Notes: generated from the sequence alone by a model not told the origin. 47,379 bases of DNA from a virus (IMGVR_UViG_3300030107_003655:1-47379); one strand, 5' to 3'. Counted from the stretch's first letter, positions 1 to 47,379 are shown. Made by a program: numbers and translations.

Positions 1-164
1 TGTTTTTCTATTCTAGTAAACCCGTCCATATCTCGCAATAGATTTAACTTATTTCTAGTTTTATCACTAGCTAGTTTTGATTCAATTGCTTTATTATAGC
101 CATCTTTATCGATAATACCGGCATCTAACATCTTTCTTAAATGTGCATTACTTATCTTGCTCAT
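1..164 (-). CDS. Truncated allelic copy of the 87-aa early protein at 46880-47143
   Basis: Translates MSKISNAHLRKMLDAGIIDKDGYNKAIESKLASDKTRNKLNLLRDMDGFTRIEK and runs off the contig; AAGGAG RBS upstream. Confidence 0.85.
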   Translation of the reverse strand, partial: MSKISNAHLRKMLDAGIIDKDGYNKAIESKLASDKTRNKLNLLRDMDGFTRIEK

Positions 165-362
165 TTTACTTTTCTCCTTTTATTAGTTTGTCTAATGATA
201 TATTCTACTAAATATTATCTACTAGATACCTCACTAGATTTATGCTTATTTTGTTTCATAGGTAAACTTAAGCATAATAAAAGAAATTTCCTATAAAATT
301 ATTCAATAGTATAAAAGTTTCATTGGAGTATTTTGCTAAAAGTCAATAGTTATTTTTAGGAA

Positions 363-378
363 TGTGACGCACATCACA
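363..378. promoter_or_regulatory. CRP-family binding site
   Basis: TGTGA-cgcaca-TCACA, an exact TGTGA-N6-TCACA core preceded by AA. Confidence 0.6.
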
Positions 379-394
379 CTTGGGAAAGTGTCTA

Positions 395-424
395 TTGACT
401 CGTATGGTGTTTTATTGTTAAATT
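395..424 (+). promoter_or_regulatory. Sigma70-type promoter P1
   Basis: TTGACT-N18-TAAATT; same geometry as five other intergenic sites. Confidence 0.6.
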
Positions 425-440
425 TCGGGGTTTTGGCTCA

Positions 441-541
441 ATAATGATAATGAGACTCAATCTCAGTTGGGTAGATGGGAGGCATAATGATACTGAGACC
501 TAATCTCAATAACATATTATCGCTACTGAGACTCAATCTCA
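441..541. repeat. Three TGAGA-N5-TCTCA palindromes, Fur-box-like
   Basis: TGAGACTCAATCTCA 451-465, TGAGACCTAATCTCA 494-508, TGAGACTCAATCTCA 527-541; the first two are preceded by ATAATGATA. Confidence 0.85.
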
Positions 542-621
542 ATTACTATAGACTATGAATTCCACTTTTCGAACGTAAATTCGAAAATTCGAACGAGAAA
601 AGACCTACCCCCCAAAGCGCA

Positions 622-657
622 AATAAGACTTACACACATTGTAGGGCTATTTTTTTA
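622..657 (+). terminator. Possible intrinsic terminator
   Basis: CTTACA/TGTAGG stem (629-645) with extendable flanks, then a T-run at 650-656. Confidence 0.4.
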
Positions 658-888
658 GGAATATGAGTTTAGTTTGCTTGTAAATAGTTCTATATCAATA
701 ACTTCGAGGGAATCTGCGTTTTGTAGTCTGCTTACTATCTCTGCTAATTCACCTACTACCTTACTATTTGGCTCTAATATGTCTACTATTTTTAAGTTAT
801 ATGCTAATTTTATGGCTTCGTTGATGTTATTTATGGAGCTCTCTTCTCTATACTCGTTACCTAATGCTTTTTCAAACCTAGTTTTCAT
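655..888 (-). CDS. Hypothetical protein, 77 aa
   Basis: ORF with AAGGT RBS and its own upstream promoter motif. Confidence 0.7.
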   Translation of the reverse strand: MKTRFEKALGNEYREESSINNINEAIKLAYNLKIVDILEPNSKVVGELAEIVSRLQNADSLEVIDIELFTSKLNSYS

Positions 889-911
889 TTTTTCAACCTT
901 TTTGATGATTG

Positions 912-941
912 AATTTACTTAGAAAAAATACATCGAAACAA
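912..941 (-). promoter_or_regulatory. Promoter P2
   Basis: TTGTTT-N18-TAAATT on - strand, upstream of 655..888. Confidence 0.5.
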
Positions 942-1069
942 GTGTTTTGAAAATATATTGTAAATTTTCTTAGAAAGTACTGCTGTTGTGTATGATGGGA
1001 ATAGGTTTATTTGGCTCTATTTTGCCGTTTCCTGCTTATTTTATTAAAAAGCCTAGTATATGTATGGGT

Positions 1070-1369
1070 TTACCAGATTTTATTAATTTTAAGCGAATTT
1101 TCACGTGTTTTGGTATCTATGATGTAATATAGGTAATTTAATATCTCATCCTCTGCTTCATCTCCACGTACTCCAGCCACTGGTGTGACTATCTCTACCT
1201 CATAGGCAACGTCAGTTACGTCTTTTATTTCGTTCCACTTTGCTTTCTTGAACAATTTGTCCAAATCCAGTTCTTCTTGTGGTAGTAGAGCGAGTGCCAT
1301 TAAAAATCTTTTCATAATTTTCCTCATACCTCTTGATATCTGATATTCTGCTCTTGTCGCCTTTGCCAT
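1070..1369 (-). CDS. Hypothetical protein, 99 aa
   Basis: Protein-like ORF downstream of promoter P3. Confidence 0.7.
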   Translation of the reverse strand: MAKATRAEYQISRGMRKIMKRFLMALALLPQEELDLDKLFKKAKWNEIKDVTDVAYEVEIVTPVAGVRGDEAEDEILNYLYYIIDTKTRENSLKINKIW

Positions 1370-1459
1370 TCATTTTCTTTCTTTTTAATATTACGTTAGT
1401 AATATATTTTTCTTTCTTTTACTTAGTAAACTTAGTAGCTTCGGGTTTAAAGCCCCTAC

Positions 1460-1489
1460 AATTTACAAACAAAACATATGCTTTTGCAA
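1460..1489 (-). promoter_or_regulatory. Promoter P3, divergent from P4
   Basis: TTGCAA-N18-TAAATT on - strand. Confidence 0.6.
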
Positions 1490-1515
1490 GTACTTTGTGA
1501 AAAAAATAATAATAC

Positions 1516-1545
1516 TTGCATCTAATGTGTATTATTTTATAAATT
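1516..1545 (+). promoter_or_regulatory. Promoter P4, start of the packaging operon
   Basis: TTGCAT-N18-TAAATT ending just upstream of ATG 1558. Confidence 0.65.
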
Positions 1546-1557
1546 TATTATGAGTGT

Positions 1558-1767
1558 ATGACGAAATTAATTAACATTGCTAGGCAGTATTGTGCAAATT
1601 GGGATGCAGGTAAATGTGTTGGGTGTGTTTTTGTGCGAAAAGAAAAAGGATTGTTTTTTAAGTTGAATAAAAAGCTGAGTGGAAAGAAGTGTTCCGTTGA
1701 TAAAGGCTGTGATTATTTTGAAACTGTTGTCATACCGGGAATAGAAAACCTAAAATATAGGAGATGA
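1558..1767 (+). CDS. Small Cys-rich hypothetical protein
   Basis: 69 aa with five Cys; first gene of a tightly packed operon. Confidence 0.75.
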   Translation: MTKLINIARQYCANWDAGKCVGCVFVRKEKGLFFKLNKKLSGKKCSVDKGCDYFETVVIPGIENLKYRR

Positions 1768-1768
1768 A

Positions 1769-2053
1769 ATGATAATTGGTGGACATCGTTACAAGGTTAG
1801 CCTTGTCAATAAAATGAAAGTAAATGGTAATACTATATTGGGAATGCATAATACGGAAAACTGCACCATTGACATATACAAAAACCAAACAGAATCAAGG
1901 AAGAAGGAAACTCTGATACACGAAACAATACACGCTATTCTTACGAATGCTGGATTTGAGAAGCAGGATGAGCATTACATAGATACACTGGCAAATGGAT
2001 TTTTACAGCTAGGGGTGGGAGACCTTCTCTGGGAGAAGTCAGGAGTTAAGTAA
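1769..2053 (+). CDS. Zn metallopeptidase-like protein (HExxH; ImmA/IrrE/SprT-like)
   Basis: ETLIHETIHAIL motif with a downstream Glu (QDEH); GGAG RBS. Confidence 0.75.
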   Translation: MIIGGHRYKVSLVNKMKVNGNTILGMHNTENCTIDIYKNQTESRKKETLIHETIHAILTNAGFEKQDEHYIDTLANGFLQLGVGDLLWEKSGVK

Positions 2054-2163
2054 TGAAAAAAGCATTAGTAATACTGACGATGATGTCTGGAAAGCTTTGG
2101 TTTTTCCTTGAGGGGTTTATTATTATTTGCCTAGTAAGAGTGCTTAAGGGGGTAATGAAATGA
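2053..2163 (+). CDS. Small hydrophobic protein, 36 aa (not in ORF track)
   Basis: MKKALVILTMMSGKLWFFLEGFIIICLVRVLKGVMK; AGGAG RBS; TAATG and ATGA coupling to both neighbours. Confidence 0.65.
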   Translation: MKKALVILTMMSGKLWFFLEGFIIICLVRVLKGVMK

Positions 2164-2921
2164 AAAGAGCAATAGTTACTCCCGATAAGCACTTCCCATT
2201 TGAGGATAAGAAGGCGATAAAGGTTCTCTGTAAGGCAATTGAACTTGTAAAACCAGACATATATGTAGATTTGGGGGATACTGGAGAATGGGAGTCTGTA
2301 TCTCATTGGCAGTGGAAGAAAAAGAAAAGACCTCCATTAGAATATCAACTTCCATTTGTTTATGATGAAATAAAAGCTGTCAATAAAGGTATTGACATAA
2401 TAGACGCATCCTTGGATAAGGCAGGAACTAAGGAGCGTCATTTCTGCGAGGGGAATCACGATGACTGGCTTAATAGATTTGTTGAAGAAAATCCATACTT
2501 GGCTAAAGATATGCTCGTCAAAAATGCTTTGCGTCTTAAGGAGCGTGGATACAAGTACCATAAAATCGGAAAGATGCTCAAAATTGGTAAAATTAACTTT
2601 TACCACGGTCATCATTTTGCAGGAGTTAATCACACTCGTAATCATCTCTTGCGCCTTGGTGGTAATGTTATGTATGGTCATCATCACGATATTCAGCAAA
2701 GTTCTATTACGCACATAGATGGAGTAAAATCTGCTTGGTCAATAGGCTGTTTGAAGAATATGAGCTCTGAAGCGAATGAGTGGTTAGGAAATAGAAATCA
2801 TAATTGGCAACACGCTTTTGCCATTGTAGATTTTCACAAGAATGGAAACTTTAATGTTACGGTTCACCAGATAGTAAATGGAGTTAGTACCGTAGATGGA
2901 AAAGTTTTAAATGCAAGGTGA
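2160..2921 (+). CDS. Calcineurin-like metallophosphoesterase
   Basis: DxH (PDKH), LGD, GNHD, HGH and GHHH motifs in canonical order. Confidence 0.9.
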   Translation: MKRAIVTPDKHFPFEDKKAIKVLCKAIELVKPDIYVDLGDTGEWESVSHWQWKKKKRPPLEYQLPFVYDEIKAVNKGIDIIDASLDKAGTKERHFCEGNHDDWLNRFVEENPYLAKDMLVKNALRLKERGYKYHKIGKMLKIGKINFYHGHHFAGVNHTRNHLLRLGGNVMYGHHHDIQQSSITHIDGVKSAWSIGCLKNMSSEANEWLGNRNHNWQHAFAIVDFHKNGNFNVTVHQIVNGVSTVDGKVLNAR

Positions 2922-3682
2922 AAACAAGAAAGATAAAGAATAAAGAACATATACTTTTTGACAATGAAAAAGAGTTCAAGCAATATCATACATCAACTAA
3001 ACTGGTAAGGAATTGGAGGGATGGAGTTGAAGGTGATTGGGTGCTGTGCGATGATGGTCAAGTGTGTATGGTATTGAAAAGAGGTGATTTAAGGAATGGG
3101 AATAGTAATGCCGTATACAATAACTACATAAGAACGATAATAGGTTCTTTCGTATGTAGAAAAAATACTAAGATGCAAGGAGAAATGCGAAGGAATATGT
3201 ATACCTTTGGAGCTCAAGATAAAACATCTTATGAGATAAACAAGGAAAGAAAGAAACCAACTAATAATGAATTCTTATTCGCAAAATATGTAGCAAAGGG
3301 CGACGATATGATTGACGCTTTTATGAAAGTGTACCCTGCTAAAAGCAGAGATTATGCAAAGCGTGAGTCTAAGTTGTTAATGAGTACTAAAAGGATAAAA
3401 AATTTGATTAGAGAAGAAATAGAAAAGGTTATGAATGAGGCTGAAATAACTCCTCTATACATACTAGAAAAAATGAAAGACATCATCGAGTCAGAGTCAT
3501 CTAGGGATAGTGATAAAGTTTCCTTATTGAAAGAACTTGTTGCTATTGCAGGGATGAGAGATACGGAAAAAAAATCGGAATCCGTTACGGTATTCCAAGG
3601 TTTTTCTCCTGAACAGCTTGATGCCATAAGTGGAAACAATGTAAAGCAATTAGCAACTGCTAAAAGGGAAATAGAAAGTTGA
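2918..3682 (+). CDS. terS: Probable terminase small subunit with N-terminal extension
   Basis: C-terminal half (FAKYVAKG..AFMKVY..EITPLYILEKMKDI..DKVSLLKELVAIAGM) fits the TerS HTH plus oligomerisation pattern; lies upstream of TerL. Confidence 0.6.
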   Translation: MKTRKIKNKEHILFDNEKEFKQYHTSTKLVRNWRDGVEGDWVLCDDGQVCMVLKRGDLRNGNSNAVYNNYIRTIIGSFVCRKNTKMQGEMRRNMYTFGAQDKTSYEINKERKKPTNNEFLFAKYVAKGDDMIDAFMKVYPAKSRDYAKRESKLLMSTKRIKNLIREEIEKVMNEAEITPLYILEKMKDIIESESSRDSDKVSLLKELVAIAGMRDTEKKSESVTVFQGFSPEQLDAISGNNVKQLATAKREIES

Positions 3683-3891
3683 ACCTATATGATATATGCA
3701 TAGAGGTCTTGGAGCACGCTAGTAATAATGATATGAGCATAGAAGAAGATAAGTCTCGAGAAGAAATAGCAACTGATATATACGACTTATTCTATGAATA
3801 TCAACTTTATAGTCCTTATGTAGACACCGGATACATAAATGACTTAGAGGAATACTGGGGTTATAGACAAGACATAGATGAAGACGAATAA
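3679..3891 (+). CDS. Acidic hypothetical protein, 70 aa
   Basis: TTG start overlapping the previous stop; fills the operon gap. Confidence 0.65.
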   Translation: MNLYDICIEVLEHASNNDMSIEEDKSREEIATDIYDLFYEYQLYSPYVDTGYINDLEEYWGYRQDIDEDE

Positions 3892-4252
3892 ATTAGCTGT
3901 TTACGGAACGCTAAGAAATGGCAAGCGAGATACTTGGAAAGTAGATGGCTATCTATTAGTATTCCCCGGACATAGAGATTTTCCAGCCGCAATGATTGAT
4001 AGTAGTGCAAAGGGCGCAATAGTAGAAGTAATTGACGTGGATGTTGGAGATATTATTGGTTATGATAGGTATGAAAATGTTAAAAGCGGCTTGTATGAAA
4101 GGAGAATTGTAAATGCCTATCAGCCAAATGGAGATGAAGTTGAGGCTTGGATGTATACTGTCGGCCCTGCATTACTGCAATATAATGGAGTATTTGAAGT
4201 ACTTCCAAATCAAGATTGGTTTTCAGAAGAATGCGTAAACCTAAGAAAGTAA
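3878..4252 (+). CDS. Gamma-glutamylcyclotransferase (GGCT/AIG2-like)
   Basis: AVYGTLRNG, DRYE (candidate catalytic Glu), YERRIV, AWMY. Confidence 0.85.
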   Translation: MKTNKLAVYGTLRNGKRDTWKVDGYLLVFPGHRDFPAAMIDSSAKGAIVEVIDVDVGDIIGYDRYENVKSGLYERRIVNAYQPNGDEVEAWMYTVGPALLQYNGVFEVLPNQDWFSEECVNLRK

Positions 4253-5814
4253 ACATAAATAAGCATAATGTTTCTGAGAAAGAACGTGTGCTGGAGTTGG
4301 CAAAAAAAGATATCATATCCTTTGGCCAATTGTTTCTTCCAGAAGACTTTATGAAGTCTACCCCTGCCCCATATCATTATGAATTAAATAATTTATTATT
4401 AGATAATACGAAAAAAAGAAACTGTATAATACTGCCACGTGGACATAGTAAATCTACCTTGGCAAAAACTGCACTATTACACCATTTATACTTTAATCCA
4501 GAGGGAAAGAAAGAATTCATAGCTTGGGTAGCAGAAGAACAATCTCAAGCAATAGACCATATAAAATATTTACAAAACCATATAGAAGTAAACCCAGCAT
4601 TGAATTACTATTTTGGAGATTTACGTGGAGAGAAATGGACTGAAAAAGAATTTACCACAAGTAAGGGAGATAGGGTAATAGCAAAAGGAACATCGCAAAG
4701 ATTGCGTGGACGTTCTCAGTTAGGTCTTAGATATACAAAAATCATACTTGACGATTTTGAATCTGAGTTAAACACTAAAACTCCAGATAGAAGAAGGGAA
4801 ATCAAGGAGTGGGTAATGTCCACTGTTGAGCCAGCATTGGAAAATTCAAAAGATAATGAAGGTTCAATATGGTTGATTGGTACGATAGTGCATTACGATT
4901 CTTTCTTACAGAGCATATACGATGGTTATCTTGAGGCGAAGAGGGAAGATAGAGGTTATGCTTGGGATGTCATATATCACAAGGCAATAAATGAGGACGG
5001 AGATGTTCTTTGGCCTAGTTATTTTTCAAAAGATAAACTAGCAGATATAAGAAGAAGATTTGAAGATGTTGGCCTATCTCATAAGTTTGCTCAAGAGTAT
5101 TTGAATGAAGCTAGGGACTTAGAAAATGCAAAGTTCAAGACGGAGAGGTTGGAGTATTATGACCACGAATTTGAGAGTCGTGACGGGTACGCATATTTAA
5201 TAAATTCAAAAGATGCAATACCAGTAAATATATACATAGGAGTTGACTTGGCATATGAGGCGACGCAATCCAGTGACTTCCAAGTAATAATGGTAATAGC
5301 GATAGATAGCGATAGGAATATTTATGTTGTTGAATATATGCGTGAGCATATCCCCTTGTATGATATGCCAGAGGAAATATTGACATACGCAAAAGAATAC
5401 TCTCCAGTAAAAAGAGTTAATGTAGAGCACGTTGGGGCTCAAGGGATAATAAAAGATGCTGTAAATAAAATGTCTGGCTCAGAAAGGAAAGTTGCTCCGG
5501 GAATAGCGCTTGGAATTAGACCCCCTACTGGAATAAAAAAAGAAGATAGACTAGAGTCTTTGCTTGCCCCCATTGTTAATAGAGGAAAAATGTTTATCAA
5601 AAGAAAGCATACACACTTAATAGATGAGATGTTTCAATTTCCAAAAGGCAGAAATGATGATATATTGGATGGGCTTTGGTATGCTGTAAATAAATCAAGA
5701 CCTCCAATAAGTAAGAAGTTTGATGCGTCAGACTTTGAAAATCATATTACCCCTAGAGTTGTAAAGCAATCTGCTAAGCGTGTAATATCTTGGGTTACTG
5801 GACAAAAAATATAA
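4231..5814 (+). CDS. terL: Terminase large subunit
   Basis: Walker A PRGHSKST, Walker B IILDDFE, coupling motif IGT, nuclease GVDLA and NDDILD; alternative TTG start at 4216. Confidence 0.95.
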   Translation: MRKPKKVNINKHNVSEKERVLELAKKDIISFGQLFLPEDFMKSTPAPYHYELNNLLLDNTKKRNCIILPRGHSKSTLAKTALLHHLYFNPEGKKEFIAWVAEEQSQAIDHIKYLQNHIEVNPALNYYFGDLRGEKWTEKEFTTSKGDRVIAKGTSQRLRGRSQLGLRYTKIILDDFESELNTKTPDRRREIKEWVMSTVEPALENSKDNEGSIWLIGTIVHYDSFLQSIYDGYLEAKREDRGYAWDVIYHKAINEDGDVLWPSYFSKDKLADIRRRFEDVGLSHKFAQEYLNEARDLENAKFKTERLEYYDHEFESRDGYAYLINSKDAIPVNIYIGVDLAYEATQSSDFQVIMVIAIDSDRNIYVVEYMREHIPLYDMPEEILTYAKEYSPVKRVNVEHVGAQGIIKDAVNKMSGSERKVAPGIALGIRPPTGIKKEDRLESLLAPIVNRGKMFIKRKHTHLIDEMFQFPKGRNDDILDGLWYAVNKSRPPISKKFDASDFENHITPRVVKQSAKRVISWVTGQKI

Positions 5815-5822
5815 AATAGTAC

Positions 5823-5852
5823 TTGCATTGAATATGTTTATCTTATTAAATT
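5823..5852 (+). promoter_or_regulatory. Promoter P5, structural operon
   Basis: TTGCAT-N18-TAAATT between terL and portal. Confidence 0.65.
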
Positions 5853-5880
5853 AGTAACGTATAAATTTATAGGTGCAACC

Positions 5881-7851
5881 ATTTCAAGTATAAGAGAGTT
5901 AGAAAAGAACGAGGTTAAGCATTCCGAAGTTAATAGACAACTTTGGAGAATGTGGAAAGATGCTCGTGCAGATTGGGACGTAGAAGCAAGAGACTCTGTA
6001 GACTTTTTTCTTGGAAACCATTACACACAAGAAGAATCAGACGCTTTGCGTGCAGTAGGTCAGGGTGACTTTGTCATAGACCGTGTATATGCCGCAATAG
6101 AAAAATTAAAATCATTATTAACATCTCGTTCTCCAAAGTATAGCGCAGTAGGCAGGGAAGATTCAGATAGTAGAATTTCAAACGTATGGAGAACAATATT
6201 AGAATATATCTGGGATATTTCAGATGGGGATGTTCAATTCAAGCAAGCTGTTCACGATTATGCTACTGCTGGAATGGGATATTTTTATGCGTACATAGAC
6301 CCAGAGGCTGATTATGGAAGAGGTGAGGTTAAGTTTACATATCTAGACCCATTTCGTGTCTACATAGACCCGGCTTCTAGGCATAGATATGCTGATGATG
6401 CTTCGGGAATAATAATGTCTACGATATTAACTGAAGACCAGTTATTGAATATGTATCCTCAAGTAGAAGAATACATAGAGGATTTGGAAAGTTATTATGA
6501 TGAAGAGGATTATCCAGCTTCATTAAAAAGAAACACATCAAATTCTTTTACACCAGACAATGTTTACGATTCAAATTTTAATAGAGTTGATAAATATAGA
6601 ATACTGGAAAGATTTACAAAAGTTAAAGTTCCTTTTTATAGAATATTTAATAAGCAAGATGGTTCTGAAAGCATTGTAAGTTCTGAGGAGTATGAAAAAT
6701 TCTTAGCAAATGAGCAAGCTCAGCTACTAATAAAAGCCGGTATGGTGGAGGTAGTAGAAGTAATACAAACAAGAATAAAAATATCCTGCACTGTCGGTGA
6801 CTTGCTTTTATATGAACAAATTTTAAATACTGATATATACCCGATAATCCCAGTTCCCAATATATGGACTGGAACTCCTTATCCAAAATCGGATATATCT
6901 AAAGTTCAAGACTCTCAAAGGTTATTGAACAAGCTTTTCTCTCTCACTCTCTCTCACGCTCAAGCTTCTGCCGGTCTTAAACTACTGGTTCCTGAAGGTA
7001 GCGTGGATGATTTGGGGCAGTTGGAGCAGGATTGGGCTAGACCTAATGCTGTAATACCTTATAATCCTGAATTCGGTGCACCGCACTTCCCTGCCCCACA
7101 ATCATTATCTGGAGAATTTTATAATTTAATAAGTCGAATAGAGCACTATATTGACTTAAGTTTTGGTATTCCTGAATTGATGCAAGGCTTTAAGGAGTCT
7201 GCGCCAGAAACTGTTCGTGGAACAGCTATGCTTGCCGAGATGGGTGAAACTCGTGGCAAATCAAAGCTAAGGGATATCGAAGGAAGTTTGACTAGATTGG
7301 GTCGTAACATATACAACCTATCTAAAGGTCATTACACTTACGCAAAGACATTTAGAATCGTGCAACCTAATAATGATATTACTGAATTTACAGTTAATAA
7401 TATGTACGATGATAAAAGTCAAGAGATTAATGCCATAGTAAATAATATCACCATTGGGCATTATGACGTGAGAATAATATCTGGTTCAACTTTGCCATCT
7501 AATAGGGTAGCTGAATATGAAATGTACTTAGAGGCTTTTAAGTTGAATTTGGTAGATGATGTCGAGGTTTTGAAGAAATCCGAAATCTTTGACAAAGAAG
7601 GTGTCTTACAGCGCAAGGGGCAAATGTCTCAAATGCAATCCTACATACAACAGTTGGAAGAGCAAGTTAAGAAACTTAGTGGAGATTTACAAACCGCAGA
7701 ACGTGAAACTATGAATTCTCGTAAGCGAGCAGAAACTGAGAAGTTCAAAAGCAGGCTCAATGAAATTCAAAATGATACCAAGTTTAAAACAAAGGTTCAA
7801 GTTGATAATCTAAAAAGAATTGTTGATGCAGAAGGGCAAGCTGTAAGCTAA
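5881..7851 (+). CDS. Portal protein, P22-like (first ATG 5950; probable ATT start 5881)
   Basis: Follows terL; DFFLGNHY, DPFRVYIDP, YPIIPV and QDSQRLLNK motifs; C-terminal coiled-coil barrel. Confidence 0.9.
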   Translation: MSSIRELEKNEVKHSEVNRQLWRMWKDARADWDVEARDSVDFFLGNHYTQEESDALRAVGQGDFVIDRVYAAIEKLKSLLTSRSPKYSAVGREDSDSRISNVWRTILEYIWDISDGDVQFKQAVHDYATAGMGYFYAYIDPEADYGRGEVKFTYLDPFRVYIDPASRHRYADDASGIIMSTILTEDQLLNMYPQVEEYIEDLESYYDEEDYPASLKRNTSNSFTPDNVYDSNFNRVDKYRILERFTKVKVPFYRIFNKQDGSESIVSSEEYEKFLANEQAQLLIKAGMVEVVEVIQTRIKISCTVGDLLLYEQILNTDIYPIIPVPNIWTGTPYPKSDISKVQDSQRLLNKLFSLTLSHAQASAGLKLLVPEGSVDDLGQLEQDWARPNAVIPYNPEFGAPHFPAPQSLSGEFYNLISRIEHYIDLSFGIPELMQGFKESAPETVRGTAMLAEMGETRGKSKLRDIEGSLTRLGRNIYNLSKGHYTYAKTFRIVQPNNDITEFTVNNMYDDKSQEINAIVNNITIGHYDVRIISGSTLPSNRVAEYEMYLEAFKLNLVDDVEVLKKSEIFDKEGVLQRKGQMSQMQSYIQQLEEQVKKLSGDLQTAERETMNSRKRAETEKFKSRLNEIQNDTKFKTKVQVDNLKRIVDAEGQAVS

Positions 7852-7944
7852 TGAAAACAGAAATAGTGGGAACGCTTCCTACGGTTCTGCTTTTATAGAC
7901 ATCTGAAAAGGTGATGCTAATAATAAAAGAAATCGAGGAATAAA

Positions 7945-8706
7945 ATGCAAGACACTATGAACGAAGAGGTTACTACAATAGAAGGCGTGGAAGGCGAAGT
8001 TTTAGAGCAAGTTGTTGAGCCAGAACAAGTAGGCGGTCAGCCAGCTGAGGAGGTAGGTTCAGAACCTATTGACGATGCTAAGAAGTTCCAGTCTATGTAT
8101 GACAAGAGAACTGCAGAATACGAAAAGCTCAATGCTGAAGTCGAGGAACTTCGTAAGTATAGACAACTAGGAGACGTTCTTGAAAAAAGACCAGATGTTG
8201 TTGAAGCAATGAGAAACACTCTAAGTGGTAACGAGGCTAATAATCAGCCAAAGCAAGAGTCTGTAAATGAGGAATCATTTGACCCTTGGGAAGCTTATTA
8301 TAAGCCCGGTTCACCTTCATACGAAATGAGGGTAAACCAAGAAAAGGCTCTTGTAAATGAAGCTGTTCAAGAACAGTTTAGTGGTTTACAACAGCAAATG
8401 GCAATCAATAACCTCAAACAAGATTTGACTACAAAATATGGTTTCAACGACCCTACAATGGCTGATGATTTCATACAGTTTGCAACAACTCCAAGGGAAG
8501 ACCTTCCTTTAGATATGTTGGTAGATGTGTATAGAAAATATAAAGGTGGAGAGGAAAAAGTTTCTCAAAACCTAGAGGCTGTTCAAAAGTCACAGAAGAT
8601 TGCGCCTACGGCTGGTGTCGTTCAAGGTGCCGCTCCTGAGAAACCAGATGAGTTAGAGGATGTTTGGACTGGGGTTATGGGAGCCTCTCGTAATACTCAA
8701 ATATAA
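7945..8706 (+). CDS. Probable scaffolding protein
   Basis: Acidic N-terminus, coiled coil (KKFQSMYDK), located between portal and capsid; GAGG RBS. Confidence 0.75.
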   Translation: MQDTMNEEVTTIEGVEGEVLEQVVEPEQVGGQPAEEVGSEPIDDAKKFQSMYDKRTAEYEKLNAEVEELRKYRQLGDVLEKRPDVVEAMRNTLSGNEANNQPKQESVNEESFDPWEAYYKPGSPSYEMRVNQEKALVNEAVQEQFSGLQQQMAINNLKQDLTTKYGFNDPTMADDFIQFATTPREDLPLDMLVDVYRKYKGGEEKVSQNLEAVQKSQKIAPTAGVVQGAAPEKPDELEDVWTGVMGASRNTQI

Positions 8707-8723
8707 TCTCTAAGGAGTCCTAA

Positions 8724-10055
8724 ATGGCAACTTACAATCAAGGTGTTGTGAATGTTGGCGACCCGGGTTCAGCCGCTTCCGGCTATCATACTCGGAGACT
8801 GTTCAACTTTTCAGACCGTGTAGCTGACTTAGCTCCAGATGAATCTCCATTCTTCGTTTACCTTTCAAAGGTGGCTAAAGTTCCTACGGATGACCCACAA
8901 TTCCGATTCTTAGAAGATAGAACCAAAATCTCGATGACAGATAGAGCTTTCTTACTCGCTGGCTCTCATTCGATTCCTGCGGCTGGTTCTTCTTTAACAT
9001 ATACAGTTGATACTTCTGGCGGTGCGTCAGTTGATTGGCTAGTAAAGGGAATGGTTTTCGCTGTTGATTACACAGAAAACAATTCTCCTGAAACAATCAT
9101 AGTAAGAGTTGAGTCTGCTCCAGTTGACGCTGGTAGTACATCAACTTTTCAAGGTAAAACCATTTCAGCAGTTGACGGAGCTGAAACTGGTGCTGATAAT
9201 GCAAAGTGTCAAGTAATTGGTACTTCATTTGCTGAAGGTACTGGTGCTCCGGATGTATTTTCTGAAGAGCTTGATAATGATTATGGTTACACCCAAATCT
9301 TTAAAACAGCTTGTGAAATGTCTAATACTGCTCGTGCAACACGTTATCGTGGATACGCAGATGAGTTCCAAAGAATTTGGAATCTCAAACTTCGTGAACA
9401 TAAGGTTGACATAGAAAGAGCAATGCTCTTCGGTCAGCGTGCAAGCACTGGCGGTATTCAGTATACAGAAGGTATAGCTGGTCACGTTATTAAAAATGGA
9501 ACAGCAGTTGTAGATGACTCTGCGTTATCTTATAGTTCTGGTGCTCCATATTTTCGTAGCTCAACTACAGCAGAATTAACATACGACAGAATCTTATCAG
9601 ATTTTGAAGTTGTTTATGACCCTGCTCGTGGTGGAACCGATAGTAAATTAGCTCTTGCTAGTTTACCAGTGTTAACATTCTTTAACAAGCTTGGCGATGG
9701 TCTTTTTCTTGATTCATCTCTTGGGCATTCTAATAATGCTTATAAGTATGATGTTAGTCAAAAAGATGGAAGGTTTGGTCACAAAGTCTTAGCTGTGGAA
9801 ACTATACACGGAACAATGAATATGGTAAAAGAACCTCTATTTAGAGGATTCTCTTCTGGATTCTTAATGATGGTTGACTTAGACCACGTTGCTTATAGAC
9901 CACTAGTTGGAAACGGTGTTAATCGTGACACGCAAGTACAGACTAATGTACAATCTGCTGACGAAGACCTTCGTAAGGATATGATTCTTACCGAAGCTGG
10001 TTTAGAAGTTTCTCTTCCAGAAACTCATTATCTACTTAACTTAGAAGGAGTTTAA
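8724..10055 (+). CDS. Major capsid protein (SU10/DUF5309-like, HK97 fold)
   Basis: 443 aa after the scaffold; SPFF..LSK, YTQIFK, HKVDIERAMLFG and ILTEAGLEV motifs; strong AAGGAG RBS. Confidence 0.9.
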   Translation: MATYNQGVVNVGDPGSAASGYHTRRLFNFSDRVADLAPDESPFFVYLSKVAKVPTDDPQFRFLEDRTKISMTDRAFLLAGSHSIPAAGSSLTYTVDTSGGASVDWLVKGMVFAVDYTENNSPETIIVRVESAPVDAGSTSTFQGKTISAVDGAETGADNAKCQVIGTSFAEGTGAPDVFSEELDNDYGYTQIFKTACEMSNTARATRYRGYADEFQRIWNLKLREHKVDIERAMLFGQRASTGGIQYTEGIAGHVIKNGTAVVDDSALSYSSGAPYFRSSTTAELTYDRILSDFEVVYDPARGGTDSKLALASLPVLTFFNKLGDGLFLDSSLGHSNNAYKYDVSQKDGRFGHKVLAVETIHGTMNMVKEPLFRGFSSGFLMMVDLDHVAYRPLVGNGVNRDTQVQTNVQSADEDLRKDMILTEAGLEVSLPETHYLLNLEGV

Positions 10056-10057
10056 CA

Positions 10058-10486
10058 ATGAGAAGTGATTATCTAAATGAAAATAGTGGAAAGACTGACG
10101 GATACAAGAAGAAGGTAGAATACATCAATGCGGCTAGAACACTAACAAGCGAAGATAGCGGTAAGGTATTTATGTGTGCCGCTACAGGTGGAGCAGTAGC
10201 TATCACCCTACCAACTACTTTAGTAGATGGTGTTCATTACAAGTTTATCGTATGGGAAGAAACCCCAAGTAATGACATCACTATTGGAGCAGGAAGTGCT
10301 ATTGTTAGTATGGTGCATAAAGATGCTGGTGGCGATGCGGCCGCATCAACTGCAGGCACTCAAGTTACTAACGTTATATTAGACACTACTGCACAACGTG
10401 GTGACTATGTCAATATAATGGCTTGGAATGGCGAATGGGTAGCTGAAGCAATGAGTAGTATAAATGCTGGTATTCACACATCATAA
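10058..10486 (+). CDS. Probable capsid decoration/virion protein
   Basis: TLTSEDSGKVF..ITLP beta-rich motif directly after the capsid gene. Confidence 0.6.
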   Translation: MRSDYLNENSGKTDGYKKKVEYINAARTLTSEDSGKVFMCAATGGAVAITLPTTLVDGVHYKFIVWEETPSNDITIGAGSAIVSMVHKDAGGDAAASTAGTQVTNVILDTTAQRGDYVNIMAWNGEWVAEAMSSINAGIHTS

Positions 10487-10522
10487 ACTGAATAAATAAA
10501 GTTAAACAGTAATTAGAACTGT

Positions 10523-10550
10523 GGGGGTTGTCGTATAAAGGATGGCCCCC
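10523..10550 (+). terminator. GC-rich hairpin after the capsid genes
   Basis: GGGGGTTGTC/GATGGCCCCC stem with GU pairs; no U-tract, so possibly an mRNA stabiliser rather than a terminator. Confidence 0.45.
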
Positions 10551-10569
10551 AAATCTAAAAAGGGATATT

Positions 10570-10815
10570 ATGAATTGTATACATTGTGAAGCTCCAAATC
10601 CAGAAAAATGGTTCTATTGTCGTGGTTGTGGTAAAAAAGCATCTGAGGCCCTGTACACGACAAATTTATTTATGATGAGCGAAGCTGGAAAAAGAACCGA
10701 TATGGAGTTTTCTTCAATGAGTATGAGTGAGCATATTTCAAAAGTAAACAAAGAGAAGAAAGAGAGACAGGATAAAATCTGGAAAGAAAGAATTAAACAA
10801 GCAGGGGTTAGTTAA
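10570..10815 (+). CDS. Zinc-ribbon protein, 81 aa
   Basis: MNCIHC...YCRGCG; AAGGGA RBS favours ATG 10570. Confidence 0.75.
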   Translation: MNCIHCEAPNPEKWFYCRGCGKKASEALYTTNLFMMSEAGKRTDMEFSSMSMSEHISKVNKEKKERQDKIWKERIKQAGVS

Positions 10816-12725
10816 TGGCTACGTTTGAAGTGCAGGTAGAAGGATTAACGAGTTTGTCAATAGACTCAAGTAGCAATCCTACGCAATCTGAGTTGACTCA
10901 GTTTTTAACAGATGGCGCAAAAGAAGTGTTAAGTGTTTTACCATTTAGCAAGAAATCTTTATATACAACAGCAACTTCATTAAACGGCAGTAGTCCCAAC
11001 TTAACAATAGGTGGTTCTGAAATTTTTACTGTAACTAGAGATGATGGAACAATAAATCAACCTTGTAGATTAATACCTGCAAATATGAGTGGGAGGGCTA
11101 GTGACTCAGATGATATGAATGCGGCTTCTGCAACAGACCCTGTTTATTACATAGTAAACAATGTATTAAGCGTTATACCTGAGCCAACTAACACAAGGAA
11201 TGCTCAAGTTCAAACACTGGCTTACCCATCTGTATCTTACGGAGATAGTTCGGTTGCGAAATTTCCAGATGAGGCAGAGTATTTGTTGCCATTATACGCA
11301 TCTGTAAAGTCTCTACAAAATAAATTAGGTAATAAAACATTAGATGTAAGCTCTTTAAATATTACAGCTGTTCCACCTTTAGTGCCAACACTGAGCACAG
11401 TTTCTTATAGCGACGCATCTAACTCAGATGCTTCAGCTTCATCAGTTAGCGCAATAACAGTGGCAAGTGTTTCTACAGCTGATACAACTGGAAACGTTCC
11501 AATATATACAAAACCTTCGCTAACAACTAGAGTTTCATTTGATACGTTTTTTGAAGACACTAATGATAGAAACCCATTTGGAGATAGTGACCCGGGTACA
11601 TTTTCAATATCTGTTAACGCCCCCGTTGCTCCAGCAATAAACACCATATCTTACACAGATGCTAGCAATTCTGATGCTAGTGCTTCAGCAATTAGTACGT
11701 CAACCGCTAGTGCTCCGGGAGCCGTTGATGTTGCAAGTCACGCTCCAACCTTTACAAAGCCAGCTGTTGCCTTGGATTTTGCAAAGGTAAATAGTCATAT
11801 AGATGATAATGAAGACATAGAATTAGCACAGGTAAAAATTTCACAACTACAGGCTCAAATATCTGAATATAATGCTAATATAAATAATGAACAGAATGAG
11901 TTTAATAAGGAGAATGCTCGCTATCAAACAGAATTTAGAGAAGCTTCTGAAAAAGCTAATATGGATTTACAAGTTGCAATTCAAAACGCAAATAATTTAG
12001 CGCAGGAATATAGACAAGAATCACAGCAAACAACTGATATAGATAAATTTAACAAAGCTCAAGACCAAGCATTAGACTTATCTAACAAGGCTAAGGCTAT
12101 GGAAAAATTAATTGCTGATAATAATAATAAATTACAAAAATTTCAAAGTGAAATTCAAGTATATCAAGCTCAAGTAAATACAGAAGTTGAAGAATATGCT
12201 AGGAAGTTAAGCAGGTATCAATTAGAAATTGGAAATGTTTTTCAGGCTTGGTCTCAAACAGAATCGGATAGTTTACAGCAATACCAATTAGACATTCAGA
12301 ATGAATTAAATGAATTCAATAAGGAAAACGCTAGGTATGATGCTAATATAAGAGCTGAGCTGGCTAAACATAATACAGATTTACAAAAAGCAATAACTCA
12401 AGCTGGAATAGATGCTGAAGATGCTAGACAAGAAGCTAGGCAGTTAACTGACGTTGACCAGTTTAATAAGGCTCAAGACCAAGCTTTAGATTTGGAAAAC
12501 AAAGCAAAGACTATGCAGGCTATAATAGCAAATAATCAAGATTTAGTTGCTAAATTTTCAGGAGAACTGAATAAGTACGGTGCTATAGTCAATGAAGAAG
12601 TTCAACAATATCAATTAAATCTGCAAAATAAGCAGATGGAATACGCTTGGTATGAAAAACAACAAGCAAAACTACAAGCTGATTACGATAAAGGCTTACA
12701 AATATTAATAGGACAAGGGGGATAA
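10815..12725 (+). CDS. Virion protein: head-tail adaptor-like domain plus long duplicated coiled coil
   Basis: N-terminal ELTQFLTDGAKEV..PVYY..VIPEP..FPDEAEYL; internal duplications; Q/N/E-rich helical C-half. Confidence 0.65.
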   Translation: MATFEVQVEGLTSLSIDSSSNPTQSELTQFLTDGAKEVLSVLPFSKKSLYTTATSLNGSSPNLTIGGSEIFTVTRDDGTINQPCRLIPANMSGRASDSDDMNAASATDPVYYIVNNVLSVIPEPTNTRNAQVQTLAYPSVSYGDSSVAKFPDEAEYLLPLYASVKSLQNKLGNKTLDVSSLNITAVPPLVPTLSTVSYSDASNSDASASSVSAITVASVSTADTTGNVPIYTKPSLTTRVSFDTFFEDTNDRNPFGDSDPGTFSISVNAPVAPAINTISYTDASNSDASASAISTSTASAPGAVDVASHAPTFTKPAVALDFAKVNSHIDDNEDIELAQVKISQLQAQISEYNANINNEQNEFNKENARYQTEFREASEKANMDLQVAIQNANNLAQEYRQESQQTTDIDKFNKAQDQALDLSNKAKAMEKLIADNNNKLQKFQSEIQVYQAQVNTEVEEYARKLSRYQLEIGNVFQAWSQTESDSLQQYQLDIQNELNEFNKENARYDANIRAELAKHNTDLQKAITQAGIDAEDARQEARQLTDVDQFNKAQDQALDLENKAKTMQAIIANNQDLVAKFSGELNKYGAIVNEEVQQYQLNLQNKQMEYAWYEKQQAKLQADYDKGLQILIGQGG

Positions 12726-12726
12726 A

Positions 12727-13218
12727 ATGGCGGCTGATAAAGCAACTGTAAATGTTTCGGCATCGCTTTTACCAGACAATATAAAGGTATCAGTAGGAGG
12801 AACTACTGTCTATGATTTAAATGATGTTGGCGATAGTAATAAATGGATACATTGGAGAGGGCAAACAGACGGAACATCTGCTCAAGATTTAGTTAGCACT
12901 GCTGATGTCCAGTACCTAAATCAAACTGTAGACTATAATGATGCTTTAGCCGAAGTTGATGAGGCAAACGATGATGTTGTATTTATATTAATAAAAAATG
13001 ACGCAACAACTGATGGGAGCACAGCTAGTACATCTAATCTATATGTCGGGTTAAGCGGTGGAAATTTAGCGGCAAATAGTGGAACTATTATAATAGAGCC
13101 AAATGAAGTCTGGTTTGCTAGGCTAAGAGGAGAGGCTCTTTCCGATATTAACTGTGCAAGTTCTAGTGGAGACTTAGTGTACGATGTTTTTGCTGTCCTT
13201 GATGATGGTGGAGTCTAA
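12727..13218 (+). CDS. Probable virion structural protein
   Basis: 163 aa, acidic and beta-rich, in the structural operon. Confidence 0.6.
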   Translation: MAADKATVNVSASLLPDNIKVSVGGTTVYDLNDVGDSNKWIHWRGQTDGTSAQDLVSTADVQYLNQTVDYNDALAEVDEANDDVVFILIKNDATTDGSTASTSNLYVGLSGGNLAANSGTIIIEPNEVWFARLRGEALSDINCASSSGDLVYDVFAVLDDGGV

Positions 13219-13568
13219 TGGCTGTTCATTCAATAACTGTTAAAAAATTAATTAGTAGGGTGCGTCAGGTATTTCCAGATGCACCTGAAAAATATATAAT
13301 CAATTTAATTAATGACGCACTTGTTGAGATAGGCACTCATAAAGTTAAGGTGGTTCACGCTAAGATAACAACTGTGGCTGATAGAATGTATTATAATTTA
13401 GCTGATGGAGCAACGGATTCTAGTGGAAATACACTGGAGGCTAATCAAGTAATGAGAGTTTATCTAATGGATAGCGATGGAGATTACATACAAATACCTA
13501 GGTTGGTTGATAAGAATTTATTATTAGCTGACATAACAAGTGAATCTAATTTAAACGCACCGGATTAA
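13218..13568 (+). CDS. Adaptor/tail-tubular-A-like protein, N-terminal type
   Basis: TVKKLISRVR..YIINLINDALVEI..YYNL pattern. Confidence 0.5.
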   Translation: MAVHSITVKKLISRVRQVFPDAPEKYIINLINDALVEIGTHKVKVVHAKITTVADRMYYNLADGATDSSGNTLEANQVMRVYLMDSDGDYIQIPRLVDKNLLLADITSESNLNAPD

Positions 13569-13570
13569 TT

Positions 13571-14002
13571 ATGGCAAGTAGTATTAAGTACCCAGAAAAT
13601 CAAGCAATGTATTTCATAGAGGGAGACAATCTTGGTTTAATTACCAAGGTTGATTCTTCTGGAAGCAACAGAACATCAGCTAGGAAAAAATGGAAAGCAA
13701 TAGCTGAGGCTGTAACTGATGGAATATTAATACATTATTATGCTGAACCTAATAGTGTTTCAGCTATAACAGATAGCTTAGATATAGATAATACATTAGA
13801 GCTAGCTGTTGTTGATTATGTAAAAAAATGTTTATATATGGATAGAGCAGGCTCTTCTCAAGACCCGAATGTTAGTCAAATATCAATGGGGATGGGGGCT
13901 AATCACGAAAGAAAATTTAAAGAAGCCATACAAAGATATGGTGTTAGAAAGAAAGACAAGACTGGTGGAAGTAGAGTTGTAAAAGTTCCAAATTTAGTTT
14001 AA
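13571..14002 (+). CDS. Adaptor-like protein, C-terminal type
   Basis: LIHYYAEP..LDID..LELAVVDYV pattern. Confidence 0.45.
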   Translation: MASSIKYPENQAMYFIEGDNLGLITKVDSSGSNRTSARKKWKAIAEAVTDGILIHYYAEPNSVSAITDSLDIDNTLELAVVDYVKKCLYMDRAGSSQDPNVSQISMGMGANHERKFKEAIQRYGVRKKDKTGGSRVVKVPNLV

Positions 14003-14048
14003 CCAATATAGATGCTTTTAAGCGGTGGCGGAGGAATATAGGTAAGTT

Positions 14049-16793
14049 ATGTCAAACATTAATAAATATACAAGTAAAGAGGTTCTCAATAAAGTTCTTC
14101 TTGATTCTTCAGGAGATGCGGTAACCGCATATTCCCATACAACACAAGAAGCCTTAAATGCGGCTTTAGATGCTACAAATAATAGATTAAACATTAGTTT
14201 AAAAGGTGGCACCATAGATGGTGATGTTACTATAACTGGTGACTTAACCATAACCGGAAGTAGTACTTATACATATGATGAGCAAATTGATGGCCAATTA
14301 TGGCTAAAAGATTCTACTGCCAGTAGCTCAACTCAAGGTGGGCATTTAAGATTGTTTAGTGATGATGGTGCGGCTATGGCGGCTGGTCATAGATTAGGGG
14401 TCATAGAATTTGCTGGAGCAGAAGATGCCTCTTCTACCATAACAGTGGGAGCTAGGATTGAAGCTCTAGCTGAGTCTACATATACAGCTTCTGAAAATGG
14501 TTCTGCTTTATTGTTTTACACTACGGATGGCAATGCTTCTCAATCTGAGCAAATGAGAATAACATCGGATGGCAAAATTGGAATTGGCTGTACTCCTACA
14601 CAAGACCTTGAAATTAAAATGGATACTGATAAACATATGTTGTTTTCAGATAGCCAAAGTGAGACAGGATATTGCCCAACAATACACGCAGTAAACACAG
14701 CAGGTAGTGCAAATGTAGAATTGGGATTTAGAGCTTCTGAACTTAGATTTGCAACAGGAAGTGCTAAAAGAATGGTGCTTGATGACAACTCCCGAATCTC
14801 ACTTTCTAATAATGATAGTGGTTCAGGGAATACAGTCTTTGGAAAACTATCGGGTGATGACCTCGACTCTGGCGGAAATTATAATTCTTTTTTTGGGGAA
14901 AACGCAGGTCACGCAGTCACTACTGGTGATGCAAATGTTGCTATTGGGTATGGTGCTATGGATGTGCATACTACTGGAAATTATAACATCGCAATCGGAT
15001 ACAATGCATTTGGTACGGCAGTAGGAGGTTCTCAGAATATAGCCATTGGTACAGAAGCATTGGGGAAGCAAACTGAATCTGGTACTAGTTCGGTCAGAAA
15101 TATTGCTATTGGAGACAATACCAATTATTACAATGTTACTGGTGAAAAAAATATTATGATAGGTACTAATGCTGGTATAGGCGTAGATGGTCAAAGTCAT
15201 GATAATAATGTAGCAGTTGGCGATGATTCTCAGTATGGAATAACAACTGGAGGATATAATGTTTCATTAGGAAATAACACTTTATACCATAATGAGGATG
15301 GAAGTTATAATGTAGCAGTTGGCTATCAAGCTCTTAGAAAACTTGGAAGCACTGGAGGTACTGCGAATAACAATATTGGTATTGGTGTAAATACATTAGA
15401 AAATATTACAGCAGATGGCATTGAAAATTGTGTTGCCATTGGGTTTGAAGCGATGCGAGGTGAGTCAGGTTCTACAACTGGAATTAATGGAACAGTTGCT
15501 GTTGGATATAGAAGCTTGGATGAAATCACTTCAGGTGCTGGAAATACAGCCGTAGGATTTCAATCTGCTGATTTAATAACGACTGGTTCAAATAACACAG
15601 TAGTAGGTTATGATGCAGAGGTTTCAGCAAATAGTGCTTCTAATCAAACTGTAGTAGGTAAAGGAGCAACTGGGCAAGCAGATAACTCAGTAACGCTTGG
15701 TAATGCAGATGTGACCGCTGTTTATATGGCTCAAGATGGTCACGCAACAATTAATAGTGGCGGACTTGCTGTGGGATATGGCACTACAACACCAGATGCA
15801 GAAGTAAAACTCAAAAATACTGCTGATAACCAAGTTGATATTGCTTTTGCTACCACTCACAATGGCGGTGGAATAAGATACAAGACAACTGGCGCTGGAA
15901 CTACAGACCAAATTTTAAGTTTTGTAATGGGTGGTGGCACTGATTTAGTTACAATAGACAATCTTGGTACTGCAACATTTACCAACACTGTAAAAGCAAA
16001 TGCTGGTCTTAATGTAGGTTCGCCAACAGTCACAGGGTTTGCAACAAACATCAAAGCAAGTACGGATGTTTTGAGTTTAGAAGCAGATGGGACTGGAGGC
16101 CCACAGCTTAGATTAACCGACACTAGCTCATCTTCTGATGATGATACATTTTCATTAATAGATTTTTCTGCAAAAGACTCTGGCGGAACTCAGACAATTA
16201 TGAATCGCATTGCAAGTACAATTCCAGATAACTCTGCTGGAACTGTAGATACTGCATTATCCATATACGCAAAAAGCAACAATACTTTAACAGAAACTGT
16301 TAGAATTGGTAGTAGTAGATTATATTTACCTCAAGGTCAAATAGGTTTCCCAGCTACTCAAAATGCAAGTTCCGACCCAAACACATTAGATGATTATGAG
16401 GAAGCTGAACATTCCGCAACTGTTACTGGTGAAGATGGCGGTAGTTTTGCTATGAGCACAAATAACACGCTTAGATATACTAAGATAGGTCGGTTGGTTC
16501 ATATTCAAGGATTGCTTTCAATTACATCTGATAGCTCTGCAAGTGGTGACATAAAAATTACTCTTCCATTTACTGCTGGAGATGGTACGGATTTAAGTGG
16601 AAGAGCTTATGGTAGTTGTCAAATATACAACCACGGAGGAACTATATCTGGGAATACAAGTGTAGAAGTTGTTGAAGGTAATAATTTTTGCAAATTGCTT
16701 GAGGTTGAGGATAATGGTGATAGAGATTATCTCGATGAAGGTGATGTAGATGGAGCTTGGGATGTTGCTTTTGATTTCACATACTCGGTTTAA
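14049..16793 (+). CDS. Tail fibre / receptor-binding protein
   Basis: 914 aa, G/T/S/N-rich; MRITSDGKIGIG; many NxAxGxxA beta-roll repeats; C-terminal TLDDYEE..YTKIGRLVHI..LPF domain. Confidence 0.85.
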   Translation: MSNINKYTSKEVLNKVLLDSSGDAVTAYSHTTQEALNAALDATNNRLNISLKGGTIDGDVTITGDLTITGSSTYTYDEQIDGQLWLKDSTASSSTQGGHLRLFSDDGAAMAAGHRLGVIEFAGAEDASSTITVGARIEALAESTYTASENGSALLFYTTDGNASQSEQMRITSDGKIGIGCTPTQDLEIKMDTDKHMLFSDSQSETGYCPTIHAVNTAGSANVELGFRASELRFATGSAKRMVLDDNSRISLSNNDSGSGNTVFGKLSGDDLDSGGNYNSFFGENAGHAVTTGDANVAIGYGAMDVHTTGNYNIAIGYNAFGTAVGGSQNIAIGTEALGKQTESGTSSVRNIAIGDNTNYYNVTGEKNIMIGTNAGIGVDGQSHDNNVAVGDDSQYGITTGGYNVSLGNNTLYHNEDGSYNVAVGYQALRKLGSTGGTANNNIGIGVNTLENITADGIENCVAIGFEAMRGESGSTTGINGTVAVGYRSLDEITSGAGNTAVGFQSADLITTGSNNTVVGYDAEVSANSASNQTVVGKGATGQADNSVTLGNADVTAVYMAQDGHATINSGGLAVGYGTTTPDAEVKLKNTADNQVDIAFATTHNGGGIRYKTTGAGTTDQILSFVMGGGTDLVTIDNLGTATFTNTVKANAGLNVGSPTVTGFATNIKASTDVLSLEADGTGGPQLRLTDTSSSSDDDTFSLIDFSAKDSGGTQTIMNRIASTIPDNSAGTVDTALSIYAKSNNTLTETVRIGSSRLYLPQGQIGFPATQNASSDPNTLDDYEEAEHSATVTGEDGGSFAMSTNNTLRYTKIGRLVHIQGLLSITSDSSASGDIKITLPFTAGDGTDLSGRAYGSCQIYNHGGTISGNTSVEVVEGNNFCKLLEVEDNGDRDYLDEGDVDGAWDVAFDFTYSV

Positions 16794-16839
16794 AAATATA
16801 CCTAATGGATTTTAGGTTGGAACAAATAAGGAGTTAGAA

Positions 16840-17097
16840 ATGGCTTTAGAGAAAAAAATAACATACGATTACGAAGTTCGTACTGAACATAAGATAATTC
16901 AGCAACGACAAAGAACTGCAATCGTAGAAGATGGAAAGGAAATATCGTTTTCTTATCTCAGAAAATCATTTGCACCAGATGCAGACATTAGTGGTGAATC
17001 TGATGAGTTAAAAGCATTGGCAAATAGTTTATGGAATGACGATGTGAAAAAAGCGTGGGCTGATAAACAAAAAACTATAGAAAAGTTACCAGAATAA
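16840..17097 (+). CDS. Tail-fibre-associated small protein
   Basis: MALEK..IVEDGKEISFSY..W; AAGGAG RBS; follows the fibre gene. Confidence 0.65.
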   Translation: MALEKKITYDYEVRTEHKIIQQRQRTAIVEDGKEISFSYLRKSFAPDADISGESDELKALANSLWNDDVKKAWADKQKTIEKLPE

Positions 17098-17118
17098 TTA
17101 ACTAACAAGGAGTCAATA

Positions 17119-17358
17119 ATGGCGAAAAAAGAAAAAGAAAAGCCAGTCTTGAATCTTGATGACAAAGAGTATGTTATTGAGGATATGACTGATGAACAGA
17201 AAATGATGGTGAATCATATTAACGATTTGCAAAATAAGCTAAATGCAAATCAGTTTATGGCTGACCAATTAACTATTGGAAGAAAAGCTTTTGTAGATAT
17301 GCTTAAAGATTCATTAGAAAATGGTTTATCTCAGGAACCCGGCAATAAGGAAGGATAA
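17119..17358 (+). CDS. Coiled-coil phage protein (DUF6447-like)
   Basis: LDDKEYVIEDMTDEQK followed by a coiled coil; AAGGAG RBS. Confidence 0.65.
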   Translation: MAKKEKEKPVLNLDDKEYVIEDMTDEQKMMVNHINDLQNKLNANQFMADQLTIGRKAFVDMLKDSLENGLSQEPGNKEG

Positions 17359-17807
17359 TGATTATAAGGAGGTGTAGTCAAGGTCATCATATTAGACTCC
17401 ATAAAAATAATACTAAGGGTGTTAAGCGTACTAAAACCTATAAAGATGGTACGATTGAGACCTTGACCTATCCTTCTTCTTATAGTTATTTTATAGATGT
17501 AGGCGGTGAGGTGGTTAAGAAAACAAATAGTTTTAAAGTGGCTGAAGAGTTTTATGTAGATGAGTGTTCAAAGAAACATAGCAATGGCCACGGAAGATTA
17601 ATAGTTGGTAAACATCACGTTGTTAATGGAGTAGCGACAAGTCAGTCTGATTATCCTACAATGGATAATACTAAGGTTGAGATACAAGATTTTTATGAAA
17701 AAAGGAATATTTCATTTAGTTCTTCTGAGACTAAATCAGAACTTCTTTCAAGGATAGTTCCTCAAATAAGCGGTACTCAAGAAGTATCAAAACACATAAA
17801 GGTATAG
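17358..17807 (+). CDS. Hypothetical protein with C-terminal HeH/LEM-like domain
   Basis: TKVEIQDFYEKRNISFSSSETKSELLSRI. Confidence 0.6.
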   Translation: MIIRRCSQGHHIRLHKNNTKGVKRTKTYKDGTIETLTYPSSYSYFIDVGGEVVKKTNSFKVAEEFYVDECSKKHSNGHGRLIVGKHHVVNGVATSQSDYPTMDNTKVEIQDFYEKRNISFSSSETKSELLSRIVPQISGTQEVSKHIKV

Positions 17808-17809
17808 AT

Positions 17810-17995
17810 ATGAAGATAATAATGGCTTTTATTATAGCTTTTTCTTTTTTAAGTGGAAGACCTAGTAATGTTAATAAGTATGAAGAGTTAGCATTTAGTG
17901 AAGAGGTTAAGAAGAAAAAGAAAAAAGGTAAAAAAATTACTAAGGGCAAAAAAAAGAAAAAAGGTTTTTTCTCAAAAGTCTTTGGCTCTAAATAA
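17810..17995 (+). CDS. Small membrane/secreted poly-lysine protein
   Basis: Hydrophobic N-terminus, Lys tracts, C-terminal GFFSKVFGSK; AAGGT RBS. Confidence 0.7.
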   Translation: MKIIMAFIIAFSFLSGRPSNVNKYEELAFSEEVKKKKKKGKKITKGKKKKKGFFSKVFGSK

Positions 17996-18005
17996 GGAGG
18001 CTTAA

Positions 18006-18320
18006 GTGACAGGATTATATAAATATTCATCAAGAGAGGCTTCTAATCTTTTATTAGGGCAGAATGGGTTTGACCTAATAGCAGAGCACGATACAAACAC
18101 ATCATCCCCAGACACAGGTTCTTGGATAGCAATACAGGCCCTTGGTAAAGGTGGTGGTGATGCCGCTGTTGAATTTTTAAAACTAAAGGTAACTGCTAAT
18201 ATAGGAGATGGGATATCAGATTGGTTTTATATGATTCCCGGAGAAATACTTTATGGGAACTTTAGTGGAATTATTAATCACACAGACTCTACGGCAACGT
18301 GCATAGCTTACAGAGGGTAA
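18006..18320 (+). CDS. Hypothetical, probably virion, protein
   Basis: GTG start with AAGGAGG RBS; beta-rich, 104 aa. Confidence 0.7.
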   Translation: MTGLYKYSSREASNLLLGQNGFDLIAEHDTNTSSPDTGSWIAIQALGKGGGDAAVEFLKLKVTANIGDGISDWFYMIPGEILYGNFSGIINHTDSTATCIAYRG

Positions 18321-18655
18321 GAAGAACTAGTAGGTTGGCTAGACGTAATGCTAGTATTGGAAATAGTAAGCCAATACAAAGTATTGAGGTTGATAACAAG
18401 CCTATGAAAAATTTAGAAAATATGGTTTCAGGTTTGCTAGATAAATGGAATTATCAAGATAAGCAAATGAATGATTTATTTAAAGAATTAAAAACTGATA
18501 TTAATCATATGGAGGATAGGTTAGATAAGAACATATATAATATCAACGGTGAGATACATAAGCTAAAAACATCTATTGATACTCCAGTAGAAAAACCTAA
18601 TTTATTAAAAAGAATTTTAAATTGGATTAAGTTAAACTTATTTAAAATAAAATGA
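18299..18655 (+). CDS. Coiled-coil protein with C-terminal amphipathic helix
   Basis: Heptad-like middle, ends LLKRILNWIKLNLFKIK; start uncertain. Confidence 0.6.
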   Translation: MHSLQRVRRTSRLARRNASIGNSKPIQSIEVDNKPMKNLENMVSGLLDKWNYQDKQMNDLFKELKTDINHMEDRLDKNIYNINGEIHKLKTSIDTPVEKPNLLKRILNWIKLNLFKIK

Positions 18656-18694
18656 ACAAAGTAGTAGTAAAATTAAAAAGCGGAGATTTTAAAA

Positions 18695-18922
18695 TTGTTA
18701 ATACGAGTTATAATATACCTGTTTCTTACAATTATGTTAGGGAGTTGCAGTCAGGGGTGGAGCGTGGGCGAGGTTCAGCTAACTCCACAAGACACAGTGG
18801 CAAACACAGTGTTCATAGAGGTAATGGGAGTTGATTCAGTTATGCATTATTATCACGGTAAGGTGCTTAGCCAGTCTAATTGGTGTTGGGTTCATCATCA
18901 ATATGAGGATGTGGTGAAATAA
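18695..18922 (+). CDS. Small lipoprotein, possible o-spanin
   Basis: Signal peptide with lipobox LGSC; GGAG RBS before the TTG start. Confidence 0.6.
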   Translation: MLIRVIIYLFLTIMLGSCSQGWSVGEVQLTPQDTVANTVFIEVMGVDSVMHYYHGKVLSQSNWCWVHHQYEDVVK

Positions 18923-19240
18923 ATGGATTTCATAGCTCTATATGGCGAAGCTGGGATGATAGGGGTTGTAGGTGCAATGTTTGTATATCTTGTTGTATCC
19001 TTATCTAATAAGTCTGCTCAGCAACAAGAAACGTTAGAAAATTTAAAAGTAGAAAATAAAGGTCAATCAGAAACCTTAGAAAATATGGAGGGTATGGTTA
19101 TTAAACTTATAGGAAGATGGAACCAATCAGATGATAAGTTAGATAGGAAGTTTGATGCGCTTACAAAAGAAATAAATGATATGGATAATCAGCTATCAGA
19201 AATTAAAGGTTCTGTTAGTAGAATAAATGGAAGGCATTAA
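18923..19240 (+). CDS. Holin- or i-spanin-like membrane protein
   Basis: One N-terminal TM helix followed by a coiled coil, near the endolysin. Confidence 0.55.
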   Translation: MDFIALYGEAGMIGVVGAMFVYLVVSLSNKSAQQQETLENLKVENKGQSETLENMEGMVIKLIGRWNQSDDKLDRKFDALTKEINDMDNQLSEIKGSVSRINGRH

Positions 19241-19452
19241 TGGATAATAAAGACATATACTCCCTACTGGTAAAGCACGATGAAAGATTAAAAAATATTT
19301 ACTCTAGCTTATCTAGGGTAGAGAAACACTTGGAAAAGTTAAATGGGAAAGTAGGCAATCACGAAAAGTCCATTGCTAAAATGCAAGTAGTGGGCACCAT
19401 AGGTGTTGTTTCTTTTCCAGTAATAGTAAACATAATAATGAGGTTAATATAA
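19240..19452 (+). CDS. XhlA-like membrane protein
   Basis: N-terminal coiled coil and C-terminal TM helix. Confidence 0.55.
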   Translation: MDNKDIYSLLVKHDERLKNIYSSLSRVEKHLEKLNGKVGNHEKSIAKMQVVGTIGVVSFPVIVNIIMRLI

Positions 19453-19628
19453 TGTTAATGAAAATGATAGCTGATGAGTTGTTAGCTGACTCAACAAAAG
19501 ATGAAATTATTGATGAAATCAATAAAGCTGTTGATATTCCAATTATCAGTGAGAAAACAGAGAAGGCTATTCTTGAAGCTCTTTGGAAAATTATCAAAGG
19601 TGTCTTACTCAAAAAACTTGGTATATAA
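19452..19628 (+). CDS. Hypothetical protein, 58 aa (not in ORF track)
   Basis: MLMKMIADELLADSTKDEIIDEINKAVDIPIISEKTEKAILEALWKIIKGVLLKKLGI; GAGGT RBS; TAATG coupling. Confidence 0.75.
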   Translation: MLMKMIADELLADSTKDEIIDEINKAVDIPIISEKTEKAILEALWKIIKGVLLKKLGI

Positions 19629-19633
19629 TACCT

Positions 19634-19951
19634 ATGGCTAAGGTAAAACCTAAGTCTCCAGCTTGGCAAAGAAAGGCAGGCAAAAATCCCAAGGGTGGAT
19701 TAAACGCTAAAGGTAGAGCTAGCTATAAAGGTGGAACCTTGAGGGCTCCGGTTAAGTCAGGAGACAACCCAAGAAGAGCTAGTTTCCTAGCTCGGATGGG
19801 AAATATGCCGGGGCCAGAAAGAAAAAATGGCAAACCTACAAGGTTATTATTGTCGCTAAGAGCTTGGGGTGCTAGTTCAAAAGCAGATGCCAAGAGAAAA
19901 GCAAAGGCTATTAGTGCAAGAAATAAAGCTAAGAAGAAAAAAAAGCAATAA
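19634..19951 (+). CDS. Highly basic phage protein (DUF6321-like)
   Basis: AWQRKAGKNPKGGLNAKGRASY..RRASFLARM..SLRAW; ATG 19634 preferred over TTG 19583. Confidence 0.75.
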   Translation: MAKVKPKSPAWQRKAGKNPKGGLNAKGRASYKGGTLRAPVKSGDNPRRASFLARMGNMPGPERKNGKPTRLLLSLRAWGASSKADAKRKAKAISARNKAKKKKKQ

Positions 19952-19953
19952 TT

Positions 19954-20133
19954 ATGATTAAAAAAATAAAAGGTGTATCTGTTTCAGGTTTAACAACAAG
20001 ACAAGCCAGTGCTATGAAAAAGCACGCAAAGCATCACACTGCAAAACATTTAAGGTCTATGGTTACTGCTATGAAAAATGGTAAAACATTTACTCAATCT
20101 CACAAAATGGCAATGAAAAAGGTAGGTAAGTAA
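19954..20133 (+). CDS. Small basic His/Met/Lys-rich protein, 59 aa (not in ORF track)
   Basis: MIKKIKGVSVSGLTTRQASAMKKHAKHHTAKHLRSMVTAMKNGKTFTQSHKMAMKKVGK. Confidence 0.75.
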   Translation: MIKKIKGVSVSGLTTRQASAMKKHAKHHTAKHLRSMVTAMKNGKTFTQSHKMAMKKVGK

Positions 20134-20158
20134 TAGCTACTAAGAAAAAGAAGTAATT

Positions 20159-20539
20159 ATGTATAAATTTGGAAAAAGAAGTAAAGAAAGACTTAAGGGT
20201 GTTGACGCTAAGCTTGTCAATGTCCTTAATGAGCTTATAAAAATTATGGATGTCACCATAATAGAAGGATTGCGTAGCGAAAAAAGACAGAAAGAGCTGT
20301 TGGAAAAGGGGGCTACTAAGGTTAAGTATTCGAAACATATGGAAGGAAAGGCGGTAGACTTAGCTCCCTACCCAATAGACTGGAATAATAGAGATGGATT
20401 TCACTATATGGGTGGAATGATTCGTGGTATAGCAAAGCAACTTGGTGTCAAAGTTAGATGGGGTGGAGATTGGGATTCGGATGGAGATATAAAAGATAAT
20501 GGCTTTGATGATTTAGTTCATATTGAGTTACGTGATTAA
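20159..20539 (+). CDS. Endolysin, peptidase M15 (L-Ala-D-Glu peptidase-like)
   Basis: EGLRS..RQKEL, SKHMEGKAVD, WGGDW and DLVHIEL Zn-ligand motifs. Confidence 0.92.
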   Translation: MYKFGKRSKERLKGVDAKLVNVLNELIKIMDVTIIEGLRSEKRQKELLEKGATKVKYSKHMEGKAVDLAPYPIDWNNRDGFHYMGGMIRGIAKQLGVKVRWGGDWDSDGDIKDNGFDDLVHIELRD

Positions 20540-20943
20540 TGGCTAAGAATTTTCTACAGATAAAAGACTGGTCTGGCGGTATGAATAATAGGAAAGACCC
20601 TAGAGATTTAAATGTAAATGAATGTTCTTTTATATCTAATATGTCTATTGATTCATTAGGTAAGATAAAAACCATTGGTGGTTTATATGAAGCAAAAGAA
20701 GGCTCTGATGGTACTACTGATTTAACATATTATATTGTTTCCAGAACAGCAAACATAGTTGGCGCTGGAGGCTATGGAGCGTTTTATTTTGAATCTGACC
20801 ATAGTGGGGACTATGATGCTAATATAACTGAAACAAAAAGTGGTACTGCGTTAGCAATAGGAACGTCTAATGGAAACATAAGTTTTGTTCAAGTTAAGAC
20901 AACTGAAGATACTCCTGCAAACATACCTACGGTACCAACATAA
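20539..20943 (+). CDS. Tail nozzle/stabilisation protein, N-terminal part
   Basis: WSGGMN..DPRDL..NEC....NM....GKI resembles the N-terminus of P22 gp10/T7 gp12-type proteins. Confidence 0.55.
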   Translation: MAKNFLQIKDWSGGMNNRKDPRDLNVNECSFISNMSIDSLGKIKTIGGLYEAKEGSDGTTDLTYYIVSRTANIVGAGGYGAFYFESDHSGDYDANITETKSGTALAIGTSNGNISFVQVKTTEDTPANIPTVPT

Positions 20944-20954
20944 TAGGATATTGA

Positions 20955-23900
20955 ATGCCAACACCCTCGCAAAACTATATGGTCTTAAAAGGTGGAACCA
21001 ACTCTAGTAATAGTACTATATATACAGATGATGATAGCACCACGCAAAATAAAATAAAAGTTGGTGATACTATTAAGATTTCTGGTACTGCAAGTAATAA
21101 CGGAGTTTTTACAGTAACAGACATAACAACAGATGGCACATCTCTTGGGTCTAATGGAGATGTATACTACTCTTTAAAGGGAGTGCAATTAACTAATGAA
21201 AGTAGTGCAGATAGCACTGACCCATTGATAGAGGTTGTTAGAGCACCGGGGGATAAGTTAATTGCTCTTGGTGATGTGGATAGTGCCGGGGGTATTGATG
21301 TTTGGTCAAACAACGCTACTACTGATTATGTAGGCGTAAGTCCGGCAAGCGCAAACGGGTGGACTGAATCAGCAATTACCCCAACATCAGATGGGAATGA
21401 CGCTAAGTATATATATTATTTTGCAGATGAAGCCTTAAGGGTTTGCAATATAAATGAATCTAATACAAGTACCATAAGGTGGTATGGATATATACAGAGA
21501 CAGCAATTTAGTAATAATTTAGGGCTGTCGTTTTCTGAGTGGCAAGAACATCCAAATACATTAGCTCCCCCTAGATTAGCTCAAGGCTCCTTTACTCACT
21601 GTTATGGAACATCAAGCCATTCTAATTCAACTGCAACTAATTTTTATCAAAATAATCGTGGAGTTGCAAGGCAGAAAGAATTCACAGATGGTAGCGCTTT
21701 AAGGTTTAGGGCTGATACTGGTCATTTTGCAAATATGTTAGGAGCCACTCAAAAAGCCTTTCTATTAGATGCACTAAACGACGATGATTCAGTTCTTGAT
21801 TTTGGTGGGAATACATCTGATGGCGATGGAGTCTTACTCGATGTTGCTACTAAAGGTTTTGTAAGTGCTAGTAGCAGTGCAACTTTTATTATTAATAGTG
21901 GAAGCGGTAGATTGACAAATACTGGGAGTGCCAGAGGCGAAGTATACTTAAGAATTATCACTGTTTCTGGAACAAAATATCAAGTAAGTTTTGACGTAGG
22001 TTCTGGCAGTAATGCAAACGCTAGAGTGTCTCTTAGTACTGATACAAGTCACAATTCATCGGCTCAATCTGCATCAATTTCCTCAGGTGGTGCTACAAAT
22101 AATTCATTGCAAAATAGTTTTACTGCAGAAGCTTCTACATCTTATTTAATATTACAAGTAGATTCTACGACAAATACTGAATATTGTGATTTTGACAATA
22201 TAACTGTGTATATTGAAGATGAGCTTGCTATGGAAAATACTAGCTCTGTTGCTGTATTAGACCAAAACATTCTTGGGGAGGTAATAACAATTGGGGAGGC
22301 TTTAGGTACTTATCCAAAAGAAGCTTTAATTTGTACTCAAGTTTCTGGTGGTGGAGGTGGCCCCATAACGTATAAAAGAAAATATGGAGGGGCTTTAGTA
22401 GGTACAGCACCTCACGTAATAAATAATGCAGATACTCCAATAGTAGAAAGAGGACTCGGTTTTAACATAGGAGTGTCTGAAGTTGATTCTGGTAGCACTG
22501 GAGCCCCAGATGGCTCTTGGGAGGCTGGAACTTATGAGTTTTATCAAACATTTTTATATGATGGCAACCAAGAGTCGTTACCTCTTCAGATGGGTGGTGG
22601 CCAAGCTACTACATCATTAGCGGCTTTTGAGGTAACAGCTACTGGTGACAAATCCCTTATCGTCTCAGTGTACGCAGATGTTTTCTATAGTGGTAGAATA
22701 TCTGGAGCTAGGGTGTATACAAGATTAAAAAACACTGATGATGATTTAATTTTATTTGCAGACATAGACATAGTAAAAGGCGTAAGGTTAACCATAGATG
22801 GAACTCACGTTCCTTGGTCTTATGAAAGTGCAGATGGTTATTATGTTTTAGATTCCGTATCTGAAAGACCAAACCTAGACACATATAATACTATAAATGG
22901 ATACCCACCTGACATACATTTTAATGCAATTGGTGGAAGAAATGAAGTATATAAAGCTTCTGTTGTAGCTAATAGAAGAGCTTTTATTGCCAACTTAAAA
23001 GTAAAAGGAGCAAATATAGAGCTACAAAAATATGGCGATAGAATTATGTATAGTGAGATTAATAGATTTGATACATTTCTTGAGTATAATTTCATAGATG
23101 TTTCTAAAGGTGATTTTGGTGAATATGTGGCATTAGAATCATATGCAGATAGGCTATTAGCATTTAAACATAATTTAATTCACGTTATAAACATTGCAAG
23201 TCCTAGCCCAGCTAACTGGTTTCTTGAGGATACGATAAAACATTTTGGAGCGAATTATAATTTTAGCGTTACTAAAACAGCAAATGGTATTGCTTGGTTA
23301 ACTGACAATGGATGTTATTTATACGATGGTAATGTTAATAACTTATTAGATAGGAAGATAGCTGTAAGTTCTGCTTCATATTCAGGTACAGATGTAAATT
23401 GGCAAGATTGGTATAGGGGTACTTCTAATGTGAAAGATGTTTCTCTTGGATATGAACCAATAAGCAACTCTTTATTAATGTTTAGAAGCCCAGATGATAG
23501 TAGTGATTATTCTAATACTGGTTGGATATATGATTTTGATACAAATGGGTGGGCTTACCATACAAGTATTTTTACAGATAGTGAGAATTATACAAATTTT
23601 ATAATTGATTGGAATAATAACTTAACTGTTGGTTGGCAAGATAGTAACACTATACATTTTTATAAATACTTACCTATAAGCAAGTCACTACAAAATCAAG
23701 AATTTGTTACTAGAGATATAGATTTTGCAGTTCCGGGTTTGGTAAAAAAGATATATAAAGTGATAGTAACGTATAAGTCTGATGCATCAGTAACAACTCC
23801 ATTTTCATATGCTATAGATGGTAAGCAAAATTTCTCAGGAGATGGAGGTGGAACATTTACTGGTAATTTCTCAGATACAAGTAGTAAATGGGATGTTGTC

Positions 23901-24035
23901 ACGCTAACCCCATCATCCACTATATCTTGTCAAAGTATACAGATTAAATTTGCCAATGGCTCATCAGCTGGAAAATTTGAAATAAACGATATTACAATTC
24001 AATATAGAGCAATAAGAGATAAAGAAGCAACGTAA
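20955..24035 (+). CDS. Tail nozzle/stabilisation protein, main part with inserted domains
   Basis: 1026 aa; beta-propeller-like blades; C-terminal FVTRDIDF..KKIYKVIVTYKS..FEINDITIQYR. Confidence 0.7.
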   Translation: MPTPSQNYMVLKGGTNSSNSTIYTDDDSTTQNKIKVGDTIKISGTASNNGVFTVTDITTDGTSLGSNGDVYYSLKGVQLTNESSADSTDPLIEVVRAPGDKLIALGDVDSAGGIDVWSNNATTDYVGVSPASANGWTESAITPTSDGNDAKYIYYFADEALRVCNINESNTSTIRWYGYIQRQQFSNNLGLSFSEWQEHPNTLAPPRLAQGSFTHCYGTSSHSNSTATNFYQNNRGVARQKEFTDGSALRFRADTGHFANMLGATQKAFLLDALNDDDSVLDFGGNTSDGDGVLLDVATKGFVSASSSATFIINSGSGRLTNTGSARGEVYLRIITVSGTKYQVSFDVGSGSNANARVSLSTDTSHNSSAQSASISSGGATNNSLQNSFTAEASTSYLILQVDSTTNTEYCDFDNITVYIEDELAMENTSSVAVLDQNILGEVITIGEALGTYPKEALICTQVSGGGGGPITYKRKYGGALVGTAPHVINNADTPIVERGLGFNIGVSEVDSGSTGAPDGSWEAGTYEFYQTFLYDGNQESLPLQMGGGQATTSLAAFEVTATGDKSLIVSVYADVFYSGRISGARVYTRLKNTDDDLILFADIDIVKGVRLTIDGTHVPWSYESADGYYVLDSVSERPNLDTYNTINGYPPDIHFNAIGGRNEVYKASVVANRRAFIANLKVKGANIELQKYGDRIMYSEINRFDTFLEYNFIDVSKGDFGEYVALESYADRLLAFKHNLIHVINIASPSPANWFLEDTIKHFGANYNFSVTKTANGIAWLTDNGCYLYDGNVNNLLDRKIAVSSASYSGTDVNWQDWYRGTSNVKDVSLGYEPISNSLLMFRSPDDSSDYSNTGWIYDFDTNGWAYHTSIFTDSENYTNFIIDWNNNLTVGWQDSNTIHFYKYLPISKSLQNQEFVTRDIDFAVPGLVKKIYKVIVTYKSDASVTTPFSYAIDGKQNFSGDGGGTFTGNFSDTSSKWDVVTLTPSSTISCQSIQIKFANGSSAGKFEINDITIQYRAIRDKEAT

Positions 24036-24613
24036 TGTCATTACTAGATAGAAACGTAAGAAGGTTAATAAATACAAAGCAAGATTCTTTGGAGTTTAAA
24101 GGAGTCCCTTCGTCCAATAGTCTACTAGATGGACAAACTGCAGTGCAAAAAGAATCAAATAGCCAACTTGCAATATATAGAAAAAAATTTGGAAAGATAT
24201 GGAAATCATATATGTCATCCAATGGTAATCAATTCGTTGATAGAGATTTAATTATAGGTGGAAAAGTTAAGTCCAGAGTAACTGTAGAAGACTTAGTGTT
24301 TAAACAAGGTTCTGAAAAAACCATAGTTGAAACTGGAGGTAGGGGTAGTATAAGCATTTCAGATTCATATCATATTGTAGATACGCAATCTGATGCTTCA
24401 AGTGATAATTTAGATGAGATTCAAGGTGGTGAAGCTGGCCAAATATTAATTTTAAGAACTGCTAATAGTAGTAGAGATGTTGTTGTTAGACACGATGAGG
24501 GAAATATATTTACAGCTAGTGGAAGCAACGTCACTCTTGGGACGACAAATAGTTTTATTATTTTATTAAGAATAAGTACAGGTTGGTACGAAATTATAAG
24601 TAGAAGTTATTAA
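24035..24613 (+). CDS. Probable tail protein
   Basis: Coupled to the nozzle gene; C-terminal beta domain DNLDEIQGG..GQILIL. Confidence 0.55.
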   Translation: MSLLDRNVRRLINTKQDSLEFKGVPSSNSLLDGQTAVQKESNSQLAIYRKKFGKIWKSYMSSNGNQFVDRDLIIGGKVKSRVTVEDLVFKQGSEKTIVETGGRGSISISDSYHIVDTQSDASSDNLDEIQGGEAGQILILRTANSSRDVVVRHDEGNIFTASGSNVTLGTTNSFIILLRISTGWYEIISRSY

Positions 24614-24623
24614 GGGGATAAAA

Positions 24624-26105
24624 ATGAATAATACAATAAGAGGATATTTAGGTGGTGGTTTAATTCCTCGTATGGGGTATCAATCTGGTGGTTATATCCC
24701 CGGGGTTTCTGGAGCTGGTTTTAGAATGGGCTTGCAAAGAGATGCATCCAAAGCTCAGGAAGAATTTCAAAAGCAAGCTGAGAAATATAAAGAAGAGCAG
24801 GAAAAAAGGGGTTTGTTTGGTAAAATTGGTAGCGCTCTTGGAACAGCGGCAGGTGTTGCCCTAGCCCCTGCTACTGGAGGTTTGAGTTTAATTGCGGCTA
24901 AGGGAATAGGTTCTGCTTTAGGTTCTGGATTAGGAGAAATGGCGGCTGGCAAGATGTACGATACTGGTAAGATTGGCTCATCTACTGGGTTATACACTAA
25001 AGATTTTCAAGAATTATCTAAGATGGAAACAGATATGGATAAAGGCACCTTAGGAAGAGCTCTTGGGGCTGGGGCTGGGACAGCTTGGAGTGCTGGATTA
25101 GGAGACTTAGTTAAGATGGGTGCTGGTAGCTTATTTGGAAAAGGTAGACAACTTCTAGGGCTCCAACCAGATATGGCAGGTAAAGTTGTAGATGCTTCTG
25201 GAAATATCGTCAACATTCCTCAAGCTAATGTAGGAATTGCAGATGATTATTTCTCTCAAACACTTGGTTTCCAAGACGGCGGTATGCTTAGAATGACTAT
25301 GCCTGAAGAAAGATTGGGAAATTTCTCATCATCATTTTTTGATTCTTTAGAAACAGCAGAGCCAAGCACCTCTGGTGTTGATATTAGCACACCAATAATG
25401 CCCCCATCTAATCAAAAGCAAGTAGAGCAAGAAGTGGAGCCTGAATTAGTTAACACAGATAGCCCTAGTGCTATTGGCCCTTTAACAGATGAAGAACCTA
25501 TGGAGATTCCATCTGGTGAACAACTTGCTAACATTGAAAATTTACAAAAAGATAGACAAGAGATGGGATTAAGAAGGGATTATAGAAACCCTATGACAGT
25601 TAAAAGTGTTACTGATAAACTATTTGGGAAAAATAGGTATACTGCTCGCCACGAAGCGGAAGGGATTACAAAAGAAAAGTTTGATGAAGCCTTATCTAAT
25701 TTACCATCAGAACTTAATTCTTCGCAGTTAAGGAGGCAGGATGCATTAACAAAAATGCTAGATAAGGAAAGAATTCAAAGGTCTATGAATGAGAGGTATA
25801 ATGAGGGACTTATAAGTGATATGGATATACTACCAGATGCTCCTATAACGCCCTTATTTGAAAGTCAAAGTCCAACTGAAATGGCTTATCAATCATCATT
25901 GCCACGTGCAGAATCAATAGGCTTAGACAACCAACTACTATCTATGGCTCAAGATTCATTAGCACAACAAAGAAAGATGGAGGGTATTGCAAGTGGATTA
26001 GGTGACTATATAAATACTGGTATGCAGATGGGAGGAAAGGTTGGGTATTATGGAAAAGGAAAAGGCCTTTTAAGTATAAACCCTTTTATAAGGAGGATAA
26101 TATAA
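24624..26105 (+). CDS. Probable DNA-ejection/internal virion protein
   Basis: Gly/Ala-rich hydrophobic segments typical of pilot proteins; QxGG motifs. Confidence 0.6.
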   Translation: MNNTIRGYLGGGLIPRMGYQSGGYIPGVSGAGFRMGLQRDASKAQEEFQKQAEKYKEEQEKRGLFGKIGSALGTAAGVALAPATGGLSLIAAKGIGSALGSGLGEMAAGKMYDTGKIGSSTGLYTKDFQELSKMETDMDKGTLGRALGAGAGTAWSAGLGDLVKMGAGSLFGKGRQLLGLQPDMAGKVVDASGNIVNIPQANVGIADDYFSQTLGFQDGGMLRMTMPEERLGNFSSSFFDSLETAEPSTSGVDISTPIMPPSNQKQVEQEVEPELVNTDSPSAIGPLTDEEPMEIPSGEQLANIENLQKDRQEMGLRRDYRNPMTVKSVTDKLFGKNRYTARHEAEGITKEKFDEALSNLPSELNSSQLRRQDALTKMLDKERIQRSMNERYNEGLISDMDILPDAPITPLFESQSPTEMAYQSSLPRAESIGLDNQLLSMAQDSLAQQRKMEGIASGLGDYINTGMQMGGKVGYYGKGKGLLSINPFIRRII

Positions 26106-27319
26106 TGTATTTTGGTAACGACCCTAGACCCGGAGATAGTCAACCAATAATGGCTGAGAAGGATGAATACGTTGTGAATAGAAATGCGGCTAGAAAACAC
26201 AAGCCCTTACTAGACTATTTAAATTTCATAGATGAACCTAGATTTGGCAATAAGGAAATGGCTCACTCTGCAATAGATGAAGCTATGGCTCTTAACACAC
26301 TCTCTGGAATTGGCACACAAGGGCGTATTACGATGGATGATGTGGATACTGGTATGATGCAAAAAGGTGGAAAAGTTCCTAAGTATAATGAGGGTGGAGT
26401 AATACAAGATAAAAGAGAACGTAAAAGTAAATACACTTTAGGGGTTAGAGACGAACTTGCAGATAGTATAGATTATTTCAAGAGCATTGACAACCTATTA
26501 TCAAGCACTAGAACAAATGATAAATATGGTTTTTCCAAACAAGAAAGAGATAATCTAGATTTCCTTGCAGAGCAAGGGGTTATTGACGTAGAGCAAGCGT
26601 TAAAGCATTTGGATAATATACAAGATGCATATCAAAGAAAAGCAGTTGGCTTTCATATGCCAAGAAAATTTCAAACCGGTGGTAATGTATCATATGGTGG
26701 TGAGACAATAGAAAAACCTACATTAGAAGACATATATGAAAAAGCAGGAGTTATGCCTAATACCCAACAGAAACCCTCTTTTGAATCAAGTTTTGGTTCA
26801 TTAGGTGACGACAGATTTATTGGTACAAGGGGAACATATGAATCTGCGATTGAGTCATTAACTTCTAAAGGCACTGGAGCTATTAGTAAGGCAATGAGTG
26901 ACTCAGCTAGTGTCGGTCAAGGATTTGGGGATATTGGTATTAAAAAAGCAATACAGCAAAAGGTCAGAGAAAGTGCTGAAAGGGGAGTTTCTTTAGGAAG
27001 AGACGAAGCAAAAAGACAGCTCTTCGAAAATGAAAGAAGCATTAATGAGGCATATATGACTGATGCATTAAATGAATTAGCTAGATTGGAGTCACTCCAA
27101 GGAACAGTCCCTTACCCACCGAGAGCTGGTGGGAGTGGTATGGAAGGAATTGACTTAGGTGGAGGTGGGTTTGGTGGTGGAGTATATGGTCAAAGCGACC
27201 TATATGGTGACGTAGATAGTAGGTCTCCATTAGAAAGCTCCGGAACATATGATGGTGAAACAATTACATATGATGGAGAAACCTATACGTGGAATGGAAC
27301 CGATTGGGAAATTAATTGA
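26105..27319 (+). CDS. Probable internal virion protein
   Basis: DSQPIMAEKDEYVVNRNA motif, QxGG motifs, C-terminal TYTWNGTDW. Confidence 0.55.
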   Translation: MYFGNDPRPGDSQPIMAEKDEYVVNRNAARKHKPLLDYLNFIDEPRFGNKEMAHSAIDEAMALNTLSGIGTQGRITMDDVDTGMMQKGGKVPKYNEGGVIQDKRERKSKYTLGVRDELADSIDYFKSIDNLLSSTRTNDKYGFSKQERDNLDFLAEQGVIDVEQALKHLDNIQDAYQRKAVGFHMPRKFQTGGNVSYGGETIEKPTLEDIYEKAGVMPNTQQKPSFESSFGSLGDDRFIGTRGTYESAIESLTSKGTGAISKAMSDSASVGQGFGDIGIKKAIQQKVRESAERGVSLGRDEAKRQLFENERSINEAYMTDALNELARLESLQGTVPYPPRAGGSGMEGIDLGGGGFGGGVYGQSDLYGDVDSRSPLESSGTYDGETITYDGETYTWNGTDWEIN

Positions 27320-27349
27320 TTATAAACAAGTATTTAAATAGGGGATAAT

Positions 27350-29164
27350 ATGGCAAGATTAATGACTAGACCATCTGTGGTTATACAAGAACCTGAAAGT
27401 GGTTTTGACGTATTTTTAAAAGAGGTAGCTAAGTATTATAGCCCCGAATATCAGCTTGCAAAAAAGCAAGATGAGCGTGCTGATGCTAGACTTGAATTAT
27501 CTAGGCAACAGTTTGAAGAACAAATAGAAAGCAATAGAATAAACAACGCAAGGAGCCAAGAGGCCCTTAAACAAAGTAAGAGAAATTCTGAAATACGAGA
27601 ACAAGAACTAGAGCTAAATAGATTTAGAACTGATTATAACCAAGCTAAAGACTATATTGATGAATCATTAAAATCTTACTCAAGCTCAGGCGATATGTCC
27701 ACTATGAATGTAGACTCTATTTTACTTGGTGCTAGCGAAAATGAAAAAGTTAGAAATAGATTAAAACCAATACTTTTAAATGTGGTTGAAAGTGCTAAGA
27801 CTAAGGAGTCAATGGCTAACTCATTTATGGAGAATTGGAATTTTAAAAACCCAGATAACCCTATGGGTATCGATGACGCAAGAACTTTCACTCAAGACCC
27901 TAAGTCCTATTCAACATTTCTATATAATACCTACCTTAAAGAGAAACCAGAAATAAGTTCATCTGACTCTAGAAAACTAACTTATTTGGCAGATGGGCTC
28001 AGTAGAAAAGAAAAAGAATTACTAGGTCTTAAAGAGGAGTTGTTAGTAGCAGAGGAAGGTACTGATTCTTACAGAATGAAATCAGATAGGGTAATTGAAC
28101 TGGAAGAATCCATACGTAATTTTGAAGGTATGGTAAATAATATAATCGGCCTTGATAGCCCACTTGCCTCTAGTGTGGAAAATCCATTTGGCGAAGGTGT
28201 CGGTGGAGTAGATGATGCGCAAGGAGGATTAGCGCCACTTTCTAATCAAGCCTACATTGCGGAATTAAGAAGGAGAGGTATTGGAGGTGTCCCTACCACT
28301 ATCGATGATGGTAGTTATGACTTAGCCTTTGGCTCAGATATGGAAACTGATACGTTGATAGCTGATAGCGCTATTGAAACAGCTATGAAAAACGCAACTG
28401 GGGAAAATGTGGAAAAGGTATTTTCAGATGGTAAAGAAGTACCAGAAATGTGGTTAGAACCAGCTGATGAAGACCTACAAGGTAATCTAATGTCTGGGGT
28501 TTCTCAGGTTGGGGCAAGTACTGTTCCACCAAAAAATCAAGGTACCTACGTACAAGAACTTTTTAATATGTTGCCCGGTAATTACACAGACCCAACTGAA
28601 TTAAGAAAAGTAGACGCTATGTCGGATAAGGAACTTTCTAATGTGTTTCCTGACAATTACATAGACCCTACTGAATTAAGAAAGGTTAATCAGCCTACTG
28701 TAACAGAGAGTGTTGGGGACTTGAGACCAGCAACACCTGTGCCATCTGCTCAGGCAGATATAGAAGGAGATGTTAAGATAGATTCTTTAGAGTTAGAAGA
28801 TTTTTCCAATCTTCCTCAAGCTCCTAGCCCAACGATAAACTCTCTTAAATCATTATCAATAGCCGATGATAAGGGAGAGCAATTAAATGTAGATAATCCT
28901 GCTAAGTTTCAATCACAATTAAAGTCTATGTATAATAAAATATTTAGAAAGGGAGCACGCTCTGGCTTAAGTAAAGATGAATATACTAGGTTAAATAGAG
29001 AATTGATAAGATTAATTTCTACAGGTTCAGGTATACAGCCTGCTACGGGGAATAGAATGTCAAGGATAGTACCAAGAGAAATAGAAATGTTTTTAAAATC
29101 TAAAAAACTTACTCCAGAATCTGCAATAAAAATACTAAATGAAAACATAAGATGGAGTAGATAG
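27350..29164 (+). CDS. Probable internal virion protein
   Basis: 604 aa, coiled-coil N-half and low-complexity acidic middle; syntenic with podovirus ejection genes. Confidence 0.55.
   Translation: MARLMTRPSVVIQEPESGFDVFLKEVAKYYSPEYQLAKKQDERADARLELSRQQFEEQIESNRINNARSQEALKQSKRNSEIREQELELNRFRTDYNQAKDYIDESLKSYSSSGDMSTMNVDSILLGASENEKVRNRLKPILLNVVESAKTKESMANSFMENWNFKNPDNPMGIDDARTFTQDPKSYSTFLYNTYLKEKPEISSSDSRKLTYLADGLSRKEKELLGLKEELLVAEEGTDSYRMKSDRVIELEESIRNFEGMVNNIIGLDSPLASSVENPFGEGVGGVDDAQGGLAPLSNQAYIAELRRRGIGGVPTTIDDGSYDLAFGSDMETDTLIADSAIETAMKNATGENVEKVFSDGKEVPEMWLEPADEDLQGNLMSGVSQVGASTVPPKNQGTYVQELFNMLPGNYTDPTELRKVDAMSDKELSNVFPDNYIDPTELRKVNQPTVTESVGDLRPATPVPSAQADIEGDVKIDSLELEDFSNLPQAPSPTINSLKSLSIADDKGEQLNVDNPAKFQSQLKSMYNKIFRKGARSGLSKDEYTRLNRELIRLISTGSGIQPATGNRMSRIVPREIEMFLKSKKLTPESAIKILNENIRWSR
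28580..28686 (+). repeat. Two in-frame repeats at 75-nt period
   Basis: NYTDPTELRKV (28580-28611) and NYIDPTELRKV (28655-28686). Confidence 0.8.
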
Positions 29165-29165
29165 T

Positions 29166-32100
29166 ATGGCACAGTTCTCTCAAAATATGTCAAAGGAAGA
29201 ACTTGTAAATGCATTTTCTACAAAGTCTCCTTTCTTGGGTAAAATGAGTGTTGATGGGGCCTACAATTATATAGTACGACAATACCCTCAATACAAATTA
29301 GATTCTGAAGAAACAGCATATAAGCCAGCTACTTCAAAAAAGAAGAACATATGGGATTCCTTACCAGCTCAAATAAGAAAAGGTTATAATGATTCAATAC
29401 AAGGAATGGCTTATGAAATGGCGACTGGAAATAAGAGATTTGACATTAGTGATTATGAAGAGGGAATAGTAAATGATTTGGCGGCTGGTGTGGCTTCTTT
29501 CTTTGCGCCAGTAGATTTTGCAACAACTATTGCTGGTGGAGGCATAGGAGGTGCGGCTACTAAATCATTAGTTAAGAAGTTTGTATTTAAAAAACTTGTT
29601 AATAACGGGGCTTTAAAAACAACTGCTGGTAGAGCGGCTGTTAAAGCTGGTGAGTTTGCTTCTAAGGTTGGAGCCGGAGCTGGTACACTTGGTTTATATT
29701 CAGGAGCAGGGGATGCATTACAGCAAAAAATAACAGATGGGACAATTAATGTTGGGAGAGTTGTTAAGACTGGTGTCAAGGGAGCTATCCTTGGTGGTAT
29801 GACTGGTGGAACTAATGCATATTTAACAAAAAGAGGAGCTAAGACATTAACTAAAGTTGGTGCAGAAATTGGTACATTCGGTATAGGTGCTCCAGTATTA
29901 GAGGGAGAGATGCCAACACCTCAAGACTTTTTACACGCTGGAAGTATGATTGCAGGTATTAAAGGTGTTAATTGGTTAGGTTCTAAGGGGCTAAAAGAGG
30001 TAAAGAAATTTGCTGATAGCGCAAGGGAAGCTGAGTATAGAACTGAAATAATCGAAAAGGGAACATCAGGTAGGGAAGAGTTATTTAAAACAGCTTCAGA
30101 AGCTAGGGGATTAAGAAGGCTTGTTCAAGAAAAAGAAAAAAAGGTTTGGGAGAATAGGAGGGGGCAAAGGGGTATAATTGTTTCAGAAGGCCCCGAAAAA
30201 ATTCAATTCAAACCATTTGGTGGAGAGTCTAAGGGCTATGTTGCAAAAAACTTTTTCAATACTTTTAGGTCTAAAGACAGAGCCGATATGTCGGTTAAGG
30301 ATATTAAGAAAAATAGAATAGATGATATAAGAAATCTTGAAAAAGAACTTGGACATAAAAAGAAAGTAAGGGAAACTAATAGAGTTAACTTAATGGAGAA
30401 AACAGATACTCCTAAAAAACCATCATTGGAAAATCTAAGTAATCAGTCTCTTGTAAAATTAAGAGATAAGCTCTCACTAGAACTATATTCAAAAGAAGCT
30501 ATAAAAGATTTTGAAAAACTAGGTATTAAAATGATAAAGCCTAGAGTTAGTATGTTTATGGATAAAATATTTCCAGAAAAGGTAAGTAGGTTATTTGATG
30601 TAATAAGGCCTGCAAAAAACCAAGGTAGTGTAGACCAAATGAGAAGGGCATACATAGGGCTCGCAGATACATACTTCACAGACTATAGAAGGTTTACGGC
30701 TCAAGCGCACGATTTAATGAGTAAAAATAATTTCTTAATAGATAAACCAACTCCCGGAATGATAAGAAGATTATCTGAAGGGTTGGGGGTATCTAGTAAA
30801 TCAGCATCAGATAATTATTGGACACTACTTACAGAAGCAGTAGAGAATGGTGTTGACATACCTGAAGTTACGAAATATAAATCTATCACTGATTATATAT
30901 ATAATAATGCTAAGCAATCTGGTGTCAATATTCCGGGTTATTTTGATAGGTATATACCTAGGATATTAAAGCAAGACGTTGCTACTGCGATATTTGCAGA
31001 TATACAAAATTTAGCTAAGTTTGCATTCCCAAAAGCTGAGATATCAAAAGATAAAAAAATTAGAGAAGGTGTAAACTCGTATCAGCAATTGGTAGATATG
31101 ATGTTAGAAGCTAAAGAAAATCCAGATATGTTTATCAAGAACAAGGGTAATGAAGCAAGGTTTCTAAATAGAATGATAAAGCTTTCTTTAAATAAATTTG
31201 AAAGTGATTATACGAAAAGGGGCCTTAGTTCTTTAATCGAAGAAGGTGGGGAACTTAAATACTTTAAGGCCTATAGTAGGCTAGCAAGAGAAACTTCTGG
31301 TGAGTTATTTAGAATAGATGGAAACATAGAAAGAAGTAGAAAGTTAAAACTACCCACAGATTTCTATGAAAGAGATGCTAAAAAATTATTAGCTATATAT
31401 TCTAGTAATACAGCTAGGCGCTCAGCTGAAGTAAAGAATTTTGGGAGAGAAGGCGAGGTTGCTACATCTTTATTTAAAAATGCTACCGATGATGATAGAC
31501 AGATAATGAAAGAGCTTCATAGGCACGTAATGGGAGATATTGCTCACGCAAGAGATTATAACTATAATCCAGCAATTAAAAACTTTTTAAAGAGAGCTGT
31601 TGAGTGGGAAACTGCAACTAAAATTGGTTTAGGTACTGCGTCTGCTATGAACTTGTCTCAGTTCACTATATCCTCCGCTCTTTCTGCTGGTTATTGGAGA
31701 TTCGGCAAGGGGGCATATAAGTATTATACAGATGATAAGTTTAGAAAACAAGTAGATGCTTCAGGTGCAGACTTATATAGATATATAGATGAGATGTTAG
31801 AACTGTCAAATAAGGATGCTCTCACTACAAAGCTAGTAACTTACTTAACTGATAAATCTCAATTTAATAGAATAAATTCTTATAATAATATATTAGCGGC
31901 TTCTGCGGCAAGAGTATTTGTAGATGATTTAGTTGCAGTTGTTTCTGGTAATAGAAATATATTCAACCCCGGTCAATTAGGTTCAAAGAAATGGGCTAGA
32001 GCCACATTAGTTAAAATGGGAATAGAACCTAAGCATATTAAGCAAGGTAAGGTAAATGAAAGTGCGATGTTAAATGCTTTGAGTAAGTTTGCAATAGATA

Positions 32101-32930
32101 CTCAGCTACAAAAAAATGTATTATCAGACCCATTAGTTTTTAATAGACCTACTTGGAAACCATTTCTACAATTTAAGAGCTTTGGCTATAGACAATATAA
32201 TTTTATAAGGGATACATTAAGGCACGATGCATTGCACTATAATGTATTTCCTATGCTTAGGCTTGCAGGCGCTGGTTTTGCTACTGGTGCAATATCTTTA
32301 AAAGCAAAAGAGTATATGAAATACTTAGTATCTGGTGAGAAATCATATGACCCATCTAGATTTTTAGAAACAGATGGTGAGGAAATAATAGAAAACATAG
32401 CCGCTGTAGGTGCATTTGGATACTTAGGAGACTTTCTAACATCAGCGTTAGAAGAGGGTAAATCATACTCACGTGCATTAACCTTTTTAGCAACACCTGC
32501 CATTGTGTCTGACATAGATAACTTCTTAAATTCTTTTATACCAGCACTAGAAAGAGACTATAAAAATTATGAAGGTGATTTTATAAAAAGAGTTCCAGCT
32601 AGATTACTTAAGCTAACAGGTAGCCCATTACTTAAGGACTTGGCAAAAAGAAAAGATATAGGTATAGGCCAAACAACATTAATAGATGTCCCAATAGAAA
32701 CAAAAGGTATGAGGAAAGATAGGATAACATTCTTAAGGGGAAGAAGAAAATCTGCATTACTAGATAAATTAGTAAAAGCTAATACTCCAGAAAATTACAA
32801 GGAAGTTATAAGAGACATTAAGCAATGGAATTCTGTATACCCTAATTATAAAATAAATGTTACTGATATAGATAACAAAGCAATAATGAAAAGAAAAATA
32901 CAAAAGTGGAAAAAGAAACAAAATGTCTAA
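29166..32930 (+). CDS. Large internal virion/DNA-ejection protein
   Basis: 1254 aa, helical, with Gly/Ala-rich membrane-like segments and FLQFKSF motif; last large late gene. Confidence 0.65.
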   Translation: MAQFSQNMSKEELVNAFSTKSPFLGKMSVDGAYNYIVRQYPQYKLDSEETAYKPATSKKKNIWDSLPAQIRKGYNDSIQGMAYEMATGNKRFDISDYEEGIVNDLAAGVASFFAPVDFATTIAGGGIGGAATKSLVKKFVFKKLVNNGALKTTAGRAAVKAGEFASKVGAGAGTLGLYSGAGDALQQKITDGTINVGRVVKTGVKGAILGGMTGGTNAYLTKRGAKTLTKVGAEIGTFGIGAPVLEGEMPTPQDFLHAGSMIAGIKGVNWLGSKGLKEVKKFADSAREAEYRTEIIEKGTSGREELFKTASEARGLRRLVQEKEKKVWENRRGQRGIIVSEGPEKIQFKPFGGESKGYVAKNFFNTFRSKDRADMSVKDIKKNRIDDIRNLEKELGHKKKVRETNRVNLMEKTDTPKKPSLENLSNQSLVKLRDKLSLELYSKEAIKDFEKLGIKMIKPRVSMFMDKIFPEKVSRLFDVIRPAKNQGSVDQMRRAYIGLADTYFTDYRRFTAQAHDLMSKNNFLIDKPTPGMIRRLSEGLGVSSKSASDNYWTLLTEAVENGVDIPEVTKYKSITDYIYNNAKQSGVNIPGYFDRYIPRILKQDVATAIFADIQNLAKFAFPKAEISKDKKIREGVNSYQQLVDMMLEAKENPDMFIKNKGNEARFLNRMIKLSLNKFESDYTKRGLSSLIEEGGELKYFKAYSRLARETSGELFRIDGNIERSRKLKLPTDFYERDAKKLLAIYSSNTARRSAEVKNFGREGEVATSLFKNATDDDRQIMKELHRHVMGDIAHARDYNYNPAIKNFLKRAVEWETATKIGLGTASAMNLSQFTISSALSAGYWRFGKGAYKYYTDDKFRKQVDASGADLYRYIDEMLELSNKDALTTKLVTYLTDKSQFNRINSYNNILAASAARVFVDDLVAVVSGNRNIFNPGQLGSKKWARATLVKMGIEPKHIKQGKVNESAMLNALSKFAIDTQLQKNVLSDPLVFNRPTWKPFLQFKSFGYRQYNFIRDTLRHDALHYNVFPMLRLAGAGFATGAISLKAKEYMKYLVSGEKSYDPSRFLETDGEEIIENIAAVGAFGYLGDFLTSALEEGKSYSRALTFLATPAIVSDIDNFLNSFIPALERDYKNYEGDFIKRVPARLLKLTGSPLLKDLAKRKDIGIGQTTLIDVPIETKGMRKDRITFLRGRRKSALLDKLVKANTPENYKEVIRDIKQWNSVYPNYKINVTDIDNKAIMKRKIQKWKKKQNV

Positions 32931-33783
32931 TACTGTCAAAGGATATTTCGAACCCTCTTCTACTAGCGTCCATAATAATATAGATAATCTAATACTTGAT
33001 GCCGAACTAGATAAACTTGCACAAACTGGTAGTATGCGTGCAGATACTAGGCCTCAGTACATAGGAGGAGTAGACCCTATTGTAGAGAATATAGCAATGG
33101 GCCCACTACTTACATTGAAAAGCCTTGGTAGTGTAGGTAAGAAACTTCTAGATAAGACTAATCTACGTAACCCAGTATCTCATTACACAACTGGACAAGG
33201 TGCTACTAATATATTAAAAGAGGGTAATATTCAAGGTACTAGTCTTTATCCCGGTAAGTCAAGCAGAACAAAATTTAGAAAATCTGGACAAGGTGACGAC
33301 TGGTCAGCTTCCATTACTAGAGACCCTATGTTTACCTCAAGACCTCACGGCAGTATAGGAACAGATATTAGATTTATCTTAGATAGAGATGAGTTAGTTA
33401 GAAAAGGTTTCCCTATGAAGCCTATAGCTGTTGGAGGTTATAAGAAAACTAGTCCTTATGAATTTAATAAAGAAAATGCCAGATATCAAAAAATGAACCC
33501 TAAATTTGAGTTCGAAGAAAGAGTAAGAGGTAATATACCTACTGAAAATATTAAACTTATAGATATACTACAATTACCGATAGGCGATACTAAATATCAT
33601 TCTGAAAATATGTCAAAGCTATTGAGACAATTATCTAAAACAAATATACCTATTATAAAAAGTAGTTCAGTAGAAAAAAGACTTAATAAAATGCCTATAA
33701 GTGATGTAGGCTCTTTGTCAGATATATATAAATTATGGGAAACGCCTACTTATAAATTTGACCCTTTCAAAAAAGTTAGGTAA
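32923..33783 (+). CDS. Putative ADP-ribosyltransferase-fold protein
   Basis: HYTT..GA..IL.EG.I, SASITRD and FEFEERV match the three ART core strands. Confidence 0.5.
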   Translation: MSNTVKGYFEPSSTSVHNNIDNLILDAELDKLAQTGSMRADTRPQYIGGVDPIVENIAMGPLLTLKSLGSVGKKLLDKTNLRNPVSHYTTGQGATNILKEGNIQGTSLYPGKSSRTKFRKSGQGDDWSASITRDPMFTSRPHGSIGTDIRFILDRDELVRKGFPMKPIAVGGYKKTSPYEFNKENARYQKMNPKFEFEERVRGNIPTENIKLIDILQLPIGDTKYHSENMSKLLRQLSKTNIPIIKSSSVEKRLNKMPISDVGSLSDIYKLWETPTYKFDPFKKVR

Positions 33784-33785
33784 CT

Positions 33786-35117
33786 TTAAAAAGGCTTAGG
33801 TGTTCCACTAACTCTATCCCCTCTGCTCTTCGCTAGTTCTACTGCTTCAGATTCGGTATTAGTAACTAAGCAACTATTACCATAGTATCCAACCTCGCAA
33901 GAATTAGTACTACCATATCTATTCTTAGCTACAATCAGCTCTAGAAAACAATCACTATTCCCATCATCTCCATACCTTGACACCCAAGGATAGTGAGTAA
34001 ATACTACTATCTCTGCATCTTGCTCTAAGTTACCAGACTCTGCTAAGTCAGACAACCTAGGAACTCTGTCATTTCTGTGCTCCATATTCCTATTCATCTG
34101 TGATACTAATATAACAGACATATCTTGTGCCTTAGCTAGCCACTTATAACTACGGCTAACATCTCCTATCTTTAAACGCAAATCCCTCCTATCGTGTGTG
34201 GGGTGCTCTATTAATCCTATATGGTCGTCTATTACCACATCTGGGTTTATTGATTTTATCTCACGGAATGTACCCTCTATATCCCTCACGTCATCAAACA
34301 TAAATAATTTACCATTATATATTTTAGATATTTCTGATGAAACATCTCCTAATTCTACTTGGTCTATGCCTATGTTATTTCTAAGGTTTCTGTACTGTAA
34401 TGATTTAGACTCCATAGCTATAAACTTCTTCATCATCTCAGTATTTGGCATTTCTCTATTGAACATAGCAACTGTAAGACCTTTATGAACTAAGTTCCTC
34501 GCTATGTTTGCAGACACAGTTGTCTTAGCATTGCCCGGTCTTCCTGCTATTATGGTAACCTCCCCTCTAGTCATTCCAGTTATTACTCTATCAAGAGTTC
34601 CTATGCCAGTAGGTATTTGAGTTGTTGAATTCAATATTGAATCTTTCGTATCTTCAAGTACAGAGTCTATGTCAAACGTTCTATTAGGCTGTAGTTTTAT
34701 TATGTTGCCTATTGTGGTGTGGGCTTCTTCTAATAAATTACTAGTCTCTAAGGAAGAATCATTTAAATTCTTAGATATGCCTAACATCTGATTGTGCAGT
34801 ATTCTTCTTAAGTAATATGCGTGTAATCTCTTGGCATATTCTATTGATTTAGATGCTGATATTACAATATCTAAGAACCCTGCTATCTCATACTTGGGGC
34901 TATGGTTATCGTTATTATTCCCAACCTCTTCACATATTGTTATTAAGTCTATGTCTTGATTACTGGAGTTGAGTTTATCTATTGCAAGCCAAACTTTCTG
35001 GTTGAAGCTTGAATAAAAGAATTCCTTATCTGGAATATACTGCTTTACTAAGTCTACATATTTACTATTAGTAATCAAACAACCTAATAATGCTTGTTCT
35101 AGTTCAATACTCTTCAT
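33786..35117 (-). CDS. dnaB: Replicative DNA helicase, DnaB family
   Basis: EQALLG, PTGIGTLD, AGRPGNAKT, SQMNR, PRLSDLAESGNLEQDA, VAKNRYG. Confidence 0.95.
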   Translation of the reverse strand: MKSIELEQALLGCLITNSKYVDLVKQYIPDKEFFYSSFNQKVWLAIDKLNSSNQDIDLITICEEVGNNNDNHSPKYEIAGFLDIVISASKSIEYAKRLHAYYLRRILHNQMLGISKNLNDSSLETSNLLEEAHTTIGNIIKLQPNRTFDIDSVLEDTKDSILNSTTQIPTGIGTLDRVITGMTRGEVTIIAGRPGNAKTTVSANIARNLVHKGLTVAMFNREMPNTEMMKKFIAMESKSLQYRNLRNNIGIDQVELGDVSSEISKIYNGKLFMFDDVRDIEGTFREIKSINPDVVIDDHIGLIEHPTHDRRDLRLKIGDVSRSYKWLAKAQDMSVILVSQMNRNMEHRNDRVPRLSDLAESGNLEQDAEIVVFTHYPWVSRYGDDGNSDCFLELIVAKNRYGSTNSCEVGYYGNSCLVTNTESEAVELAKSRGDRVSGTPKPF

Positions 35118-35484
35118 TTATATCCTTTAGTTTTGGTGGGATTCTATCCAGCTTTTTCCTTTCGTACTCACGCCTAAGTAAAATCCTCTTACTTTCATTC
35201 TTTATCATACCTGCTAGGTACTTTACCCCAAATCCCTTTTGGATTCCTCCTTTGCTGTCAAACTTTCTTATTGACTCCATAACTATCTCATCCTCAACCT
35301 TCTCTATATCTGCTAGGAATCCAGTTTTTACAATATCATCCACATCCCAGTGCTTGGAGAATTTATCTAATATACTATCTATATACTCCAATACTTTCGG
35401 AGGTCTCATAAGTCTAAGAGATTCTAGTCTAAACCTAACATCCTTTTTTAGAATATTGTTATTACATAATGGACATTTAGCCAC
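35104..35484 (-). CDS. Possible replication initiator/helicase-loader-like protein
   Basis: GTG start (MAKCPLC) with GGGGAG RBS; KYLAGMIKN resembles the DnaD-type YxxxI helix; directly upstream of dnaB. Confidence 0.5.
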   Translation of the reverse strand: MAKCPLCNNNILKKDVRFRLESLRLMRPPKVLEYIDSILDKFSKHWDVDDIVKTGFLADIEKVEDEIVMESIRKFDSKGGIQKGFGVKYLAGMIKNESKRILLRREYERKKLDRIPPKLKDINEEY

Positions 35485-35740
35485 AGATACCACACTCCCC
35501 TTCTTCCATTGGTATCTTAGCAAACATAGATTTTCTTAATAACTGAGTGCCAAGTGATTTACCACCAGACGTTATTGACTTTGTTTGATATGGGTTTTTA
35601 CATATTGAACATCTATATACCTTACTTAAAGATTCTATCTTTATCCTACTCTTATCAGTAATAGAGTATTTCACAGCTTCCCAATCAATCCAATCCTTAC
35701 CTAAGTAATGCTCTATGTTAAGAATTCTACTTCTTGTCAT
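35477..35740 (-). CDS. Zinc-finger protein, 87 aa
   Basis: CSIC and CGIC; ATGA coupling with the resolvase stop gives start 35740. Confidence 0.65.
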   Translation of the reverse strand: MTRSRILNIEHYLGKDWIDWEAVKYSITDKSRIKIESLSKVYRCSICKNPYQTKSITSGGKSLGTQLLRKSMFAKIPMEEGECGICG

Positions 35741-36072
35741 TGCTTCGTATTTTTTTCTAGAGTCTTTAGCCTCGCTATTATCTCTAACAAATTTGTCATT
35801 GGTATTATAGCGTATACTTTGCCCCTTGATTCCTTCACGCATTGGAGGTGTAATCCCTCTATTTGCTCCGATGGTTTCAGCCATTCTGCTATCCTTTTCC
35901 GTACCTTACATTGTACGGTGTATTCTTCTATTGTTAAGTCAACTTCAGGGTGGAGTCCTAATGACCTTCCATCAGAACCCCACGCTCTGTTAGATTCTAA
36001 GCCATATTCCTTTGCTAGGTTTACAACTTCTCTTTCAAATCTATTTCCTTTTGCTTTGCTTTTTGACGGCAC
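35737..36072 (-). CDS. Holliday junction resolvase, Hjc-like PD-(D/E)xK
   Basis: SKAKGNRFEREV, EVDL, VQCK. Confidence 0.8.
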   Translation of the reverse strand: MPSKSKAKGNRFEREVVNLAKEYGLESNRAWGSDGRSLGLHPEVDLTIEEYTVQCKVRKRIAEWLKPSEQIEGLHLQCVKESRGKVYAIIPMTNLLEIIARLKTLEKNTKQ

Positions 36073-36077
36073 GTTTT

Positions 36078-36335
36078 CTACCCCTCTTTCTTTTTTTCTT
36101 GAATGGGCTCTCTAGGAATTTCTCCATCCCTAGTGCCACTTTCTTGAATAAGTCCATCTATTTTTTTCTCCATAAACTTAGTATACTCTTCTGTTTCCCC
36201 TTTCATTTTTAGGTAATTATATAGGAAATCTCCAAGCATTTCTATTGTTTTTTTATTAGAAATAACTAACCCAGACACATAGTCTAATTGTCTCTGTATA
36301 GTTCTCTTTGTGAGTTTATTATTTTTTCTCTTCAT
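36078..36335 (-). CDS. Hypothetical protein, 85 aa
   Basis: ATG 36335 (MKRKNNK); helical and basic; the longer TTG start lies inside an RNA structure. Confidence 0.65.
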   Translation of the reverse strand: MKRKNNKLTKRTIQRQLDYVSGLVISNKKTIEMLGDFLYNYLKMKGETEEYTKFMEKKIDGLIQESGTRDGEIPREPIQEKKKEG

Positions 36336-36344
36336 AGTATTAAT

Positions 36345-36427
36345 AGATTGGTGAGGTAAACTTTTGGTGCCAACCAAGAATTTTATAAATCAACTTGATT
36401 TGTATTCTCTTTTACCCCACCATATCT
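36345..36427 (-). ncRNA. Candidate multi-branched structured RNA
   Basis: 12-bp closing stem 36349-36360/36411-36422 enclosing two hairpins; pairs better on the - strand. Confidence 0.5.
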
Positions 36428-36429
36428 AA

Positions 36430-36567
36430 TTATTTATTATCTATTTTATTCTCTATTCTATTAAGTCTCCATACAACGCTTAACTGTAACACAAGCATCA
36501 TCAACATAGTAAATTCCCAATAGGGAAAATACTCTACACTAAATAATGCTTCCCAATAGTATCTCAT
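36430..36567 (-). CDS. Small membrane protein, 45 aa (not in ORF track)
   Basis: MRYYWEALFSVEYFPYWEFTMLMMLVLQLSVVWRLNRIENKIDNK; AGGAG RBS. Confidence 0.7.
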   Translation of the reverse strand: MRYYWEALFSVEYFPYWEFTMLMMLVLQLSVVWRLNRIENKIDNK

Positions 36568-36671
36568 TTCTTACTCCTATTCTTCTTTGTTTTTTTAATG
36601 CAGTCATCACAGACTCCAGATTTATTCATTGTCGGCTTATCACAACCGTGACACATAAAAGGTGTTGGCAT
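36564..36671 (-). CDS. Mini zinc-finger protein, 35 aa (not in ORF track)
   Basis: MPTPFMCHGCDKPTMNKSGVCDDCIKKTKKNRSKK; AAGGAG RBS; ATGA coupling. Confidence 0.7.
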   Translation of the reverse strand: MPTPFMCHGCDKPTMNKSGVCDDCIKKTKKNRSKK

Positions 36672-36770
36672 ATAAACTCCTTAATTAATAGGGTGTTTTA
36701 GAGGAAATGTAAGGAGAATAGCAATCTAACCTTCAAGGGACACCCAAACCCTACTATTAATAAATACTTT

Positions 36771-36791
36771 GGGGTGTTTAAGGTACACCCC
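36771..36791. terminator. Perfect 7-bp hairpin after the HTH gene
   Basis: GGGGTGT-ttaaggt-ACACCCC. Confidence 0.5.
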
Positions 36792-36805
36792 TAACCTTTC
36801 TCTAT

Positions 36806-37009
36806 CTACTTACTAGATAGCGAGTATGTGGCATACCCTTTACTATTGTCTGTATCAATATTCATACTGAACGTATTACGCAGAGTCCATATTACAGCCG
36901 CTAATCTATAGATTCCAAATCTAGTAACAGCTGTTCTTGCAGTTATCTTTTTACCAGTAAATAAAAAGTCTCTTACTTTCTCTACTTGTGTTTTTCTTTT
37001 CCGTGCCAC
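36806..37009 (-). CDS. Winged helix-turn-helix protein (HTH_39-like)
   Basis: TQVEKVRDFL..GKKITARTA...FGIYRLAAVIWTLR; GTG start with AAGGAG RBS. Confidence 0.75.
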   Translation of the reverse strand: MARKRKTQVEKVRDFLFTGKKITARTAVTRFGIYRLAAVIWTLRNTFSMNIDTDNSKGYATYSLSSK

Positions 37010-37221
37010 GTTGGCTCCTTTTTGTATTTGGTTCTTAGCTTCTTGATTAAGAGGTAATCCTCTTTATCACTTAACTCATAGATACTCCTTTCACCTTTCG
37101 TAAACTCCTTAGATATATCTGTCATATGTCGTAGTCCATCGTACCATCCGAACTTAGTAGTGAAAGAATGCTCTATCTCATTCCACTTTTTTATCTCCAT
37201 TAGGGCTACCTCCATATTCAT
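36982..37221 (-). CDS. Hypothetical protein, 79 aa
   Basis: ORF filling the operon, overlapping both neighbours. Confidence 0.6.
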   Translation of the reverse strand: MNMEVALMEIKKWNEIEHSFTTKFGWYDGLRHMTDISKEFTKGERSIYELSDKEDYLLIKKLRTKYKKEPTWHGKEKHK

Positions 37222-37444
37222 TATATAATCTACTAGGGTATATCTCTTCTTCGTCTGCTGTCATTCCCTCTGCCATATTGCGTTCTGCTATTTCGTCGTA
37301 TTCCTTTTGTAGTTTACCCCTTAGCATATCTGCTTCCTCTCTAATATCCCAATGGTTTGGTTTACTAGCACCGTACTTCATTATATCTGAATAAGCTGAT
37401 AAGGCTCTAATGATGATATCGTATTCTTGGTTTGTTATTTTCAT
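37178..37444 (-). CDS. Hypothetical protein, 88 aa
   Basis: Start abuts the SSB stop. Confidence 0.7.
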   Translation of the reverse strand: MKITNQEYDIIIRALSAYSDIMKYGASKPNHWDIREEADMLRGKLQKEYDEIAERNMAEGMTADEEEIYPSRLYNEYGGSPNGDKKVE

Positions 37445-38017
37445 CTAAAATGGCATATCAGATGTGTCCATTTTGCCATTACTCCAAGAGAAAACACCAA
37501 CTGCTTTAGGTGACGTAACCTCTTCTCCATCTCTATTAGTCCAAGTCTCGTGTTCTATTTTTATGATAGCTGGAACACCTTCGCAATTAGATGGCGATAG
37601 TATTGGCAAAGAATACAATGTTTTACCATCAACCTCTTTCTCTTCTGGCTTTATTCTAAGAGCCTCACATAGCTCTTTGAATTGTCTATTACCTCCAGAA
37701 TTAGGTTGGAGATTCTTTTCACTAGGGTTTTTAAATCTAAAGAAACCCTTAGACCTAATTGTCTTACCTACAAACACACTACCATTATGCTCTCCAAACA
37801 TTTTATCAGCATTATCTTCTGCTAATTTAAATGTTAAATTGTATATGTCTGCTAGGTGTTTTCCCCTAATAATAACATCTTCTTTTACTGTAAAGTCCTT
37901 TACGTGTGCATAGTAGTCACCCTCTGGAACTATTACACTTGGCTTGTCTTCGGTTGGGTCGTAGTAAGACTCCCCTCCCATAACATCACCAAGTACAGCG
38001 TCAATTGAATTATCCAT
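37445..38017 (-). CDS. Single-stranded DNA-binding protein (DUF669-like)
   Basis: VPEGDYYAHV OB-fold start, acidic C-terminal DMPF tail, adjacent to the annealase. Confidence 0.75.
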   Translation of the reverse strand: MDNSIDAVLGDVMGGESYYDPTEDKPSVIVPEGDYYAHVKDFTVKEDVIIRGKHLADIYNLTFKLAEDNADKMFGEHNGSVFVGKTIRSKGFFRFKNPSEKNLQPNSGGNRQFKELCEALRIKPEEKEVDGKTLYSLPILSPSNCEGVPAIIKIEHETWTNRDGEEVTSPKAVGVFSWSNGKMDTSDMPF

Positions 38018-38633
38018 TATCTACTCCTTCTTTCTTTAATTGATATATTCTTGTTATTACTTTACTTATATCTCTTTTCTCAATGTCCCCATTCTCTATG
38101 GTAAGAGATATCTTATCTTTCCATTCATCATCTAAGCCTTCCATCTCTCCTACTATATAGTCTATATCATCTTGACTTAATGATGTGTCTTCTACTCTAT
38201 TTCTGTAGACATCATCAGCGATATTAAGGTACATATTAAATGCTTTCTTAATACAATCTGTATTGGCTGACTTAATATCATTTCCAACATCTACAAAGTT
38301 ATCACTATTTCTTTTCTTCTGTATTCTATGAGCCGCAGTACAATCTCCCTCTCTCCATATTCCACCCTCGTACCACTTAAGTCTTCCGTGTACCATAAAT
38401 GCCTCACTCCCTAAAGTCTCAGTACTTATTATAGTCCAAGACCATCCGGGATAGTGCTTATCTGCTATCTTTCTCATATAGGAGTACTCTACATAATCTA
38501 CACCCATCTTATTCTTAACGAATGACTTAGGGGTATCTTCCATAGATACTTTCTCGTGCAAGTCTCTTATGGTATCAAATGCACTACTCTCTATTATAGA
38601 ATTATCTTCTATTACAGATATTTCATTACTCAT
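38010..38633 (-). CDS. Rad52/Sak-like ssDNA annealing protein
   Basis: YVEYSYM..YPGWSW..GNDIKSANTDCIKKA..NIADDVY. Confidence 0.8.
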   Translation of the reverse strand: MSNEISVIEDNSIIESSAFDTIRDLHEKVSMEDTPKSFVKNKMGVDYVEYSYMRKIADKHYPGWSWTIISTETLGSEAFMVHGRLKWYEGGIWREGDCTAAHRIQKKRNSDNFVDVGNDIKSANTDCIKKAFNMYLNIADDVYRNRVEDTSLSQDDIDYIVGEMEGLDDEWKDKISLTIENGDIEKRDISKVITRIYQLKKEGVDNG

Positions 38634-38955
38634 TCACACCTCTCTTTTTATATTTTCTTAACATAGCTACCATTAGTATTAGGTAGTTAATCATATCTTG
38701 TATCCTACCTTCAATAGGCTCTGAGTATTCCTTCCCATCTTTAAAGTAGTTGTTAATACTAGAACTATGCTTTTGATAGTATACAGATAACACTTGTAAC
38801 GGTTCTATGTTTACTAAGTGGGCTATGTTTTCAAAGTTCCACAATACATTGTCATCTTGATTACCCTCTGTATATTCTATTCTCTTATTATCAGATAAGC
38901 TAAATGTATCTCTTATGAATTCATCTCTTAATTTTTTAAATTCATTAGATTTCAA
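38626..38955 (-). CDS. DUF1599/Nmad1-like all-alpha nucleotide pyrophosphatase-like protein
   Basis: K..EY....D..L.NF...A..K H..EPIEGRIQDMINY pattern. Confidence 0.6.
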   Translation of the reverse strand: MKSNEFKKLRDEFIRDTFSLSDNKRIEYTEGNQDDNVLWNFENIAHLVNIEPLQVLSVYYQKHSSSINNYFKDGKEYSEPIEGRIQDMINYLILMVAMLRKYKKRGVNE

Positions 38956-39167
38956 GCATCTCCTCCTTCTTCATTTACTAGCATTGATATTATATCGTTA
39001 TTCTTCTTACTCATAGACTCTGCCTTCTTTACGTTTTCTATAAAGCTGGGCAACTCCTTATCTTGATTAGCTATAACAAACATTAGATTCATTAGTGCTA
39101 ATTCTAATTGCTCTACTCTAAACTGCAAACCCTCTATTCTTTTATTTTCTATGTTATTAGTACTCAT
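38952..39167 (-). CDS. Hypothetical coiled-coil protein, 71 aa
   Basis: Likely start ATG 39167 (MSTNNIE), which avoids a long overlap. Confidence 0.6.
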   Translation of the reverse strand: MSTNNIENKRIEGLQFRVEQLELALMNLMFVIANQDKELPSFIENVKKAESMSKKNNDIISMLVNEEGGDA

Positions 39168-39372
39168 TAGAATATCTATGCTCAACTTCAACAACCTCAC
39201 ACTTCCTTCCACTATCTCTATTGATATTATTACAATACATTTTAACATCATCTATGTCATCAAATAGTCTATGAGGGTATTCCTTATTAATCACATTAGA
39301 GAAAGCACCACCTCTTATCATCCACCAAGTGACACCATCTCTCTCTTCTCTTATTGTCCATTTATTCTTCAT
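39157..39372 (-). CDS. Hypothetical protein, 71 aa
   Basis: AAGGAG RBS; coupled to neighbours. Confidence 0.7.
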   Translation of the reverse strand: MKNKWTIREERDGVTWWMIRGGAFSNVINKEYPHRLFDDIDDVKMYCNNINRDSGRKCEVVEVEHRYSNEY

Positions 39373-40252
39373 TATTATCTCCTTTATTATTATAAGGACA
39401 AACTTCTCTTACGGGGCAGTATGATTCACATTTCATACCACCCCATCTTTCTTGTTCACTACAAACCTCTGGCAACTCACCAAGTGTTAATGCCTTTTCT
39501 AGGGAATCTTTTTTACTAAGAAATATTCTTTCTATATTATCATTATGTATATACGGAACTTCTATCATATATATATTTCTAGTTAATCCCCTCTCTCTTG
39601 CTATCTGTAAACCACCATCTCTAACAGTAGCTTGTATGAACATATTATCTACCTCGTATCCATTATTCTCTAATAGATATCTATAGAAATTCAACTGCAA
39701 TCCCCAATCTTCTAAATCTGCAGTATCTTTATCTATGTAGAATTCTTTTACTCTCTTTGGAGTACCTGCTTTACCCCATCTACCACTTCTCTTATAGACT
39801 TCTGTAGGATGTTTTATATATTTAAACTGCATACCTAAGCACTTAGCTATTTTATAAGAACCAGAAAACTTGTAGTCTACAAGAGTTTTAGTCTTCTTAT
39901 CATATAGGTCTATAGTACCAGTAATACCTAAAGTTTCTAATGTTAATTCAGATTCTAATCTATCTGATATAGATGAAGATTTCTCTAACTTAAGATGATG
40001 TAATGTACCTGCTAGAGAAAAAGCGTTTTCATTAGGATGCGTATAATAATCTACTGTTCTTCTTAAATAAGACTCACAAGTCCCTTGTATCAGTTCAGTA
40101 GTTGAAGGCTTTCTATTAGGGTCTCTATCTTGAGACATATGTAGCAAGGTAGGTAATGAAGTACCCATTTTTTCTACATCAACATCACCTACAATCACAT
40201 CTTCTTTTAAAACTCTCTCTCCGTCAGGATATACGAAGCCTTTTAATGGCAT
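39362..40252 (-). CDS. Cas4-like PD-(D/E)xK exonuclease
   Basis: GT..H, TGTIDLY, VDYK, QLNFY and C-terminal C...YCPV...C cluster ligands. Confidence 0.85.
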   Translation of the reverse strand: MPLKGFVYPDGERVLKEDVIVGDVDVEKMGTSLPTLLHMSQDRDPNRKPSTTELIQGTCESYLRRTVDYYTHPNENAFSLAGTLHHLKLEKSSSISDRLESELTLETLGITGTIDLYDKKTKTLVDYKFSGSYKIAKCLGMQFKYIKHPTEVYKRSGRWGKAGTPKRVKEFYIDKDTADLEDWGLQLNFYRYLLENNGYEVDNMFIQATVRDGGLQIARERGLTRNIYMIEVPYIHNDNIERIFLSKKDSLEKALTLGELPEVCSEQERWGGMKCESYCPVREVCPYNNKGDNNEE

Positions 40253-40277
40253 ATTCTCTCTCCTTTTTGGATATTAA

Positions 40278-40307
40278 AATTTAGAAATGTGAATAAAGTT
40301 AATGCAA
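40278..40307 (-). promoter_or_regulatory. Promoter P6, recombination/replication operon
   Basis: TTGCAT-N18-TAAATT on - strand. Confidence 0.65.
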
Positions 40308-40315
40308 GCATTATT

Positions 40316-40504
40316 TTATTTTTCTTCATCACTCTCGATAAATTCATCCTCATAAATAAATCTCTCTAAGTATATTCCAGATTGCTCTTCTATTACTTCA
40401 AGTTCTTTTTCTACAATTTCTTCTATAGATTTTCCCTTATGTATATATTCAACTTTATCTATATATACTGCTAACTCTACTATTACTTTCTTGTAACTAC
40501 TCAT
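40316..40504 (-). CDS. Acidic hypothetical protein, 62 aa
   Basis: AAGGAG RBS; last gene of the amidoligase block. Confidence 0.7.
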   Translation of the reverse strand: MSSYKKVIVELAVYIDKVEYIHKGKSIEEIVEKELEVIEEQSGIYLERFIYEDEFIESDEEK

Positions 40505-40507
40505 TAT

Positions 40508-41635
40508 TCAACTCCTTTCTAATTTAAATTTATCTATTCTTTTTTTCATATATGATATTATATCTGGTTTAAAAGTATCCTCCATCTGCTTATCTATACT
40601 CATTGATAACCACTTTTTTGATTTCTCTCTACTAAATTCTGATAACTCAATACTCTTATTTATTATTGCATTAAGTATAGAAATCCAAGAGGTAATCTTA
40701 TACTTATTGATGGTAGCAGAGTGTAGTCTAAACTCAATAGTTCCGTGATAGTATCTAGAGTGAAGATTTAATGCACAATACCTAGCGTCATTGTATTTAT
40801 CGGTGGTAGGAGTTGAATGCATATAGTCATAATATATTTCTATTAACTCTTGCTCTTCGTATACCATTTCTAAGGAATCCACCTCTATTTGAAAGTCCTT
40901 ACACCAATTAGAAGATTGTCTAGAGCGAGGCATCATATCTTTTAATAGATTTTGGAAATTCTTATAAACAATTCCTACATACGCTACTTCTCTAGCACTC
41001 ATATCTAGTGAGTTAAAATGCACGTGGAAACCACAGCTACTATTCACATCTGCTCCGTATCTCTTCTTCCAGAGCATTAAGTTATCTATATTCTCCATTA
41101 ATAAGTCTCCATTAGCAGGAGTAGATACTAATTCTAATCCACAATACCCATCTGGTGGAGAGATAGAACCATCGTTAACACTATTCCAATACATAGGGCT
41201 ATCGAAACTATCTGCACTTGGTATTACACATTCAACCTCTAATCCTACCAATGTCTTAATATCGAATTTAAACGTTTCAGATTTTCTAGAATTCACAGGT
41301 ATAGATTTATTTTCTAAATTGAAAATTAAATTTCCTTCTCTTTCTACTGGCGTACAACCTTCGCAATATGGTTCGTCTAAATAGTATTCTATGTAATCGT
41401 TATCTACACATTCGCCACAAGAAGTGCAATTACTAAAGAAATCGTGATAGCAATCCTCACAATATGCAAAATCATCACTTCCCCAAAACACATAATCCAT
41501 ATCCATTAGATGATTGCAGTTAGTACAACTTCTATAATACTCATCAAGACAATATTCACATAGGTCTGGCTCCTTATGTACTAATTCTTCCTTCTCATAG
41601 CAAGAAGAACAGATGCATTTCTCTTGTTTAGACAT
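40508..41635 (-). CDS. Putative amidoligase (Amidoligase_2, COOH-NH2 ligase fold) with N-terminal Zn ribbons
   Basis: GLEVE, DGSI, LELVS, VNSSCGFHVH, RYCALNL, TIEFR; six CxxC at the N-terminus. Confidence 0.9.
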   Translation of the reverse strand: MSKQEKCICSSCYEKEELVHKEPDLCEYCLDEYYRSCTNCNHLMDMDYVFWGSDDFAYCEDCYHDFFSNCTSCGECVDNDYIEYYLDEPYCEGCTPVEREGNLIFNLENKSIPVNSRKSETFKFDIKTLVGLEVECVIPSADSFDSPMYWNSVNDGSISPPDGYCGLELVSTPANGDLLMENIDNLMLWKKRYGADVNSSCGFHVHFNSLDMSAREVAYVGIVYKNFQNLLKDMMPRSRQSSNWCKDFQIEVDSLEMVYEEQELIEIYYDYMHSTPTTDKYNDARYCALNLHSRYYHGTIEFRLHSATINKYKITSWISILNAIINKSIELSEFSREKSKKWLSMSIDKQMEDTFKPDIISYMKKRIDKFKLERS

Positions 41636-41636
41636 C

Positions 41637-41957
41637 CTATCCTCCCGTGTTTGTAGCTTGTATGAAGCCTACTACAAAAACATTAACCACCTTAAGCCAC
41701 TTTATCTTTTTTAGAGCGTTGTACAATGCGTACTCTATACATTCAGACTCTGTATCTACTTCCATATTACCAAGTTCTTCTATTTGATTCTTAAGGAATT
41801 CTAAATACTCCTCATATGAATTATTAGATAGAAATGGATTCTTCTTAGCTTTTTCATACAGCTTCTTGATAACGTATTTTTTAGACTTTAGTTTAATAGG
41901 ATTTGGAATACCTATTAATACTACCTTCTTATTAGAAGGGACAGCTTCCTTCTTCAT
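41637..41957 (-). CDS. Small helical protein within the amidoligase cluster
   Basis: 106 aa, coupled to the GATase and amidoligase genes; AAGGAGG RBS. Confidence 0.7.
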   Translation of the reverse strand: MKKEAVPSNKKVVLIGIPNPIKLKSKKYVIKKLYEKAKKNPFLSNNSYEEYLEFLKNQIEELGNMEVDTESECIEYALYNALKKIKWLKVVNVFVVGFIQATNTGG

Positions 41958-42933
41958 TATCTTTTACCTCCTTTTCATTACTTAAAAACTCACAATCATA
42001 ACAAACATTTCTATTATATCCATCTGTCCACACCTCATCAGTAGATGTCCACTCATAACAATAGGAACACATTTCTTTAGATTCATTTTCATTACCAGAA
42101 CCTAATAATCCTTTAGTAGCTGGACTAGGATTATAGAAACCTCCAATGTAATCCCTATTGTACCAAGCGTTGTTATGGTAGTTCCTATAGCTATACTGAC
42201 TAATAGTTGTAAATGGTGTAGTCTCGTGATTAGTCTTAGTATCAAATTTATCAGTATTGAATGTAAGTATGTAATCTTCTGCTACCGATTTTATTGGCAA
42301 TCGTAACCCAGTTCTATACATAGCATCTTCCATTATATCCTTAGTAGATGCCCATAGTAGAACTCTAGCCTTTTTCCAATATGCCATTACAATAGGTCTA
42401 CCAGACTCTCTAGCCATATGTAATTTTCTATTACTATCTTTTACCCAAGTAATAGCAAAGTCTCCATCTATATCTTCAAAAGCCTTGTTCATCTCTAACT
42501 TATTAAGAGATTGAAATAAGACTTGAGAATCTACCTCTGGTACGCTCTTACCTAGATTTCTTGCTACTTGGTTGTAATTATGTATAATACCATTATGTAC
42601 ACCAGTAACACTACCTATGTTAAATGGGTGAGCATTATTAACTTCTACAGCCCCTTGTGTAGCAAGCCTAACGTGTCCCATAACAATAGTAGTACGTCTG
42701 TTTACTTTGCTAAGAATATCTCTACTCCAAACATTTTGACCAACTAAAGTAGAAGAATCTGTTAATGTCTTAAAGGTGTATCTACCATTGGAGTCCATTA
42801 TAGAAAACCCCGTACTATCCTCACCCCTAACAGAAGAATTATCTGCTAGATTAGTTAACATTCTCTTAAGTATCTCTAATTGGTTATCTGATTGTCTGCC
42901 ATTTGACTTAGCAAAACCAAATATACCACACAT
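41932..42933 (-). CDS. Class II (Ntn) glutamine amidotransferase with C-terminal Zn finger
   Basis: MCGIFG, RGEDSTG, GHVRLAT, NAHPF, HNGII, VDSQ; CSYC..CYDC tail. Confidence 0.93.
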   Translation of the reverse strand: MCGIFGFAKSNGRQSDNQLEILKRMLTNLADNSSVRGEDSTGFSIMDSNGRYTFKTLTDSSTLVGQNVWSRDILSKVNRRTTIVMGHVRLATQGAVEVNNAHPFNIGSVTGVHNGIIHNYNQVARNLGKSVPEVDSQVLFQSLNKLEMNKAFEDIDGDFAITWVKDSNRKLHMARESGRPIVMAYWKKARVLLWASTKDIMEDAMYRTGLRLPIKSVAEDYILTFNTDKFDTKTNHETTPFTTISQYSYRNYHNNAWYNRDYIGGFYNPSPATKGLLGSGNENESKEMCSYCYEWTSTDEVWTDGYNRNVCYDCEFLSNEKEVKDNEEGSCPF

Positions 42934-42945
42934 TTATTTATCTCC

Positions 42946-44748
42946 TTATTTTTGTTTATCTATTCTACTTTCTATGTACTCAGTTCCCCAAGTACCTGCT
43001 ATATCCCTAATAACATCCATAGGGTTAGTCTTTTTATTAATTATTTTTCTATACAATTCTTTATTCTTAATGAGAGATTTGGACTTATTCATTATTCTAT
43101 TAAGAAATCTTACCCAATTAACTATCTCTTCTGAAGAAGTAGTACCTTCGTGATATCTAAATTCTATTGTTCCTAACATAAACCTTGCGTGTATGTTTGT
43201 TCCGATATATCTAGCATCATTATACTTGCTATCTGATATATTAGTATGTCCCATCTTATAGTACCCTTCTACTAACTTGGATAAGCTTTCTATTTTGTCA
43301 ATGGTACGAGGGTTTATATCTATTGGTTTACAATACGAACTACCTAATCTCTCCTTAGGTAGTGATTTGTATATAGATGATTGTATTTTAGACATTATCA
43401 TAAGTAATGACTTTATTTCTGTAAAATTAAAATCTACTGCGTTCATATGTATATGCACTCCACAACTACTATCTACCATATTACCCTCTTGGTAATGTGC
43501 TTCTTCTAATTGCGTACAAGATTCTATTATATCATTACCTATTATTGGTTTTCTAGTAACAAACTCTACTCCTCCACTACTAAGACTACCATCTTCTACT
43601 ACGTCAAAGTACTTTGGCACTAGGGCACAGTTATAATAATCTTCTGCTCCATCATAATTAGTTATTACCTCACTTTCTATACCTGTAAATCTATTAAGGG
43701 TAGGGTTAGATGAAAACTTATTAGGTAACCCTTTATGGGCAAATGGGTTGAATAGATAATTACTTAGTAATTGTGAGCCACAATCCGTACAATACCTACT
43801 ACCAAATATTGATGTATAATTATCATTATTAGGAGGTAGGAATTTTTCTATTAAATCTCTTCTTTCTTGATATCCCATACAATTTCTTAGTTTATTAATG
43901 TTTATTATTTCTACGCTTTTACATCTCTTACAATCTACGTAGAAAATATTTATACAATAATCACAAATCTTATTACAATTAATATTCTTAGCTATTTGAC
44001 GTACAAAATCGCTATCTATATGAGCAATATCTATAATTTGTGTTATTTTATGCTGAATATGGCATATATCACAACTATCTTCTATTTTATCATAGCAAAT
44101 ATTACAATAGTAATCATTATCAAATTTTCTAAAGCTTTCTATTCCTATCTTATTACAACTAGAACACAGATGGTAGTCTTTATATGATGCTCTACTATTA
44201 ATTAGCCTTGTTAACAATCCTCTATAATGTGATTTTAGGTAGAATCTATTATTACATCTAAGTCTAGAATCATTTTTATCTACTAATTCCACATCTGATT
44301 CCATTGTCTTCCATAGAAAATGCTCATTACTTGCTAATTCTTGATGAATAGCATCTATAACATATTCATTAGACTTTTCAAATTCTAAATTAAGTAGTTT
44401 TAGAACATACCTATAGTCATCACCTACTATTTTCTTCTCTATTGTAGTTAATGGGTGATAGTTTACGTTTTTCATATATATTAGGTCACTTGCTCTACAT
44501 ATTAACCTTTCTCCATCTGCTCTTTCTATTAAAACGCTTAGATTAGTAAGCTTAGAATACCCATTGTAACTCAATATATCTATTATCTTATAAATCCTAG
44601 AAGATATTGACGTTCTATTAGTATAGACTAATCTATTTTCTTGTTTATACAAATCAATATTAAGTATATCAATATCTATAAACTTATCACTTTCAACCTT
44701 AACTGCATTATAAATATTATGTAGTACAACTTCATTTGAACATAGCAT
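42946..44748 (-). CDS. Putative amidoligase with long N-terminal region and Zn ribbons
   Basis: GIESEV, EDGSL, GVEFVT, VDSSCGVHIH, RYIGTNI, TIEFR; six CxxC in the middle. Confidence 0.9.
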   Translation of the reverse strand: MLCSNEVVLHNIYNAVKVESDKFIDIDILNIDLYKQENRLVYTNRTSISSRIYKIIDILSYNGYSKLTNLSVLIERADGERLICRASDLIYMKNVNYHPLTTIEKKIVGDDYRYVLKLLNLEFEKSNEYVIDAIHQELASNEHFLWKTMESDVELVDKNDSRLRCNNRFYLKSHYRGLLTRLINSRASYKDYHLCSSCNKIGIESFRKFDNDYYCNICYDKIEDSCDICHIQHKITQIIDIAHIDSDFVRQIAKNINCNKICDYCINIFYVDCKRCKSVEIININKLRNCMGYQERRDLIEKFLPPNNDNYTSIFGSRYCTDCGSQLLSNYLFNPFAHKGLPNKFSSNPTLNRFTGIESEVITNYDGAEDYYNCALVPKYFDVVEDGSLSSGGVEFVTRKPIIGNDIIESCTQLEEAHYQEGNMVDSSCGVHIHMNAVDFNFTEIKSLLMIMSKIQSSIYKSLPKERLGSSYCKPIDINPRTIDKIESLSKLVEGYYKMGHTNISDSKYNDARYIGTNIHARFMLGTIEFRYHEGTTSSEEIVNWVRFLNRIMNKSKSLIKNKELYRKIINKKTNPMDVIRDIAGTWGTEYIESRIDKQK

Positions 44749-44878
44749 CTCTTATCTCCTTTAGCATTGTTACTATATAGTCTTTATATAGAAATACAAC
44801 CCCACTAGAAAAAATCGTTAATATACTAATGTGATTTTCTCCACAAGAGCCAAGTAGATGCTTAAATATCTCTTGCAT
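44732..44878 (-). CDS. Small membrane protein, 48 aa (not in ORF track)
   Basis: MQEIFKHLLGSCGENHISILTIFSSGVVFLYKDYIVTMLKEIRDAMFK; AGGAG RBS. Confidence 0.7.
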   Translation of the reverse strand: MQEIFKHLLGSCGENHISILTIFSSGVVFLYKDYIVTMLKEIRDAMFK

Positions 44879-44950
44879 ACTCTCTCCTATCTTGTTGTTA
44901 TTATTTAACTTACTCTCTATTGATAGACTTCTACCAATACTTTAACTATT

Positions 44951-45298
44951 TTATTTATTACGATAAAATCCTCTTTCCTCTACTAAGCATTCTATTAGCA
45001 TTAGTATAAATAATTTTCTAGAACTATAATTATTGTAGACCAACTCATCTACTACCTCTGAAAATGTAGTATCAATAGGTACACAAGTTTCCTCAGTATG
45101 CCAACCATTATCTTTTGTTTCTATTGATAGATGAGGTCGTTTTTCTACGCAATCATCAAATTTACGTAATTCTTTATACAATTCTTTATCTATATCTTGA
45201 TGTAATAGACCGGCCCCCATTCTACCTCTGTTTTCATCTATAAACTGAGTAATGTAGGAATCTATCACATCTAATATCTTATCTATTTCTACTTTCAT
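44951..45298 (-). CDS. Hypothetical protein, 115 aa
   Basis: AAGGAG RBS. Confidence 0.7.
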   Translation of the reverse strand: MKVEIDKILDVIDSYITQFIDENRGRMGAGLLHQDIDKELYKELRKFDDCVEKRPHLSIETKDNGWHTEETCVPIDTTFSEVVDELVYNNYSSRKLFILMLIECLVEERGFYRNK

Positions 45299-45317
45299 TC
45301 ATACTCCTTGTTAGTTA

Positions 45318-45740
45318 TTAGATAGGCCAATAGTACTCCATATCTATTGGCTCTTGCCACTTGTACCTAGAGTAGTAATACTCTAAGTCTTTACGTAGTA
45401 GGTTGCTTCTATGAGAAGCGTGTACTCTATTATCGCCTAACCAAGAAGGCATCTCTATAGAATCTGGTAGTGCTACTAAGTCCATAGTATTATTATATCC
45501 TCGTAGTATCCATTCTTCTATCATTTTATTTTTATAGAGCAACAACGCTTCTACATAGCCATCCCACATTAGAACGGCAGGATGATTTAACCAACCTTTG
45601 TAGCTTTTGCCTTGTAAAGTTGGATTATCTACTAATACATTGTAGATTTGTAATGCTTCTACTCTTTGCTTACCTAATCTTCGATAGTCTAATACTTGTG
45701 CAGATAGAGTAAAATCTTCATATGGTAGAAATGTCTGCAT
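45318..45740 (-). CDS. Pyrimidine dimer DNA glycosylase/endonuclease V-like (MSMEG_6728 family)
   Basis: MQTFLPY..LD.RRLGKQRVEA.QI..HPAV.MW..HASHRSNLLRKD..Y.WP. Confidence 0.85.
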   Translation of the reverse strand: MQTFLPYEDFTLSAQVLDYRRLGKQRVEALQIYNVLVDNPTLQGKSYKGWLNHPAVLMWDGYVEALLLYKNKMIEEWILRGYNNTMDLVALPDSIEMPSWLGDNRVHASHRSNLLRKDLEYYYSRYKWQEPIDMEYYWPI

Positions 45741-45743
45741 CTA

Positions 45744-45974
45744 TTAACCTAATCTTGTATAAACCTTACCTCTATATTCATCAAACTCTAACATATCTTT
45801 TCTACTTTTATTCATAGATAAGGTTTCACCATCTACTAATATTTCTCTACCACCTTCAAAATTAGTAGGTCTATAATTATATATTTCTCCATATTCTCCT
45901 TTTAGATAGTAGGCTATATACCATCTACCTCTATAATAACTATCGCATTTTTTACACATATCTACAATATCCAT
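45744..45974 (-). CDS. Hypothetical protein, about 76 aa
   Basis: ORF in the early cluster; start uncertain. Confidence 0.55.
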   Translation of the reverse strand: MDIVDMCKKCDSYYRGRWYIAYYLKGEYGEIYNYRPTNFEGGREILVDGETLSMNKSRKDMLEFDEYRGKVYTRLG

Positions 45975-46087
45975 AATCTAAGTAAAACTATTAGTACATA
46001 CATATAACTTAGCATTAGTATATGTACTTCATAACTATCTACTATCTCACAAATAGCATCTACTATTTCTATTATAATATTTATCAT
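45962..46087 (-). CDS. Possible small membrane protein, 41 aa (not in ORF track)
   Basis: MINIIIEIVDAICEIVDSYEVHILMLSYMYVLIVLLRLWIL; weak RBS. Confidence 0.4.
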   Translation of the reverse strand: MINIIIEIVDAICEIVDSYEVHILMLSYMYVLIVLLRLWIL

Positions 46088-46095
46088 CTAACTAC

Positions 46096-46215
46096 TTATC
46101 TACTTTTATTTTTTCTACGCTTGATTCTTTCTATCTGTGCAGGTGTTCTACCATTTGCTTTTAGTAGAGCGTTCTTTTTTCTCTTAGCTACTTTTACTAA
46201 CTTACTACGTCTCAT
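46096..46215 (-). CDS. Very basic protein, 39 aa (not in ORF track)
   Basis: MRRSKLVKVAKRKKNALLKANGRTPAQIERIKRRKNKSR; AAGGAG RBS. Confidence 0.7.
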   Translation of the reverse strand: MRRSKLVKVAKRKKNALLKANGRTPAQIERIKRRKNKSR

Positions 46216-46255
46216 CTATTCTCTCCTTTATGAGGGTTGTTTTTTCTATTAAATC

Positions 46256-46732
46256 TTATCCTATACCTTTACTACTACTAGAAGCGTATCTACTTCTATC
46301 ATATACTCTCATATCTACTTTCTTTGACCTTCTACTATGAAATGGAGTATTACCGAATCTTCTACGACTACTAACTGCTAATTTCCTTTGCCTCTCTATT
46401 GCTTCTTCTACTTCTTCTTGTTTTAGAGTAGTCGCAAGAGATATTTTCTTGTACGATGTTTTACTATCTATATCATACACGTTTACTATTTTCTTATCTA
46501 CAAAAGCCTTTTTTCTAAACATTTCTATTAGTTGCCAAACTTTACGCATAGCATTAGTACAATTTTCTAATAGAATAGGCTTATCTATAGAAGAATCACG
46601 TATATCTATTGTATAGTTCTTACCATCTAATTTTGAGATATAAATATCTATTACACCTTTACTATTATATTTGAATACGTCAATCGGTGTAGGAGACTGC
46701 ATATCTACTATTAAATTGTCTCTACTATTCAT
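46256..46732 (-). CDS. Hypothetical early protein, 158 aa, basic C-terminus
   Basis: AGGT RBS; long ORF. Confidence 0.7.
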   Translation of the reverse strand: MNSRDNLIVDMQSPTPIDVFKYNSKGVIDIYISKLDGKNYTIDIRDSSIDKPILLENCTNAMRKVWQLIEMFRKKAFVDKKIVNVYDIDSKTSYKKISLATTLKQEEVEEAIERQRKLAVSSRRRFGNTPFHSRRSKKVDMRVYDRSRYASSSSKGIG

Positions 46733-46829
46733 TTTTCTATTACCTATTTTAATTTCTACTATTTTAACTTTCTACAAAATTCTTATCTACTATTTAACAT
46801 TTATTAGATAAGAAGTTAATAGATGAGTT

Positions 46830-46865
46830 AAAGTAAAATGAGGCTAGTTAATACTAACCCCATTC
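46830..46865 (-). terminator. Intrinsic terminator after the 46880-47143 gene
   Basis: On -: ATGGGGTTAGT/ACTAGCCTCAT stem followed by TTTACTTT. Confidence 0.6.
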
Positions 46866-46879
46866 TACTATGAGCCGTT

Positions 46880-47143
46880 CTACTTATTTACATTAATAGA
46901 ACATTTACTGAATGTTTCATTGTTTCTACTAAACATCTCTACTATCCTATCTCTGTTTTCCTCTACCCAACTATTAAGCTGTGTTTCTATTCTAGTAAAC
47001 CCGTCCATTTCTCGCAATAGATTTAACTTATTTCGAGTTTTATCACTAGCTAGTTTTGACTCAATAGCTTTATTATAGCCATCTTTATCGATAATACCTG
47101 CATCTAACATCTTTCTTAAATGTGCATTACTTATCTTGCTCAT
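46880..47143 (-). CDS. Hypothetical early protein, 87 aa
   Basis: AAGGAG RBS; mostly synonymous differences from the copy at 1-164 support coding. Confidence 0.85.
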   Translation of the reverse strand: MSKISNAHLRKMLDAGIIDKDGYNKAIESKLASDKTRNKLNLLREMDGFTRIETQLNSWVEENRDRIVEMFSRNNETFSKCSINVNK

Positions 47144-47379
47144 TACTTTTCTCCTTTTATTAGTTTGTCTAATGATATATTCTACTAAAGATTATCTATT
47201 GAATACCTCACTAGATTTGTATTTATTTTGTTTCATAGGCAAACTTAAGCATAATAAAAGAAATTTCCTATAAAATTATTCAATAGTATAAAAGTTTCAT
47301 TGGAGTGTTTTTCTAAAAGTCAATAGTTATTTTTAGGAATGTGACGCACATCACACTTGGGAAAGTGTCTATTGACTCG
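46980..47379 (+). repeat. Right copy of imperfect terminal direct repeat
   Basis: Matches 1-402. Confidence 0.95.

Follow-up and report, generated by a model that had tools for sequence, protein, structure and literature searches.

Known amidoligase gene sets and the phage cassette

The closest described relative of the system considered here is the gene set of the phiEco32/LUZ24-type phages, which, in the available part of the UFV-P2 report (PMC3890496), combines a PF12224 amidoligase, a class II glutamine amidotransferase (GATase; PF13522) and an AIG2/GGCT protein in a single podovirus-like genome, where ligase and GATase share the arm of the replication genes. Literature searches returned no biochemical test of the phage amidoligase gene set predicted in 2009, and the accessible portions of PMC5512222, PMC7824862 and PMC2938197 hold nothing on this system. 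A gamma-glutamyl ligase and a GATase-type glutamate remover also act together in ergothioneine synthesis, as EgtA and EgtC (PMC5790434, in excerpt). Pairs of a PF12224 ligase with a GGCT or a GATase, i.e., the same ligase family with two kinds of cleaving partner, occur in Bacillus phage 031MP004, Arthrobacter phage Shrooms and Mycobacterium phage Tesla. Pupylation follows a writer-eraser logic, and the Pup-PafA-Dop system shares with the phage genes the predicted ligase fold (see below) and the presence of a ligase beside a small protein.

The stretch of DNA analysed here (the window; 47,379 nt) is the 47-kb genome of an uncultured phage, and no cultured phage was found with a terL identity above 29%. 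It carries a variant of the gene set, with twin PF12224 ligases, a small partner and a cyclotransferase on the terL side. In contrast to the phiEco32/LUZ24 type, the two ligases are sisters of one family, Cys arrays are present on all three cassette enzymes, the cassette includes the gene of the small partner and the cyclotransferase gene precedes terL on the other arm. The ATP-grasp ligase of that type was found neither by a Pfam scan of the 55 ORFs of the window nor by a search of the complete genome with RimK (PF08443), whose positive control matched 13 of 14 and which a very divergent member could escape; the preliminary description had likewise seen no such partner. The second ligase of the phiEco32/LUZ24 type (PF14395) had no match in the 55 ORFs; five relatives were also searched, without positive control. 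Unlike the prophage PF12224 pairs, the window genome combines the two kinds of cleaving enzyme with the small partner.

The cassette lies on the minus strand and consists of lig600 (42946..44748; 600 aa), a class II (Ntn) GATase-like hydrolase, hereafter GATase (41932..42933; 333 aa), the small alpha/beta partner protein p106 (41637..41957; 106 aa, with a lineage-specific hydrophobic tail), lig375 (40508..41635; 375 aa) and a 62-aa acidic protein (40316..40504). The successive gaps are 12, -26, 1 and 3 nt, a GGAG-type ribosome site accompanies each of them, and the GATase and the ligases are translationally coupled. The five ORFs bear out the places and sizes given in the preliminary description, and in the synteny comparison that it proposed, 31 of the 39 related loci from phages keep the order lig600-GATase-p106-lig375. 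The 62-aa gene, which it had counted in the block, is a real ORF, but is present in only 16 of the 39 loci; it has no family match and is probably an accessory gene rather than part of the system. The cassette stands at the head of the recombination-replication arm, and a DenV-like glycosylase gene often adjoins it (18 of 39 related loci). As read from its position, it would be expressed early; a promoter scan (42 sites versus 47 in shuffles) was uninformative.

Two sister amidoligases

Both ligases score far above the curated PF12224 cut-off of 22 bits (92.3 and 87.9 bits, E 6e-26 and 1e-24, Pfam). The motifs named in the preliminary description were located in both, at the following positions in lig600 and lig375, respectively: GxExE at 356 and 131, DGS at 386 and 155, SSCGxHxHxN at 427 and 199, KYNDARY at 508 and 280, and GTIEFR at 526 and 298. 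Its reading of the two as diverged paralogues holds as well (27% identity over 369 columns, E 2e-37); judged by sequence, they are sister paralogues, lig600 being the lineage-specific duplicate. KYNDARY is exact in 26 of 36 lig375 and 14 of 38 lig600 orthologues, with 17 of 21 nt of its coding DNA identical between the window paralogues; these values rule out gene conversion and identify the peptide, at the sequence level, as a lineage motif and not a recent copy.

Across 38 orthologues of lig600, residues E358, E360, D386, E395, H432, H434, R467, R513, E529 and R531 are invariant. More generally, the ExE, E/D, E, HxH, R and ExR residues, which we take to be the metal- and ATP-binding residues of the GS/GCS superfamily, do not vary in either orthologue set. 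Fifteen active-site residues are common to all five ligase groups compared, both window paralogues included, and neither paralogue is thus likely to be a dead subunit. Fixed differences between the paralogues lie close to the conserved motifs (N198/D426, S306/E534, K313, H297 and Y224). Among 51 conserved but non-universal residues of partner-type ligases, lig375 matches 20 and the other groups 12, 8 and 12, a count that is weak because the ligase groups are uneven and related. HSGT..K was rejected as a marker of the small partner, being also present in three partner-less relatives (L362-L364) and in four Omnitrophota ligases. PADLOC and NCBIfam named neither the ligases nor the small partner, and a single-protein locus search with lig375 returned no relatives.

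The predicted model of lig375 (pLDDT 90.8) is closest to the YbdK-like carboxylate-amine ligase 1tt4 (VIA Z 12.2, rmsd 4.7, 234 aligned residues), followed by GS (Z 11.4), plant glutamate-cysteine ligase (11.3), Dop (9.6) and PafA (9.1). Z values range from 12.2 to 9.1 over 18 GS/GCS/PafA chains, the next unrelated row being at 5.7, and Foldseek is in agreement. On this model, lig375 has the GS/glutamate-cysteine ligase (COOH-NH2 ligase) fold, and the 27% identity between the two suggests a GS/GCS-type fold for lig600. The latter comprises a domain at 1-190, six CxxC motifs (195-323) and a ligase domain at about 345-600. The first domain had no feature match, and its KOW/SH3-like structure rows all fell below the naming threshold. 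The N-terminal Cys array of lig375 (9-94) holds seven CxxC motifs, and two more form a Cys4 zinc site at the C-terminus of the GATase. All three enzymes carry such Cys-rich extensions, which the preliminary description read as zinc fingers. The evidence falls short of a zinc ribbon: among solved structures, the Cys region is best matched by LIM double zinc fingers, and these matches are weak (E 0.0013).

Two candidate cleaving enzymes

The GATase matches GATase_6 (E 5e-18, Pfam). Aligned to PurF and GlmS, it carries R36-G37, H102-P103 and H113-N114-G115 as well as HxRxAT, and C2, R36, H87, R89, T92, H102, N114, G115 and D135 are conserved in 97-100% of 39 sequences. Its N-terminal Cys nucleophile and this motif set assign it to the class II (Ntn) type. 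By analogy with EgtC, it is likely to be a gamma-glutamyl amide hydrolase. Ammonia supply fits as well, since the conserved free-glutamine pocket residues are kept and the GlmS profile (E 4e-17) outscores that of EgtC (E 2e-7; 31 bits for a cut-off of 219). EgtB, EgtD and EgtE are not seen in the window, the likeness to the ergothioneine pathway being one of analogy and not of membership.

A GGACT/AIG2-type gamma-glutamyl cyclotransferase (3878..4252, plus strand), overlooked in the preliminary description and situated beyond its coordinates, is encoded on the strand opposite to the cassette; measured through the ends of the genome, the two are about 6.5 kb apart. It matches PF06094 with 36.6 bits (E 8e-9; cut-off 22.8), and its Y9-G10-T11-L12 and E66 are conserved (YGTL in 71 and YDxYE in 69 of 71 loci). 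In mouse GGACT, the site is made up of Tyr7-Gly8-Thr9-Leu10 and Glu82 (PMC2954230, in excerpt); by motif, E66 would be the equivalent of Glu82. A PDB sequence search with the cyclotransferase gave no GGACT match. Catalytic residues are intact in all four enzymes of the set. The cyclotransferase gene occurs in 31 of 38 relatives, including 12 of 12 near-complete ones, and lies immediately upstream of terL in 30 of 30 loci and in all 71 loci selected through terL. Shared ancestry alone could explain its co-occurrence with the ligase, because no complete ligase-free relative was found (a ligase is present in 8 of 9 terL-selected contigs, the exception being 82% complete).

The small partner and its exchange

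The p106 family is absent from four profile libraries and corresponds to no catalogued family. HHalign links it to the ~78-aa proteins whose genes come after a lone amidoligase in numerous bacteria and prophages (probability 86%, E 5e-6, 77 columns, 12% identity; the best of 90 control families reached 3%), of which p106 is probably a homologue. This small-partner family seems uncatalogued; Iyer et al. 2009, or its supplement, may already mention it. A relative of p106 stands directly behind a lone amidoligase at 26 of the 40 distant viral loci and at 49 of the 80 bacterial ones, and in most cases neither GATase nor cyclotransferase is nearby. The partner of the viral pairs starts at most 52 nt from the ligase stop or overlaps it, and the pairs have phage, integrase, transposase, methylase and restriction genes as neighbours; they form a coupled two-gene unit in mobile DNA, as type II toxin-antitoxin modules do, a description that applies to the distant pairs and not to the four-gene cassette of the window. 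Three of five extra partner copies lie beside a truncated ligase or alone. No fusion of the partner to a longer protein was seen among 7,994 scored candidates, which is weak evidence, and a locus search with one partner protein returned its own record and one spurious ligase-less match.

The predicted p106 model (pLDDT 80) has four helices. It gave no Foldseek match in the PDB, a best VIA Z of 3.8 and atlas matches below 0.9, which does not imply a new fold; its best BFVD rows are two viral proteins of 79-86 aa (TM 0.58-0.59, E 0.07-0.08). In contrast to Pup, a small disordered tag with a GG-Q/E end, p106 is predicted to be folded, and neither Glu nor Gln is conserved at its C-terminus. Its reading as a tag of the ubiquitin or Pup kind was rejected: the final Gly-Gly overlaps the ribosome site of the next gene and is replaced by IGV or GIA in most orthologues, and C-termini are not conserved across the family. 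Complex predictions for p106 (residues 6-96) and the ligase domain of lig375 (81-row alignments) gave 0.64, 0.00 and 0.00 in three runs, which is evidence neither way.

Seven relatives (L033, L034, L036, L037 and L365-L367) carry GATase, p106 and lig375 without lig600, and p106 was never seen with lig600 alone. Three others (L362-L364) have the GATase and one ligase without p106, so that the partner is dispensable there. A lig600-lig375 heterodimer, or a two-step ligation, as put forward in the preliminary description, is not obligatory given these single-ligase relatives; the active-looking paralogues and their linkage to the GATase stand from that interpretation, which had missed the p106 family. 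Among the 80 bacterial ligase loci, 48 have the small partner only, 18 a GATase, five a cyclotransferase only, three a partner together with a cyclotransferase (one of the two calls being weak in each case) and six none of these (five at contig ends). The 18 GATase-type loci all have Cys-array ligases and none has the small partner, unlike the window phage, in which GATase and partner occur together. The ligase is thus accompanied by a GATase, a cyclotransferase or a small protein, with near-exclusive exchange across families.

A possible gamma-glutamyl write-and-erase system

We tentatively propose, at slightly below an even chance, that the two ligases, the Ntn hydrolase, the cyclotransferase and the small partner together make up a gamma-glutamyl write-and-erase system. 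In it, the ligases would couple the gamma-carboxyl of glutamate to an amine, via an ATP- and Mg-dependent gamma-glutamyl phosphate and subsequent amine attack, as family chemistry suggests, and the GATase and cyclotransferase would take the glutamate off again. GGACT substrates are gamma-glutamyl alkylamines (PMC7022552, in excerpt). The GGACT-type site of the eraser would point to an alkylamine as acceptor, with a protein lysine as the most likely candidate and a polyamine as a less likely one. lig600 and lig375 may work in parallel on different acceptors, chosen through the zinc fingers and the extra domain of lig600. The GATase would be EgtC-like and cleave gamma-glutamyl amides instead of serving as an ammonia source, the terminase-adjacent cyclotransferase might clear the tag late, and p106 could bind lig375, thereby restraining or targeting it. 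A gamma-glutamyl writer accompanied by erasers and a regulator is favoured over ammonia supply to cell-wall amidation since the cyclotransferase, which cannot supply ammonia, takes the place of the GATase. The candidate chemistry is hereby narrowed to a reversible gamma-glutamyl amide; if the target is a protein, the phage would bring along a reversible post-translational modification together with the enzymes that erase it.

Iyer and colleagues reportedly made an amidation-type proposal for phiEco32 in 2009, close to the view of the preliminary description. The available parts of PMC10580990 and PMC11318856 repeat it, citing a prediction and not an experiment. Applied to the cassette, ammonia from the GATase would allow the ligases to amidate a carboxylate of a host envelope precursor or receptor, thereby blocking superinfection. 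The GATase-ligase coupling, the conserved glutamine-binding residues, the GATase that accompanies each of the 18 Cys-array ligases in the set of 80 bacterial loci and the moderately hydrophobic stretches of p106 and p48 (17-residue means of about 1.5 and 1.4) would suit such a role, but 48 of these 80 loci have no GATase in the fetched flanks, five have a cyclotransferase instead and the conserved cyclotransferase of the lineage is left unexplained, making amidation an unlikely account. Distinctly unlikely is the making and recycling of a small gamma-glutamyl amine or amino acid, as a nitrogen store or for depletion of a host amine or signal, with no macromolecule tagged. The top fold matches are indeed small-molecule ligases (YbdK-like, GS, glutamate-cysteine ligase and GmaS), and a role in nitrogen metabolism has been proposed for the related gene set of Phage-ZRK32 (PMC10945688, in excerpt). 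However, zinc-finger extensions on three enzymes and a protein partner would better suit a macromolecular target, and a small amide that is both made and broken down would amount to a futile cycle, unless the two steps were timed.

Modification of phage DNA or nucleotides with a glutamyl or amide group against restriction, with zinc fingers binding nucleic acid, appears very improbable. The position of the cassette on the recombination-replication arm, its frequent DenV-like neighbour, the cyclotransferase abutting terL, the co-occurrence of amidoligase and amidotransferase genes with thymidine-hypermodification genes (PMC8989533, in excerpt) and DNA methylase neighbours at 5 of 36 partner-type loci (a count without control) speak for it. 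Against it, the 55 ORFs of the window gave no Pfam match of the hydroxymethylase, base kinase, TET or aGPT type, and the solved relatives of lig375 are amino-acid, small-amine or Pup ligases. A rather doubtful reading, hinted at by the near-exclusive partner exchange and by the partner copies beside a truncated ligase or alone, is that Amidoligase_2 acts as a gamma-glutamylating toxin, with the ~78-aa protein (p106) as its cognate inhibitor, in an as yet undescribed two-gene toxin-antitoxin-like or conflict module. Such a module would have spread via prophages and islands in taxa that include Bacteroidota, Desulfovibrio, Spirochaetia and Verrucomicrobia, and GATase and cyclotransferase would be enzymatic antidotes in other lineages. 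The phage lineage would have united the two forms, acquired a second writer by duplication and used the system to glutamylate host proteins reversibly during infection. The minimal form, a ligase with its ~78-aa partner, is present in culturable bacteria and is a simpler test object than the phage cassette.

An additional small ORF, p48 (44732..44878, minus strand; 48 aa), overlaps the start of lig600. It matches no Pfam family, and whether it is part of the write-and-erase system is uncertain. It is absent from L362-L364, is present in L365-L367 and in 30 of 39 related loci, and carries HLLGxCGExH and a weakly hydrophobic stretch.

Conservation of the ligase cassette

The window contains the five ORFs with the coupling and every motif first described, and profile searches assigned both long proteins, lig600 (600 aa, 42946-44748, minus strand) and lig375 (375 aa, 40508-41635, minus strand), to Amidoligase_2 (PF12224) and the protein between them to the class II glutamine amidotransferases (GATase, 333 aa, 41932-42933). 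The expected synteny was recovered in related phages: 31 of 39 close viral loci (two of the 39 on one contig) carry lig600, GATase, the 106-aa protein p106 (41637-41957) and lig375 in this order, the remainder being interrupted by contig ends (4/39) or reduced to GATase-p106-lig375 (4/39). p106 is present in 37 and GATase in 35 of these loci. The acidic 62-aa gene (40316-40504), originally counted as a block member, is indeed found in the window, but in only 16/39 close loci.

Among 80 metagenome loci selected by p106 (61 distinct frames), GATase lies upstream of p106 in 78/78 with DNA, a ligase downstream in 74/75 and a second ligase upstream in 72/72. Selection by terL recovered a ligase in 8/9 long contigs: two with both ligases, three with GATase-p106-lig375 and three with GATase and one long ligase. 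The last three lack p106. This protein thus travels with lig375, yet is dispensable to some members. The existence of relatives with a single ligase also makes an obligate form of the heterodimer suggested in the preliminary description unlikely.

Two paralogous ligases

The AlphaFold model of lig375 (pLDDT 90.8) has a glutamine synthetase/glutamate-cysteine ligase fold, with VIA Z scores of 12.2 to 1tt4, 11.4 to E. coli glutamine synthetase and 9.1 to PafA; Foldseek returned the same families. Both paralogues look active, judging from fifteen residues that are conserved in each of five ligase groups (36 lig375, 38 lig600, 57 partner-type, 22 GATase-type and 9 cyclotransferase-type sequences). 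A tree built from 139 ligase domains places lig600 and lig375 in sister clades (support 0.986), in agreement with their proposed divergence as paralogues, and their split is an old duplication inside this phage lineage; KYN..RY is a marker of the joint clade. A further tandem of two Amidoligase_2 genes (311 and 472 aa) was seen in another locus (L048:5815-10246), where behind each ligase lies a related gene of 329-361 aa that has no match in Pfam.

A family of small partners

In 26/40 distant viral loci, the ligase is directly followed by a member of a ~78-aa family, hereafter the partner, that is homologous to p106 (HHalign 86%, E 5e-6, 77 columns aligned; best of 90 control families, 3%). 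With the HMM of this family, p106 orthologues rank straight after its own members. Of 80 independent bacterial ligase loci, 48 have ligase and partner only, 18 a Cys-array ligase with GATase, 5 ligase and cyclotransferase, and 3 partner and cyclotransferase. In one of these three a strong partner pairs with a weakly called cyclotransferase, and in the other two the partner itself is called weakly. The remaining 6 have none of these companions, five of them at contig ends. In annotated phages, the partner adjoins an amidoligase in five Porphyromonas prophages and, as a weak match (E 2e-5), in Bacillus phage 031MP004. Five extra partner copies occur in bacterial genomes, two after a whole ligase, one after a truncated ligase and two alone, one of these a weak match. 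One orphan gene (L198:2044-2355, minus strand) lies amid ordinary host genes, and at L196:2092-2833 (minus strand) an intact partner gene adjoins a ligase cut down to its C-terminal half.

The family has no name in Pfam, PHROG, NCBIfam or PADLOC. No enzyme is common to the neighbourhoods of 36 partner-type loci, where many mobile or defence genes lie nearby (a count without a control set). DUF932 genes adjoin amidoligase units in three loci (L049:9387-10358, L072:4391-6139 and L078:8909-9811). The Cys-array ligase and GATase pair occurs in six genome loci (L085-L090), five labelled Omnitrophota, whose ligases are the top-scoring cellular matches to lig375 (25-28% identity, too little for a host call).

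Cyclotransferase and possible function

A cyclotransferase gene (3878-4252, PF06094) is present in 31/38 relatives, including 12/12 near-complete ones, and lies directly 5' of terL in 30/30 and 71/71 loci. Its product retains YGTL and the Glu within YDxYE, a pattern matched by mouse GGACT (PMC2954230); the substrate class of GGACT is gamma-glutamyl alkylamines (PMC7022552). As no complete ligase-free relative was found, the argument that ties it to the cassette is drawn from chemistry and from the pairing of ligase and cyclotransferase in other loci, not from independent gain or loss. Nearby are a metallophosphoesterase gene (2160-2921, plus strand) 5' of terS and, between terS and the cyclotransferase, a 70-aa acidic ORF (3679-3891, plus strand) conserved in closer relatives.

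The ligases could use ATP and glutamate to form gamma-glutamyl phosphate, which would then acylate an amine, and GATase and cyclotransferase would undo this acylation. We give slightly less than an even chance to reversible tagging of protein amines, with two ligases of different acceptors and p106 regulating lig375. A reversible gamma-glutamyl modification is suggested because the cyclotransferase, which is no ammonia donor, substitutes for GATase in some lineages, because most sampled bacterial loci have neither enzyme, and because this phage retains both; EgtA/EgtC (PMC5790434) offer a precedent for a ligase with a glutamate-removing enzyme. Counting against this reading, GATase has a normal glutamine pocket and scores highest on GlmS. 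As to other roles, amidation of the cell envelope seems unlikely, a small metabolite as product somewhat less probable still, and DNA modification the least probable.

Nearest among known systems is the phiEco32/LUZ24 cluster (see PMC3890496 for a gene table), for which function proposals are cited in PMC10580990, PMC11706807 and PMC11318856. Ligase, GATase and cyclotransferase are common to both, whereas the ligase duplication, the putative zinc arrays and the small partner are features of the window beyond this cluster. The window also differs in that, as previously noted, no ATP-grasp partner was found in its complete genome. In the literature searched, whose scope excluded subscription papers and the 2009 supplement, we found neither a biochemical study of a phage Amidoligase_2 nor a report on such a small partner.

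Genome setting

By CheckV, the window represents a whole phage genome (100%). Its ends repeat ~400 nt; positions 1-402 and 46980-47379 are only 96% identical, with a 2-nt offset, and reflect a terminal repeat or, alternatively, two overlapping close strains. The plus arm encodes a P22-like portal and an SU10-like capsid protein, and the minus arm carries exonuclease, resolvase and DnaB genes. Identity of terL to all cultured phages is ≤29%, and many relatives bear metagenome contig names, Tara or other. A short way upstream of the cassette, a DenV-like pyrimidine dimer glycosylase gene (45318-45740, minus strand; PF03013, E 1e-22) is present in 18/39 relatives. A 48-aa ORF (44732-44878, minus strand) overlapping the lig600 start is kept in 30/39; with its HLLGxCGExH motif and hydrophobic stretch, its product is possibly a metal-binding membrane peptide.
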